Below are positions 1-64,000 of a stretch of 64,000 bases of DNA, piece by piece. The number at the start of each line of letters is the position of its first letter. The first letter of the stretch is position 1. Source of the DNA: Eledone cirrhosa (taxonomy: Eukaryota). The DNA is taken from the NCBI GenBank assembly GCA_964016885.1, contig OZ024743.1, positions 242,606,001 to 242,670,000 on the forward strand. Reading direction: 5' to 3'. A model generated the notes under the pieces. The model was given only the letters and a program-made list of their open reading frames with translations, made no database searches and was not told the origin of the DNA. The translations under genes were made by a program, and so were the position numbers.

Positions 1-49
1 TGACAGTCTGTTTCTCGCGTTTATCAAGACCACACACTTCCCTGCTTCA

Positions 50-254
50 GCCGAGATTTATAGAAACTGGCTTCTTATAGAATTCCAGTAATATTTAAGA
101 GCTAATTAAACAGAGCGATTGCCGGTCCAGCAAAAATTAAGTATTAGTATTGGGGCTCTAAAATAGCGATGTATACATGAATGTATGTATAGTGTATTTG
201 GCAACATACTGTATGTTTAATTAAAAACATTTTGAAGATCATTCGCTATGAGTT
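50..254. repeat. Dispersed repeat, copy 1 (unclassified)
   Basis: gccgagatttatagaa...ttttgaagatcattcgctatgagtt aligns by eye with 61482-61675 and partly with 61276-61378. Confidence 0.7.
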
Positions 255-332
255 ATAAGAGAGGCATATATGTCTACTCCTCTTCCTATTTTATAAAGCC
301 CGAATTGATAATTTATATATATATATAAACGG

Positions 333-564
333 AAAAAATGAAACGAAATTTCATTTCACACTCTTAGTACGGCTGTTACTTAAATATAAGTATGTACACG
401 TACATACATATATGTATACAGACGTACAGTAGTATGTATATATATATACATACATGCACACATATATATATATGTACGTATGGACGTATGTATGTACGTA
501 TACATACTTATATTTAAGTAACAGCCGTACTAAGAGTGAGAAATGAAATTTTGTTTCATTTTTT
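333..564. repeat. Fold-back inverted repeat (~78-bp arms) next to (TA)n
   Basis: 333-410 is the reverse complement of 487-564 with few mismatches; spacer is TA/CA-rich. Confidence 0.85.
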
Positions 565-651
565 GCCGCTTATCGTTTTCGGTGCGCCCGGCCGATTAAC
601 TCACTCAATATGCAAATTAGGCTGCTGAGCCGTTAATATGCATAAGGAAAG

Positions 652-927
652 TGTTGTATGGACTGGGAATCGAACTCACAACCTCATTGTTGTATGGACT
701 GTTAAATTTCTATTCAATTTACACGTGCTCACACACTTGCATATGAATCACGTGACCTGGGCAGTCAGTCAGCGTTGGTATTAAAAACTCGGTCACAGAC
801 TGCTACTTACTTACTTTATGTTATTCTGCTACTGCGAGGAGGGGCGTTTTGGTTGTTTCGCAAATTACACAAATTATTTGATATAACTCGTTGTGTTTTC
901 TCTGCGAGTACCGAGAGGAATACAACA
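652..927 (+). repeat. 5' LTR
   Basis: TG...CA termini; two differences seen relative to 5304-5579. Confidence 0.97.
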
Positions 928-935
928 GAGTTTAT

Positions 936-955
936 TGGCGTCGCCGATAGGATTT
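936..955 (+). promoter_or_regulatory. Primer-binding site, tRNA-Ser-like
   Basis: TGGCGTCGCCGATAGGATTT starts 8 nt after the LTR; its complement AATCCTATCGGCGACGCCA resembles a tRNA-Ser 3' end. Confidence 0.7.
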
Positions 956-1012
956 ACCTACATTGCCGATAGGATTTACCTACATTGCCGAGAAATTGTT
1001 TATCACAAAAAC

Positions 1013-2090
1013 ATGGCGGAACAACAAACAGCGGAGCTAATAAAGTTGTTTAGAGAACAGATGGAACAACAAATGCAACAACAGGAACAACAAATGCAAC
1101 AACACAAGAAAGATATGGACACTCTGATAAAACTGTTTGGTGCTCGAGATTCTGAACAACAGAGTTTATTGGCGTCGCCAGTTGCTTCGACACCAACACC
1201 ATTCATCCCACCATTTGCTGCTTTTGATTCAACAACAGAACTATGGCCTGATTACTGGTCAAGATTATGCACGTTTGTGGCTGCTAACGCTGTACCCGAG
1301 CAACGCATGGCACAAGTGTTCCTGACTAATCAGACGGCTGCTATCTACAAACAACTTGCAAATCTGGCTGCTCAACAAAATCCGCCTAAGAATATCAACA
1401 AGTTGACAATGGACGAAATTGTTGACTTCATGAAAGAACAGTTCGACCCAAAACTTTTCATTGTGAGAGAACGTTTCAAGTTCTGAAGTGACATGCAACG
1501 GAAGCCAGGCGAAACTCTCCAGGAGCTGGCAGCACGTATACGTCAGGATGTAGCTACCTGTGATTTTCCTTCGATCACAAATCCACAAGATGAAGCTCTA
1601 AGACAGAGATTTATATGTTCTGTCAATAATGAAGCTGTGTTGAAGGCTATTTTCAAGATCAAGGATACAGAACTAGATTTCGCCCGTGCTGTCCAAGTTG
1701 CCATCGGGACCGAAGACGCAGCAAAGGTTGCCAAGGAAACTGTTTAGGGTTCCAAAACCAAGCAAGTCTACAAGGTCCAGCAGAACAAGAACAAGGGTCC
1801 TCGAAAGAACTATCAGCAGTCTTATTCCACAGACCAGGAGATGTGCTACCGATGTGGAAAGGCCCACAAAGCGACAGACTGCCCCTTCAAAGAAGCCAAA
1901 TGTCATTTTTGTGACAAAAAGGGACATTTGCAAGCGGTGTGTAGAAAGAAACAACATCAGCAACGTAATCATCGCTCACAGAATTACGTGAAAAGAATCA
2001 CGAAAGCTGAGCTAGTCAAGTCGATCCTTGGTGAAGTTCCCCACGATACTCATAGTTTGAATGTGCCAATAACAATCCAGACTTTTCACA
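1013..2090 (+). pseudogene. gag: gag with two CCHC zinc knuckles, disrupted
   Basis: ATG at 1013; in-frame stops at 1484-1486 and 1745-1747; CYRCGKAHKATDC and CHFCDKKGHLQAVC; frameshift near 2080 into the protease frame. Confidence 0.9.
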
Positions 2091-5000
2091 ATGGAATTGG
2101 ACACAGCTACTACAGGCAATTTTGTTTCCTTGTCAGTTTGGAAACAATTAGGAAAACCGAAGCTGCAAGCTGTCAAACATCGGTTTGAATCTGCCAGCAA
2201 GCACGACCTGCCCGTTCTGGGAACTTTCATGGGCCAAACCAAGGATCCAACGACCGGTAAACGGAATTCAATACCCTACATCGTCACCAAGATCCCTGAT
2301 CTTAATTTGCTGGGACGAAACGCTATCCAGACTCTGGGAATTTCCGTGGACAATGCTCTAGGATTGAAAAGCATAGACAGCCAGGCCAAGAGTGAGGGTG
2401 CAGAAGTGATGCATCCAAAGACCTCAAATGAGCCCTATATTTCCATGCAACGAGATTGTCACAACATGTGTGATGAATTCCCAGATCTCTTCAAGCAAGA
2501 ATTGGGATGTCTTAATGACTTCGAACTGGAAGTGAAGTTCAAGTCGGACGCGACACCGGTCTTTCACAAGGCACGCCCGGTCCCGTTTGCTCTTCGTGAT
2601 GACCTGGCCAAAGGTTACGAAGAAGGCATCGCCAAAGGAATCTGGAAGCCAATACAGTTCAACGAATACGGAACGCCAGTGGTACCGATTCGTAAAGCAC
2701 ATACTTCAGGCAACCTGAAGCCCAAACTACGGATTTGTGGTGACTACTCTGTGGGAATTAATGACCAACTTGCAGATCATCGTCATCCAATGCCACTCCC
2801 AGAGGAACTGATGCAGAAGCTCGGAGGTGGATTCGGATACACAAAGATTGATCTTGCTGATGCCTATAATCAGATCAAGCTGGCTCCAGAAAGTCAATGC
2901 AGGCTTGCACTCAGCACTCACTGTGGGGTGTTCCTGCAGGAACGACTCCCTTTCGGAATCAAGTCAGCACCTGGTTACTTTCAGGAGATCATGGAAAACC
3001 TGATTCAAGATCTACCTGGTGTGGCCGTCTTCCAGGACGACATGCTTGTCAGTGGGAAAGATGCAAACGATCACCTGAACAACCTAAAGTGTCTGCTCAC
3101 ACGTCTGTGCGACAAAGGACTCAGATGTCGCCGTGACAAGTGCCAGTTTGCACTACCCAGTGTGGAATACCTTGGACACACCTTGTCGGCTGAAGGGATC
3201 GCGAAGGGATTCAAGGTCGAAGCAGTTTTAAAGATGCCACCTCCAACGAACGTCTCAAGCTTGAAGTCTTTCCTGGGTTCAGTTCAGTTCTATGGAAAGT
3301 TTATCCCAAACCTGGCCAGCATGGCAGAGCCACTCTATTGCCTTACGAAAAAAACGACTTTTTGGAAGTGGGGAGATGAAGAACAGTCAGCTTTCGATCA
3401 GTTGAAAAATGTGCTTTCATCGGATCGAGTTCTGATACACTTCGATCCAAACAAAACTTTGGGACTGGCTTGCGACGCGTCAAACGTTGGTATTGGAGCA
3501 GTCCTGTTTCATCGCTATCTTGATGGAAGCGAGCGCCCAATATCCAATGTGTCCAAGACTCTTACTTCTGCACAGCGTAACTACGGCCAAATTCAAAAGG
3601 AAGCCCTGGCTATCATATTTGGCTTGCAGAAGTTCTATCAGTATCTGTACGGATATCAGTTTATACTCGTAACTGACCACAAGCCACTGACATCACTGTT
3701 AAGTCCGAGGAAAGGGACGCCACTTCTCGCTGCTAACCGACTAGCACAGTGGGCCATGTGGCTGAACCAGTTTGACTATACCATCGAATATCGGAAAACA
3801 GCGGATCATGGCAATGCAGATGCCCTCAGTCGCTTGCCATTTGGTAATGACATCGACTTTGACAGGAAGGAAAATGGTGAAGACATGGACATGGTGTGCG
3901 CCATCAAAGCTCTCAGTCTTCAAGTCCAACCTATCGATTCTAACGTCCTCCGTCAAGAGTCAGGGAAAGATCCAGTGATATCTACAGTGATACGCTACGT
4001 CCGTGAAGGCTGGCCACCAAAGAATACTGAGATCAATGACGAAGTCAATAAGTTCCGGAAGTTATCGGATTCACTCAGTATCTGCCACGGATACCTTATC
4101 CATGGATCGAGAGTTGTGATTCCACATGCCTTACAGCCAAAGATCCTCAATCTTCTGCATCTCGGACACTTTGGCATGGAGCGCATGAAACAATTGGCAA
4201 GAACTGCTGTTTATTGGCCTGGTATCGATGCTGCTATAGAGAAAACCAGTCGACAATGTGATTCGTGTGGTGAACATCAAAACCAGCCATCCAAGTCTCC
4301 AGTTCACCCATGGATGTTACCTGAAAAGCCGTGGAGCCGCTTACACCTGGACCATGCAATAAATTTCATGGGCAGTAATTGGTTGGTGATCACGGATGCT
4401 TATTCCAAGTATCCATGCATTCATCCTACGTCATCCACGTCCTCCAGAGCCACTTTAGATCTGCTTGAAGAAGACTTTGCGCACTTCGGATTTCCTCACA
4501 CGCTAGTCACCGATAACGCACCAACTTTTATTTCTGAGGAGTTCCAGAGCTGGTGCAAAGAACGTGGGATCACGCACCTGACAGGGGCACCTTACCACCC
4601 AGCTACTAACGGAGCAGCGGAACGTTTGGTGCAGACCTTCAAACAAGCTCTGAGGAAGACTTCTCTTCCACCGAAGCGAGCACTTCAAGAGTTCTTGATG
4701 CAGTACCGGAGAACACCGACATCCAGTGGATTCTCTCCGAGTGAACTTTTGAATCACCGGCAGATACGGACAAGGATTGATTCTCTGCTGCCCTCGCCAG
4801 CACACATCGCTCAAGGCAAGCAGTCTAAGGAAGCATATAAGTCTCAGATGACTCCGGACTCGGCAGGTGTCGCTAAGGTTACCAGGCAGTACAAGGCTGG
4901 AGATCCTGTGTATGCACTGTACCCGGGCCTCGCCGAGACAAAGATGCCCAATGGGTACCAGCAATCATTAAGAAGTCATTGGGTACTCGCTGCTTCAACG

Positions 5001-5269
5001 TTAAGGTCATACCTCATGGCCCGGTGTGGAGACGACACTGGGAACAGCTGCAACCGCGGTACACTACTGAGGAAGACAATGAACCTGGTGATGCAGTAGA
5101 CACTGTTTTTGAATTTGCAACAGATCACCCGATGGAGATCTCGGAAATCGTGCCACTAACTCCAAGACAGACCAGACCCAAGACCTTGTTGCCTATTCCA
5201 GAGTATGGACCAGACAATCGAAGATGGTCCAAGAGAACTCGTAAACCCCCAGAGAGACTTTGCTGTTGA
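2091..5269 (+). pseudogene. pol: pol (protease, RT, RNase H, integrase), frameshifted near the C-terminus
   Basis: LDTA protease motif, LPFG and FQDD RT motifs, CDAS RNase H, HLGH..C..C zinc motif, D-D-E integrase (LDHA, TDNA, AERLV); shift near 4920 into ORF 4979-5269. Confidence 0.93.
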
Positions 5270-5293
5270 TGCTTCTTTTGTCGCATCAATTTC

Positions 5294-5303
5294 GGTGGGG
5301 AGG
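5294..5303 (+). promoter_or_regulatory. Polypurine tract
   Basis: GGTGGGGAGG directly before the 3' LTR. Confidence 0.8.
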
Positions 5304-5579
5304 TGTTGTATGGACTGGGAATCGAACTCACAACCTCATTGTTGTATGGACTGTTAAATTTCTATTCAATTTACACGTGCTCACACATTTGCATATGAAT
5401 CACGTGACCTGGGCAGTCAGTCAGCGTTGGTATTAAAAACTCGGTCACAGACTGCTACTTACTTACTTTATGTTATTCTGCTACTGCGAGGAGGGGCATT
5501 TTGGTTGTTTCGCAAATTACACAAATTATTTGATATAACTCGTTGTGTTTTCTCTGCGAGTACCGAGAGGAATACAACA
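5304..5579 (+). repeat. 3' LTR
   Basis: Direct repeat of 652-927, followed by TSD GAAAG. Confidence 0.97.
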
Positions 5580-5627
5580 GAAAGTATATACTTTCAGACG
5601 TTCAATCATCTGGCAGGAAGGTATACA

Positions 5628-5664
5628 GTGCTGACGATAGCTAATAAGCTTGAAACTAGTACAT
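5628..5664 (+). ncRNA. Minimal type I hammerhead ribozyme motif
   Basis: gtg-CTGACGA-t-agct-aata-agct-t-GAAA-ctag-TA-cat: intact core, 4-bp stem II, palindromic stem III. Confidence 0.75.
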
Positions 5665-5829
5665 CGTTCCTTTGTCAGTGTTGAACAAAAGGGAAACGAT
5701 GGTTGCTAAACACTGTACGGCTTAATTCAGGATGTTTGTTTACAAACACACCGAGCATTATAATAAATGTTCGGTAAATCCATACGTACATATATATGTG
5801 TGCATGTATGTATATATACATACTACTGT

Positions 5830-9025
<3,196 letters not shown>

Positions 9026-9026
9026 A

Positions 9027-9274
9027 GTTTCTGATTTAGGCACAAGGCCAACAATTTGGGGGGAGGAGAAAGTCGATTATATCGACCCCCAGTGCGTTAC
9101 TGGTACTTTATGTTATCGACGTTGCAAGGATGAAAGACAATGTAATCCAACCGAGGTTAGTTTTGCCTTTCACCCTTACGGGGTCGTTAGAACAAAGTTC
9201 TAGAAACACACTGGGGTTGATTTAATCGCCCCCCCCCCCTCTAAAATTGCTGGTCTTGTGCCTAAATCAGAAAC
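9027..9274. mobile_element. Two partial SINE copies in inverted orientation (MetaSINE-like central domain)
   Basis: gtttctgatttaggcacaag...cttgtgcctaaatcagaaac; tttgcctttcacccttacggggtcg core shared with 19406-19432. Confidence 0.7.
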
Positions 9275-9813
9275 CAATATTATTGTCGTTGTTATTAGTT
9301 ACCTCTTAATGTCTGTTTGGTTTCATTTTTTTTAATTTTCATCTTAATTTTTCATTGTTTTGTTCTTTGTTTTTCTTTTTGTTTTGTTGTATTATTGTTC
9401 TTCGGGTTTCTTTTACAGTTCATTTTATTCATTTCTTTGTCTAGTTTATATTTTTATTTTCATTCTAAAATATTTCTCTTTCCACTTTCAATTAAATTTT
9501 GATTAATATCTGCCTAAAAAGAGATCACTTGCCAGGAATTTACAATCAGAATTGCATTCCATTCATATGGCCAAGCTGCAGAATTACACCATGAATAGTT
9601 AGTGAAATATGGTGTCTAATACAAAAGCAATGGTTAATGTCACATGACATATATAACATGGCCGCTTCACTATGAGAATATGAAATAACGCAAATGATAT
9701 TTTTAGCAATAATTAGCTGTTTAAACTCCATGTCAGACTAGCAGCAGCTCTACATTGAAGCACAATGTCATACACATACCGGTGTCTGAGATATATAATA
9801 TGTATATAATATG

Positions 9814-9844
<31 letters not shown>

Positions 9845-9858
9845 CATACATACATACA

Positions 9859-9894
<36 letters not shown>

Positions 9895-9947
9895 TATGTC
9901 TATACATACATATATATTTTTACATTATATATATATACACACATACA

Positions 9948-10048
<101 letters not shown>

Positions 10049-11075
10049 GCGTGCGTGGGTGTGTGTGCGTGCGTGTGTGTGTGTAATGAATATCTGTGCG
10101 ACTGGTTCCGAAGGCGGAATTCTGTTGCTGTGATTAAAAAAGTGTCTTTGTGTGTGCGTATTACTGTGTGTACATACATAGATACAAAACTTCTTGTAGA
10201 TAATAACTACCATCTCAGGTGTACATTAACGTATGTATCTTGTACAAATAATATTTTTTAATATTACATATTGCGTCACATCATAAGACAGTATTCAAAT
10301 ATGATCCATTCTAAAACCTCGACAACAAATGCAACATGCTTTTTTATATACACATATACATGTGTATGCATGTGTGTGTGTGTGTGTACATGTGTTTGTG
10401 AGTGAGTTTGTTTGCGCATGCGTGTATGTGTGCGTGCCTGTGTGTACCTTGTGTATTCTGTTTTGTAAGTTCGTATATCTACAGGCATATGAGGATATTT
10501 TATCGGTATATATATATATATATATCGGTATATATATATATATATATCGGTATATATATATATATATATATATATAAGCATGCATATACGCTCTATATAT
10601 ATATACAAAAATGCATGCACACATACATATTCTTTTATTTTTCTTCGTGATAAATATATGATGGATTACGTGTAAAATGAAAGACATACTGATATGGAAT
10701 TGTGTATAAGAAATTACATAACTTATTGTTAGCGGGTTTTCCTACGAAAGACAGAAAAACATAAAAATAATCTGGCAAAGCTCAGTTAAAGCAAGGAAAT
10801 TGAGTTATAATTAAATTAGCTACATTTAATAATATCATACTATCGGAATAACTCGACGGTTTAGTAGTAAGAGAAAAAAGAATATATAAGCGTATATATG
10901 TATGTATGTAAGTATTTATTTATATATACACATACACACAGATACACACACACGCATATAGATGCGTATAAATACGTGTTTATGCATATATAGCTATAGA
11001 CATATCTATTTACATATGTATATATATATATATATATATATATTGTATATATATGTGTGTATATGTGTGTGTATG

Positions 11076-11118
<43 letters not shown>

Positions 11119-11233
11119 AGATATAGATATATAAATATGTGTTTATATGTGCAAATACATACAGATACATCACACAGATGTGGGTATTATACCACACACA
11201 CACACATATATATACATATTTGTGTATGTGTGA

Positions 11234-11275
<42 letters not shown>

Positions 11276-11354
11276 GGATTATTGCATATACGTCAGTGAG
11301 ATATGTGAACTCGTAACATGATTAAAATCTTCCACATGCTCACACGCTCTTTAT

Positions 11355-11444
<90 letters not shown>

Positions 11445-11559
11445 CTCTCTCTCTCTCTCTCTCTTTCTCTTTCTGTTTCTGTTTCTCCCCTTTCTCTTTC
11501 TCCTTATCACTCTATGTCACCAATTTGTCAATATATACATATTTACACATATATTTATA

Positions 11560-13450
11560 AAGCAGTATGTTATTTGGCGGCTACGACAATACAAAATGGA
11601 CGGTAAGTTTCGGAATAAATTGAAGGCAAGGAAGATAGGAAGATGTTTGTGTGTTACCTGTTATTTTATTTACCTGTCCTAATATTTCGGGTCTATCAAC
11701 CCTTCGACAAAAGACAATAAGAAACTGGATCCAAGTTCGTTATATTGCTGATACAGGTTCGCCATTTTTATAATTTTTTTTTTCGTAAACTGTGGTCTAT
11801 ATATAGCTGCCGGAAGTGACGTCTCAGTGAACTGACATGTATAATGTTGTGTTTGCGTGTTCTTGTTAAATGATGTGTGTTTTTCTTTATGTTTTTATGT
11901 CAATCTTTCTTTCGATGCAAATGTTTTGTCAATTTGTAATATATTGTATAGTTTAACTATTCTGGATTGAATTATGTGTTTGGGCTTGTATGTGCGTGCC
12001 TGTATTTATCGTATCTTGTATACCTAGTTGTAATTGTCTATTATGCGTGTGTGCGTAATTCTGTAAAAAGTTACGTGTGTGTGCTTTTATGTCATGTATT
12101 GCGCGCGGAACTCTAATCTGTTGTTGCTTTGTAGGTTTAGCCTAGCTATTAGTATTCCTTCTTTGATTCTAAGGATGCTTAAGTTCCTCTGCCTGGCTTC
12201 AATAATAACTGCTATGGCTTTGTTGTTGTTTTTGCATTTGTCTAAGTGTTCCATGAAGGCGGATGCGTGTGCATTGTTCCTTAAGGCAAGTGTGAAGAGG
12301 TCTAACGGTACTACCGATGTAAAATTCCCTTCATTTGTCGCATTGAATGCAGTATATTATGTATGTTCGCTGGCACATACCTGTATCATGAATTGGGTAG
12401 TTTGCCAGTGTGCTTTGGTTGTTGCTCTCCCTGGGTTACCTTTTCGATAGTTGGTCTCGAAGTGAAAGGTCGAAGTGGGCCAATTGCATATCTAGTCTCT
12501 GCAGTTTTTTATATTCACTGATGTGTGGTAGTTTCAGGAAGCAGGTGTTGGAGGAGGTCCTGTTTTCGGCATCTCAGGCCCCTTAGACGACTCACAGTAG
12601 TTGTTGGGTAACCATCGACTTTAAGTGCTTCTAGAAAATGTACCGTGTGGTTGGCATCGTCCTCCGCCTTGCTGCATTTGTTCCAGATACGTGTGAGTTC
12701 ATTCTTCAAGTATCCGGTTTTAGCACCAAGGGGAAGGCAGATTTATAATGTACATACCTGTCTCTGCAGGCGGCTTTCCTGTAGAATTTGGTGTGGATGT
12801 CACCTTCTTCTGTTACCTTCAGCTGGAAGTCAAATACGGACAGGAATATAATGTTGTCATGGGGTTCTACGCTGAACCGTTTATTATCGTTCGCGTTCGC
12901 GAACGTCGTGGATATCTTGTTGGCCTCTTCACAGGAAGCCGTGAGGATAAATATATCGTCTATGTACCTGGTGAAGAAGGTACATGTGTAGCAGGTGTTC
13001 AGCGTGCAACGTTCCAGCTGATTCATATAGGTGATGGCCAGTAGTCCTGATTGGCTGTTTGTAGATTTGGGCACGGAAGGTGAAAAATGAAATGTGTTGT
13101 CCACGATGAAGGTTAGGGGTCGGTGTATGTCGAACGTGGTGCGTCCGAAGCAGTATAGGTTGTAAGAAATGATTCAATCAGTAACTAGTTTGACAGTTAG
13201 GTGGACGGGTACTAATGTATAGAGGGAGAAAATGTCTAAGCTAAATATGTATCTATTAAGTCTACGTTATTCTAAAGGTAGTTGACAGTCTTTATATGAC
13301 CACATGGGAGCTGCTGAAAGGCTCGGAAAATGTGGAAAGTATAGGCTTGAGGATCTGAGAGAGAACCAGGAGATTCTGTAGAGGGACCCTTCTATGCTAG
13401 AGACAATTGGCTCTAGCATAGAAGAGATAATTTTCTCCAAAAATTGACTG
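11560..13450 (-). mobile_element. Penelope-like retroelement, 5'-truncated and decayed (RT + GIY-YIG)
   Basis: RYIDDIF RT motif and FYRK...YVHYKSAFP (12706-13104); IYCIQC...FYIGST endonuclease motif near 12310-12360; hammerhead-like motif downstream. Confidence 0.88.
11676..11715 (-). ncRNA. Degenerate hammerhead motif in PLE 3' region
   Basis: Minus strand gtctt-TTGTCGA-a-ggg-ttgataga-ccc-GAAA-ta-TT-aggac; two core substitutions. Confidence 0.5.
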
Positions 13451-16400
13451 GAATTTTAAACGAAAATTGACTGAAAATTGGCTTAATTTTCAACAAAAAT
13501 TGGTTAAATGATCAAAATTTGGCTGAATTTTCACCCCAAATTGACTAAATATTCAACAAAAATTGACTGAAAATTTGCTTAATTTAAAAAAAATTTGCTT
13601 AATTTTCAACAAAAATTTGCTTAATTTTCAAGAAAAATTAGCTAAACTTTCAACTAAATCTGACTAAATTTTCGGAAGAAATTGGCTAATTTTTCAACAA
13701 ACATTGACAAAAGTTTCAACAATAATTGGCTAATTTTTGACAAAAATAGGCTGAATTGTCACCAAAAATCGGCTTTATTGTCACCAAAAATTGGCTAAAT
13801 TTTCAGCAAAAATTGGTTAAATTTTCAACAAAAATTGGTTAAATTTTGAACAAAAATTGACTAAATTTGCAACAAAAACTGGCTAAATTTTCAGCAAAAT
13901 TTGGCTAAATTTTAAGAAAATTTGGCTGAATTTTTTACAAATATGGACTAAATTTTCAACAAAAATTGGATAAATTTTCAACAAAGATTGGCAGAATTTT
14001 CAACATAAATTGATTAAATTATCAACAAAAATTGACAAAAGTTTCAACAATAATTGGCTAAATTTTTGACAAAAATAGGCTGAATTGTCACCAAAAATTG
14101 GATAAATTTTCAGCAAAATATTGACTAAATTTTCAGCAAAAATTGGCGAAGCTTTCAGCAAGAATTGGTTAAATTTTCAACAAAAATTGGTTAAATTTTG
14201 AACAAAAATTGACTAAATTTTGAACAAAAATTGACTAAATTTTCAGCAAAATTTGGCTAAATTTTCAGCTACAATTGGCTGAATTTTCTACAAAATGGAC
14301 TAAATTTTTAACAAAAATTGGATAAATTTTCAACAAACATTGGCGAAACTTTCAACAGAGATTGACTAAATTGTCAGAAAAAATTGGCGAAACTTTCAGA
14401 AAAAATTGGATAAATTTTAGACAAAAATAGGCTGAATTTTCAAACAAAATTTTCAGCAATAGTTGGCTGAATTTTCAACAAATTTTGACTAAATTTTTAA
14501 CAAAAATTGGTTAAACTTTCGACAAAAATGGGCTAAATTTTCAGCAAAAATTGGATAAATTTTCAACAAAAATTGGCATAATTTTGAATATAAATTGGTT
14601 AAATTTTCAATAAAAATACACTAAATTTTCAACAAAAATTGGATAAATTTTCAACAAAAATACACTAAATTTTCAACAAAATTTGGCTAAATTTGCAGCA
14701 AAATTTGGCTAAATTTTCAGCTACAATTGGCTGAAGTTTCTACAAAATGGACTAAATTTTTAACAAAAATTGGATAAATTTTCAACAAACATTGGCGAGA
14801 TTGACTAAATTGTCAGAAAAAATTGGCGAAACTTTCAGAAAAAATTGGATAAATTTTAGACAAAAATAGGCTGAATTTTCAACAAAATTTGACTAAATTT
14901 TTAACAAAAGTTGGTTAAACTTTCGACAAAAATGGGCTAAATTTTCAGCAAAAATTGGATAAATTTTCAACAAAAATTGGCATAATTTTGAATATAAATT
15001 GGTTAAATTTTCAATAAAAATACACTAAATTTTCAACAAAATTTGGCTAAATTTGCAGCAAAATTTGGCTAAATTTTCAGCTACAATTGGCTGAAGTTTC
15101 TACAAAAATGGACTAAATTTTAACAAAATTTGAATTTAAGTTGGCTTAATTTTCAACGAAAATTAGCTGTATTTTCAACAAGAATTGACTAAAATTACAA
15201 CAAAAATTAGCAGAACTTTCAACATAGATTGACTAAATTATCAAAAACATTGTCTAAATTTTCAACAAAAATTGGCTAAATTTTCAATAAAAATTGGCTG
15301 AATTTTTAGCAAATATTGACTAAATTTTCATCAAAATTTGACTAAATTTAGAACCCAAATTGACTAAATATTCAACAAAAATAGACTAAATTTTCAACAA
15401 AAAATGACTGAATTTTCAACAAAGATTGACAAAATTTTCAACAAAAATTGGCTTAATTTTCGGTAAAAAAAACTGAATTGTCAGCAACAATTGGCGAAAC
15501 ATTTCAGCAAGAATTGGCTAAATTTTCAACAAAAATTGGCTGAATTTTCAAACAAAATTGACAAAATTTTCAACAATAATTGGCTGAATATTCGACAAAA
15601 ATTGACAAAGTTTTTAACAAAAATTGGTTAAATTTTCAACAAAAATTGGCTGAATTTTCAAGAAAAATTTACTGAATTTTCAACAAACATTGACTGAAAA
15701 TTTGATTAATTTTCACCAAAAATTGGCTGAATTTTTAGAAGAAATTGGTTGAATTTGGCTAAATTGGATAAATTTTCAACAAAGATCGGCTGAATTTTCA
15801 ACAGAAATTGACTAAATTTTCAACAAACTTTGGCGAAACTTTCAACAAAAATTGACTAAATTGTCTGAAAAATTTGGCGAAACTTTCAGAAAAAATTGGA
15901 TAAATTTTAGACAAAAATTGGCTGAATTTTCAAACAAAATTTTCAACAATAATTGGCTGAATTTTCAACAAAATTTGACTAAATTTTTAACAAAAATTGG
16001 TTAAATTTTCGACAAAAATGGGCTAAAATTTTAGCAAAAATTGACAGAATTTTGAAAATAAATTGGCTAAATTAAATTTCAACAAAATTTGACAAAATTA
16101 TCAACAAAAATGGTCTATATTTTTAGCAAAGTTTGGATAAATTTTCAAAAAAATTGACAAAATTTTCAACAAAAATTGTTTGAATTTTCAACAAAAATTG
16201 ACTGAAAATTTGCTTAATTTTCAACAAAAATTGGCTAAATTTTTAGCAGAGATTGGTTGAATTTTCAACAACAAAAAAAGTAAATTTCCAACAAAAATTG
16301 GCTAAATTTTCGACAAAAATAGGCTGAATTGTCAGAAAAAATTGGCATAATTTTCAGCAATAATTGATTAAATTTTCAGCAAGAATTGGCGAAAGTTTCA

Positions 16401-17896
16401 GCAGAAATTGGCGAAATTTTAGACAAAAATTGGCTGAATTTTCAAATAAATTTGACAAAATTATCAACAAAAATTGGCTGAATATTCAACAAAATTGGCT
16501 GCTTTTTACAAAACAATTGAGAAAATTTTCAGCAGAAATTGACTAAATTTTCAGCAAAAATTGTCGGAATTTTAAACAAAAATTGACGAATTTTAAATAA
16601 AAATTGGTTAAATTTCCAACAAAAATTGGCTGAATTTTCAACCAAAAAAGGTTTGTTGAATTTTCAGCAAAAATTGGCTAAATTTTCAACAATAATTGGC
16701 TAATTCTTCAGCAAAAATTGGCTGAATTTTCAACAAAAATTGACTGAAAATTTGCTTAATTTTCAACAAAAATTGGCTGAATTTTTAGCTGAAATTGGTT
16801 GAATTTTCAACAAAAATTGACTCAATTTTCAACAAAAATTGACTAAATATTCAAAAAGAATAGACTAAATTTTCAAAAAAGGGCTGAATTTTCAACATAA
16901 ATTGACAAATTTTCAACAAAAATTAACAAAATTTTCAAAAATAAATGGCTAAATTTCGACAAAAATAGGCTGAATTGTCAGAAAAAAATTGGCATAATTT
17001 TCGGCAATAATTGAGTACATTTTCACCAAAAATTGGCGAAAATTTCAGCAAATATTGGCTAAATTTTCAATAATAATTGGCTAATTTTTCAAGAAAAATT
17101 GGCTGAATTTTCAAGAAAAATTGACTGAAAATTTGCTTAAATTGTCAACAAAAATTAGTTGAATTTTTAGCAGAAATTGGTTGAATTTTAAACAAAAATT
17201 GGCTAAACTTTCAACAAAAATTGACTAAATCTTCGGAAGAAATTGGCAAAATTTTCAACAAATATTGCCTAAATTTTCAACAAAAATTGGCTGTATTTTT
17301 AGCAGAAATTTGTTGAACTTTCAACAAAAAATGACTAAATTTTCAATAAAAATTAGCTAAACTTTTAACAGATATTGACTAAATTTTTCCGGAGAAATTG
17401 GCTAAATTTTCAACAAAAATTTGCTAAATTTCAGCAAAAATTTTTTTAGCATAAATTGGTTGAATTTTCAACAAAAATTAACAAAATTTTCGAAAAAAAT
17501 TGGCTAAAATTTTCAACAAATATTGGCCGAATTTTCAACAAAAATTGGCTAAACTTTCAACAAAAATTGAAAAAGACTTTCAGCAAAATTTGGCTCAATT
17601 TTCAGCAAAAATTGGCTTAAAATTTCAGCAAAAATGGCGAATCTTTCAACAAGACTAGGCTAAATTTTCAGCAAAAATTGGCTGAATTTTCTACAACAAT
17701 TGACTAAATTTTTAACAAAAATTGTATGAAAATTGGCTTAATTTTCAACCAAGATTGGCTGGATTATAAACAAAAATTGACTAAATTTTCGGAAAAATTT
17801 GGCAAAACTTTCAGCAAAGTTGGCTAAATTTTCAACAAAAATTAGCTGAATTTTTAAAAAAAATTGACTAAATTTTCAGAAAAAAATAGGCTAAAT
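13438..17896. repeat. ~4.5-kb degenerate 21-bp tandem satellite
   Basis: Consensus about AAAATTGGCTAAATTTTCAAC; longer internal duplications (14240-14680 vs 14690-15120). Confidence 0.95.
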
Positions 17897-18894
17897 GGAG
17901 AATTCAAAAAAAGATGGTATGTTCACAGACATTTTATGAAGAACCGTAGACTAGAGAACACAACAACGTTGGCCAATAAAATTTGGCAGCTTAAAGACAC
18001 AAACCAAGAATACAGGATTAGATGGTCGGAATTATCGGGAACAAAGGCCTACAGAAATGGAATCTCCCACTGTGGACTTTGCAATATGGAGCTGTTCCAT
18101 ATTTTAAAGTATGACAAAATGCTGCTTAACAGCAAAATATAACGATCAATTTTCTGTAGGCACAAAGCAGCTACTAAATTCGCAAATTTCAAACCAACAT
18201 GATTCGATCCAACAATCCCATAATTCAAGCTAAACCACCCGGAGTCTATTATAATAACTACATACCAACTCACTATTAACAGACCAACTAATCACTAAAT
18301 CAACATCATAAATCTCCTAACGTTTCTTTCACTCTCTCTCCCTAAAGCTATTTCACCTCTTCCCTTGTATCCTATCCTGTATCTCTTCCCCTTTCACCTA
18401 ATCTCTAATTTATTAAGTTTATCTTTTATCTTTTATTTATTATTATATTCTTTCTTCCTATTCTAACCATCTGTGATTTAACCAATACATATGTATATAG
18501 TTAATATTTATTTTCATATTGATAGTATTTGTACCCTCATCACATCTTTATACTTACTCACCACTATAACTTTAACCACCACCACCACCACTATTATCAA
18601 CAATCGTATTATGTTCATATTTTTTCACGTATATATTTTTTTACTTGTTTTCTATAATCTTCATTCTAACTTCTTTATTATTATTTTTTATTTTTCTTTC
18701 TTTATTATTGATGTTGTTATTTGAATTCTCCGTGTGTAAATTATTCAGTTATTCCGAGGATTTGATTAGCCATACATTGTATTTAAAGTCGAGTGATTAG
18801 CGGCCTTTGGACATAACTAATCAATGAAACAATTGTTAATACTGTAAATAAAACCCTTTTTGTACTGTTGACCATGTTATTCTTCACTCTTTCA

Positions 18895-18897
<3 letters not shown>
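17897..18897 (+). mobile_element. PLE 3' fragment (GIY-YIG C-terminal half, 3' UTR/pLTR)
   Basis: GEFKKRWYVH...TTLANKIWQLK...IRWS...CGLCNME...LLNSK resembles the PLE endonuclease C-terminus; ends at (TA)n. Confidence 0.8.
18746..18844 (+). ncRNA. Hammerhead motif (CCGAGGA variant) with long loop II
   Basis: cagttatt-CCGAGGA-t-ttgattag...ctaatcaa-t-GAAA-caattg-TT-aatactg. Confidence 0.6.
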
Positions 18898-18940
<43 letters not shown>

Positions 18941-18943
<3 letters not shown>

Positions 18944-19100
18944 ATATAGAAAAGGCTTCCTGATGATTTCTCCCGAATGAAACTGAAACAGTTCTAGTCC
19001 TGTAGAAGTCTTTTCTATACTCTGCTATATTATACTCTGCTTTGTATTGAAAACCTTACTTACTGTGGTTACCCCTGATTGAACCCGGGATATACTTATC
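18941..19100 (+). mobile_element. Short hammerhead-bearing element between (TA)n tracts (family A)
   Basis: tatagaaaaggcttc-CTGATGA-tttctcccgaatgaaact-GAAA-cag-ttctagtc-ctg-TA-gaagtcttttctata; related copies at 45296-45410 (minus), 48127-48190 and 52476-52605. Confidence 0.75.
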
Positions 19101-19239
19101 TATCTATATATATATATATATATAATGCATATATATGTATGTATGTGTGTGTGTGCGTGTGTATATTGTGTGTATATATACTATCTATAAATATTTATAC
19201 ATCTTTAGTATTATATTTTTATCATTATTATTTGTAAGA

Positions 19240-19510
19240 GTACCAGTAATGCACTGGGTAATTGCTGGCCTTGTGCCTAAAGTAGAAACAATTATTATTT
19301 GTAAGAGACGGTGGATTGGCAGTATCGTTAGAGGGTGGACGCCATGCTTTGACGCATAGAGTTACGGCCCTTGCCATTCTGAGTTCAAATCCCGCCGAGG
19401 TTAACTTTGCCTTTCATCCTTACGGGGTCGATAAAATAAAGTACCAATAATGCACTGGGTAATTGCTGGCCTTGTGCCAAAAGTAGAAACAATTATTATT
19501 TGTAAGAGAC
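19240..19510 (+). mobile_element. tRNA-derived SINE preceded by a copy of its own 3' 70 bp
   Basis: B-box-like gagttcaaatccc, central domain gcctttcatccttacggggtcgataaaat; 19240-19309 repeated at 19441-19510. Confidence 0.8.
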
Positions 19511-20833
19511 TTACACATATACATACTGAAATTTAAAAAGAATTGTCTGATCTAATATGGTTGAAAAATAGTAGCTTGCGTGTCAACGATGTTCTTATCC
19601 CATCGTGTATTGTTCTATCATAGTATTATCACATCACAAAGATAGCTTGTAATATCAGTCGTGTCTTTTACTGCATCACGTACTTCACAATACTTATTTA
19701 TATTGTGTATCGTGTGTTTATCAAACTGGCTACTGATACATTCTCGAGTAGTTTACCAAGCTGCGTTTGTCGAGTACTTATCCCCTCTATTACAATGTTA
19801 GCTTACAACATCAATAGTTTACTTATTCAATCATCTACATTTCCAATCGTATTGTAATCCCAGTACAAACTTAAGTAATGTGCTTTATACGCCTTTAATC
19901 ACCTTTACCTTTTTATTGTTATAAGCTGAGTTAATCGTATCGTGAGTTCTAACGTAAAGGGAGATAATATAGAAGCTCTAGCTAGCTGAGATTTCCTTTC
20001 ATCAAATTGTCTGTTAAGAAAAGATATCGATTGCTAACAAATACACTCACTTGTTTCAGCGGGAAGAATTCCTTTTCTTTCCATTATATTTTTCTATGTA
20101 AACAAGATTCCCTTTTCCTTTTCACAAAAAAATTTAAGTTTTTTTTTGTTTATTTATCTTTTGTTGGGTTTTGATTTCTCAAATAAACTTTTGGTTATTG
20201 CAAGATTTTATTATTTTATTGCTTGTTTTTAGAAGATTAAAATTAGCTCTAATACTAAACTTAACTCAAATACTAATTCTTACTTCATCTTCAGCTATAA
20301 TCTTTACTAGAAATTTAATCCGTAACTGACAGCTAACACAATAGGAAAATAAAATCTAAACTTTACTCAAAAGATATACTTTTTTTAATTTTAATTAAAT
20401 TATTCAATAACCGTATCGCCATTTCATGTAATTTGGGTGTGGTACCCCCAGTTAATATTATCTTAAAGGATTTAAAAGCTTATTTTTATTTTATCAAAGT
20501 CTGATACAATTATAGTTTAGAACAGAACATCTAAAAATAACTCGTGTACATTCCGACAGTGTTGGCAACACCTATAACTGATGTATTCTGAACCCCAGTT
20601 AGAAAAAAGTGAAAACATTTCTTTAAATCTACTTTCGGTCAAACTTAAACCCTCGCTGTCTCATCTCAACCGTAAACTGAATCAGAAAGGTATCCCAAAA
20701 TATATACCAAAGTTAGAATGAAATCTCACTAAATATGACACTTGATCCTAGATTTAACTTTTAACTGATCTTTAACTGAATCTTAATATAGCTGAGGTAG
20801 ATTTACTTGCTCGTTGGCTAGTGTATAAGAAGA

Positions 20834-20889
<56 letters not shown>

Positions 20890-20896
<7 letters not shown>

Positions 20897-21599
20897 CTGA
20901 AGACTATGTATAAGAAATAGGGGGTGTTATATATAATTAGGAGATGAAGCAAGTCGAATAGAACGGGCATAGCTTCGGCCATTTTCCCCACTCACTCAAT
21001 GGACAACTAAGTTCGAATTATTAAAATTCAAACCCAGCTAGCCAGAGTGCACACGTTTGTTAATCAGTGAAGAAGATGACTTCATGTAGCTAAGATGATA
21101 CGGTACCCAGACTGCTATAATAGTTTCCACGGTCCCAAGCTGCTGGTCGTGCAGCGAAAGGTGCAGCCGTGTGCAGAATATTAGGTAATGATAGTACACA
21201 TTACGTAAATATATAAATACATATATATATATTTCTCTTATCGAGTGGTCTTGGATTTTCTTACCTCAAGTTGCTCGCACATTGCTCGGTTTGTTGTTGT
21301 TTTTTTTCGCTGTTTTTTCATTGTTTTCTCTTTTCTTCCCTTTTCCTTTCCTTCCTTCCCTCCTCTGTTTTCCCAATAACTTATCCCGTTATTGACGCCC
21401 TGGGGAGAGATATCTTGTCTTTAAAGGGTAGAAATATTCGAGACCCCAGTAGACAACTGATAAGGACCCCCACCCACCCGTTCTTGCTTTCTTCTTATTC
21501 CCACTCCATTTTAAGATACCTTAAATAGCAACTACAGAACCATTTCTATTCTCCATATATATATAAAGCTGAAGACTATGTATAAGGAATAGGGGGTGT

Positions 21600-21635
<36 letters not shown>

Positions 21636-21801
21636 GGAGATGAAGCAAGTCGAATAGAACGGGCATAGCTTCGGCCATTTTCCCCACTCACTCAATGGAC
21701 AACTAAATTCGAATTATTAAAATTAGAACCCAGCTAGCCAGAGTGCACACGTTTGTTAATCAGTGAGGAAGATGACTTCGTATAGCTAAGATGATACGGT
21801 A
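20890..21801 (+). repeat. ~210-bp direct repeat (20893-21105 and 21566-21801), possibly Helitron-type 5' ends
   Basis: Two near-identical copies starting (ta)n-aagctgaagactatg; the classification is tentative. Confidence 0.6.
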
Positions 21802-22504
21802 AAAATAAAGATGGCGTAGATATACAATACAACAGGAGGAACATAATAGCACCACTGACGATGTGCAACGAAAGAATTTTGTTAGACTATATATATGTGT
21901 TTATATCTATATTATATCTGTATTTTTGAGCGTTGATCAGTCAATGGTAAACATTGAGGACCGAATGAATTAACTAATATAAAAGATACAGAAGCGAAAA
22001 CCAACTAAACAGTGAGTGTGTTCTGTTATTAATTCTGGCAATATGATTACAACAATATGACCCTCCCCAAGTATAACTATATATATATATATATTCGCAG
22101 GTGACGGTCAATTCTATTGTCCAAGCATAATCTATGGATAGTATCGAAACCTATTGAAACTTATACTCTACCACTACTACTAAGTTTCGGTTGGCTGCCA
22201 CTGGAAGAGCGACTAGCAGTAAACTACAACTTAGTGGCTGGCACGAACTCTATGACCGTGTCACCTTACCGGCCTGGCTGGGTGTGATTGATTTGTTGGG
22301 CGGGGGGACTTGCCTAGGCTGGTTTCGTTGTGTTTTGGGGTAGTGATATGGTCAACTTCATTCACTTTTGCGCCTGCGCAAAATTGTGGAGGTGGATTGG
22401 GGCTCATAAGGGAACGGGCGAAGGTTTCAAGAACACCCTCTTTGTCCGTTCCCTTGTCGTTTCATTTGGGATTGCCTCAGGAACGTAACCTTATTATGTA
22501 AGAA

Positions 22505-22579
22505 GCTGTCTGATGATGTCATGGCACTGAGTACACAGAATCGTCTGGCCACTGTCGTCATTGAAATATGTATTACAGC
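22505..22579 (+). ncRNA. Type I hammerhead motif
   Basis: gctgt-CTGATGA-tgtcatggc...gccactgtcgtcatt-GAAA-tatgta-TT-acagc. Confidence 0.7.
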
Positions 22580-22625
22580 CTTATCAATAAAGGACTTTAA
22601 CATCTGAAACTACTTCTCATTTTCT

Positions 22626-22740
<115 letters not shown>

Positions 22741-22768
22741 GGTCTCTCTGTCTCTCTCTCTTTCTCTC

Positions 22769-22835
<67 letters not shown>

Positions 22836-22837
<2 letters not shown>

Positions 22838-23265
22838 GATAACAAGTTATCGTTATAGGTAATCCAGTTAGAGGTTGTGAGTACACTGCCTCGTGGATAG
22901 TTTTAACATACGGCTTTGTTTGACTCAACAAGGTGTTTCCATAGTTATGCAGCGAGTTCGCGGGAATTCTTATGTAGGTTATACTTGGAGTAATAATAGT
23001 GAAAGAATGAAGAGTAACATGGTTGGCTGTACAACAAAGGGCTTTATTTCAGGTATTAACAATTGTTTCATTGATCAGGTGAGTCTAGAGGCCGCTAATC
23101 GCTCGAATTTGCGTCACTCGATCTCCATTACATTATTCACCTCTGACCAAATCTTCGAGCGATTAGCGGCCTCTAGACTCACCTGATCAATGAAACAATT
23201 GTTAATACTTGAAATAAAGACCCTTGTTGTACAGCCAACCATGTTACTCTTCATTCTTTCACTAT
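22836..23265. mobile_element. PLE-end fold-back between (TA)n tracts
   Basis: Arms 22996-23107 and 23154-23265 are inverted and homologous to 18789-18897; they hold only the GAAA-caattg-TT half of the hammerhead; extra tail 22836-22995. Confidence 0.85.
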
Positions 23266-23784
23266 ATATATATAAAGAAATTCTCTGTCCAAAGCAGTTT
23301 TTGTACTATCTGTAGCCTTATCAAACTAGGCTGATGGGTTTTATTCGTAAAAAGCATGGGTTCCACGATTTTTGAAAAATAGGTGAAGGCTCCGTGATAA
23401 AATATGTTTGGAAAGTAATCCTATAGAGGATGATTGACAGGTGGTATTGCTAATGGTGGTAGAAGGCTGAAGGTCACGAGACAGAAGCAAGGAAAGAGAA
23501 CAACTTGGTGAACGAGAATAGAGGGAGATGGCAAGGAAAGAGAAACAGTAATCGAGCTTGCCAGCTCTGGCTTGGTTTTAACCAATTTATCAAGTATGTG
23601 TGTCTATGATTCGACCATCATACAAACAATAACACAACGGAAGCCAGTCTGATAAACACATGTGATAATACTAAGCTATACAATATCATATATCTTAGAT
23701 CAAACAACGCGTCGTCCCTTCAATACGAAGGAAGTGTTTCTATTCTCTACGTTGATTAATTTGTTTATATGTGTTTGTATGTGT

Positions 23785-23785
23785 C

Positions 23786-23870
<85 letters not shown>

Positions 23871-24156
23871 ATTGTATATATGATTGTTTCTCTGTTGTTT
23901 TGTTTGCTTGTGTGTTTGTGTTTTGTTTGCTTGTTGGATGGCTGGTTTGTTATCGCTGCCACCCACCAACATACTACTCTCCACTACACACACATAAAGA
24001 CACACAAACACTCACATATACTCACACACACAAGCACTCACATACACTCACACACACGAACGCTTACACATACATAAACACTCGCACACACCACACACCT
24101 CAACACCTTACTCATCCCTACACACATACACTCACACACACATTCACACACAAACA

Positions 24157-24205
<49 letters not shown>

Positions 24206-24349
24206 CAACACCCTCCTCTCCCCTACACGTACAAATACACACAAGCACTCACACACACAAACACTCTCACACACTCACACACACACACACAAACACACCA
24301 ACACCCTACTCTCCCCTACACACACACAAACATTCACATACGCACACAA

Positions 24350-24388
<39 letters not shown>

Positions 24389-24856
24389 ACACACACACAC
24401 ACATACACACACACAAACACACACACACACATACACGCACACACTCACATACACAAACACACACACACAAACACTCACATACGCACACAAACACACACGT
24501 ACTCACCAACACCCTACTCTCCCCTACACATACACAAACGCACAAACACACACACACACACACACACTCACACACACACGTACGCACACGAACTCATACA
24601 TATTGCCATTGAACTAATCAATAGCGATAGGAATATTAGCGATTGACCAAACTCTTACAGAAGACACATCAAAGCGGTCGGCCGGGTGGGGTATGGTGTA
24701 GCCGGAGAGGGGAACGGGGGATATTTTCCTAAGACAATGCTCAGTATTCAGCCATCGATTTGGTTTCCGTGTAAGATACACATACGTCAGTGCATTCACA
24801 CGCGCACACACACGCAAACACACATATATATATGTGTGTGTGTGTATGTATGCATG

Positions 24857-24904
<48 letters not shown>

Positions 24905-24949
24905 TGTGTGTGTGTATTTACATATGTGCATTCATATGTACATACATTC

Positions 24950-24987
<38 letters not shown>

Positions 24988-25150
24988 TCATACATACGTG
25001 CATACACAAATACATATGAATAAATGCATGCATACAAATATACATACATACATACATACATACATACATACATACATACATACATACATACATACATACA
25101 TACATACATACATACATACATACATACATACATACATACATACATACAAA
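23785..25150. repeat. Compound microsatellite field
   Basis: (TA)n, degenerate (CA)n and (TACA)n with a short unique insert. Confidence 0.9.
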
Positions 25151-25599
25151 TCTTGAGAAGCTAGGCTTCACAGGAACAGAAAGAACACAACTAGTTAGGA
25201 AATTACAAGTACAATCCATTAATGGGACAGTAAAAATATGTAAAACATTCCAAAAATGTTGCATCTAATAACTGCATATACACATGTACAGATGCAAAGC
25301 ATATACACATGCACACATACAACTAAAAACATACACATCCACACATACAATAACATCCATATCTACACATGCATGCATGCATGCAGACATACATACATAT
25401 CTACCTAGTTGATGTATAAATTCCAATGAGAGAGTCTTGTGTCTATGTTAGAAACCGATTCTCTCTCTATTGGTAAAACTTTGTGAAATTATAAAACCAG
25501 AAGAACATACATACATACATATATACATACATACATACATACATACATACATACATACATACATACATACATACATACATACATACATACATACATACA

Positions 25600-26197
25600 T
25601 GGTGGCTGCCAACTCGTTTTCGAGTACGGCCACTACTTTATATCCATGTAGGAGAACCCCTACCAATGCGCTGAACGAGTGTGACTTTTTAGTCCAGCCA
25701 GCGACTTGAAAACTCTGGTACAAACACTACACTTGTGACAATTATTGACACAGTGCTGGGCCCATGGTACCATGTGACGACAAGTGCAGAGAGATCTCCA
25801 AATATAAAGCAATACCGTGAAGCTTTTATAGTGAGCAAAGGCACTGCACAAAGCCAGTCCCACTCTCTTAACCAAGATGATATTTACCAAAAAGAAGAAC
25901 AAGTCAACATCATTGGATACCATCAGGGTTGCAGGTGTTATATCAGAGTTTTCCTTCTCCTAGAATTCTGCCTTGACAAAGGCTAAGGAGTCATCTCTCC
26001 CGGTGATTTTGGATGGCCATTGACTCTTAAGAGCTCCTTTGCCCTTACAGGTTTTGTTTTTAGTCCTGCAGGATGTCCAAAGTCACCCTCCTCACCAAGA
26101 AACCTTGGTGGAGTTGCCAGTTTAGTCGCCAACGACCCGACCATGAGACAGGTTGTACTGGGATACATGTTACCAGTAGCACTAACTGGTGACCTGA
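25600..26197 (-). mobile_element. Bipartite non-autonomous RTE derivative (5' UTR plus 3' zinc-finger end)
   Basis: 25885-26020 resembles the LINE 5' UTR at 30270-30410; CSVCTRVFKSLAGLKSHTRSAH finger; flanked by (TACA)n. Confidence 0.75.
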
Positions 26198-26249
26198 CAT
26201 ACATACATACATACATACATACATACATACATACATACATACATACATA

Positions 26250-26309
26250 CATGATGATGGCTGCCCCCTCGTTATCGAGTATGGCCATTGCACGAGGAGT
26301 AAAAAAAAA

Positions 26310-26342
<33 letters not shown>

Positions 26343-29300
26343 AAAAAGAAAATAAAAATTAAAAAAAAAAGAAATATATATATATACATACATCAAACAC
26401 ATACACACACACACACATACATTAATAATAATAACCATAATAATAATAATAACAACAATAATAATAACGAGAACAACAATAATAATATACATATATATAT
26501 ACACATACACGCACACACATAAGCATATATACACACACACACGATAGCAACTAACAGCGCTGCGATCGAATGTGGCTTTTTAGCCCAGCCAATGATCTAA
26601 AATGTCTTGCACAGAGTCGGCAACCAAAACATTCACTGGGAATAGTCGGCTGTGGTTGTAGTTCGTGTACTTTTCCATGTCGCTTGAGCCCTGCTGCTGA
26701 TTTACATTCTCTACCACATCTTTGGCAAGCATGATGAGTAGCATCTCCAACAGCAGCCTGGTAGTCAACCACTGGTCTTACTTTATGACTGCGAAGATGA
26801 CTTTCGAGTCCAGCTTTGCTTAGGCAGAGTCTCGCACAGACGCTGCATGTCAGCACCATAGGAGGACCCTCGCCGTCTGGAAGTGCAACAGCAATGCCCT
26901 TCCTCACATCCCGCTTTACTTTCTCGTATGCGATTCGAGATGCCTCAAAGGCAACTTTTCCCACATATACAGTCTTTCTCCATTTATTACGATCAGCAGC
27001 AATATTTTCCCATGTATCAGCAGAGATGTTAGCGTCTTTCAGAGAGGCTTTCAAGGAATCCTTATACCTCTTTTTTGGTTTATGTGGCGGTCATTTTCCT
27101 TTAACCAACTCTCCATAAAAGAGTTGTTTTGGTATTCTAGAATCCTTCATCCTGGCAAGGTGACCACTCCAACGGAGTCGTTGCTTAAGCACAAGAGCTT
27201 CTATACTGTCACACATAGAGCTTTCCAAAATCTCGACATCACTGATGTGGTCCCTCCAGTGAACGCCATGGATCCGTCTGAGACACATCTGATGGAAACG
27301 CTCCAATTGCTTAAGGTGGTGTCGATATGTGACCCAGGTCTCGCAGACATAAAGAAGACAAGAGAGCACACATGCCCTGTACACCTTTACCTTTGTCCTC
27401 CTGCATATGTCTCGCCGACCCCAGAGTCGCCTTTCTAGCTTTCCGAAAGCATCACTTGCTTTCCTAATCCTAAGTGAGAATTCACTGTCAAGGTTGCCGT
27501 ATCGATTTACAGTGCTTCCCAGGTAGACAAACTGATCAACCACTCCAAGTCGTTTGCCATACACATAGATGTTTGGTTCAGTGTACTGCTTACCAGGGGC
27601 AGGTTGGTACATGACGACGGTTTTCTTGAGACTGACAGTCAATCCTAGGGCAGAGCAAGCGTCAGAAAATGCATTCAAAATGTACTGCATATCACTCTCT
27701 ATGTGCGCTACAAGATCGCAATCATCTGCATACAAGAGGTCTCTTATGATTGATGTAAATACTTTTGATTCGCAGCAAAGCGCCTGATGTTAAATATGCT
27801 GCCTGAGGTTCGATATCGGATGTAAACACCATGCTCGCAATTCCTGAATGCAATACAGAAAACCATTGCAAAGTATATGGCAAACAGGGTTGGTGCTGGA
27901 ATATCCCCCTGTTTCACTCCATTTTTTACTGAGATAGGCTCCGACATGTTACCTCCGACATTAACCCAAGCCTTCATGTCGTCATGGAAAGACCTAACTA
28001 AAGCAAGGAACTTATCAGGGCAACCAAGTTTCTGGAGAACCTTCCATAATGCATCTCTGTTAACAGTATCGAAAGCTTTTGTCAGATCGACAAAAACCTG
28101 ACACAGATCCAAGCCTTGTTCCATGCACTTCTCCTGGAGCTGTCTAGCTGAGAAGATCATATCAGTAGTGCCGCGTCCAGCACGAAAACCAGATTGACTT
28201 TCAGGAAGAACACAATCTGCAATGTGTTTCAGCAGACGGTCCAGAAGCACCCTACATAAAACTTTCCCTACGACAGAAAGCAATGATATACCTCTGTAGT
28301 TCCCACAATCATTCCTGTTACCCTTTCCCTTGTACAATACCACCATTACTGCATCTCTCCAGTCCTCAGGTACGGATTCATTAGCCCATATCCTGCCAAA
28401 CAAAGAGTGAAGATGTTGCAGGAGTCTCTCACCACCATATTGTAGGAGCTCAGCATGTATGCCATCCATACCTGGAGATCTTCCACTGTTCAGCTTCGAA
28501 TTAGCCACTGCAACCTCCACAAGCATCGGAGGTTCTGCGAGAGCTACTTTCACAGGACTTTCTGGAACGAGATTGAGAAAATCTTCACTGACCACAGACG
28601 GCTGATTCAAAAGATCATCAAAGTGCTCTCGCCACCTTCGTAGAATTCCTTGTGAGTCACGAAGAAGTTCTTTGCCATCCTTGCTGCGAAGTGGTGTCAC
28701 CAGAGAAGAAGACGGTCCATAAACCTCACGCAAGAGACTGTACAACAGCTTTGTGTTATTGGAATCTGACGCAGTTTGTATCTCACCAGCCTACTCACTC
28801 CACCACTGATCCTTCACCTGAGAAAGACTCCGCCTAACACGTGATTTTACATCCCCGAGTTCCTCATGCAACGTATTCCTCTCCTGTGGTTTTGCCGTCA
28901 AGTAGCGTGACAGAGCACGCCTCTTATCAGCCAACAAGTCTTCTATATGTACATCATTCTCATTAAACCAGTCCTGATGTTTTCTCTGCACCAATCCCAG
29001 AACACGCCTGCCTACATCATAAACCTACTTTCTAAGGGTCGGCCAATCCTCACCAAGATCTGAAGCCTGCATCTCTTCTTCCAATGTCCTCTTCACATTT
29101 TTATCCTTAAGACGAGCAGCATTCAATCTTTTGGGCAGGGCAACACCAGGAGCCCGGATTTTACGTTTAGTGATTAGTTTCACTTTTGCGCGTACCAGGC
29201 GGTGGTCCGTCCAGCACTCAGCTCCACGAAGAGCACGAACACACTGCACATCCTGTCTGTCACGCATCCTGACTAGGACGTAGTCCAAAAGATGCCATTC

Positions 29301-30458
29301 CTTAGATGCAGGATGCATCCATGTGGTCTTGAATTTGTTCTTTTGTTGGAACATGGTGTTGGTAACACACAGATCCAGCTCCTCACACATCTGCAGCAGG
29401 AGCATACCATTGTTGTTATACTTTCCCACCCCATGCCTTCCGATTACATTCCATGTGTTAAAATCCCTACCCACTCTAGCATTAAAGTCACCAAGCACGA
29501 TGACTTTGTCTGCCTGAGGGATATTTCTTAAAACACCTTTCAAGGCATGGTAAAAGGACACTTTTTCTTCATCAACAGAATTCATAGTTAGAGCATACAC
29601 ACTCACCAGGGTAGCATATCTTCCTTTGTCCAGCGGAACTCTCATGGACATAAGACGCTCACTAATCCCTACTGGGAATTCTTCTAATTTATTCACAAGT
29701 ACAGTCTTAACAGCAAATCCTACCCCAGCCTCTCTTCTGGTTCCTTCATCTCTTCCTTTCCAGAAGAATGTATATTCTCCACAAAATTCTGTAAGATGAC
29801 CATCTCCAGCTAACCTCGTCTCAGATAAAGCCACGATGTCAAGATCGTAACGTCGAAGCTCCTTTGCAACAAGAGCGGTCCTTCGTTCAGGACGCTCCAA
29901 GGAATCCCTGTCAAGCAGCGTCCGTACGTTCCAGCAGCCAAGACTAAATGCCTTGTTTGGCTCTATTACAATGGCACGATGACGAGCGGGCCCAGGCTGT
30001 GATAACCTGGGGCCCCTGCCCTTATTGTCAATTATCTTTTTTGTTCCAGAACCTAAATTGCCAATTATCTCTTTTATATTGTTCTGGAACATCATTGAAT
30101 TGGAAAAAAAAAAAAAAAAAAAAGTAATAATAATAGTAATAATGATAATAATAGTACACTATTAATAATTATTAATGCACTCGTGCAATGCCTGTGCGTG
30201 ACGAATATTTTTCAAGTGAGGAAAGACTGCACTGAGCCAATCCCACTCTCTGAGCGACAGTAGCTATAACCCGAAAAGAAGAAAAGATCAACATCATCGG
30301 TAACTACTGAGCCGCAGGTTTTATATCGGAGTTAACCCAGTTTCCTGAGATGCCTTCTCCTAGAAGAATGCCCTGACAAGGGCTATGGGGTTCTTCACTC
30401 CCACTGGTTTAACTGCGCGATCGGGCATCCAGCCCGATTATTTCTATGTCCCCGCGCG
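26250..30458 (-). mobile_element. Near-full-length RTE-clade LINE
   Basis: APE + RT frame, 5' UTR with ctaggagaagg motif, 3' terminus at 26250-26298 followed by a (TATG)n tail; boundaries approximate. Confidence 0.9.
26551..30095 (-). pseudogene. RTE ORF: AP endonuclease, RT and three C2H2 zinc fingers; three stops and one frameshift
   Basis: WNVRTL, ALSETR, GDFNARVG, LDYVL, TDHRLV; FVDLTKAFD, GVKQG, YADD; stops at 29025, 28791 and 27091; shift near 27770. Confidence 0.93.
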
Positions 30459-30878
30459 AAAAATAAAAAAATAAAAAAATTAAAAAAACTCACTTATTGA
30501 CACTTATACGTACGACATACACACACGCGCATACATATGCGCGCACACACACGCATACATACATACATACATACATACATACATACATACATACATACAT
30601 ACATACATACATACATACATACATACATACATACATACATACATACATACGCATGGTTACGTACTTAGCATAACTACAAACAGATTGGTTATTAACATAT
30701 GAACGTATCTGGTTATGCATATAAATATATATAAATACATACATATTTCACACATGTACACACATATCTTTATATATTATTTGGGCGTGTGTGTGTTCGC
30801 GTGTGTGAAAGTGTATATGTATGTGTGTACATTTATGTGTCTATTTATATATATACATATATAGAGAGAGAGAGAGAG

Positions 30879-30937
<59 letters not shown>

Positions 30938-31129
30938 TATATATATATATATATTTATGATATGGAACAGGGAGGTGGGAGATATGGGCATAAGCTCATA
31001 CTTATAATCAGAAGAAAGAAAGAAAGACAGACAGAAAGAAAGAAAGAAAGTGAAACTAATGTAGAGACTAAGATATATTAAAGAGCGAAAAAGACGCGTC
31101 GAGATCGAGAAAGGTATGAGTGATGGGTG

Positions 31130-31196
<67 letters not shown>

Positions 31197-31589
31197 GTGC
31201 AGCTACTTTTGTTCTTCTCGTTTCGTTCCTGATTCTGAATAGATATCTGCAATTGTATACAATGTATGTGGTTAGAGAAGAAAAACTTGTGTTGAATTTG
31301 GTCGGCCAAAAGCGGCGGCAGTGAGTAGTAACTAATTAGCAAGTATATGTGTGGTGTGAAAGATAGAGCAACAATAGCGAAATTACATTAAACAGCCAGA
31401 GAAATCGGCTAGAAAATCCCATCACAAAGCAACAACGTGAGATAGACTGAGAACTGAAATACAATGTTATAAATGCCGGCGATAAGCCACTAATTGCATT
31501 CTATGTCAGATTGAATTGCAGAAGAATGTTTTTGTTTTTGTTATGGTTTACTATAATGTGTATATATTTATATTTATTTGCGTGTGTAT

Positions 31590-31657
<68 letters not shown>

Positions 31658-32066
31658 TTATGTATGTGTTTGTGTGTATATATGCGTGTGTGTGTATATA
31701 TGTACGTGCGTGTGTGTGTATATATGTATGTGTTTGTGTGTATATATGCGTGTGTGTGTATATATGTACGTGTGTGTATATGTATGTGTATGGGTGTGTA
31801 TATGTATGTGTGTATGTGTGTGTGTGTGTGCGTGTGTGTGTGTGTGTGTATGTATGTGTGTGTGTGTGTTTGGTTGTTTTATTTTACTCTGAAAATTATA
31901 ATTATAATGGATTTACATCTTTGCAACCGGAAGTTACCAAGGAAGTCTAACTTTCATTTGATTTGTATCCTTTTTTTTCTTTATTTCCGGTTAGTTTTTG
32001 TAGTAACGCGATTTGTGATTTTTATTTAAATTCTCTATGGGAGATTTATCTGGATTTTAGTTTTTG

Positions 32067-32122
<56 letters not shown>

Positions 32123-32294
32123 GAGAGACAGAGAAATGGATAGAATGATTAGCGAATTGATTTATAGACAGATTTACAAAAGGAGTTACAGACATATACG
32201 CACATTTATTTATGTATATATATATACATACATACATATAACGATTTTGTAAATCGATCTCTGCATCTGTTTATCTCGCTCTATCTGTCTATAC

Positions 32295-32344
<50 letters not shown>

Positions 32345-32347
32345 ATA

Positions 32348-32418
<71 letters not shown>

Positions 32419-32469
32419 ATGGTAGTAAATGTCATTGCCGTTGTTTTGTTTTATCTTATTTTAAACATT

Positions 32470-33960
32470 TTACTGCAGCATCCGGTTATTTCTCCTGTTT
32501 CATATTAATGTCGTCGTCTTCAGCAAAGCCATATCAATTTTTTTTGGGGTATTTTTTTTTCTATTTCCGTACAAATTAAATGTAAAACGATTTCTTTATC
32601 ACGTTTTACAATTTTGTCAGGGCATTCTTCTCTGTAAGGAAATTATACAAAATTAAGGTCGAGCAGATAAGAGTTAATGGTATAGACATTTTTAATGCAG
32701 TTGTCATCGTCGGTCACAGCCTTTAAGAAGCAGCCACCTTTCCCTAACGGACAGCTGGTGCAGTTTTGGCAGATGTAAACTGGTGCGTGAGTGGGGCCTG
32801 TTTAGGTGAGTGCTTTTTTTGTTTTGTTTTGTTTCTTATGATTTTGTTATAGGGTGCAATGCTGGTAGCGATAATATCTAGGTATGAGGAGCTAACCTTA
32901 ACGTTATGGCTATCAAAGTGTTTATGGTTCTTATGCGTGTTCGGGAATTGAGAGAGGAAGCTTCTAGCTATATTTATGGACTGATAGAATGGAGGATTAA
33001 ACGAAACTCTTTTAAAGGGACTCTCCGTGTATAGTAACTTTTCATTAAAGTCACTCCTCGCTATTTCCTTCTTGTAGTGGAGTGTAAGTCTGTTGAAAAT
33101 AATTCTATCATACAACAAACTATAAATTCTTTTGCTAATACCAGATGCTAGGTTTCTAATTATAACCGGGAGGAATTGTAAACGACCTCTTCATTAGGCC
33201 TCCTGTAGGGGTACTATTCCCTTGTCCTAAGGTTCAGTAAATCGATATTGGACAAGTCAGTGGTAACAGTTATATTTAGACCCAACTCTTTGAAGATTTT
33301 TTCTGGACTTATCTATTGTAGGTCGTCTATAATGCTTTAGATTGTGAAGCTATCATTCCTATACAGAGTTAAACTGTAAGATGTGTCCATTTTTGTAGGG
33401 TATCCAGGATAAATAATCGGTGACCTCTGTCCGATTGTAACTTTTCAATGGATTCGTCGAACAATAAGGCTCCTTTTTATGCACGTGTAACAGAAAGGAC
33501 TATATATCGTTTAGAATTATTCTGATATTGAAGATTGTGTTGCTGGAATCGCATTTGGCTAAACCAATCACTCTTCTTATGTCAAATTTGGCGGCACTGC
33601 TTATCTTGCTTTTAAATAGTTTGATCAGCCTGTGTTTATGGCTAAAGAAGTTGTGCTTGTGATCCGAGCAAACAATGCGGCATTTGTGATCTACAAGGTT
33701 GAATTCACCTCGGCCTGATCAAACCAACAACAGGCGATCAAAACCGACGTGGGAATGTCGGAAGATAGATTTAAAAACCACTTCCTAAACGACGAGGCAA
33801 CCTTCGAAGATACAATATTAAACTCGCCAGTCGCATCTGTGATCTCAGGGACAAAGGCGCGAATTTCTCCATCAAACGAAGGATCCTGAAATGATTATAG
33901 CCCTATTCAAATGGCTCCAGGACGTTCAGTTGTGTGCAGCGGGAGGTGAAATATACTTAC
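32470..33960. mobile_element. Decayed PLE with internal inversion (RT/linker on minus, endonuclease piece on plus)
   Basis: Minus: FNPPF...FPNTHKNHKHFDSHNVKVS; plus from ~33730: KTDVGMSEDRFK, DLRDKGANFSIK, PYSNGSR. Confidence 0.7.
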
Positions 33961-34682
33961 TATGTCACTGATTTCACCAGCGGCTCCCCAAACCTATGAT
34001 ATCCACAAATACTTCCACATGGACTCGCTTTTACAAACACAGAGTGTACTATAATAATCTTATTATAGTTAAACATTAATTAAAAAGTTTTGAAGTGATG
34101 AGTGATATGAATTTTCATAAAACTGTAGGAATCTCAGCACAGAGGTAGCTGTAAACAGCTAATTGCTATGTGCATAGTAAAAAGTCGGGTTAAAATGTAA
34201 CCACATATAAGGCGGAAAAAGGGAGAGAGGGAGATAGAGTGTCTAAAGCACGAGATGAGAAATGAGAAGGGCACAGAGAAAGAGAGAGACGGAGAGAGAG
34301 AGAGAGGGGGGAGAGGGAGGAGGAAGAGAAGAGGAGTAGAGATCGACGGAGCAAAATATTTTTGAAGAATTGCGAAAGATAAAAAATGATGGAGAAAGGA
34401 ACAATGTAAACTAAAGATAAATACAGAACTATAACGTCGTGATGACCTCTTCTAGGTAAAAAGTAGCCCGCGCAACACAACCAAAATGTCTTTTGGCTTG
34501 ACGCAGGTATAGGCAAAATAAAACAAGACAAGGGAAGAGAGCAGTGGGACACGTCAATATCGAATGGTGGTCGACCTGAAAAGAGGCTGTCTGATACTTC
34601 CGGTGTCTTCTCGTCTGCTACTGCTGTTCCCGTCGGAATAACAAACAGCCTCTTTTCGAGTCAAACACTGCTTGATACGAGA

Positions 34683-34729
<47 letters not shown>

Positions 34730-34773
34730 AATAACAGGAAGCTGGACTGGTGTAAATCCTTGAAAGGTTTATT

Positions 34774-34831
34774 ATACTATGATCATTTCAATAACCGGGT
34801 TCAGTATGAATCCGGTGACATCATCAGGTAT
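34774..34831 (-). ncRNA. Hammerhead motif, left-arm copy
   Basis: Reverse complement of 35001-35058. Confidence 0.7.
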
Positions 34832-35000
34832 TCAAAATATAACAAAGGAATACACCAGATAGAATCCATGGGGCTGAAAATCAGAGACAAGAGGACTCGA
34901 GGGCGGCCGACTGAGGTAGAAGCTGCTAAATAGTCGTCCTCTTGTCTCTGATTTTCAGCCCCATGGATTTTATCTGTTATATTCCTTTGTTATATTTTGA

Positions 35001-35058
35001 ATACCTGATGATGTCACCGGATTCATACTGAACCCGGTCATTGAAATGATCATAGTAT
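35001..35058 (+). ncRNA. Minimal type I hammerhead motif
   Basis: atac-CTGATGA-tgtcaccgg...ccggtcatt-GAAA-tgatca-TA-gtat. Confidence 0.75.
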
Positions 35059-35273
35059 AATAAACCTTTCAAGGATTTACACCAGTCCAGCCTCCTGTTA
35101 TTTTATAATAATTAACTCCGTACTCGTACCACCAACTACACAAACGAAGACGGGTGAGTTGCATTACGTTCAGTACTCTCCATAATATTACATCGAGATT
35201 GACCATACGGAATGACCAGTTCTATTCAGTGGTGAACCAACAAACCTAAATAAATATATATATATATACACTT

Positions 35274-35406
<133 letters not shown>

Positions 35407-35447
35407 ATGTTATTAATAAATGGAAACTATATTTATAAAATCATATT

Positions 35448-35508
35448 TATTCTATTATATATATTTCAAGGGTACCAAAACTTTGGTACGCCCTCATCAG
35501 ATAAAATA
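35448..35508 (-). ncRNA. Minimal type I hammerhead motif (family B)
   Basis: Minus strand tattttat-CTGATGA-gggcgtaccaaa-gt-tttggtaccctt-GAAA-tata-TA-atagaata. Confidence 0.8.
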
Positions 35509-35538
35509 CAAAAGTTGTTTTATAAATAGTGACATACC

Positions 35539-35603
35539 CAGGAATCAGACCTTAACAGTTCAGGTTCCGTTTGGGAACCTGAACTGTTAAGGTCTGATTC
35601 CTG
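35539..35603. repeat. Perfect hairpin, 30-bp arms and 5-nt loop
   Basis: caggaatcagaccttaacagttcaggttcc and its exact reverse complement. Confidence 0.95.
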
Positions 35604-35651
35604 TTATAAATATATTTGTGGAATCACCAACAAATTAAATATCTCTTTGCT

Positions 35652-35690
<39 letters not shown>

Positions 35691-35693
35691 TCC

Positions 35694-35828
35694 TTTTATT
35701 AAGGCTAAATAGTGAGTCTTTTAATTCCAGATTAACAAGACTCACTATTTAGCCTTAATAAAATAAATATTCAAACTCAACTTCAATATTGAGTACTCTT
35801 ATCTCTCATCCGTCAACCACATACGGGT
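35694..35828. repeat. Micro fold-back (27-bp arms) plus tail, between microsatellites
   Basis: 35694-35720 and 35737-35763 are inverted; the tail contains TATTGAGTAC. Confidence 0.85.
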
Positions 35829-35984
35829 ATATATATATATATGTGTGGTGTGGTGTATGTGTGTGTGTGTGTGTGCGTGTACACATACAGGTGAGATGAG
35901 ACTTTACACCAAGTATAGCGGTAATGAAACGTGTGCTAGTGGGGGGGGGGGCATGGTGTGGTGTTATTGCTAGTGTTATTGTCG

Positions 35985-37615
35985 TTGTGGCGGCGGCGGC
36001 GGTGATGGTGGTGGTGGTGGTGTTGTTGCTGCTGCTGTTGGTGCTGGTACTGCTGGTGGTGGTGGTGGTGCTGCTGGTGGTGGTGATGCTGATGCTGCTG
36101 CAACTGGTGCTGGTGGTGCTGGTGGATGGTGGGGGGGGGGAGAAAAGATAGAATAGCGAGTTTGTAGAAGATAGATGAAAGATGGAAAGAAAGAAAGAAA
36201 GAAAGAAGGGTGGAAAGACAACAACAACGACGACGACGATGACGATGAAAGTATAGATGATTTATTAAAAGATAATAAAGTGTAGTAGCGGTCCATATAT
36301 GGCCTCCCAGGTCAAATAAGAGATAAATCCCTTCAATTTCTTCACTTTCCTACATCTCTTCTATAATTTTACATTTAATTCATCGCTTTAATACACTCGC
36401 CATTATTTTCACACTCTCTCTCTCCCTCGTTTGTTGTTTTATTTTTTCTGTTCCATTCTTATTCTGTTGTTGTTGTTGTTGTTGTTGTTGTTGGTAGGGT
36501 GGTGGTAGTGGTAGTGGTGGCGGTGGTGGTGGTGCCGGTGGTGGTGGTAGTGGTGGTGGCGGTGTTGGTGTGGTAATTGTGGTGTTGTTGTTGTTGTTGT
36601 TGATGATGGCGGTGCTGCTGGTGGTGGTGGTGGTGGTGGTAGGGTGGTGAGGGGGGGGGATAGTGTTGGTGGCGGTGGTGGTGGCGGTGTTGGTGTGGTA
36701 ATTGTGGTGGTGTTGTTGTTGTTGATTATGGCGGTGCTGGTGGTGGTGGTGGTGGTGGTGGTGGTAGGGTGGTGATGGGGGGGGATAGTGTTGGTGGCGG
36801 TGGTGGTGGCGGTGTTGGTGTGGTAATTGTGGTGGTGTTGTTGTTGTTGTTGTTGATGGTGGCGGTGGTGGTGGGTTTGTTGTTTGTGGTGGTAGTGGTG
36901 GTGGTGGTGGTGGTTGCGGTGGTGTTGTTGTTGTTGTTGATGGCGGTGTTGGTGTGGTAATTGTGGTGGTGTTGTTGTTGTTGATGGTGGTGGCGGTGGT
37001 GTTGTTGTTTGTGGTGGTAGTGGTGGTGGTGGTGGTGGCGGTGTTGGTGGTGTTGGTGGCGGTGTTGGTGTGGTAGTTGTGGTGGTGTTGTTGTTGTTGA
37101 TGGTGGCGGTGGTGGTGGTGGTGGTGTTGTTTGTGGTGGTGGTGGTGGTGGTGGTGGTGGTGGCGGCGGTGTTGGTGTGGTAGTGGTGTTGTTGTTGTTG
37201 TTGTTGATGGTGGTGCTGGTGCTGGTAGTGTTGGTGGTGGTGGGGGAGGGGGGTAGTTGTGGTGGTGGTGGTGGTGGTGCTGGTGGTGGTGGTGGCGGTG
37301 TTGGTGCTGGTGGTGGTGGTGGTAGTGGTGATGGTGGTGGTGGCGGTGGTGGTGTGGTGGTTGTGGTGTTGTTGTTGTTGATGGTTGTTGAAGGTGGTGG
37401 TGCTGGTGCTGGTGGTGGAAGTGGTGATGGTGATGGTGGTGGTGGCGGTGGGGGTGTGGGGGTTGTGGTGGTGGTGTTGTTATTGGTGGTGGTAGTGGTG
37501 CTGGTGCTGGTGTTGATGGTGCGGGTGTTGTTGTTGGTGGTTGTGGTGGTAGTGGGTGGTGGTTGTGGAGGTGTTGTTTTTGTTGTTGTTGTTGTTGATG
37601 GTGGTGGTGGTGGTT
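35985..37615. repeat. Degenerate trinucleotide arrays (GGT/GTT/GCT)
   Basis: Low complexity with internal block duplications; explains the poly-H/P/T/Q ORFs. Confidence 0.9.
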
Positions 37616-37820
37616 TTCATTTTGATTTTTTATCATCGGAACATTTCAGATTAACACATCTTTCATTCTCACACACATTCTCACTCTCTCTCTCTATATA
37701 TATATATATATATCCCTCTCTTTATCCCTCTCTCTCTCTCTCTCCTTCCTTCACTCCCTCTCTCTTTCTTTCCCTCCATCTATCTTTTTCACACATATGT
37801 TTCATACATGCACATTTTAG

Positions 37821-37910
<90 letters not shown>

Positions 37911-38643
37911 GTATATATATATGAGTGTGTGTGTGTGTGTCATTGACTCGGCATTTTCTCTTCCACATACACTTTTCAAATTAAAATTTACTTCGTTCTC
38001 CTGTCTCTCTTTCTAAATATATATATAGCAAGGGTAAAATATACCTATATTGTCATATAGAGTGTTATATAGGAGAGTATATGATTGCCATATGGCTTTA
38101 TACAAAGCTCAATATGTTTATGTAGTTATGTGTGGAAGACATGAGAAAGATTTTTATGGAAAAAGATACAGAAAGATAGACATTAACGCAAAGCATATCC
38201 ATGTATATATATATATGTGTGCGTGTGTGTGTGTGCGTGTGTGTGTGTGCGTGTGTGTATTTGTGTGTAAGTACATACATGTGTGTGTGTGTGTGTGTGT
38301 GTATGTGTGTATATATATGTATGTGTGTATATATGTATATATGTATGTGTGTATGTGTGTGTATATATATATATATATATGTATATTTATGTGTGCGTGT
38401 GTGTGTGTGTGCGTGCGTGTGTGTGTGTGTATTTGTGTGTAAGTACATATGTGTGTGTGTGTGTGTGTATGTGTGTATATACATGTATGTGTGTATATAT
38501 GTATATATGTATGTGTGTATGTGTGTATATATATGTATATATGTGTGTGCGTGTGTGTGTGTATTTGTGTGTAAGTACATATGTGTGTGTGTGTATGTGT
38601 GTATATACATGTATGTGTGTATATATGTATATATGTATGTGTG

Positions 38644-38693
<50 letters not shown>

Positions 38694-39805
38694 AGTGTAT
38701 ATATATGTGTCTATGTACACGTATATGTGTGTGTATGTGTGTTGATGTCTATGATATATGTGTGTATGTCTGTGTACGTATATATACGTAGGTGTGTGTG
38801 TATATATATGTATACGTTTGTGTCAATATATGTGTATGTATATGTGGTGATCTATCCATGTATTTTTCCCGCCAGTCATGTTCTTTAAATCACCTTTCTA
38901 ATCCCTGTCAAGTACCAGTTATCTCCCTTTAACAGTTATATTAATTCCAATTTCCTTAATAATTATTGAGCAACTAGAATCCATATGACGTAATATAACG
39001 GTTATTATTTTCTTAGTAATAAATCTGATTCTGTAGTGCGTCATATTGAAATGCAACCTACATTGGCCTCCATATTGCCCTAAAGAGCACGACATTTTTT
39101 GTTTTTTCAATTTTTGTTTCTTGTTTTTGCTTCCGAAGAGATTTTGCTTTACAGATGCACATAATTATATTTCAACTGCTTGAATTTTGACTAACTGTGT
39201 AATGATCGGTGGCAAGGCCGAAGCAATTGTAAGGCATTAAATGAAATAAGAACATTATTCTATCACTTTCTTTAGTTGTGTGTGTGTGCGTGTGTGTGTT
39301 TGGGTGGGTGGGTGTAAGTGTGTATGTGTACGTATCTATACATTCTGCGACAATTTAACCTGGCGGAGTTCATACCTCTCCAGATCTGAACAGGGAGAGA
39401 GGGGGGCGAGATACAGACAGAGAGAGAGAAAGAGAGAAAGAGAAAGCGAGAGACAGACAGAGAGGCAGACATGAAGAATTGACCTCAGTAATGCGAAAAG
39501 ATGAGCATCAAAGCTGAACTCTGCCAATTCACTTGATTTCAACCGAATTAAACAGAGCTAATCCTGTAGAAGTCATTTCCATAAAATATGTATACTCTCT
39601 ATTTAATGAATTGAGTACCTGACTCTACAGCAAACCGTTTATATATATATAACTGTCGGAACGGCTGGAGCTCAGCCGTCGGGGTCCTGAATCTTTTCAT
39701 ATTTATATATGGGGTACTGTAAAAAGTTAACAGAAATAACAAAGCAAACGACACGGTCCAGTGAAGAAATATATTAGTTTAATACTTGAAATAATAGGAA
39801 AAGAA

Positions 39806-39839
39806 TCTTAACGTTTCAGACACTAATCCTACATCAGAA
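39806..39839 (-). ncRNA. Degenerate minimal hammerhead motif
   Basis: Minus strand tt-CTGATGT-agga-ttagtg-tct-GAAA-cg-TT-aaga. Confidence 0.5.
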
Positions 39840-40107
39840 CATAGAATGAGGAATAAAATATGAAATAGATAGAAAGTAAAAAGATGAGAGGACGAAAAAA
39901 ATACGTGCGTATTCAGTCAGGCGTTCGTACGTGCACACACACACACGTGTGTGTGTGTGTGTGTAAGGGGGAACGGATGGATGGATTGATTGATGGATGT
40001 ATATGTGAGTGTATGTATGTATGCATATATGTATTTGTGTATTTATATATGTACGTACGTATGTGTTTATGTATTATGTATGTATGTATGTATGTACATA
40101 AATATTG

Positions 40108-40303
40108 TGTTCCACAGGGTGACACCACCGGTCCTGTGGAAAGCACAACTCTTTTCTGTCACCTGTGTCGTAACCCATGCAGATCTACAGCTGGTCTACA
40201 AAGTCATCTACGAGGTCATGGACACAGATGGGATGATGACGAAGAATCGCTAAGATGCGGCAATCGTCTGTGAAGACGCTGCAATCCTCACGTATGTATG
40301 TAT
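40108..40303 (+). mobile_element. RTE LINE 3' fragment with one C2H2 finger and (TATG)n tail
   Basis: FCHLCRNPCRSTAGLQSHLRGH resembles the fingers in 26551-27054. Confidence 0.7.
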
Positions 40304-40443
40304 GAATTCATGTATATATTTATGTACATATATGTGCCTGTGTTTGTATGTATGTAGATAGGTATGTAGATAGATTTCTTTATTAGCCACAAGGGCGCAA
40401 CAAGAAAGGGGACAATACAAAGGGGACAATACAAAGAGTTAGT

Positions 40444-40536
40444 TAGGTAGGTAGGTAGGCAGGCAGGCAGGCTGGCAGGCAGGCAGGTAGGTAGGTAGGT
40501 AGGTAGGTAGGTAGGTAGGTAGGTAGGTAGGTAGGT

Positions 40537-40583
<47 letters not shown>

Positions 40584-40640
40584 TAGGTAGGTAGGTAGGT
40601 AGGTAGGTAGGTAGGTAGGTAGGTAGGTAGGTAGGTAGGT

Positions 40641-40679
<39 letters not shown>

Positions 40680-40724
40680 TAGGTAGGTAGGTAGGTAGGT
40701 AGGTAGGTAGGTAGGTAGGTAGGT

Positions 40725-40771
<47 letters not shown>

Positions 40772-40816
40772 TAGGTAGGTAGGTAGGTAGGTAGGTAGGT
40801 AGGTAGGTAGGTAGGT

Positions 40817-40867
<51 letters not shown>

Positions 40868-40923
40868 TAGGTAGGTAGGTAGGTAGGTAGGTAGGTAGGT
40901 AGGTAGGCAGGCAGGCAGGCAGT

Positions 40924-40955
<32 letters not shown>

Positions 40956-41140
40956 TAGGCAGGCAGGTAGGTAGGTAGGTAGGCAGGCAGGCAGGCAGAC
41001 AGGCAGGCAGGCAGGCAGGCAGGTAGGTAGGTAGGTAGGTAGGTAGGTAGGTAGGTATGCAGGCAGGCAGGCAGGCAGGCAAGCAGGCAGGCAGGCAGGC
41101 AGGTAGGTAGGTAGGTAGGTAGGTAGGTAGGTAGGTAGGT

Positions 41141-41175
<35 letters not shown>

Positions 41176-41244
41176 TAGGTAGGTAGGTAGGTAGGTAGGT
41201 AGGTAGGTAGGTAGGTAGGTAGGTAGGTAGGTAGGTAGGTAGGT
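40444..41244. repeat. Compound (AGGT)n/(AGGC)n tetranucleotide array
   Basis: ~800 bp of alternating blocks. Confidence 0.95.
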
Positions 41245-41706
41245 TATAAGCATGAACAGAGGCTGGAAGGGACACTCTGATTTCTTCGAAGTTTTGCTGC
41301 AATTTTCTCATTCTCCTGGGGTTTATAAGAGCAGCGAAGAGAAGAGCAAAGTCACCGAGGGAGCCACGGAAGAGAAGAAGGGTTTGGGTTTAAAAGAGTG
41401 ATATGTAGCTGGTTGCTGTTAGGACGCATGTCGAGGCCAGATCAACCCTGGATAGCATACCTAGGCAAGATTGTATGATGTGGAAAGACCTAAAATACAC
41501 AATAACCACCAGGTTACTGTGCTGACGATGTGTCCCATCACATCTTGCACATATTAACATCTGCTTCATATCATTCTGTTTAAAATGTTCTTCCTTAATG
41601 GAGTTGATACAGTCATATATACTAGCCCCCAATCAATTCAACTGATTCGATCTGATCAGCCAAAAGTCCTAACCTCAACACACATACCCCTCAACACGCA
41701 CACAAT

Positions 41707-41930
41707 CAGGGTAGGATTTAGACCTTGTTAGGTCTCTGAGCACTTTAGGTCTGGAGGGCCCCTCCTACACGGAACATTAGAATACACAGCAAACTCCCCA
41801 ATTTTATATAAAATTCTAACCATCCTTAAACTAAAAAGCCCAGCTGAGGACACCGGCCGTCGCTGGTGGGGACCCCACTGCAGGGCGTCCGGGGCAATTA
41901 GCCCATTTGCCCCCATTAAATCCGGCCCTG
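41707..41930. mobile_element. hAT-type MITE
   Basis: Imperfect TIRs CAGGGTAGGATTTA / TAAATCCGGCCCTG; 8-bp TSD CACACAAT (41699-41706 and 41931-41938). Confidence 0.88.
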
Positions 41931-41976
41931 CACACAATACTCTTTCATGTATGTGTATATATATATATATATATAG

Positions 41977-42401
41977 AGAGAAAATTGAGGTTGGTAATGG
42001 CACATGGAATATATAAGAGACAGAATACTTTTTTGTGAAAAAACATAATTTTATAAGGTAAGGAAATAATAAAGGGTATAAAAAATGACCGGTTTCGATG
42101 GGTCTGCAAAAGCCATCTTTTCAAATGTTGATTAATATTAAGAAAAATTAATAATACGAAGAGTTAAAATTTGAGACTTGAAAATTCAAGTATAAAATTC
42201 ATTGTGGGATTTCATAGCAGTTTTCATCTAGGTAGCAACAACAGGTTGACTGCTGTGTCCCTTTCTGGTAGTGAATGAGAAGTTATTTGGGGTGTGGGTT
42301 ATTTTATAAAGGTCAGATTTAGCAATAGCCAGCTGCTGGTCAGTGAGGGGGTGGAAGCAATATACACACACATACCTTCATCCACACATACATACACATA
42401 C

Positions 42402-42442
<41 letters not shown>

Positions 42443-42503
42443 CACACATACATACACACACACATACATATACATACACACACACACACACATATATACA
42501 CAT

Positions 42504-42568
<65 letters not shown>

Positions 42569-42599
42569 TATATATACATACACATACATCCAGATACAC

Positions 42600-42697
<98 letters not shown>

Positions 42698-43724
42698 CCC
42701 CACACATACATACACACACACATATATATATACATACACACATACAAACATACACACACACACACACACACATATATATACACACATACACACACATATA
42801 TATACACACACACACACACACACATGCATATATATATATATATACACATACGCATACATCCAGATACCCACATACATACACACACACACACACACACGCA
42901 CACACAATACATACATCCACATGCACACACATACTCACACACACACACACACACATACATACACCCACACACAGAGAAATGGCCTTCAAATATATATATA
43001 TATATATACATACAGACACATATATTTTTTCCATAATATAAGAAGTTGGGGCAGTGAAATTAAAATAATTCTGTGTGCGCATATATATATAGATATACGT
43101 GTGTGCACGTGCAGGGTTTAACATGGATGTGTTGGTCACACAAAGGCATGGTCTGTCAATGAATAAACCTGATTCTACAGAATTGGTCTCTGGTCTTTAA
43201 TAGTAGTGATTCCGTGCGTATGTGTGTTTATATTTTATGACAATTCTATTGGGGTGATAACCCGTTTAGTTTTGGTTTAAATTTGTTAAGGAATAGATTT
43301 TCTTTGTTTATTCTTTGTTGTTGTGTGAACGAATCTGAGCACTTGTAGAAGGGGAAGATTTTAAAGTTGGGTAGTGTCATTCCAGCGCAGTTCGCAATAT
43401 GGCTGCTCAAGGGGATTATTTTAATTTCACGTTATTTAATTTCACTTTATTTAATTTCACTTTATTTAATTTCAACAGAATTATTTTAATTTCACTGCCC
43501 CAACTTCTTATATTATGGAAAAAATATATGTGTCTGTATGTATATATATATATATATATTTGAAGGCCATTTCTCTGTGTGTGGGTGTATGTATGTGTGT
43601 GTGTGTGTGTGTGAGTATGTGTGTGCATGTGGATGTATGTATTGTGTGTGCGTGTGTGTGTGTGTGTGTGTATGTATGTGGGTATCTGGATGTATGCGTA
43701 TGTGTATATATATATATATATGCA

Positions 43725-43757
<33 letters not shown>

Positions 43758-43847
43758 GTGTGTATATATATGTGTGTGTGTGTGTGTGTGTATGTTTGTA
43801 TGTGTGTATGTATATATATATATGTGTGTGTGTATGTATGTGTGGGG

Positions 43848-43945
<98 letters not shown>

Positions 43946-43976
43946 GTGTATCTGGATGTATGTGTATGTATATATA

Positions 43977-44043
<67 letters not shown>

Positions 44044-44104
44044 ATGTGTATATATGTGTGTGTGTGTGTGTATGTATATGTATGTGTGTGTGTATGTATG
44101 TGTG

Positions 44105-44145
<41 letters not shown>

Positions 44146-44601
44146 GTATGTGTATGTATGTGTGGATGAAGGTATGTGTGTGTATATTGCTTCCACCCCC
44201 TCACTGACCAGCAGCTGGCTATTGCTAAATCTGACCTTTATAAAATAACCCACACCCCAAATAACTTCTCATTCACTACCAGAAAGGGACACAGCAGTCA
44301 ACCTGTTGTTGCTACCTAGATGAAAACTGCTATGAAATCCCACAATGAATTTTATACTTGAATTTTCAAGTCTCAAATTTTAACTCTTCGTATTATTAAT
44401 TTTTCTTAATATTAATCAACATTTGAAAAGATGGCTTTTGCAGACCCATCGAAACCGGTCATTTTTTATACCCTTTATTATTTCCTTACCTTATAAAATT
44501 ATGTTTTTTCACAAAAAAGTATTCTGTCTCTTATATATTCCATGTGCCATTACCAACCTCAATTTTCTCTATAACCTTCGTTTTGTGTAGAAAATTACAC
44601 T

Positions 44602-44607
<6 letters not shown>
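41977..44607. mobile_element. Large PLE fold-back with ~1.1-kb arms
   Basis: Arms 41977-43074 and 43475-44570; spacer encodes a GIY-YIG-type C-terminus on minus (PLSSHIANC...FKIFPFYKC...KENLFLNKFKPKLN, 43246-43413); tail to 44607; (TA)n on both sides. Confidence 0.9.
44420..44464 (+). ncRNA. Degenerate hammerhead motif (mirror copy at ~42083-42127, minus)
   Basis: TTGAAAA-gatgg...ccatc-GAAA-ccgg-TC; core altered identically in both arms. Confidence 0.5.
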
Positions 44608-44632
<25 letters not shown>

Positions 44633-44713
44633 ACGAAGGAAGTGTGGTAAGGAACCAGGTGGACCATAACGCACGAGAGTAATAGGAAACTGTGTCGGGG
44701 TCCTGACTCTTTT

Positions 44714-44845
<132 letters not shown>

Positions 44846-45189
44846 ATAAATCATGTCCTTAGAATTATTAGATAAAATATATACCATTTCCTCTCCCAAT
44901 TACCATAATTAACCATATAAAAAATCAATTAGACCAGGTTATAAGAATAAATTAGACCAGATATACATATATATATACACACATATATATATATAATTTT
45001 CAATCAAATATATTTTTATTGTTTGACCCGAATTACTTGGTCGTTTCTTTGGCTGTGCGGATGTTTGTTTAACCATCGTCTCAGTGTGTTTGGCCTTTAA
45101 TGTATGTTGTAGCTCTGATTCACATCTCGCTCGCCACACATCTCGGAAGTTGTTTTTCGTTAATTCCTAAGCCGAAATACGATTCTCGC

Positions 45190-45297
<108 letters not shown>

Positions 45298-45646
45298 TTA
45301 TTCCGGGTTGAATCGGAGGTAACCACAGTAAGTAAGGTACTCAATACATAGCAGATTATAAAAGTTTTAATATAGAAGAGCTTCTACAGGACTAGAACTG
45401 TTTCATTCGTGTGTAAGTAGGCGAGTGTGTGAATGTGCTTGTCGACACCTGGAATATATATTAAGAGAAATTTCACAATAAGGGGAATCACCCCAACACT
45501 TGAATCTGTTGATGGAACACTCTCTGCCTTTGTCACCATCATTCCAGCCTTAAAGAATTAGCTTCTAAAGAATTTCTCTTTTCTTTAAACCATTGAACGC
45601 CACCCATCCTGTAGACACCTGTCTTACAGGCATTGTTAGTCTAAGT

Positions 45647-47923
45647 CAGGGGTCACCAAACTTTTTTCACAGTGGGCCGGATAACTGAAAGAATGACGAG
45701 CGCGGGCCGCATAATCATTCTGTTCAATACTTGCAAGCCAGATGGAAAGCTCTGGGAAAAAAGACGAAACACTACGTTTAGCATTCCATGTTAATCATGG
45801 GTGAGTGGCGTGCAATGCACAAAGAACAAAGACAACCAACATATTTATTTACTAACAAGTTATCAAAGAAGGCAACGTTAGCAAAAATATAGTTACATCA
45901 GACCTAGTGTGCACATATCGGAATCTTACAAACTAAGCAACAAAAAAAGGTTAGTGAGATTTGTGAAACTGACGTTTGGCTTTCAAGATATCATCAATGT
46001 TTGGTTTGGAATTGCTGCATCCAATCAAGATAATTGCTTTCAAATGTTCATCAGACAATCTCGTTCGATGTGTTGACTTGACATACTTCATTTTTGAAAA
46101 TGTTTGCTCACAGACATAAGTTGTTCCAAACAATGATGCCAAACCAGCGGCAAATTTCTTCAATTTCGGAAACTCAACATCAGGTAAGAAGCGGTAAAAT
46201 TCAACAACTTTTCCTTCTCTGTGCTTCTCTTTCAACAAGTCATTTGCTTGCAAATCAATGAGCTCCAACTGTAGTTCAACTGGCACATCATCAAGGTTAC
46301 AATCAAACGGATTCTGGAACAGAAGAATGTCACTCTCAATTCTGTCGAGCTCAGAAAATCTCTCCAAAAAATGCTTCTTCAAGTCTCGAATAATCTTTTT
46401 AGGAAAATCGAGGTTGACATCTTCAGCAATTGTAGCGCAAAACTCTTTGAAACAGTGAAAATGAGAGAAGTTTTCTCCTTCCAGTTGTGTTTCAAACAAT
46501 GACACCTTTCTCCGAAATCCTTTGATGATTCTGTAGAGATCACAGACGAGGTTATCCTTTCCCTGAAGGTTCAAGTTCAGTTCATTCATGTGGGATGTGA
46601 TGTCGACCAAAAATGACAACTTTGACAGCCAGGTAGGATCTGACAGCTGTGGATCAGCTCTATCTTTGTCAGTGAGAAAAACATCTATTTCGTTTCGGAG
46701 CTTGTAAAAACGAAACAGGACTTTACCGCAGCTGAGCCACCTCACTGCTGTGTGATAAGGCAAGTCACAGAAATCAGAATCGATTTCTTCAAGAAAAGCC
46801 TGGAACTGACGGTGATTGAGTGCATGTCCCCGAATGAAGTTCACAGCAGAAACGACTGGTTTCAGTACACAAGAAACATCCAAGTCTTCCCCCACAGAGT
46901 GCTTGCTGATGTATGATGCAGTGTATGAACAGAGCGCCCGGAATTTGCAAATCTTCCAACTGAGTCCTGATCTGCCCAACCAGACCCTTCCTCACTCCAG
47001 CCATGTTTTTCTCCATCAACTGTAACACCTCGAAGCTGATTCCACTGAAGGTTATAGTCTTGCAAAGTTTTCTGCACTTCTATGAAAATGTCTTTTCCAG
47101 TTGTTGTTCCATGCATGCAGCAAACGGATGCCAACTCTTCCGTTATCTGAAAGTCAAAATTGACACCACGAATGAACACGAGAAGTTGTGACGTACTCGA
47201 GAGATCAGTAGACTCATCCAGCGCCAGAGAATACCACAAGAAGTTCCTAGCTTTCTCGCGTATCTGTAGCACTATGTTCTCTCCAAGTTCTTCTGTTCTC
47301 CGCACGACTGAACTTGCCGAAAGGCTGATACTTCCAGACAAATCAGCTTTCACAGGACACAAGTCATTTGCTGCTTCCATCATACACTCTTTGATGAAGT
47401 TGCCATCAGTAAACGGTTTTCCTCGCTCTGTCAACGTATGCACTATTTTGTAACTTGTACGAGTGACAGATCCATTTTCAGCAAACTTTCTCGTGAAAAG
47501 ATTTTTTTGAGTTTCTAAACCACGTTTCATGGACTCATATTTCTCAGAGCGTAACTTTCCAGAAAACTTTGAATGTGTTGATAGATGTTTTGTTTCATAG
47601 TGGCGCCGAAGATTGTACTCTTTCAAAACGGCAACACTTTCGCTGCATACCACGCAACTAGCTTTCTGGTCCTTTGTTTTCACAAAGAAGTACTTTACTC
47701 CCCATTCTTCATTGAAAACCCGACACTCGGCGTCCACTTTTCTTTTCTTAGTAGCCATAATAAAGGGTGAAGAAAACGGGATCTGAAAATGAAAAAGACA
47801 TTGAATTAGAAACATCTCGTGTTCCATCCGTTTTATCACGCAAATGCAAGTACCGTCGGCGGGCCTGATGAACTGACGTCGTGGGCCTGATCCGGCCGGC
47901 GGGCCGTAGTTTGGTGACCCCTA
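45647..47923 (-). mobile_element. hAT DNA transposon, Buster/Charlie (SPIN/OC1-like) group
   Basis: TIRs CAGGGGTCACCAAACT / AGTTTGGTGACCCCTA; TSD GTCTAAGT with central TA (45639-45646 and 47924-47931); subterminal GGGCCG motifs. Confidence 0.95.
45951..47758 (-). pseudogene. hAT transposase with two frameshifts
   Basis: MATKKRKVDAECRVF start, BED-type zinc finger (CVVC...RRHYETKH), ALDES, TVDG, HCIIH, RWLS, CEQTFS; shifts near 47010 and 46890. Confidence 0.92.
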
Positions 47924-48126
47924 GTCTAAGTGATAAACTAGGATTGGTATTCCAAATATGATTTTGTTTACAGTATTCTTTCTGCCTTTGATAATACTAT
48001 AGCTTTAAAGAATTAGCTTTTAATGAACTCCCTTTTCTTTAAATCCTTCAACCAATGACCTCCACCCATCCCAATCCCCACCAGTAAAGAAAAGATATAA
48101 ATACCACTACTTACTTGGACAGCCAC

Positions 48127-48173
48127 CTCCCTGATGATTTCTCACGAATGAAACAGTTCTAGTCCTGTAGAAG
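48127..48173 (+). ncRNA. Hammerhead motif (family A)
   Basis: ctcc-CTGATGA-t-ttc-tcac-gaa-t-GAAA-cag-ttctagtc-ctg-TA-gaag. Confidence 0.65.
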
Positions 48174-48190
48174 CTCTTCTATATTAAAAC

Positions 48191-48221
<31 letters not shown>

Positions 48222-48285
48222 CTCTCCTATTTAAACTGTCCTTTGGTATTGAGTACTCATTTCAATTCCCTCAACATCCCACGAA

Positions 48286-48316
<31 letters not shown>

Positions 48317-48934
48317 ACGTGGGTGTGCATGTGTATATATAAGGAATGATGTGGGTGCCTGTGTATATGAGTGTATATATGGGTTTATGTATGTGTATGT
48401 GTATGTGTATGTGTGTATGTCTGTTTGTTAGTGTGTGTATGAGAATGAAAGATGCACTTGAAGGCAATACTGTATGTGCAATATTAGTAGATTTATATAG
48501 AAAGTCTAGTATTGCTAAAGGCTGGATGCAATAACTCTGGTGTATTGACACTTACATAGGGGATAGGAGATGAGAAGAAGGGAGAGAGAGAGTTAAAACG
48601 GGGAAGAGGAAAAGGTGAAGAGAAACTGACGATGAGTATTTTATTATGAATATGTTTGTGTGTACGTTTACGTATGTATGCGTGTGTGTGAAGTGTGTAT
48701 ATGTGAGTGTGTGTAATACCCGCGTAATATATCATCAATCAACGGGTGTCGGTAGGCTGAAGTGATGGCGTACAGTTGCAATGCGAGTGACCTCCCTTTG
48801 TGTGCAATAAATTCTGCACCTATTCATCTGCACCGGCACTTTAGGTGAAGTGTTATGTGGCAAAGGTACACTCCAGTAGTTCTTATTGACTCTACAGAAT
48901 CACAGTACAGATGTCTAACTAGCATTATATATGC

Positions 48935-49022
<88 letters not shown>

Positions 49023-49069
49023 GTATATATATATGTGTACATATATATATACATACATATATATGTATT

Positions 49070-49157
<88 letters not shown>

Positions 49158-49232
49158 TACACATATATATATACATATATATATATATACATAGATATAT
49201 AGGTCTATATATATACATATATATATATATAT

Positions 49233-50011
<779 letters not shown>

Positions 50012-50021
50012 TATATATATA

Positions 50022-50725
50022 TGAGAGTATTGAAGTTTGCTTGAAGCATTGTGGAATAATAAGGTAAATTTCTTTAAGTCGTTTGGAAGCCTCGACAATG
50101 CAGATGGGTAAATCTCCGGGTAACAAGATCCGGTGGTGGAGAGAGAGATGTAAGTGGGTGTACGTTGAGATGCGTGGCGTGTATAAGACTGTAACGTGTA
50201 GAGGAATGAAGCAAAGAGCGTAAAGAATAAAAATAAAAATAACAACACGAGAGAGTTACCTTGGGAGAGATTTAATTGTCCCTATATATTTCGGATTCAC
50301 ATCCATCAACTGGGGGTATTTTCCGGGGTGGGGGAAAGGTTGTCTGTTGGAAGGGTGCGAAACATGTCCTCCGCTGTTCGTTGTTTTGAATATCTGAGGT
50401 ATTCAGCAGAGCGCGCGTGCACGTGAAATGGGGTCGGTCAGGCAGATGTCAACCTTTCCCCCACCCCGGAAAATACCCCCAGTTGATGGATGTGAATCCG
50501 AAATATATAGGGACAATTAAATCTCTCCCAAGGTAACTCTCTCTCGTGTTGTTATTTTTATTTTTATCCTTTACGCTCTATCCTTCATTCCTCTACACGT
50601 CTTATACACACCACGCATCTCAACGTACACCCACTTACATCTCTCTCTCTCTACCACCGGATCCTGTTACCCGGAGATTTACCCATCTGCATTGTCGAGG
50701 CTTCCAAACGACTTAAAGAAATTTA

Positions 50726-50727
<2 letters not shown>
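50022..50727. mobile_element. Fold-back between (TA)n tracts with hammerhead-like motif
   Basis: Arms ~50063-50346 and ~50445-50727; ccc-CAGTTGA-t-gga-tgtgaa-tcc-GAAA-tata-TA-ggg at 50477-50512. Confidence 0.88.
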
Positions 50728-50792
<65 letters not shown>

Positions 50793-50951
50793 AAAAACGA
50801 ACACAGATATATACATATATGTGTTCAAATCGTAAGGGACCAGATTCGCTAAGGTGAAAACAATACTAACTATAGACAATAGGGTTTGCTAGACTCAATT
50901 TAAGAATAAATCAAGAAAATAAATATAAACTGGAATTGTGGTAACTACCAA

Positions 50952-51030
50952 TCACCCAGACAGCTTTGGTCAGCTGTTTCGCAAAATTAATTGTGAAGAG
51001 GAATACCGATTCTTGCTCATCAGTGAGTGA
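50952..51030 (-). ncRNA. Type I hammerhead ribozyme, left-arm copy
   Basis: Reverse complement of 51162-51240 with a U-G pair in stem I. Confidence 0.85.
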
Positions 51031-51161
51031 AACCTAGCTGCTATTTTTAGTGGTGTGAGTTTGTGAGACACGCTAAGTTCAGATACCATGTGCGTTATTA
51101 TATATATACGCACACTATTCAGTTTTTTAATATACTTAGAGGTGTCCAGGATACTAATTCT

Positions 51162-51240
51162 TCACCCACTGATGAGCAAGAATTGGTATTCCTCTTCACA
51201 ATTAATTTTGCGAAACAGCTGACCAAAGCTGTCTGGGTGA
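51162..51240 (+). ncRNA. Canonical type I hammerhead ribozyme
   Basis: tcaccca-CTGATGA-gcaa...ttgc-GAAA-cagct-gaccaa-agctg-TC-tgggtga; predicted cleavage after GUC at 51233. Confidence 0.92.
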
Positions 51241-51596
51241 TTGGTAGTTACCACAATTCCGGTTTGTATTTAGTTTCTTGATTTATTCTTAAATTGAGTC
51301 TGGCAAACCCTATTGTCCATAGTTAGTATTCTTTTCACCTTAGCGAATCTGGTCCCTTACGATTTGAACACACCCACCCAATAATTTTATTTTTCTCCCC
51401 AAACTACCAAAACACACATCTATTTGGATATGCGCTACAATTTATGTACATGTTTTATTTATCGCATATCGAAGGTTTTCTGACCCATTTTAGAGTGCAA
51501 AGAGCTAAACTAATCACTACAATCAAATTTTCCAAATTTGCGGCCCAACCAATTCAGGAATGCTTCCACCGCCCTTGTATATACGTGCATATATAT

Positions 51597-51758
51597 ATGG
51601 AAGAGGAAGACCAAGGTTAACGTATGTTGATGCCCTAAGGACAGACACTGGTCTGTTGGAGACGCAGGACATGGCAGCGATAATGAGGGGCAGAGACCGC
51701 TGGAGAGAACTCATCCATGGATCTCGGGAATTTTACCCGCCCTAGATAGATAGATAGA

Positions 51759-51760
<2 letters not shown>
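51597..51760 (+). mobile_element. LINE 3' fragment (RTE/RTEX-like) with (TAGA)n tail
   Basis: GRGRPRLTYVDALRTDTG...MRGRDRWRELI. Confidence 0.7.
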
Positions 51761-51804
<44 letters not shown>

Positions 51805-52191
51805 TTTTGCAAGATTTCTTATCTGAAAACGTGTGTTGGAACAGATATTGTTATACTTTGGGAGGGTCATGCTGCTAATAAAAACACACGCACCTTGGTT
51901 TTCACTTCAATTTATTATAAATTTTCGGTTGGTTGGTTCGATAACCGGAAAGTCGTTTATATATTTCTAAAGCTCTTTCATAACACATTCTGTGACCTCC
52001 TCAGTGACTAGGTTTTTATTTTGTGTCTCTCTCCTTTGTTCTGTCCTACACCATCTTTTTTTTTTAAATGAGAATTAACAGGTGCATCTCTTTTTATTGG
52101 CAGCATGACTCTCCCAAAGTATAACACTATATATATGTGTGTGTGTGTGTCTATATGTGTGTGTGTGTGTGTGTATCTGTGTGTGTGTGTG

Positions 52192-52285
<94 letters not shown>

Positions 52286-52475
52286 TGTGTGTGCGTGCGC
52301 GTGTGTGTGTGTGTGTGTGTACGTCAATACTCACATGTTTCCATTTCTCTGAGGGTTCTAAATCCCACTATCAGGCTAAAATATCTTTAGTCAAAAATGC
52401 GGCGAAAGCTTCTATTTCTAACTTCAAACTCGCTGGCTGTGTCAAAACATACTTACCATATATACATACATTATA

Positions 52476-52605
52476 TATGAGGATTTCTCCCCAATGAAAC
52501 AGTTCTAGTCCTACAGAAGCCATTTCTATATTAAATATTTATACTCTACTATGTATTGAGTACTTTACTTACTGTGGTTACCCCCGATTGAACCCGGGAT
52601 AAACA
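52476..52605 (+). mobile_element. Family A element copy, hammerhead decayed
   Basis: gatttctccccaatgaaacagttctagtcct...tactgtggttacccccgattgaacccgggat matches 18960-19092. Confidence 0.75.
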
Positions 52606-52655
52606 TATAAATATATATATATGTGTATGTATGTATACGTGTGTGTGGGGGTGAT

Positions 52656-52694
<39 letters not shown>

Positions 52695-53155
52695 AAAAAA
52701 GGAAAAGAATGACTTCACTTCTAGTTCTAAACAATTTAATTTAATTTTATGATATAATTTTACAATTTGGTTTTGTATATCTAGTAAGTTCTTTGTTAAC
52801 TTCGGTGGGGATATTTTTAAAGATTCCTGGTTAACTTTCCTGGAGAACTTTCTCGCATTCGTCGGTGGCGATTGTCAAACTGAGATCAGGTTGTGTTATA
52901 TATATTTCTCCGTTACGAGCCTCCTATTTTCCGCAGTTATTTCATTAATTCGTCGAAACTGCAGCCGACTGAGATCTGAAGAGCATATTTTAATGTTTGT
53001 GGCCTGTTGGCTTTCATCCATTCCTTTTTCCTCCTTCTTATCTTCTCTTCCTTCCTTCGAGTCAACTCACATCGAGCCGCAGCTTCGGCGGTATTTTGCT
53101 ATTCTAACAGCTTCCATACGCCGAGTTTTCCCATTTTCCTGAGAATATATATATA

Positions 53156-53206
53156 CTAGCTGAGGTACCCAGCTTCGCCAAGGTTAACAAATGATAAGAG
53201 AAAGCC

Positions 53207-53248
<42 letters not shown>

Positions 53249-54129
53249 CGTGTGTATGTATATATATGTGTATGTGTGTATATATATATATATATGTGTG
53301 TGTGTGTGCCTGTGTAAGTGTTCGTGTGTGTGCGTGTGTGTGTAATCTACCGTTGGAATCAGAGACATAGGCCGCGAAACACGATCATCACTGACAACGA
53401 ACTCGAGAGAGAATCCCTTATGGTTGATTCCCAACCTGCTAGAAATAGCAGTCATGTTGGTTAGCATACGTGGTATGTCTTTCTTCTTCTTTGGTGTTAT
53501 AAAATTAGTATCTATAAACTTTCCTGGATATACTCTTATCCCAATCCTGTACATACTTTCCGATTGTTACTTCGTTTTTTTTTCGTGTGATACCCGAAGG
53601 AACAACATCTCTCTTTTATATCTCTTTTATTTGTTCATTTAAAATATTTTTCAGCGAATTCTGTCGTACAATATACATCAGCAATCGTTATCTAATGTTT
53701 AAAACATGAATAGCTGCGATATGTGCACCATATCAATCAAAAACGATATGAGCACCAGTAAACTTGCTAAGAACCTACAGATAGAAATGTTAATAAATAC
53801 AACTTGGGTAAACTTTAAGATGTTCTTTCATTGAAAGTTTCTTTTCTCCTTCTCTCCTTCCTCTCCTCTTCCTTAGCTCACCCTAGAGCATCCTACATAC
53901 AATTGACCATGGTTTTCCCAGATGAACTTTGTTGATGGTAATCGCGAAGCTTAGTCTATCTGTTGCTCTAGTAACATTTTTCTTCTGGAAAATCTGATCT
54001 TGCGACCAGGCTAGGACTTTTTGGTTGACTTATCGGCATTAACAATGACGATAAGCCGTCTGTGCTTTCGTGAAATAAATACGTTCGTTTAAACTTTTTT
54101 ATTTTTTATATGCAAAAATATATGTACAC

Positions 54130-54182
<53 letters not shown>

Positions 54183-54558
54183 TAACAGATTAAAGTTTAA
54201 CCAAAGAATCTCTGCTTTCACCCTTTACGGGATCTTCTGATACTAAAGAAATCAATCTGTGAACGCAGAAGTAAATATTTCGAAAAACGTTGCAACCGAA
54301 AGAAAGCAGGAAGATGATAGTTTGGTTCGTGAAGACGTTAGGAATGTCGTATAACCGGAAGTGTTGACATTTGAAAATTTTAAAGAAGTGAATATTTAAA
54401 TAATGTCTTTAATCTTTTAACAAAATTCAGTAAACGAAAAAACCTCATTTTCTTACTTGGAAAAAGTTACATCTATGGTGCAAATTTGGTGCCATTTGGT
54501 CCAGCCGTTTGGCGGAAAGTTTGTTACTTACATACGGCCGTCAGCTTTATAGTATAGA
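53156..54558 (-). mobile_element. Non-autonomous Helitron with helicase remnant
   Basis: Minus strand starts TC and ends CTAG between A and T, with a GC-rich subterminal hairpin; PIF1-type motifs FAITINK (~53930-53950) and HGQLYVGCSRV (~53878-53910). Confidence 0.75.
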
Positions 54559-54577
54559 TATATATATATATATATAT

Positions 54578-54664
<87 letters not shown>

Positions 54665-54667
<3 letters not shown>

Positions 54668-54803
54668 CGAAGGAAATGTGGTAAGGAACCAGGTGGACCA
54701 TAACGCACCAAAGTACTCAATACTTAGGGTAGTAGAGTGGGTAATAGGAACCAGTAAGACCCCGACGGCTGAGCTCAAGCCGTTTCGACGGCTAATTCTG
54801 GAC

Positions 54804-54805
<2 letters not shown>
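54665..54805 (-). mobile_element. PLE-end family C with half hammerhead
   Basis: Minus strand GAAA-cggct-tgagctc-agccg-TC-ggggtc; related pieces at 39650-39700 and 44631-44715; all abut (TA)n. Confidence 0.65.
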
Positions 54806-54855
<50 letters not shown>

Positions 54856-55292
54856 TGTTTTGCAAGGTTTTTGATATATATTGGGAGTATATGTATTTAT
54901 ATATATGTATGTGTCTATAAATGTGAAAGCATATATGTCTCTTGTTTGTACATGTGTGTGTATGCGTTTGTGATTGAGCCTATATTGACAGGTTATTTTT
55001 GTCTTGGCGTGCGATTCCTTGCACATTTCTATGTGTGTGTATGTGTATGACTGGTCACAGGTTTTCAAGCATATGTGCATATGTATTCGTATATGTATGC
55101 GTTTTTGGTTTTATGAGTATTGATCTTGTCTGCACATGTGTGTGTATGTGTGTGTGCGTGTGTTGTGTGTTTGTGTGTATGTGTGTGTTTGTGTGTATGT
55201 GTATATGTGTGTGTGTGTGTGTTTGTTTGTGTGTGTGTGTTTGTGTGTGTGTGTGTATGTGCGTGTGTGGGGGGGGGGTATTTGTGCGTGCA

Positions 55293-55391
<99 letters not shown>

Positions 55392-55464
55392 AATAACTAT
55401 GTTTGGTGTAGAGACAAAGCTAAAATTCATTTGGAAATTAAAGAAAGAAAAATATTTTGAAACT

Positions 55465-55760
55465 ATAACAATAACAACAGCAACAACAACAGCAACAACA
55501 ATAACAACAACAATAACAACAACAATAACAACGGTGACAACAACTACTGCAACATCAGCAACTACAACAATAAGTGCTACAACAGTAACAATAACAACAG
55601 CAACAGCAACAACAGCAGCAATAGCAACAACAACTACAACAATAAAAATTGCAACAAAAACAACAACAAGAACAACAACAATATCGGAAATTCTTCGCTA
55701 CTAATACTAAGAGTAGCATCAATAACAATTGCAACAACAATAACTTCGCAAATACTACTA

Positions 55761-55810
<50 letters not shown>

Positions 55811-55970
55811 ACAACTACTAGTTCTACTATTTTTACAACTACTAATATTACTCCTGTTGCTACTACTACTACTGCTACTTTCACTATTACTACAACTACT
55901 ACTATTGTTGTTACTACTATTACTATTATTACTACAAGTGTTACTACTAGTGTTACTACTATTACTACTA
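55465..55970. repeat. Trinucleotide array (ACA/ACT/GCT)
   Basis: Direct reading. Confidence 0.9.
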
Positions 55971-56537
55971 ATAAAAACATTAACCAAAACAATGAGGCTT
56001 AACATTAATAATAGCTTCCACCATAAGAAATTGAACAACAATAAAAATGTTGAAGGAAAGAAAAAATAATAAAAATATAAAAAGAAATAAAACATTAAAA
56101 AAACATCTACCAATGAAAACATTGTCTAATAATTTGATAATTAATATTTCGTGGCCTATCCTATGGCTTCTCAAAACAAGGCATTTTTCTTATTGCAACC
56201 AATTTCTTTCTCTGTGTCTTATAGTCAATTGTAATATATAGCAGGCATCTTTTATTGGACGCCATTCATTAGAGTTCTCTCGTTCGTTTCCTGGTCCACT
56301 TTTCTACATCTCTTTCTACACAGTCACAATGTCGTCTGTATTCTGAGGCGGAAGATATTTATTCATACATTACATTACACTTCCAACACCACCAACACCC
56401 GGCTATGGCTGATAGCTTGATCGTCTGCTTGTCTATCTTATGTTTGTCTTTTCACTTTTTGTCTAACTTTTATCAACATTTATTATTCTATTTGACTGTC
56501 TGAATGTCTATCTTTTCCCTGAATATGTCGAGCCAAC

Positions 56538-56700
56538 TCAGACTTGCCAACCTCTAAAACCCCAAACGGGGAGAAATGAGGCAAAATGGGGAGATTTTAC
56601 ATAATGAAAGCTATACCCATTTTCACAAGAGAAGACATCTCTCACCCACCCCAAAGTGGGTGAAAGCTCTCCCGTCGGACGGCGAGAGTTGGCTTGTCTG
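56538..56700. mobile_element. Possible MITE
   Basis: Imperfect TIRs CAGACTTGCCAAC / GTTGGCTTGTCTG; no TSD seen. Confidence 0.45.
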
Positions 56701-56870
56701 GAGACTTCTGGTGTCCTTGGCCCTAGGAGCACCTCCGTACTCACCACTATCGGCACAGAGTTGGCTAGCCGCAGGTGTGAGCCACGCGAGCTGGAATGGC
56801 TCTTCCAGTGCGTCTCCCTCACCATCCTCCGAGGAAACGCTTTCTCTACTCTGTCTGCTGGGATCGCAGA
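56701..56870 (+). mobile_element. 3' fragment of a CRE-like non-LTR element (end of restriction-like endonuclease domain)
   Basis: ETSGVLGP...IGTELA...EPRELEWLFQCVSLTILRGNA resembles the ETxGxWG...LFQRLSxAIQRGNA terminus. Confidence 0.75.
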
Positions 56871-57429
56871 GCGGTCAGTGCGTGGGCCCACATTTGCTTA
56901 TGATAATGTGAGACGGAGGCAGTCACAGTGGGAGTGTGGTTCCATTGTCTTCAGACCTAATGTATATGTATATATTTATTTACCACACCACATACACATA
57001 CATTAATCCTCTACATAAGTAACACATATTCACTTACTACCAACACCACCATCTTCCCTACCATCTCCACAAACCAACAGTATCATCACCATCCATTAAT
57101 TCCACTACCATCTACAACAATAACAACAATAACAACAATACCAGTGACAGCAACAGCAGCAACCCCATATCCACAACCGACACTACCAACACCAACACCA
57201 TCATATCCAACACGAACGCCATCACCACTATCACACTACCACCAACACCAATACCTTTATTTTGTCAGACTATCTTTTGTCTGTCTGTCAGACTTTTGCG
57301 TGTCTGTATTTTGCCTTGCTGTCTGTCTTTTATCTGTTTGTCCTTTGTCTAAATTTTCTCTGAATATATAACTCTTTCCTTTGTCTAACTTTTTTCTGAA
57401 TATATGATTCTGTGTCTTTTATCTGAATA

Positions 57430-57617
57430 CAGATAAAATTCCGTTATAATGAATACCATTATAACGAATTTTTCAGTATAACGAAATTTTTTTTTCAATC
57501 CCCGAGGTAATAACAAACAAACGCTCGATTTGTTTCTGTCGATCTCGTTATGAAGAATTTTTCGTTACAACAATTTTTTTTAAACCCCGTGAATTTCGTT
57601 ATAACGGAATTTCACTG
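57430..57617. mobile_element. Tigger/pogo-type MITE
   Basis: TIRs CAGATAAAATTCCGTTATAA / TTATAACGGAATTTCACTG; TA flanks; internal TATAACGAA repeats. Confidence 0.8.
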
Positions 57618-57644
57618 TATATCTTTTTTCTGTATGTTTTTGCG

Positions 57645-58255
57645 AAGTCTTTTAGCAAGACACTTTATTTGACGTTGCTCCGGTCCATCAAGCAAAAATG
57701 AGTTGTACCTGTGATTCAAAGAGCCAGCTTGTAATTCACTGTGTCACGTTGAATATCCTTGAGAATTACGTTTAGTATACACATGTCTGTCGAATGCTCA
57801 GTTACTTGCTCATTCATTTCACGATACAGTTGTTCCGTTGGTCAAACAACTGGAAGACTCGTTGCCGAAACCGGCAGAGATCCAACTACAACATTCAAGC
57901 AAGATTGATATATGGATGAACATGGAATGACATCCGTCTGTTTTCACGATGAATGTTCCAGTTCGATCAACAGAACAATCTGCTCGTGAAATTAAGGTGC
58001 AAGTGGCTGAACATACCACAGACGCCTGTACTCATAAAAATTCAGTGTGACACGTTGTGTAACAAAGCTGGCCCTTTCAATTACAGCTACAATCCATTCG
58101 ACGGGACTGCAAATAGTCTCCGTCAAACCACTTTCACTCATTAGCGGACGACCCATAGTTATGGTAAAAGACATTTGCCCAAGATGCCACGTACTGGTTT
58201 AGAAACCCGGGATTTGATAATTGCGAAGCGAACCTCTTACTCAGTCGGCCATATT
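57645..58255. mobile_element. Two diverged SINE bodies tail-to-tail plus a tRNA-like head
   Basis: 57700-57870 is roughly the reverse complement of 57945-58100; head-like sequence on minus at 58170-58255. Confidence 0.6.
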
Positions 58256-58879
58256 ACGATGGATGGACATAAAGGTATAAAAATAGACGGATTCCTAGAT
58301 AAGTGGCTTGCTATACGGTTGAGGAAATATTGTGTATAGTTAGGTGAAGGTTGAGTAATGATTGATGACATAAACATTGTTCATAGTTAGGTGAAAGCTG
58401 ACTAAAGATTGATGATATAATTCAAAAGACTTAAAGCTTATCAGAAAATGATATGACAAAAACCATAAATTATTGAATATCTCTTATATTTTCTAACTCT
58501 CACTCTCTTTCACTCTCTCCCACTGTCACTTTCTAATTCTTTCTCTCTCTCACTCTCACACTCTCGCACTTCCTCCCTCGGCTCCTTTTTCTCGCTTTCT
58601 CTCTCTTTCACTCTCACACTCTCTCATTCTTTCTCTCAGTTTCTTTTTCTCGCTTTCTCTCTCTATTTCAGTTCTTACTTTGAGAATTTTGAAGGTGGTA
58701 AACATGATTTGATGGTGCTATAAATTGTGGTTAGGTTGGTGATCTTGGTGATGATGATGCTGTTGGTAATTTTCATGGGTCTGCGTTGAAAGAGATTATG
58801 GTTATGGTATTGGTTGGTGTTGGTTATGGTAATTCTGATGGGGCGGCTGTTATTAGAGATTGTGTTGGAGTTGGTGATA

Positions 58880-59435
58880 TTGGTGGGAATGAGGTGTTGG
58901 TGGGGGTGAGGTGAGGGTGGGAGTGAGGTGTTGGTGGGGCTGAGGTGTTGGTGGGAGTGGAATGTTGGTGGGAATGAGGTGTTGGTGAGAGTGGGGTGTT
59001 GGTGGGGGTGAGGTGTTGGTGGGGGTGAGCTGTTGGTGGGAGTGGAATGTTGGTGGGAATGAGGTGTTGGTGAGAGTGAAGTGAGGGTGGGAGTGAGGTG
59101 TTGATGGGGGGTGAGGTGTTGGTGGGAGTGGAATGTTGGTGGGAATGAGGTGTTGGTGAGAGTGAAGTGAGGGTGGGAGTGAGGTGTTGGCGGGAGTGGA
59201 GTGTTGGTGGGAGTGGAGTGTTGGTGGGAGTGAGGTGTTGGTGGGAGTGGAGTGTTGGTGGGAGTAAGGTGTTGGTGGGAGTGGAGTGTTGGTGGGAGTG
59301 GAGTGTTGGTGGGAGTGGGGTGTTGGTGGGGGTGAGGTGTTGATGGGAGTGAGGTGTTAGTGAGAGTGGGGTGTTGGTGGGGGTGAGGTGTTGATGGGAG
59401 TGAGGTGTTAGTGGGAGTGGAGTGTTGGTGGGAGT
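58880..59435. repeat. G-rich 18-bp minisatellite
   Basis: Unit about GGTGTTGGTGGGAGTGAG, ~30 copies. Confidence 0.9.
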
Positions 59436-60795
59436 AAAATGCTGGAAATGATGGCGATAGTTATGTGGCTAGACTGTTATTTAATCCCAGACAGTATTAC
59501 AACAGCTACATTGTTGTTGTTGTTGTTGTTGTCGTCGTTGTTGTTGACGTTGTTGTCGTTGTTGTCGCCGTCGTCGTTGTTGTCGTCGTCGTTGTTGTTA
59601 TTGTCCTCGACGTCACCGTCGCTGTTGTTGTTGTCGTCGTTATTGTCTACATTGTTGTTGTTTTTGTTGTTGTTGTTGTTCTAAGTAATCCATTTCTTAA
59701 AGTTGCTTACATAAAACACGTTGCAATGTCCGTTCACGTTAAAAACTATAATTATCAAAAGAATGTATCTTTGCAACATTATTTGGAAGAAGTAAAAATT
59801 AAACAACTGCTTTTGTTGTTCGTAACTTGTCTGAATAGAGAGCAAAGAGAAAACTATTGTTTACAGTAACTCAATTTGACTTTGGCCATCGTGGTCTCAA
59901 TAAATAGACATGATTGTCTGAATAAATACATTATACAGCAGTAATCATCTTAAGGTAAGTGTGTATGTATGGATCTGTAACACCTGGTAGAGTCGTGTGG
60001 GTGCTATTGTAGCGTACAGCATAATGATATACAGTATGTTTTAGGTATTTTAAAGTTGGAAGAGCCCATTCTTCTCCAGGTCTGAGACAGCCAATTTTTT
60101 CCAAGCAAAAACGAAAGGGAGAGTGAAAGGACAGGATATGTAAAAGAGATACAGAAGAAGAATTGATCCGATAAAATTCGATGAAGGTTGGGTCTGATCT
60201 TTGGTAGTATAGTGACAATTCTAGACGCTGAATTTTTAGTCTTTTGGGCGGGGGTAAAATTTTATTTCAGAAAACTGAAATATATTTCTAGGATAAAATT
60301 ACGTCAAATATATAGAAAAAGTAGTATTGTGAAGGACTATAAATGCTATAAATGAGAGGAAAATGAGAGAAAGAGCAAGGATTATTAGGGGACGAAAGAA
60401 AGAAAGAGAGAGGGGCACAGGGTGACAGACTCTACACCTAAAACAGAATAACCGCCTCGCGGACAAAATATTGCTTGGCAGATGTTTCGGGTTCATTAGA
60501 CTTTTTCAGCTAATCATTCCCGTGCCAGTATTGCCCAAGCTAAGTGTATTATGCGTCTCATCGGCGTATAGGTTTCAGCGAGAGGTAGGAGGAGGGAATT
60601 ATTACTATCTATTTAAGTGTTGGTCAGTAATGGTCAAATTATTACGGTTAGCAGCGGAAACGCCAACACTATGGATTTAAAAAAAAAATCAAATCAAAAC
60701 AATCACCAAATCAAAGTTTTAAATAAATAAATTCTAACTTACGATTGTGATTAGTACTATATTGCCATACTGTTGTGAATAAAATTTTACCGTTG

Positions 60796-60856
<61 letters not shown>

Positions 60857-60939
60857 GAAGTTTTATTTAAATTGTTGGGATACAACATCGCATTCTTTAA
60901 GGGTATGTCAATATTTATTTATAAAACTGATCTATATTA

Positions 60940-61004
60940 TATTTTATCTGATGAAAGCACACCATAATTTAACTTGGTGTCCTTGAAATATGTATAATGA
61001 AATA
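60940..61004 (+). ncRNA. Minimal type I hammerhead motif (family B)
   Basis: tattttat-CTGATGA-aagcacacca...tggtgtcctt-GAAA-tatgta-TA-atgaaata; downstream sequence matches the reverse complement of 35410-35450. Confidence 0.78.
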
Positions 61005-61056
61005 AATATGGTTTTATAAATATAGTTTCCATTTGTTAATATATCGTATATATATA

Positions 61057-61243
61057 TATTAAAATAACAGATTAAAGTTTAAGCAAAGATCCTGTTAAGG
61101 GTGAAAGCAGCGATTCTTTGCTTAAACTTTAATCTGTTATTTTAATAAATATTTGCTCTACGCTTCTTATATATTTTATATATATTTATCCTTATCGAGC
61201 CCTCTTTGGATTTTAGTCTTCAGATTTATTATATTTATTAATG

Positions 61244-61245
<2 letters not shown>
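61057..61245. mobile_element. Micro fold-back (33-bp arms) plus tail between (TA)n
   Basis: 61057-61089 and 61115-61147 are inverted; related copy at 54175-54245. Confidence 0.8.
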
Positions 61246-61837
<592 letters not shown>

Positions 61838-62327
61838 AATTGTTCTCGGTATGGTGAACTAACTGTTGTGTTACTACTTCTACCAAACAACGGGTATTAC
61901 CTTCCAGTGTTCTACCTATATATATATATATATATATATATTGGTAAAACAAAGATCACAGCAGAAAGTAAATCCTATAAAATAGATATATGAATATCAC
62001 ATTAAATCTTCTCAATCCACATTGACAGATTTTACAAAACTATTACATAAACGAGGTTTCACACATACCCATATACAGGCTCATACACACACGTTATTTT
62101 CATTCTTTCATTAGATTTTTATATTTCCCTTGTGTCACTTTACGATAATGTTACCGCCTGCTTTTATCAGCTGAAATAAAAACATCGTCTGGTTTTTTTA
62201 TTATCTTCACTAGCAGAAAAACCGCTCTCGTGCGGTTTTCTGCTGGCATGTGAAGTGTGCATATTGGTATTATACGCAAATATATATGCATATAGATATA
62301 TGTAAATTGAAAAGTAAATTGACAATA

Positions 62328-63005
62328 TCTTCTTCACCCACTTATTTCTAAAAGGGTCGTGGGGGCAGAGTCCTTCTCAAACACTCCTTTCAGCGAGTCT
62401 GTCAGTAGCTAACATCTCAAACTGATCCAGCTGGATCCCAAAGCGTGACCAGCCAAGCTCATGGATGTTATCCAACTATCTTGCTCAGGGTCTACCTCTG
62501 GATCTCTTGACGGTTGTTTTTTCCTGTAAAATGTGTCTAACGATTATTTACTGAGACATTCTAACCACATGCTCATAACATCGGAGTTGTGATCTCTCAA
62601 TCCGGAGAAGTAGCGGCTCTACCAGGAGTGATTCTCTGGTCTCTGAGCTATGCACCTTATCGAGTAAAGTTACTCCAAAGACCCTTCGGAGGAATCTCAT
62701 TTCTGCCACTTTTATTTGCAATTGTATTCCTTTGGTCATTACTCAAGATTCATGATCCTCGGTAAGAGTTGGCAGGAATGCCAGGAAGACAGCGAGTTTG
62801 GCTTTTACACCTACTCCCCCTTCATTTGATTGCTGAATGCTGAGGCTGGCGCTTTACTGCATCAGCTTTTGCAATTCTTGCACTTAATTCAGCCTCCTGC
62901 ATTCTATCACTCATGAACACGGCTCCAAGATACTTGAACTTCTCTAACTGCTTCAGTAGAACTCCATTCACATGTATATAAATTTGAGGGACTTCTGTCC
63001 ACCCG
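62328..63005 (-). mobile_element. 5'-truncated RTE LINE (Expander/Rex3-like)
   Basis: LKQLEKFKYLG, AEMRFLRRVFGVTLLDKV, EPLLLRIERSQLR; short GAA tail. Confidence 0.85.
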
Positions 63006-64000
63006 TCTATCACGCAATGTGTATGTGTGTTTGTGTGAATGTATGTGTGTGTAAAAGGGAGGAAAGGGATACACACATATATATGTCTAACTTAAAAACA
63101 GTGACACACACACACACGTGTCTCTAATTTAAGAACGCCGACAAACTCACGCGCGCGCACAGACAAACACTGTCCTATTACCACTGAAGAGCTTTGGCCC
63201 GGGCAAACATCCCCTCAATTTTGGAACCGCCTGGGTTGTCTTGAATTGATGGGAAAAATATTGCTATCTTTAGCTGTGGTAGCGCCTCGTTTTCTCACTC
63301 TTTCGCCTGCATATTGTTCTGTGGCCTAAGATGTGTGTATTACCTGCTTGTGTATTTTTTCTCTTTCTTTTTTCTTTTCCCTTTCCTTTGTATATATTAT
63401 CTTTGTTAGTGTTTTCGTTCTGTAACCATTATATTAAATGAGTTTTAAAAAAAAAGATTTATTAAATAAAAAAAAGAGTTAATAAATAAATAAAACGTTA
63501 TACTTGTTTTACTCTCCCATTTCTAATTCACGGAACGCTGCTATCATGACTGTATGTGTGTGTTTGTGTAAATGTATATGTGTGAATGTATGTGTGTTTG
63601 TGTGAAACTGTGTGTGAATGTATGTGTATGTGTGTGAATTATGTCCTTGAGCGTCTATTTTTATAAGTTTGTGTTTGCGCGATTATAGTTATATACTCAT
63701 AATAGTTATATACTCATACATATAGATGTATCTATGTGCACACTCATACGCGTCAGCGTGTAGAAAATCATAATCTCCCTATCTCTCTCATCACAAACTC
63801 TCTCTTTCTATATATATGGTAGTTGAAGTGGTGGTGGCAGCGACGATATACCGGAAGTGCAACTTGAAAAGAAGTCAATTTTAAATTATTTATTTTTACG
63901 AAATTTAGTACATAAATTATGTAATATTTATTCATTATTTATTCAAAGTAATCCAATTTATTTTACTAACTGGATTAAAAGAAATAAACCGTACGCAGTC

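What the first reader, a model, noticed from the sequence alone, without database searches (positions are those of the whole stretch)
50820..51545. Textbook hammerhead pair on opposite strands of one palindrome
51162-51240 has a 7-bp stem I, a G-C-closed stem II, a 5-bp stem III and a GUC site, so it should be able to fold as a monomer, unlike minimal PLE motifs. Its mirror at 50952-51030 is also intact. A transcript from either strand would carry one ribozyme plus an upstream antisense copy able to sequester it, making cleavage compete with dsRNA formation. This is the best experimental target in the window.
Basis: partly seen in the sequence, partly recalled or inferred. Interest (0 to 1): 0.75.

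Follow-up and report, generated by a model that had tools for sequence, protein, structure and literature searches.

The report
Two-armed insertion of ribozyme retroelement
The two mirror-image hammerhead-ribozyme motifs are real, but they are the two arms of one decaying copy of a non-coding repeat found at hundreds of other places in this animal genome, likely pasted in by a Penelope-type jumping-gene enzyme, so the palindrome is likely an ordinary insertion scar and not a purpose-built RNA switch.

Summary
In detail: type I hammerhead motifs lie at 51162-51240 (+) and 51030-50952 (-), in arms that are 96% complementary over 212 nt. They are two partial copies, joined head to head, of a non-coding ~516-nt monomer (230 and 421 exact matches to two probes). 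Of 157 sampled loci, 98 are two-armed and 12 hold a whole hammerhead in both arms. Opposite-strand pairs were already described in 2014. Family copies end in (TA)n at two sites 85 nt apart, each just before a GCTC...GAGC hairpin. In 51 of 52 pairs with both ends at these sites, the arms use different sites. An intact Hydra-type Penelope ORF family in this genome has the same twin ends, 88 nt apart. At this locus the arms have mutated independently, the left ribozyme lacks its distal stem I, both hairpins are missing, and each strand has one cut site. Read-through RNA is predicted to form dsRNA by ~100 kcal/mol, so there is no real competition. Tandem copies are better test targets. The scan reported this kind of element before on other DNA of this genome. 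Cleavage and expression are untested.

The parts
50728..50790 (.). (TA)n microsatellite, likely target at the left arm's 3' end
   Evidence: 93 of 115 canonical family ends abut TA-rich flanks
50791..51031 (-). Left (inverted) arm: monomer positions ~305 to 516 and on to ~30-36; 3' end points outward into (TA)n, slightly short of end site 1
50952..51030 (-). Left type I hammerhead motif; core 51023-51017; predicted cut 50959/50958; distal stem I lost at the junction
51024..51031 (.). Head-to-head junction of the two 5'-truncated arms, with a few bases of overlap
   Evidence: overlaps of 0-5 nt are typical of the family
51025..51372 (+). Right arm: monomer positions 172-516; TA tail missing, likely deleted later
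51152..51246 (+). Right type I hammerhead with extended stem I (51152-57/51241-46, 51162-68/51234-40), long stem II (51176-51211), stem III (51216-31); predicted cut 51233/51234
51378..51583 (+). Unrelated ~205-nt repeat lacking the 5' start seen in other copies; not part of the element
   Evidence: (41 matches among 40 scored of 2420 candidates)

Best explanation
This is one 5'-truncated, two-armed copy of a non-coding ~516-nt hammerhead repeat (retrozyme type) that was likely inserted by a Penelope-like reverse transcriptase-endonuclease, probably of the Hydra clade, and has likely decayed neutrally since. Shown: family membership, tandem monomer, outward-pointing fixed 3' ends in (TA)n at two sites each just before a GCTC...GAGC hairpin, one site per arm, variable head-to-head junctions, and independent substitutions in the two arms here. 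Inferred: the enzyme cut a (TA)n tract. Two RT sites started on the template RNA, one at each hairpin, primed from opposite sides of the break, copied through the uncut or re-ligated ribozyme site, stopped at variable points and were joined through microhomology. Whether both arms keep a hammerhead depends only on how far each cDNA ran. Inferred for this locus: it lacks both hairpins and a second same-strand cut site, so it cannot be re-copied or release a unit circle. Read-through RNA would form a ~212-bp duplex that blocks cleavage.
For: Family: 140 matches among 40 scored of 4943 candidates; 230 and 421 exact probe matches, 0 for reversed controls. Longest ATG ORF in the monomer 63 aa. Ends: 69 of 80 main arms and 39 of 55 inverted arms, and 76 of 89 arms in a second sample, end at monomer 43-51 or 131-136. 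Pooled 157 loci: 98 head-to-head pairs; 51 use different sites, 1 the same, 46 have at least one other end (P 1e-14 for 51 of 52). Both sites precede predicted bulged hairpins. A Hydra-type 709-aa ORF family (RWR, DKT, CxCX5C, no CX2-5CxxC) ends at two sites 88 nt apart before like hairpins: 17 + 15 of 33 terminating copies. Arms of one insertion are closer (median 4.3%) than typical cross-locus pairs (8.4%; 62 pairs). Here the 8 arm differences split 3 right + 5 left from the subfamily majority, none shared. Literature: inverted 5'-truncated copy, one-sided tail and (TA)n bias (PMC8557442); two internal RT starts make the tail (PMC11167929); dual hammerheads 100-700 bp apart on opposite strands (PMC4209133).
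Against: No cognate autonomous partner was found. The Hydra-type family shares no significant blastn similarity with the monomer and showed no hammerhead core downstream of its ORF. Older relatives lie tail to tail with Neptune-type (CX2-5CxxC) elements at 3 of 30 GIY-YIG loci. The left arm ends ~15-20 nt short of site 1 and the right tail is missing, so this locus does not itself show the two-site rule. The nearest cross-locus copy (median 2.6%, a minimum over many) is closer than the partner arm (4.3%), and only 35 of 62 pairs fall in the lowest 5%; single-template origin is therefore not proven. Samples came from exact-match probes and the first contigs listed.
Confidence: 0.85

Rival explanations
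1. The palindrome is a selected sense/antisense switch in which ribozyme cleavage competes with dsRNA formation.
For: Both cores are intact and each strand has an upstream antisense copy. Co-transcriptional folding could differ from equilibrium.
Against: Predicted gap of ~100 kcal/mol, and the antisense arm is made first. The geometry recurs with scattered junctions at 12 of 157 loci. The arms show independent substitutions, two of them CpG-type. Intact core and stems are common in young copies: 5 of 8 and 20 of 41.
Confidence: 0.04
2. One ordinary copy inserted, and the inverted arm arose later by DNA fold-back repair or local inverted duplication.
For: Arms are complementary and meet at a short microhomology. 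The right end was rearranged at some point.
Against: The left arm holds ~30 nt of monomer absent from the right arm. Inverted arms in the family end at the same RT sites and take the other site in 51 of 52 pairs.
Confidence: 0.05
3. The arms are truncated ends (pLTRs) of an autonomous Penelope-like element, not of a non-autonomous tandem monomer.
For: Same end anatomy as autonomous PLEs. The CGAAACAG/CTGT signature resembles several Hydra-clade motifs in PMC8557442 File S2.
Against: Where arms run beyond one unit they re-enter the same monomer (24 of 80 and 12 of 89 arms longer than 516 nt, up to 1263 nt). In the mapping tables no arm breaks off at a shared point into a longer element (flanks were not searched for ORFs).
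Confidence: 0.06

Closest known systems
Metazoan non-LTR retrozymes (Cervera and de la Pena 2020, PMC7229834: parts 2-3 of 6 and passages read; Li, Clavereau and Pollet 2026, 10.64898/2026.07.22.740005: parts 1-3 of 5 read)
   Same: Non-coding, AT-rich repeat with one type I hammerhead per unit; tandem and solo copies; co-occurs with PLEs.
   Different: 516 nt against 150-450 bp (51-972 in the preprint). Long stem II. Mostly under 1.5 units. Mostly two-armed. Cleavage and circles untested. This locus fails the preprint's 'active' criterion of two consecutive units.
Penelope-like element insertions, Hydra clade (Craig et al. 2021, PMC8557442: passages, section 11, part 2 of the supplement)
   Same: Inverted 5'-truncated copy, tail at one end, (TA)n target, hammerhead near the 3' end. 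Twin ends before GCTC...GAGC hairpins are shared with a Hydra-type ORF family in this genome.
   Different: No ORF. 85-nt tail against 30-40 bp described. Non-palindromic stem III in young subfamilies. No sequence homology to the Hydra family examined.
Poseidon_Ac (PAc) internal RT initiation (Frangieh et al. 2024, PMC11167929: parts 1-2 of 4 read)
   Same: Two internal start sites define the tail; both strands are cut and extended; uncut RNA is the main template; predicted dimer.
   Different: PAc starts in an AC-rich stem-loop inside its ORF. A one-site-per-arm rule and twin hairpins are not in the parts read.
PLE hammerheads (Cervera and de la Pena 2014, PMC4209133: passages)
   Same: Type I core, G10.1-C11.1, dual motifs 100-700 bp apart on opposite strands. 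Older subfamilies here have a short stem III with a 2-nt loop.
   Different: Young subfamilies have a 4-5 bp stem III with a 5-10 nt loop and an extended stem I.

Membership tests
Type I hammerhead ribozyme | Core CUGANGA, GAAA, NUH in type I order with three helices | tested here: met
Type I hammerhead ribozyme | Covariation keeping the helices | tested here: inconclusive
   One stem III pair is G-C 18, A-U 6, G-U 2 of 26 while loop III varies by indels. That is probably one event, and stem II pairs 3-4 break in 6 of 26.
Type I hammerhead ribozyme | Match to an Rfam hammerhead model above the gathering score | tested here: not met
   20.1 bits against 48.5; the long stem II is the likely cause
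Type I hammerhead ribozyme | Loop I-loop II tertiary contact | not testable with these tools
   Bulged stem I present on the right, absent on the left; stem II atypical
Type I hammerhead ribozyme | Self-cleavage at GUC | not testable with these tools
   Genomic proxy inconclusive: 4 of 55 inverted arms start within 5 nt of the cut (P 0.03), but only 1 of 49 within 2 nt in a second sample (P 0.69)
Metazoan non-LTR retrozyme | Non-coding repeat unit with one type I hammerhead, found in tandem | tested here: met
   Family level: (L099 and L125 have two intact cores ~500 nt apart; L105 cut sites 519 nt apart)
Metazoan non-LTR retrozyme | Two consecutive same-strand hammerheads at the locus | tested here: not met
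   One per strand in the window
Metazoan non-LTR retrozyme | Transcribed into linear and circular monomers | not testable with these tools
   No usable RNA data
Penelope-like element-mobilised insertion | Inverted 5'-truncated copy with outward 3' ends | tested here: met
Penelope-like element-mobilised insertion | Two fixed ends (tail at one end) and (TA)n targets | tested here: met
   Family level:
Autonomous Penelope-like element | RT plus GIY-YIG ORF | tested here: not met
Hydra-clade dependence | Shared end signal or homology with a Hydra-type ORF family | tested here: inconclusive
   Twin hairpin-marked ends shared; no blastn homology

The most novel reading that the evidence does not exclude
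A dimeric Hydra-type Penelope enzyme grips one retrozyme RNA, likely a circle, by two hairpins. One subunit starts at each hairpin and primes from opposite sides of a break in (TA)n, which forces the one-site-per-arm rule (51 of 52). Meanwhile the family's ribozyme changed between a short, dimer-type stem III and a monomer-type stem III.
Probability: 0.45. Interest if true: 0.65.

Novelty: new member of a known kind. Interest (0 to 1): 0.33.

Why it matters
The locus itself matters little: it is a decaying insertion. The family is useful. Its copies record how a Penelope-type enzyme chooses two start points and builds inverted insertions, which PMC8557442 names as an open question. It also gives a natural series of stem III variants on one hammerhead scaffold. 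The scan noted the same end rule for other families in this genome.

Tried and rejected
Rfam: no hammerhead above threshold. Sequencing runs: no RNA holder listed. Laying 3 of the 4 listed runs (contigs, kind not on record) showed only that the repeat is present; no listed piece spans the locus. Pile-up of 5' ends at the cut site: a hint in sample 1 was not repeated in sample 2; 48 of 49 arms that reach the site run past it. Pile-up at monomer 403-407: 6 against 1.4 expected, P 0.07 after correction. Cognate partner: none among 30 Penelope-type loci (one 17-nt match treated as chance), 50 GIY-YIG loci or 30 Hydra-type loci. Pfam gave no family for the Hydra piece. Circular fold of the L105 monomer: z -2.1 against 40 shuffles, weak. 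The bacterial promoter scan does not apply to this genome. Earlier-notes look-ups by sequence and by nearby place were empty. Paper searches listed no study of this family or of twin-hairpin start signals; most listed papers were seen only as listings, and unread supplements may bear on this.

Full report
Verdict. The two hammerhead motifs are real, but the palindrome is the usual insertion form of a common non-coding retroelement family. This copy looks like a decaying, dead-end insertion.

Observation. The right motif has every type I element at the stated places, with GUC at 51231-33. It also has a distal stem I (51152-57/51241-46) beyond a bulge. The arms are 212 nt, 96% complementary, 129 nt apart. 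A strict descriptor finds 2 hits in the window and 1 in 100 resampled windows. The motif is not textbook: stem II spans 36 nt, Rfam scores 20.1 against 48.5, and the MFE folds differ from the hammerhead. The predicted hammerhead share is 0.12 for the isolated right motif and 0.0002 for the left. With upstream spacer it falls to about 0.0003 for RNA ending at 51260, but is only 0.8 kcal/mol from the MFE for 51032-51372. These figures ignore tertiary contacts. The left motif's stem I stops at the junction. 51378-51583 is another repeat.

Family. The arms match a family with 4943 first-look candidates (not a copy number) and 230 and 421 exact matches to two probes. Copies are pieces of a ~516-nt tandem monomer without a long ORF. 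The window holds monomer 172-516 on + and 305 to about 30-36 on -. Sample 1 was 80 loci from the first 100 listed of 230 matches; loci already held were skipped, pairs merged and the last five not fetched. Sample 2 was 84 loci from the first 100 of 421, 81 after dropping 3 duplicates. Two-armed loci were 55 of 80 and 47 of 81. Pooled, after dropping 7 duplicates, 98 of 157 had a head-to-head pair and 12 held whole hammerheads in both arms. Opposite-strand pairs 100-700 bp apart are already mentioned in PMC4209133 (passages). The inverted truncated copy with a one-sided tail is standard for Penelope-like elements (PMC8557442, passages).

Ends. 3' ends cluster at monomer 43-51 and 131-136: 69 of 80 main arms, 39 of 55 inverted arms, and 76 of 89 arms in sample 2. 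93 of 115 such ends abut TA-rich DNA. Each site lies a few bases before a predicted bulged GCTC...GAGC hairpin. Of 98 pairs, 51 use both sites, 1 the same site twice, and 46 have another end. Following a lead from earlier notes, I found a young family with an intact 709-aa ORF carrying the Hydra diagnostics of PMC8557442 section 11. It ends at two sites 88 nt apart before like hairpins, in 32 of 33 terminating copies. It shares no significant blastn similarity with the monomer and showed no hammerhead core, so the true partner is not identified. In vitro, the anole element PAc starts at two internal sites, extends both strands and does not need ribozyme cleavage (PMC11167929, parts 1-2).

Mechanism (inferred). 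The enzyme cuts (TA)n. Two cDNAs start at the two hairpin-marked sites from opposite sides of the break, run variable lengths and are joined through 0-5 nt overlaps. 48 of 49 arms that reach the cut site pass it, and 24 of 80 and 12 of 89 arms exceed one unit. This fits a circle or an uncut tandem RNA equally. Partner arms are closer than typical cross-locus pairs (4.3% against 8.4%) but not closer than the nearest other copy (2.6%).

This locus. The 8 arm differences split 3 right and 5 left from the subfamily majority, none shared. The right arm's better stem II comes from a C-to-T change at a CpG where 8 of 9 subfamily copies have C. Neither start hairpin is present, each strand has one cut site, and read-through RNA favours the duplex by 100-104 kcal/mol. 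The right tail and the start of the neighbouring repeat were probably lost in a later deletion (inference).

Ribozyme selection in the family. Across 26 chosen variants, loop III varies from 2 to 10 nt while stem III stays paired, with one G-C/A-U/G-U pair. Stem II pairs 3-4 break in 6 of 26. None of the 34 old-against-young majority differences in 343 positions hits the core. This is suggestive only, as the sequences are related. Of nine predicted Xenopus dimers, one cleaved (preprint), so activity should not be assumed.

Standing. New member of a known kind (metazoan retrozyme mobilised by PLEs; PMC7229834). The scan has reported such families and the twin-hairpin rule on other DNA of this genome; those notes are not independent support. 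Earlier notes call the host a cephalopod; I did not check this.

Noticed in passing
window 50059-50731: A second palindrome (~670 nt, 87% self-match) of another repeat, flanked by (TA)n; probably the same insertion type.
   Followed up: no
window 22996-23265: Third palindrome, related to 18785-18896.
   Followed up: no
window 18960, 48131, 52478, 22510, 34827 (-), 35005, 35500 (-), 60948: Further CUGANGA...GAAA motifs of other repeat families; 34827/35005 is another opposite-strand pair.
   Followed up: no
window 12709-13173 (-): Decayed Penelope-type RT piece; a young relative family with intact ~880-aa RT-GIY-YIG ORFs exists in the genome.
   Followed up: partly
L149, L167, L174: Older relatives of the family sit tail to tail in the (TA)n at the 3' end of Neptune-type elements in 3 of 30 GIY-YIG loci; shared target or a hint at a helper.
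   Followed up: partly
L197-L226: Very young Hydra-type family with intact 709-aa ORFs, a ~900-nt 3' region and no hammerhead core found in L210, though PMC8557442 calls hammerheads universal in Hydra.
   Followed up: partly
monomer 403-407 (about window 51259-51263): Excess of 5' truncation points ~27 nt past the cut site (6 against 1.4); unexplained.
   Followed up: partly
window 41977-42359 and 44188-44570: 383-bp perfect inverted repeat around a microsatellite-rich duplicated block; recent duplication or assembly artefact.
   Followed up: no
window 2073-5099; 27091-30158 (-); 45951-47920 (-); 13570-17896: Gypsy-type pol ORF with 279-bp direct repeats (651-929/5303-5581), a LINE in pieces, a hAT transposase in two frames, and a 22-bp satellite.
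   Followed up: no
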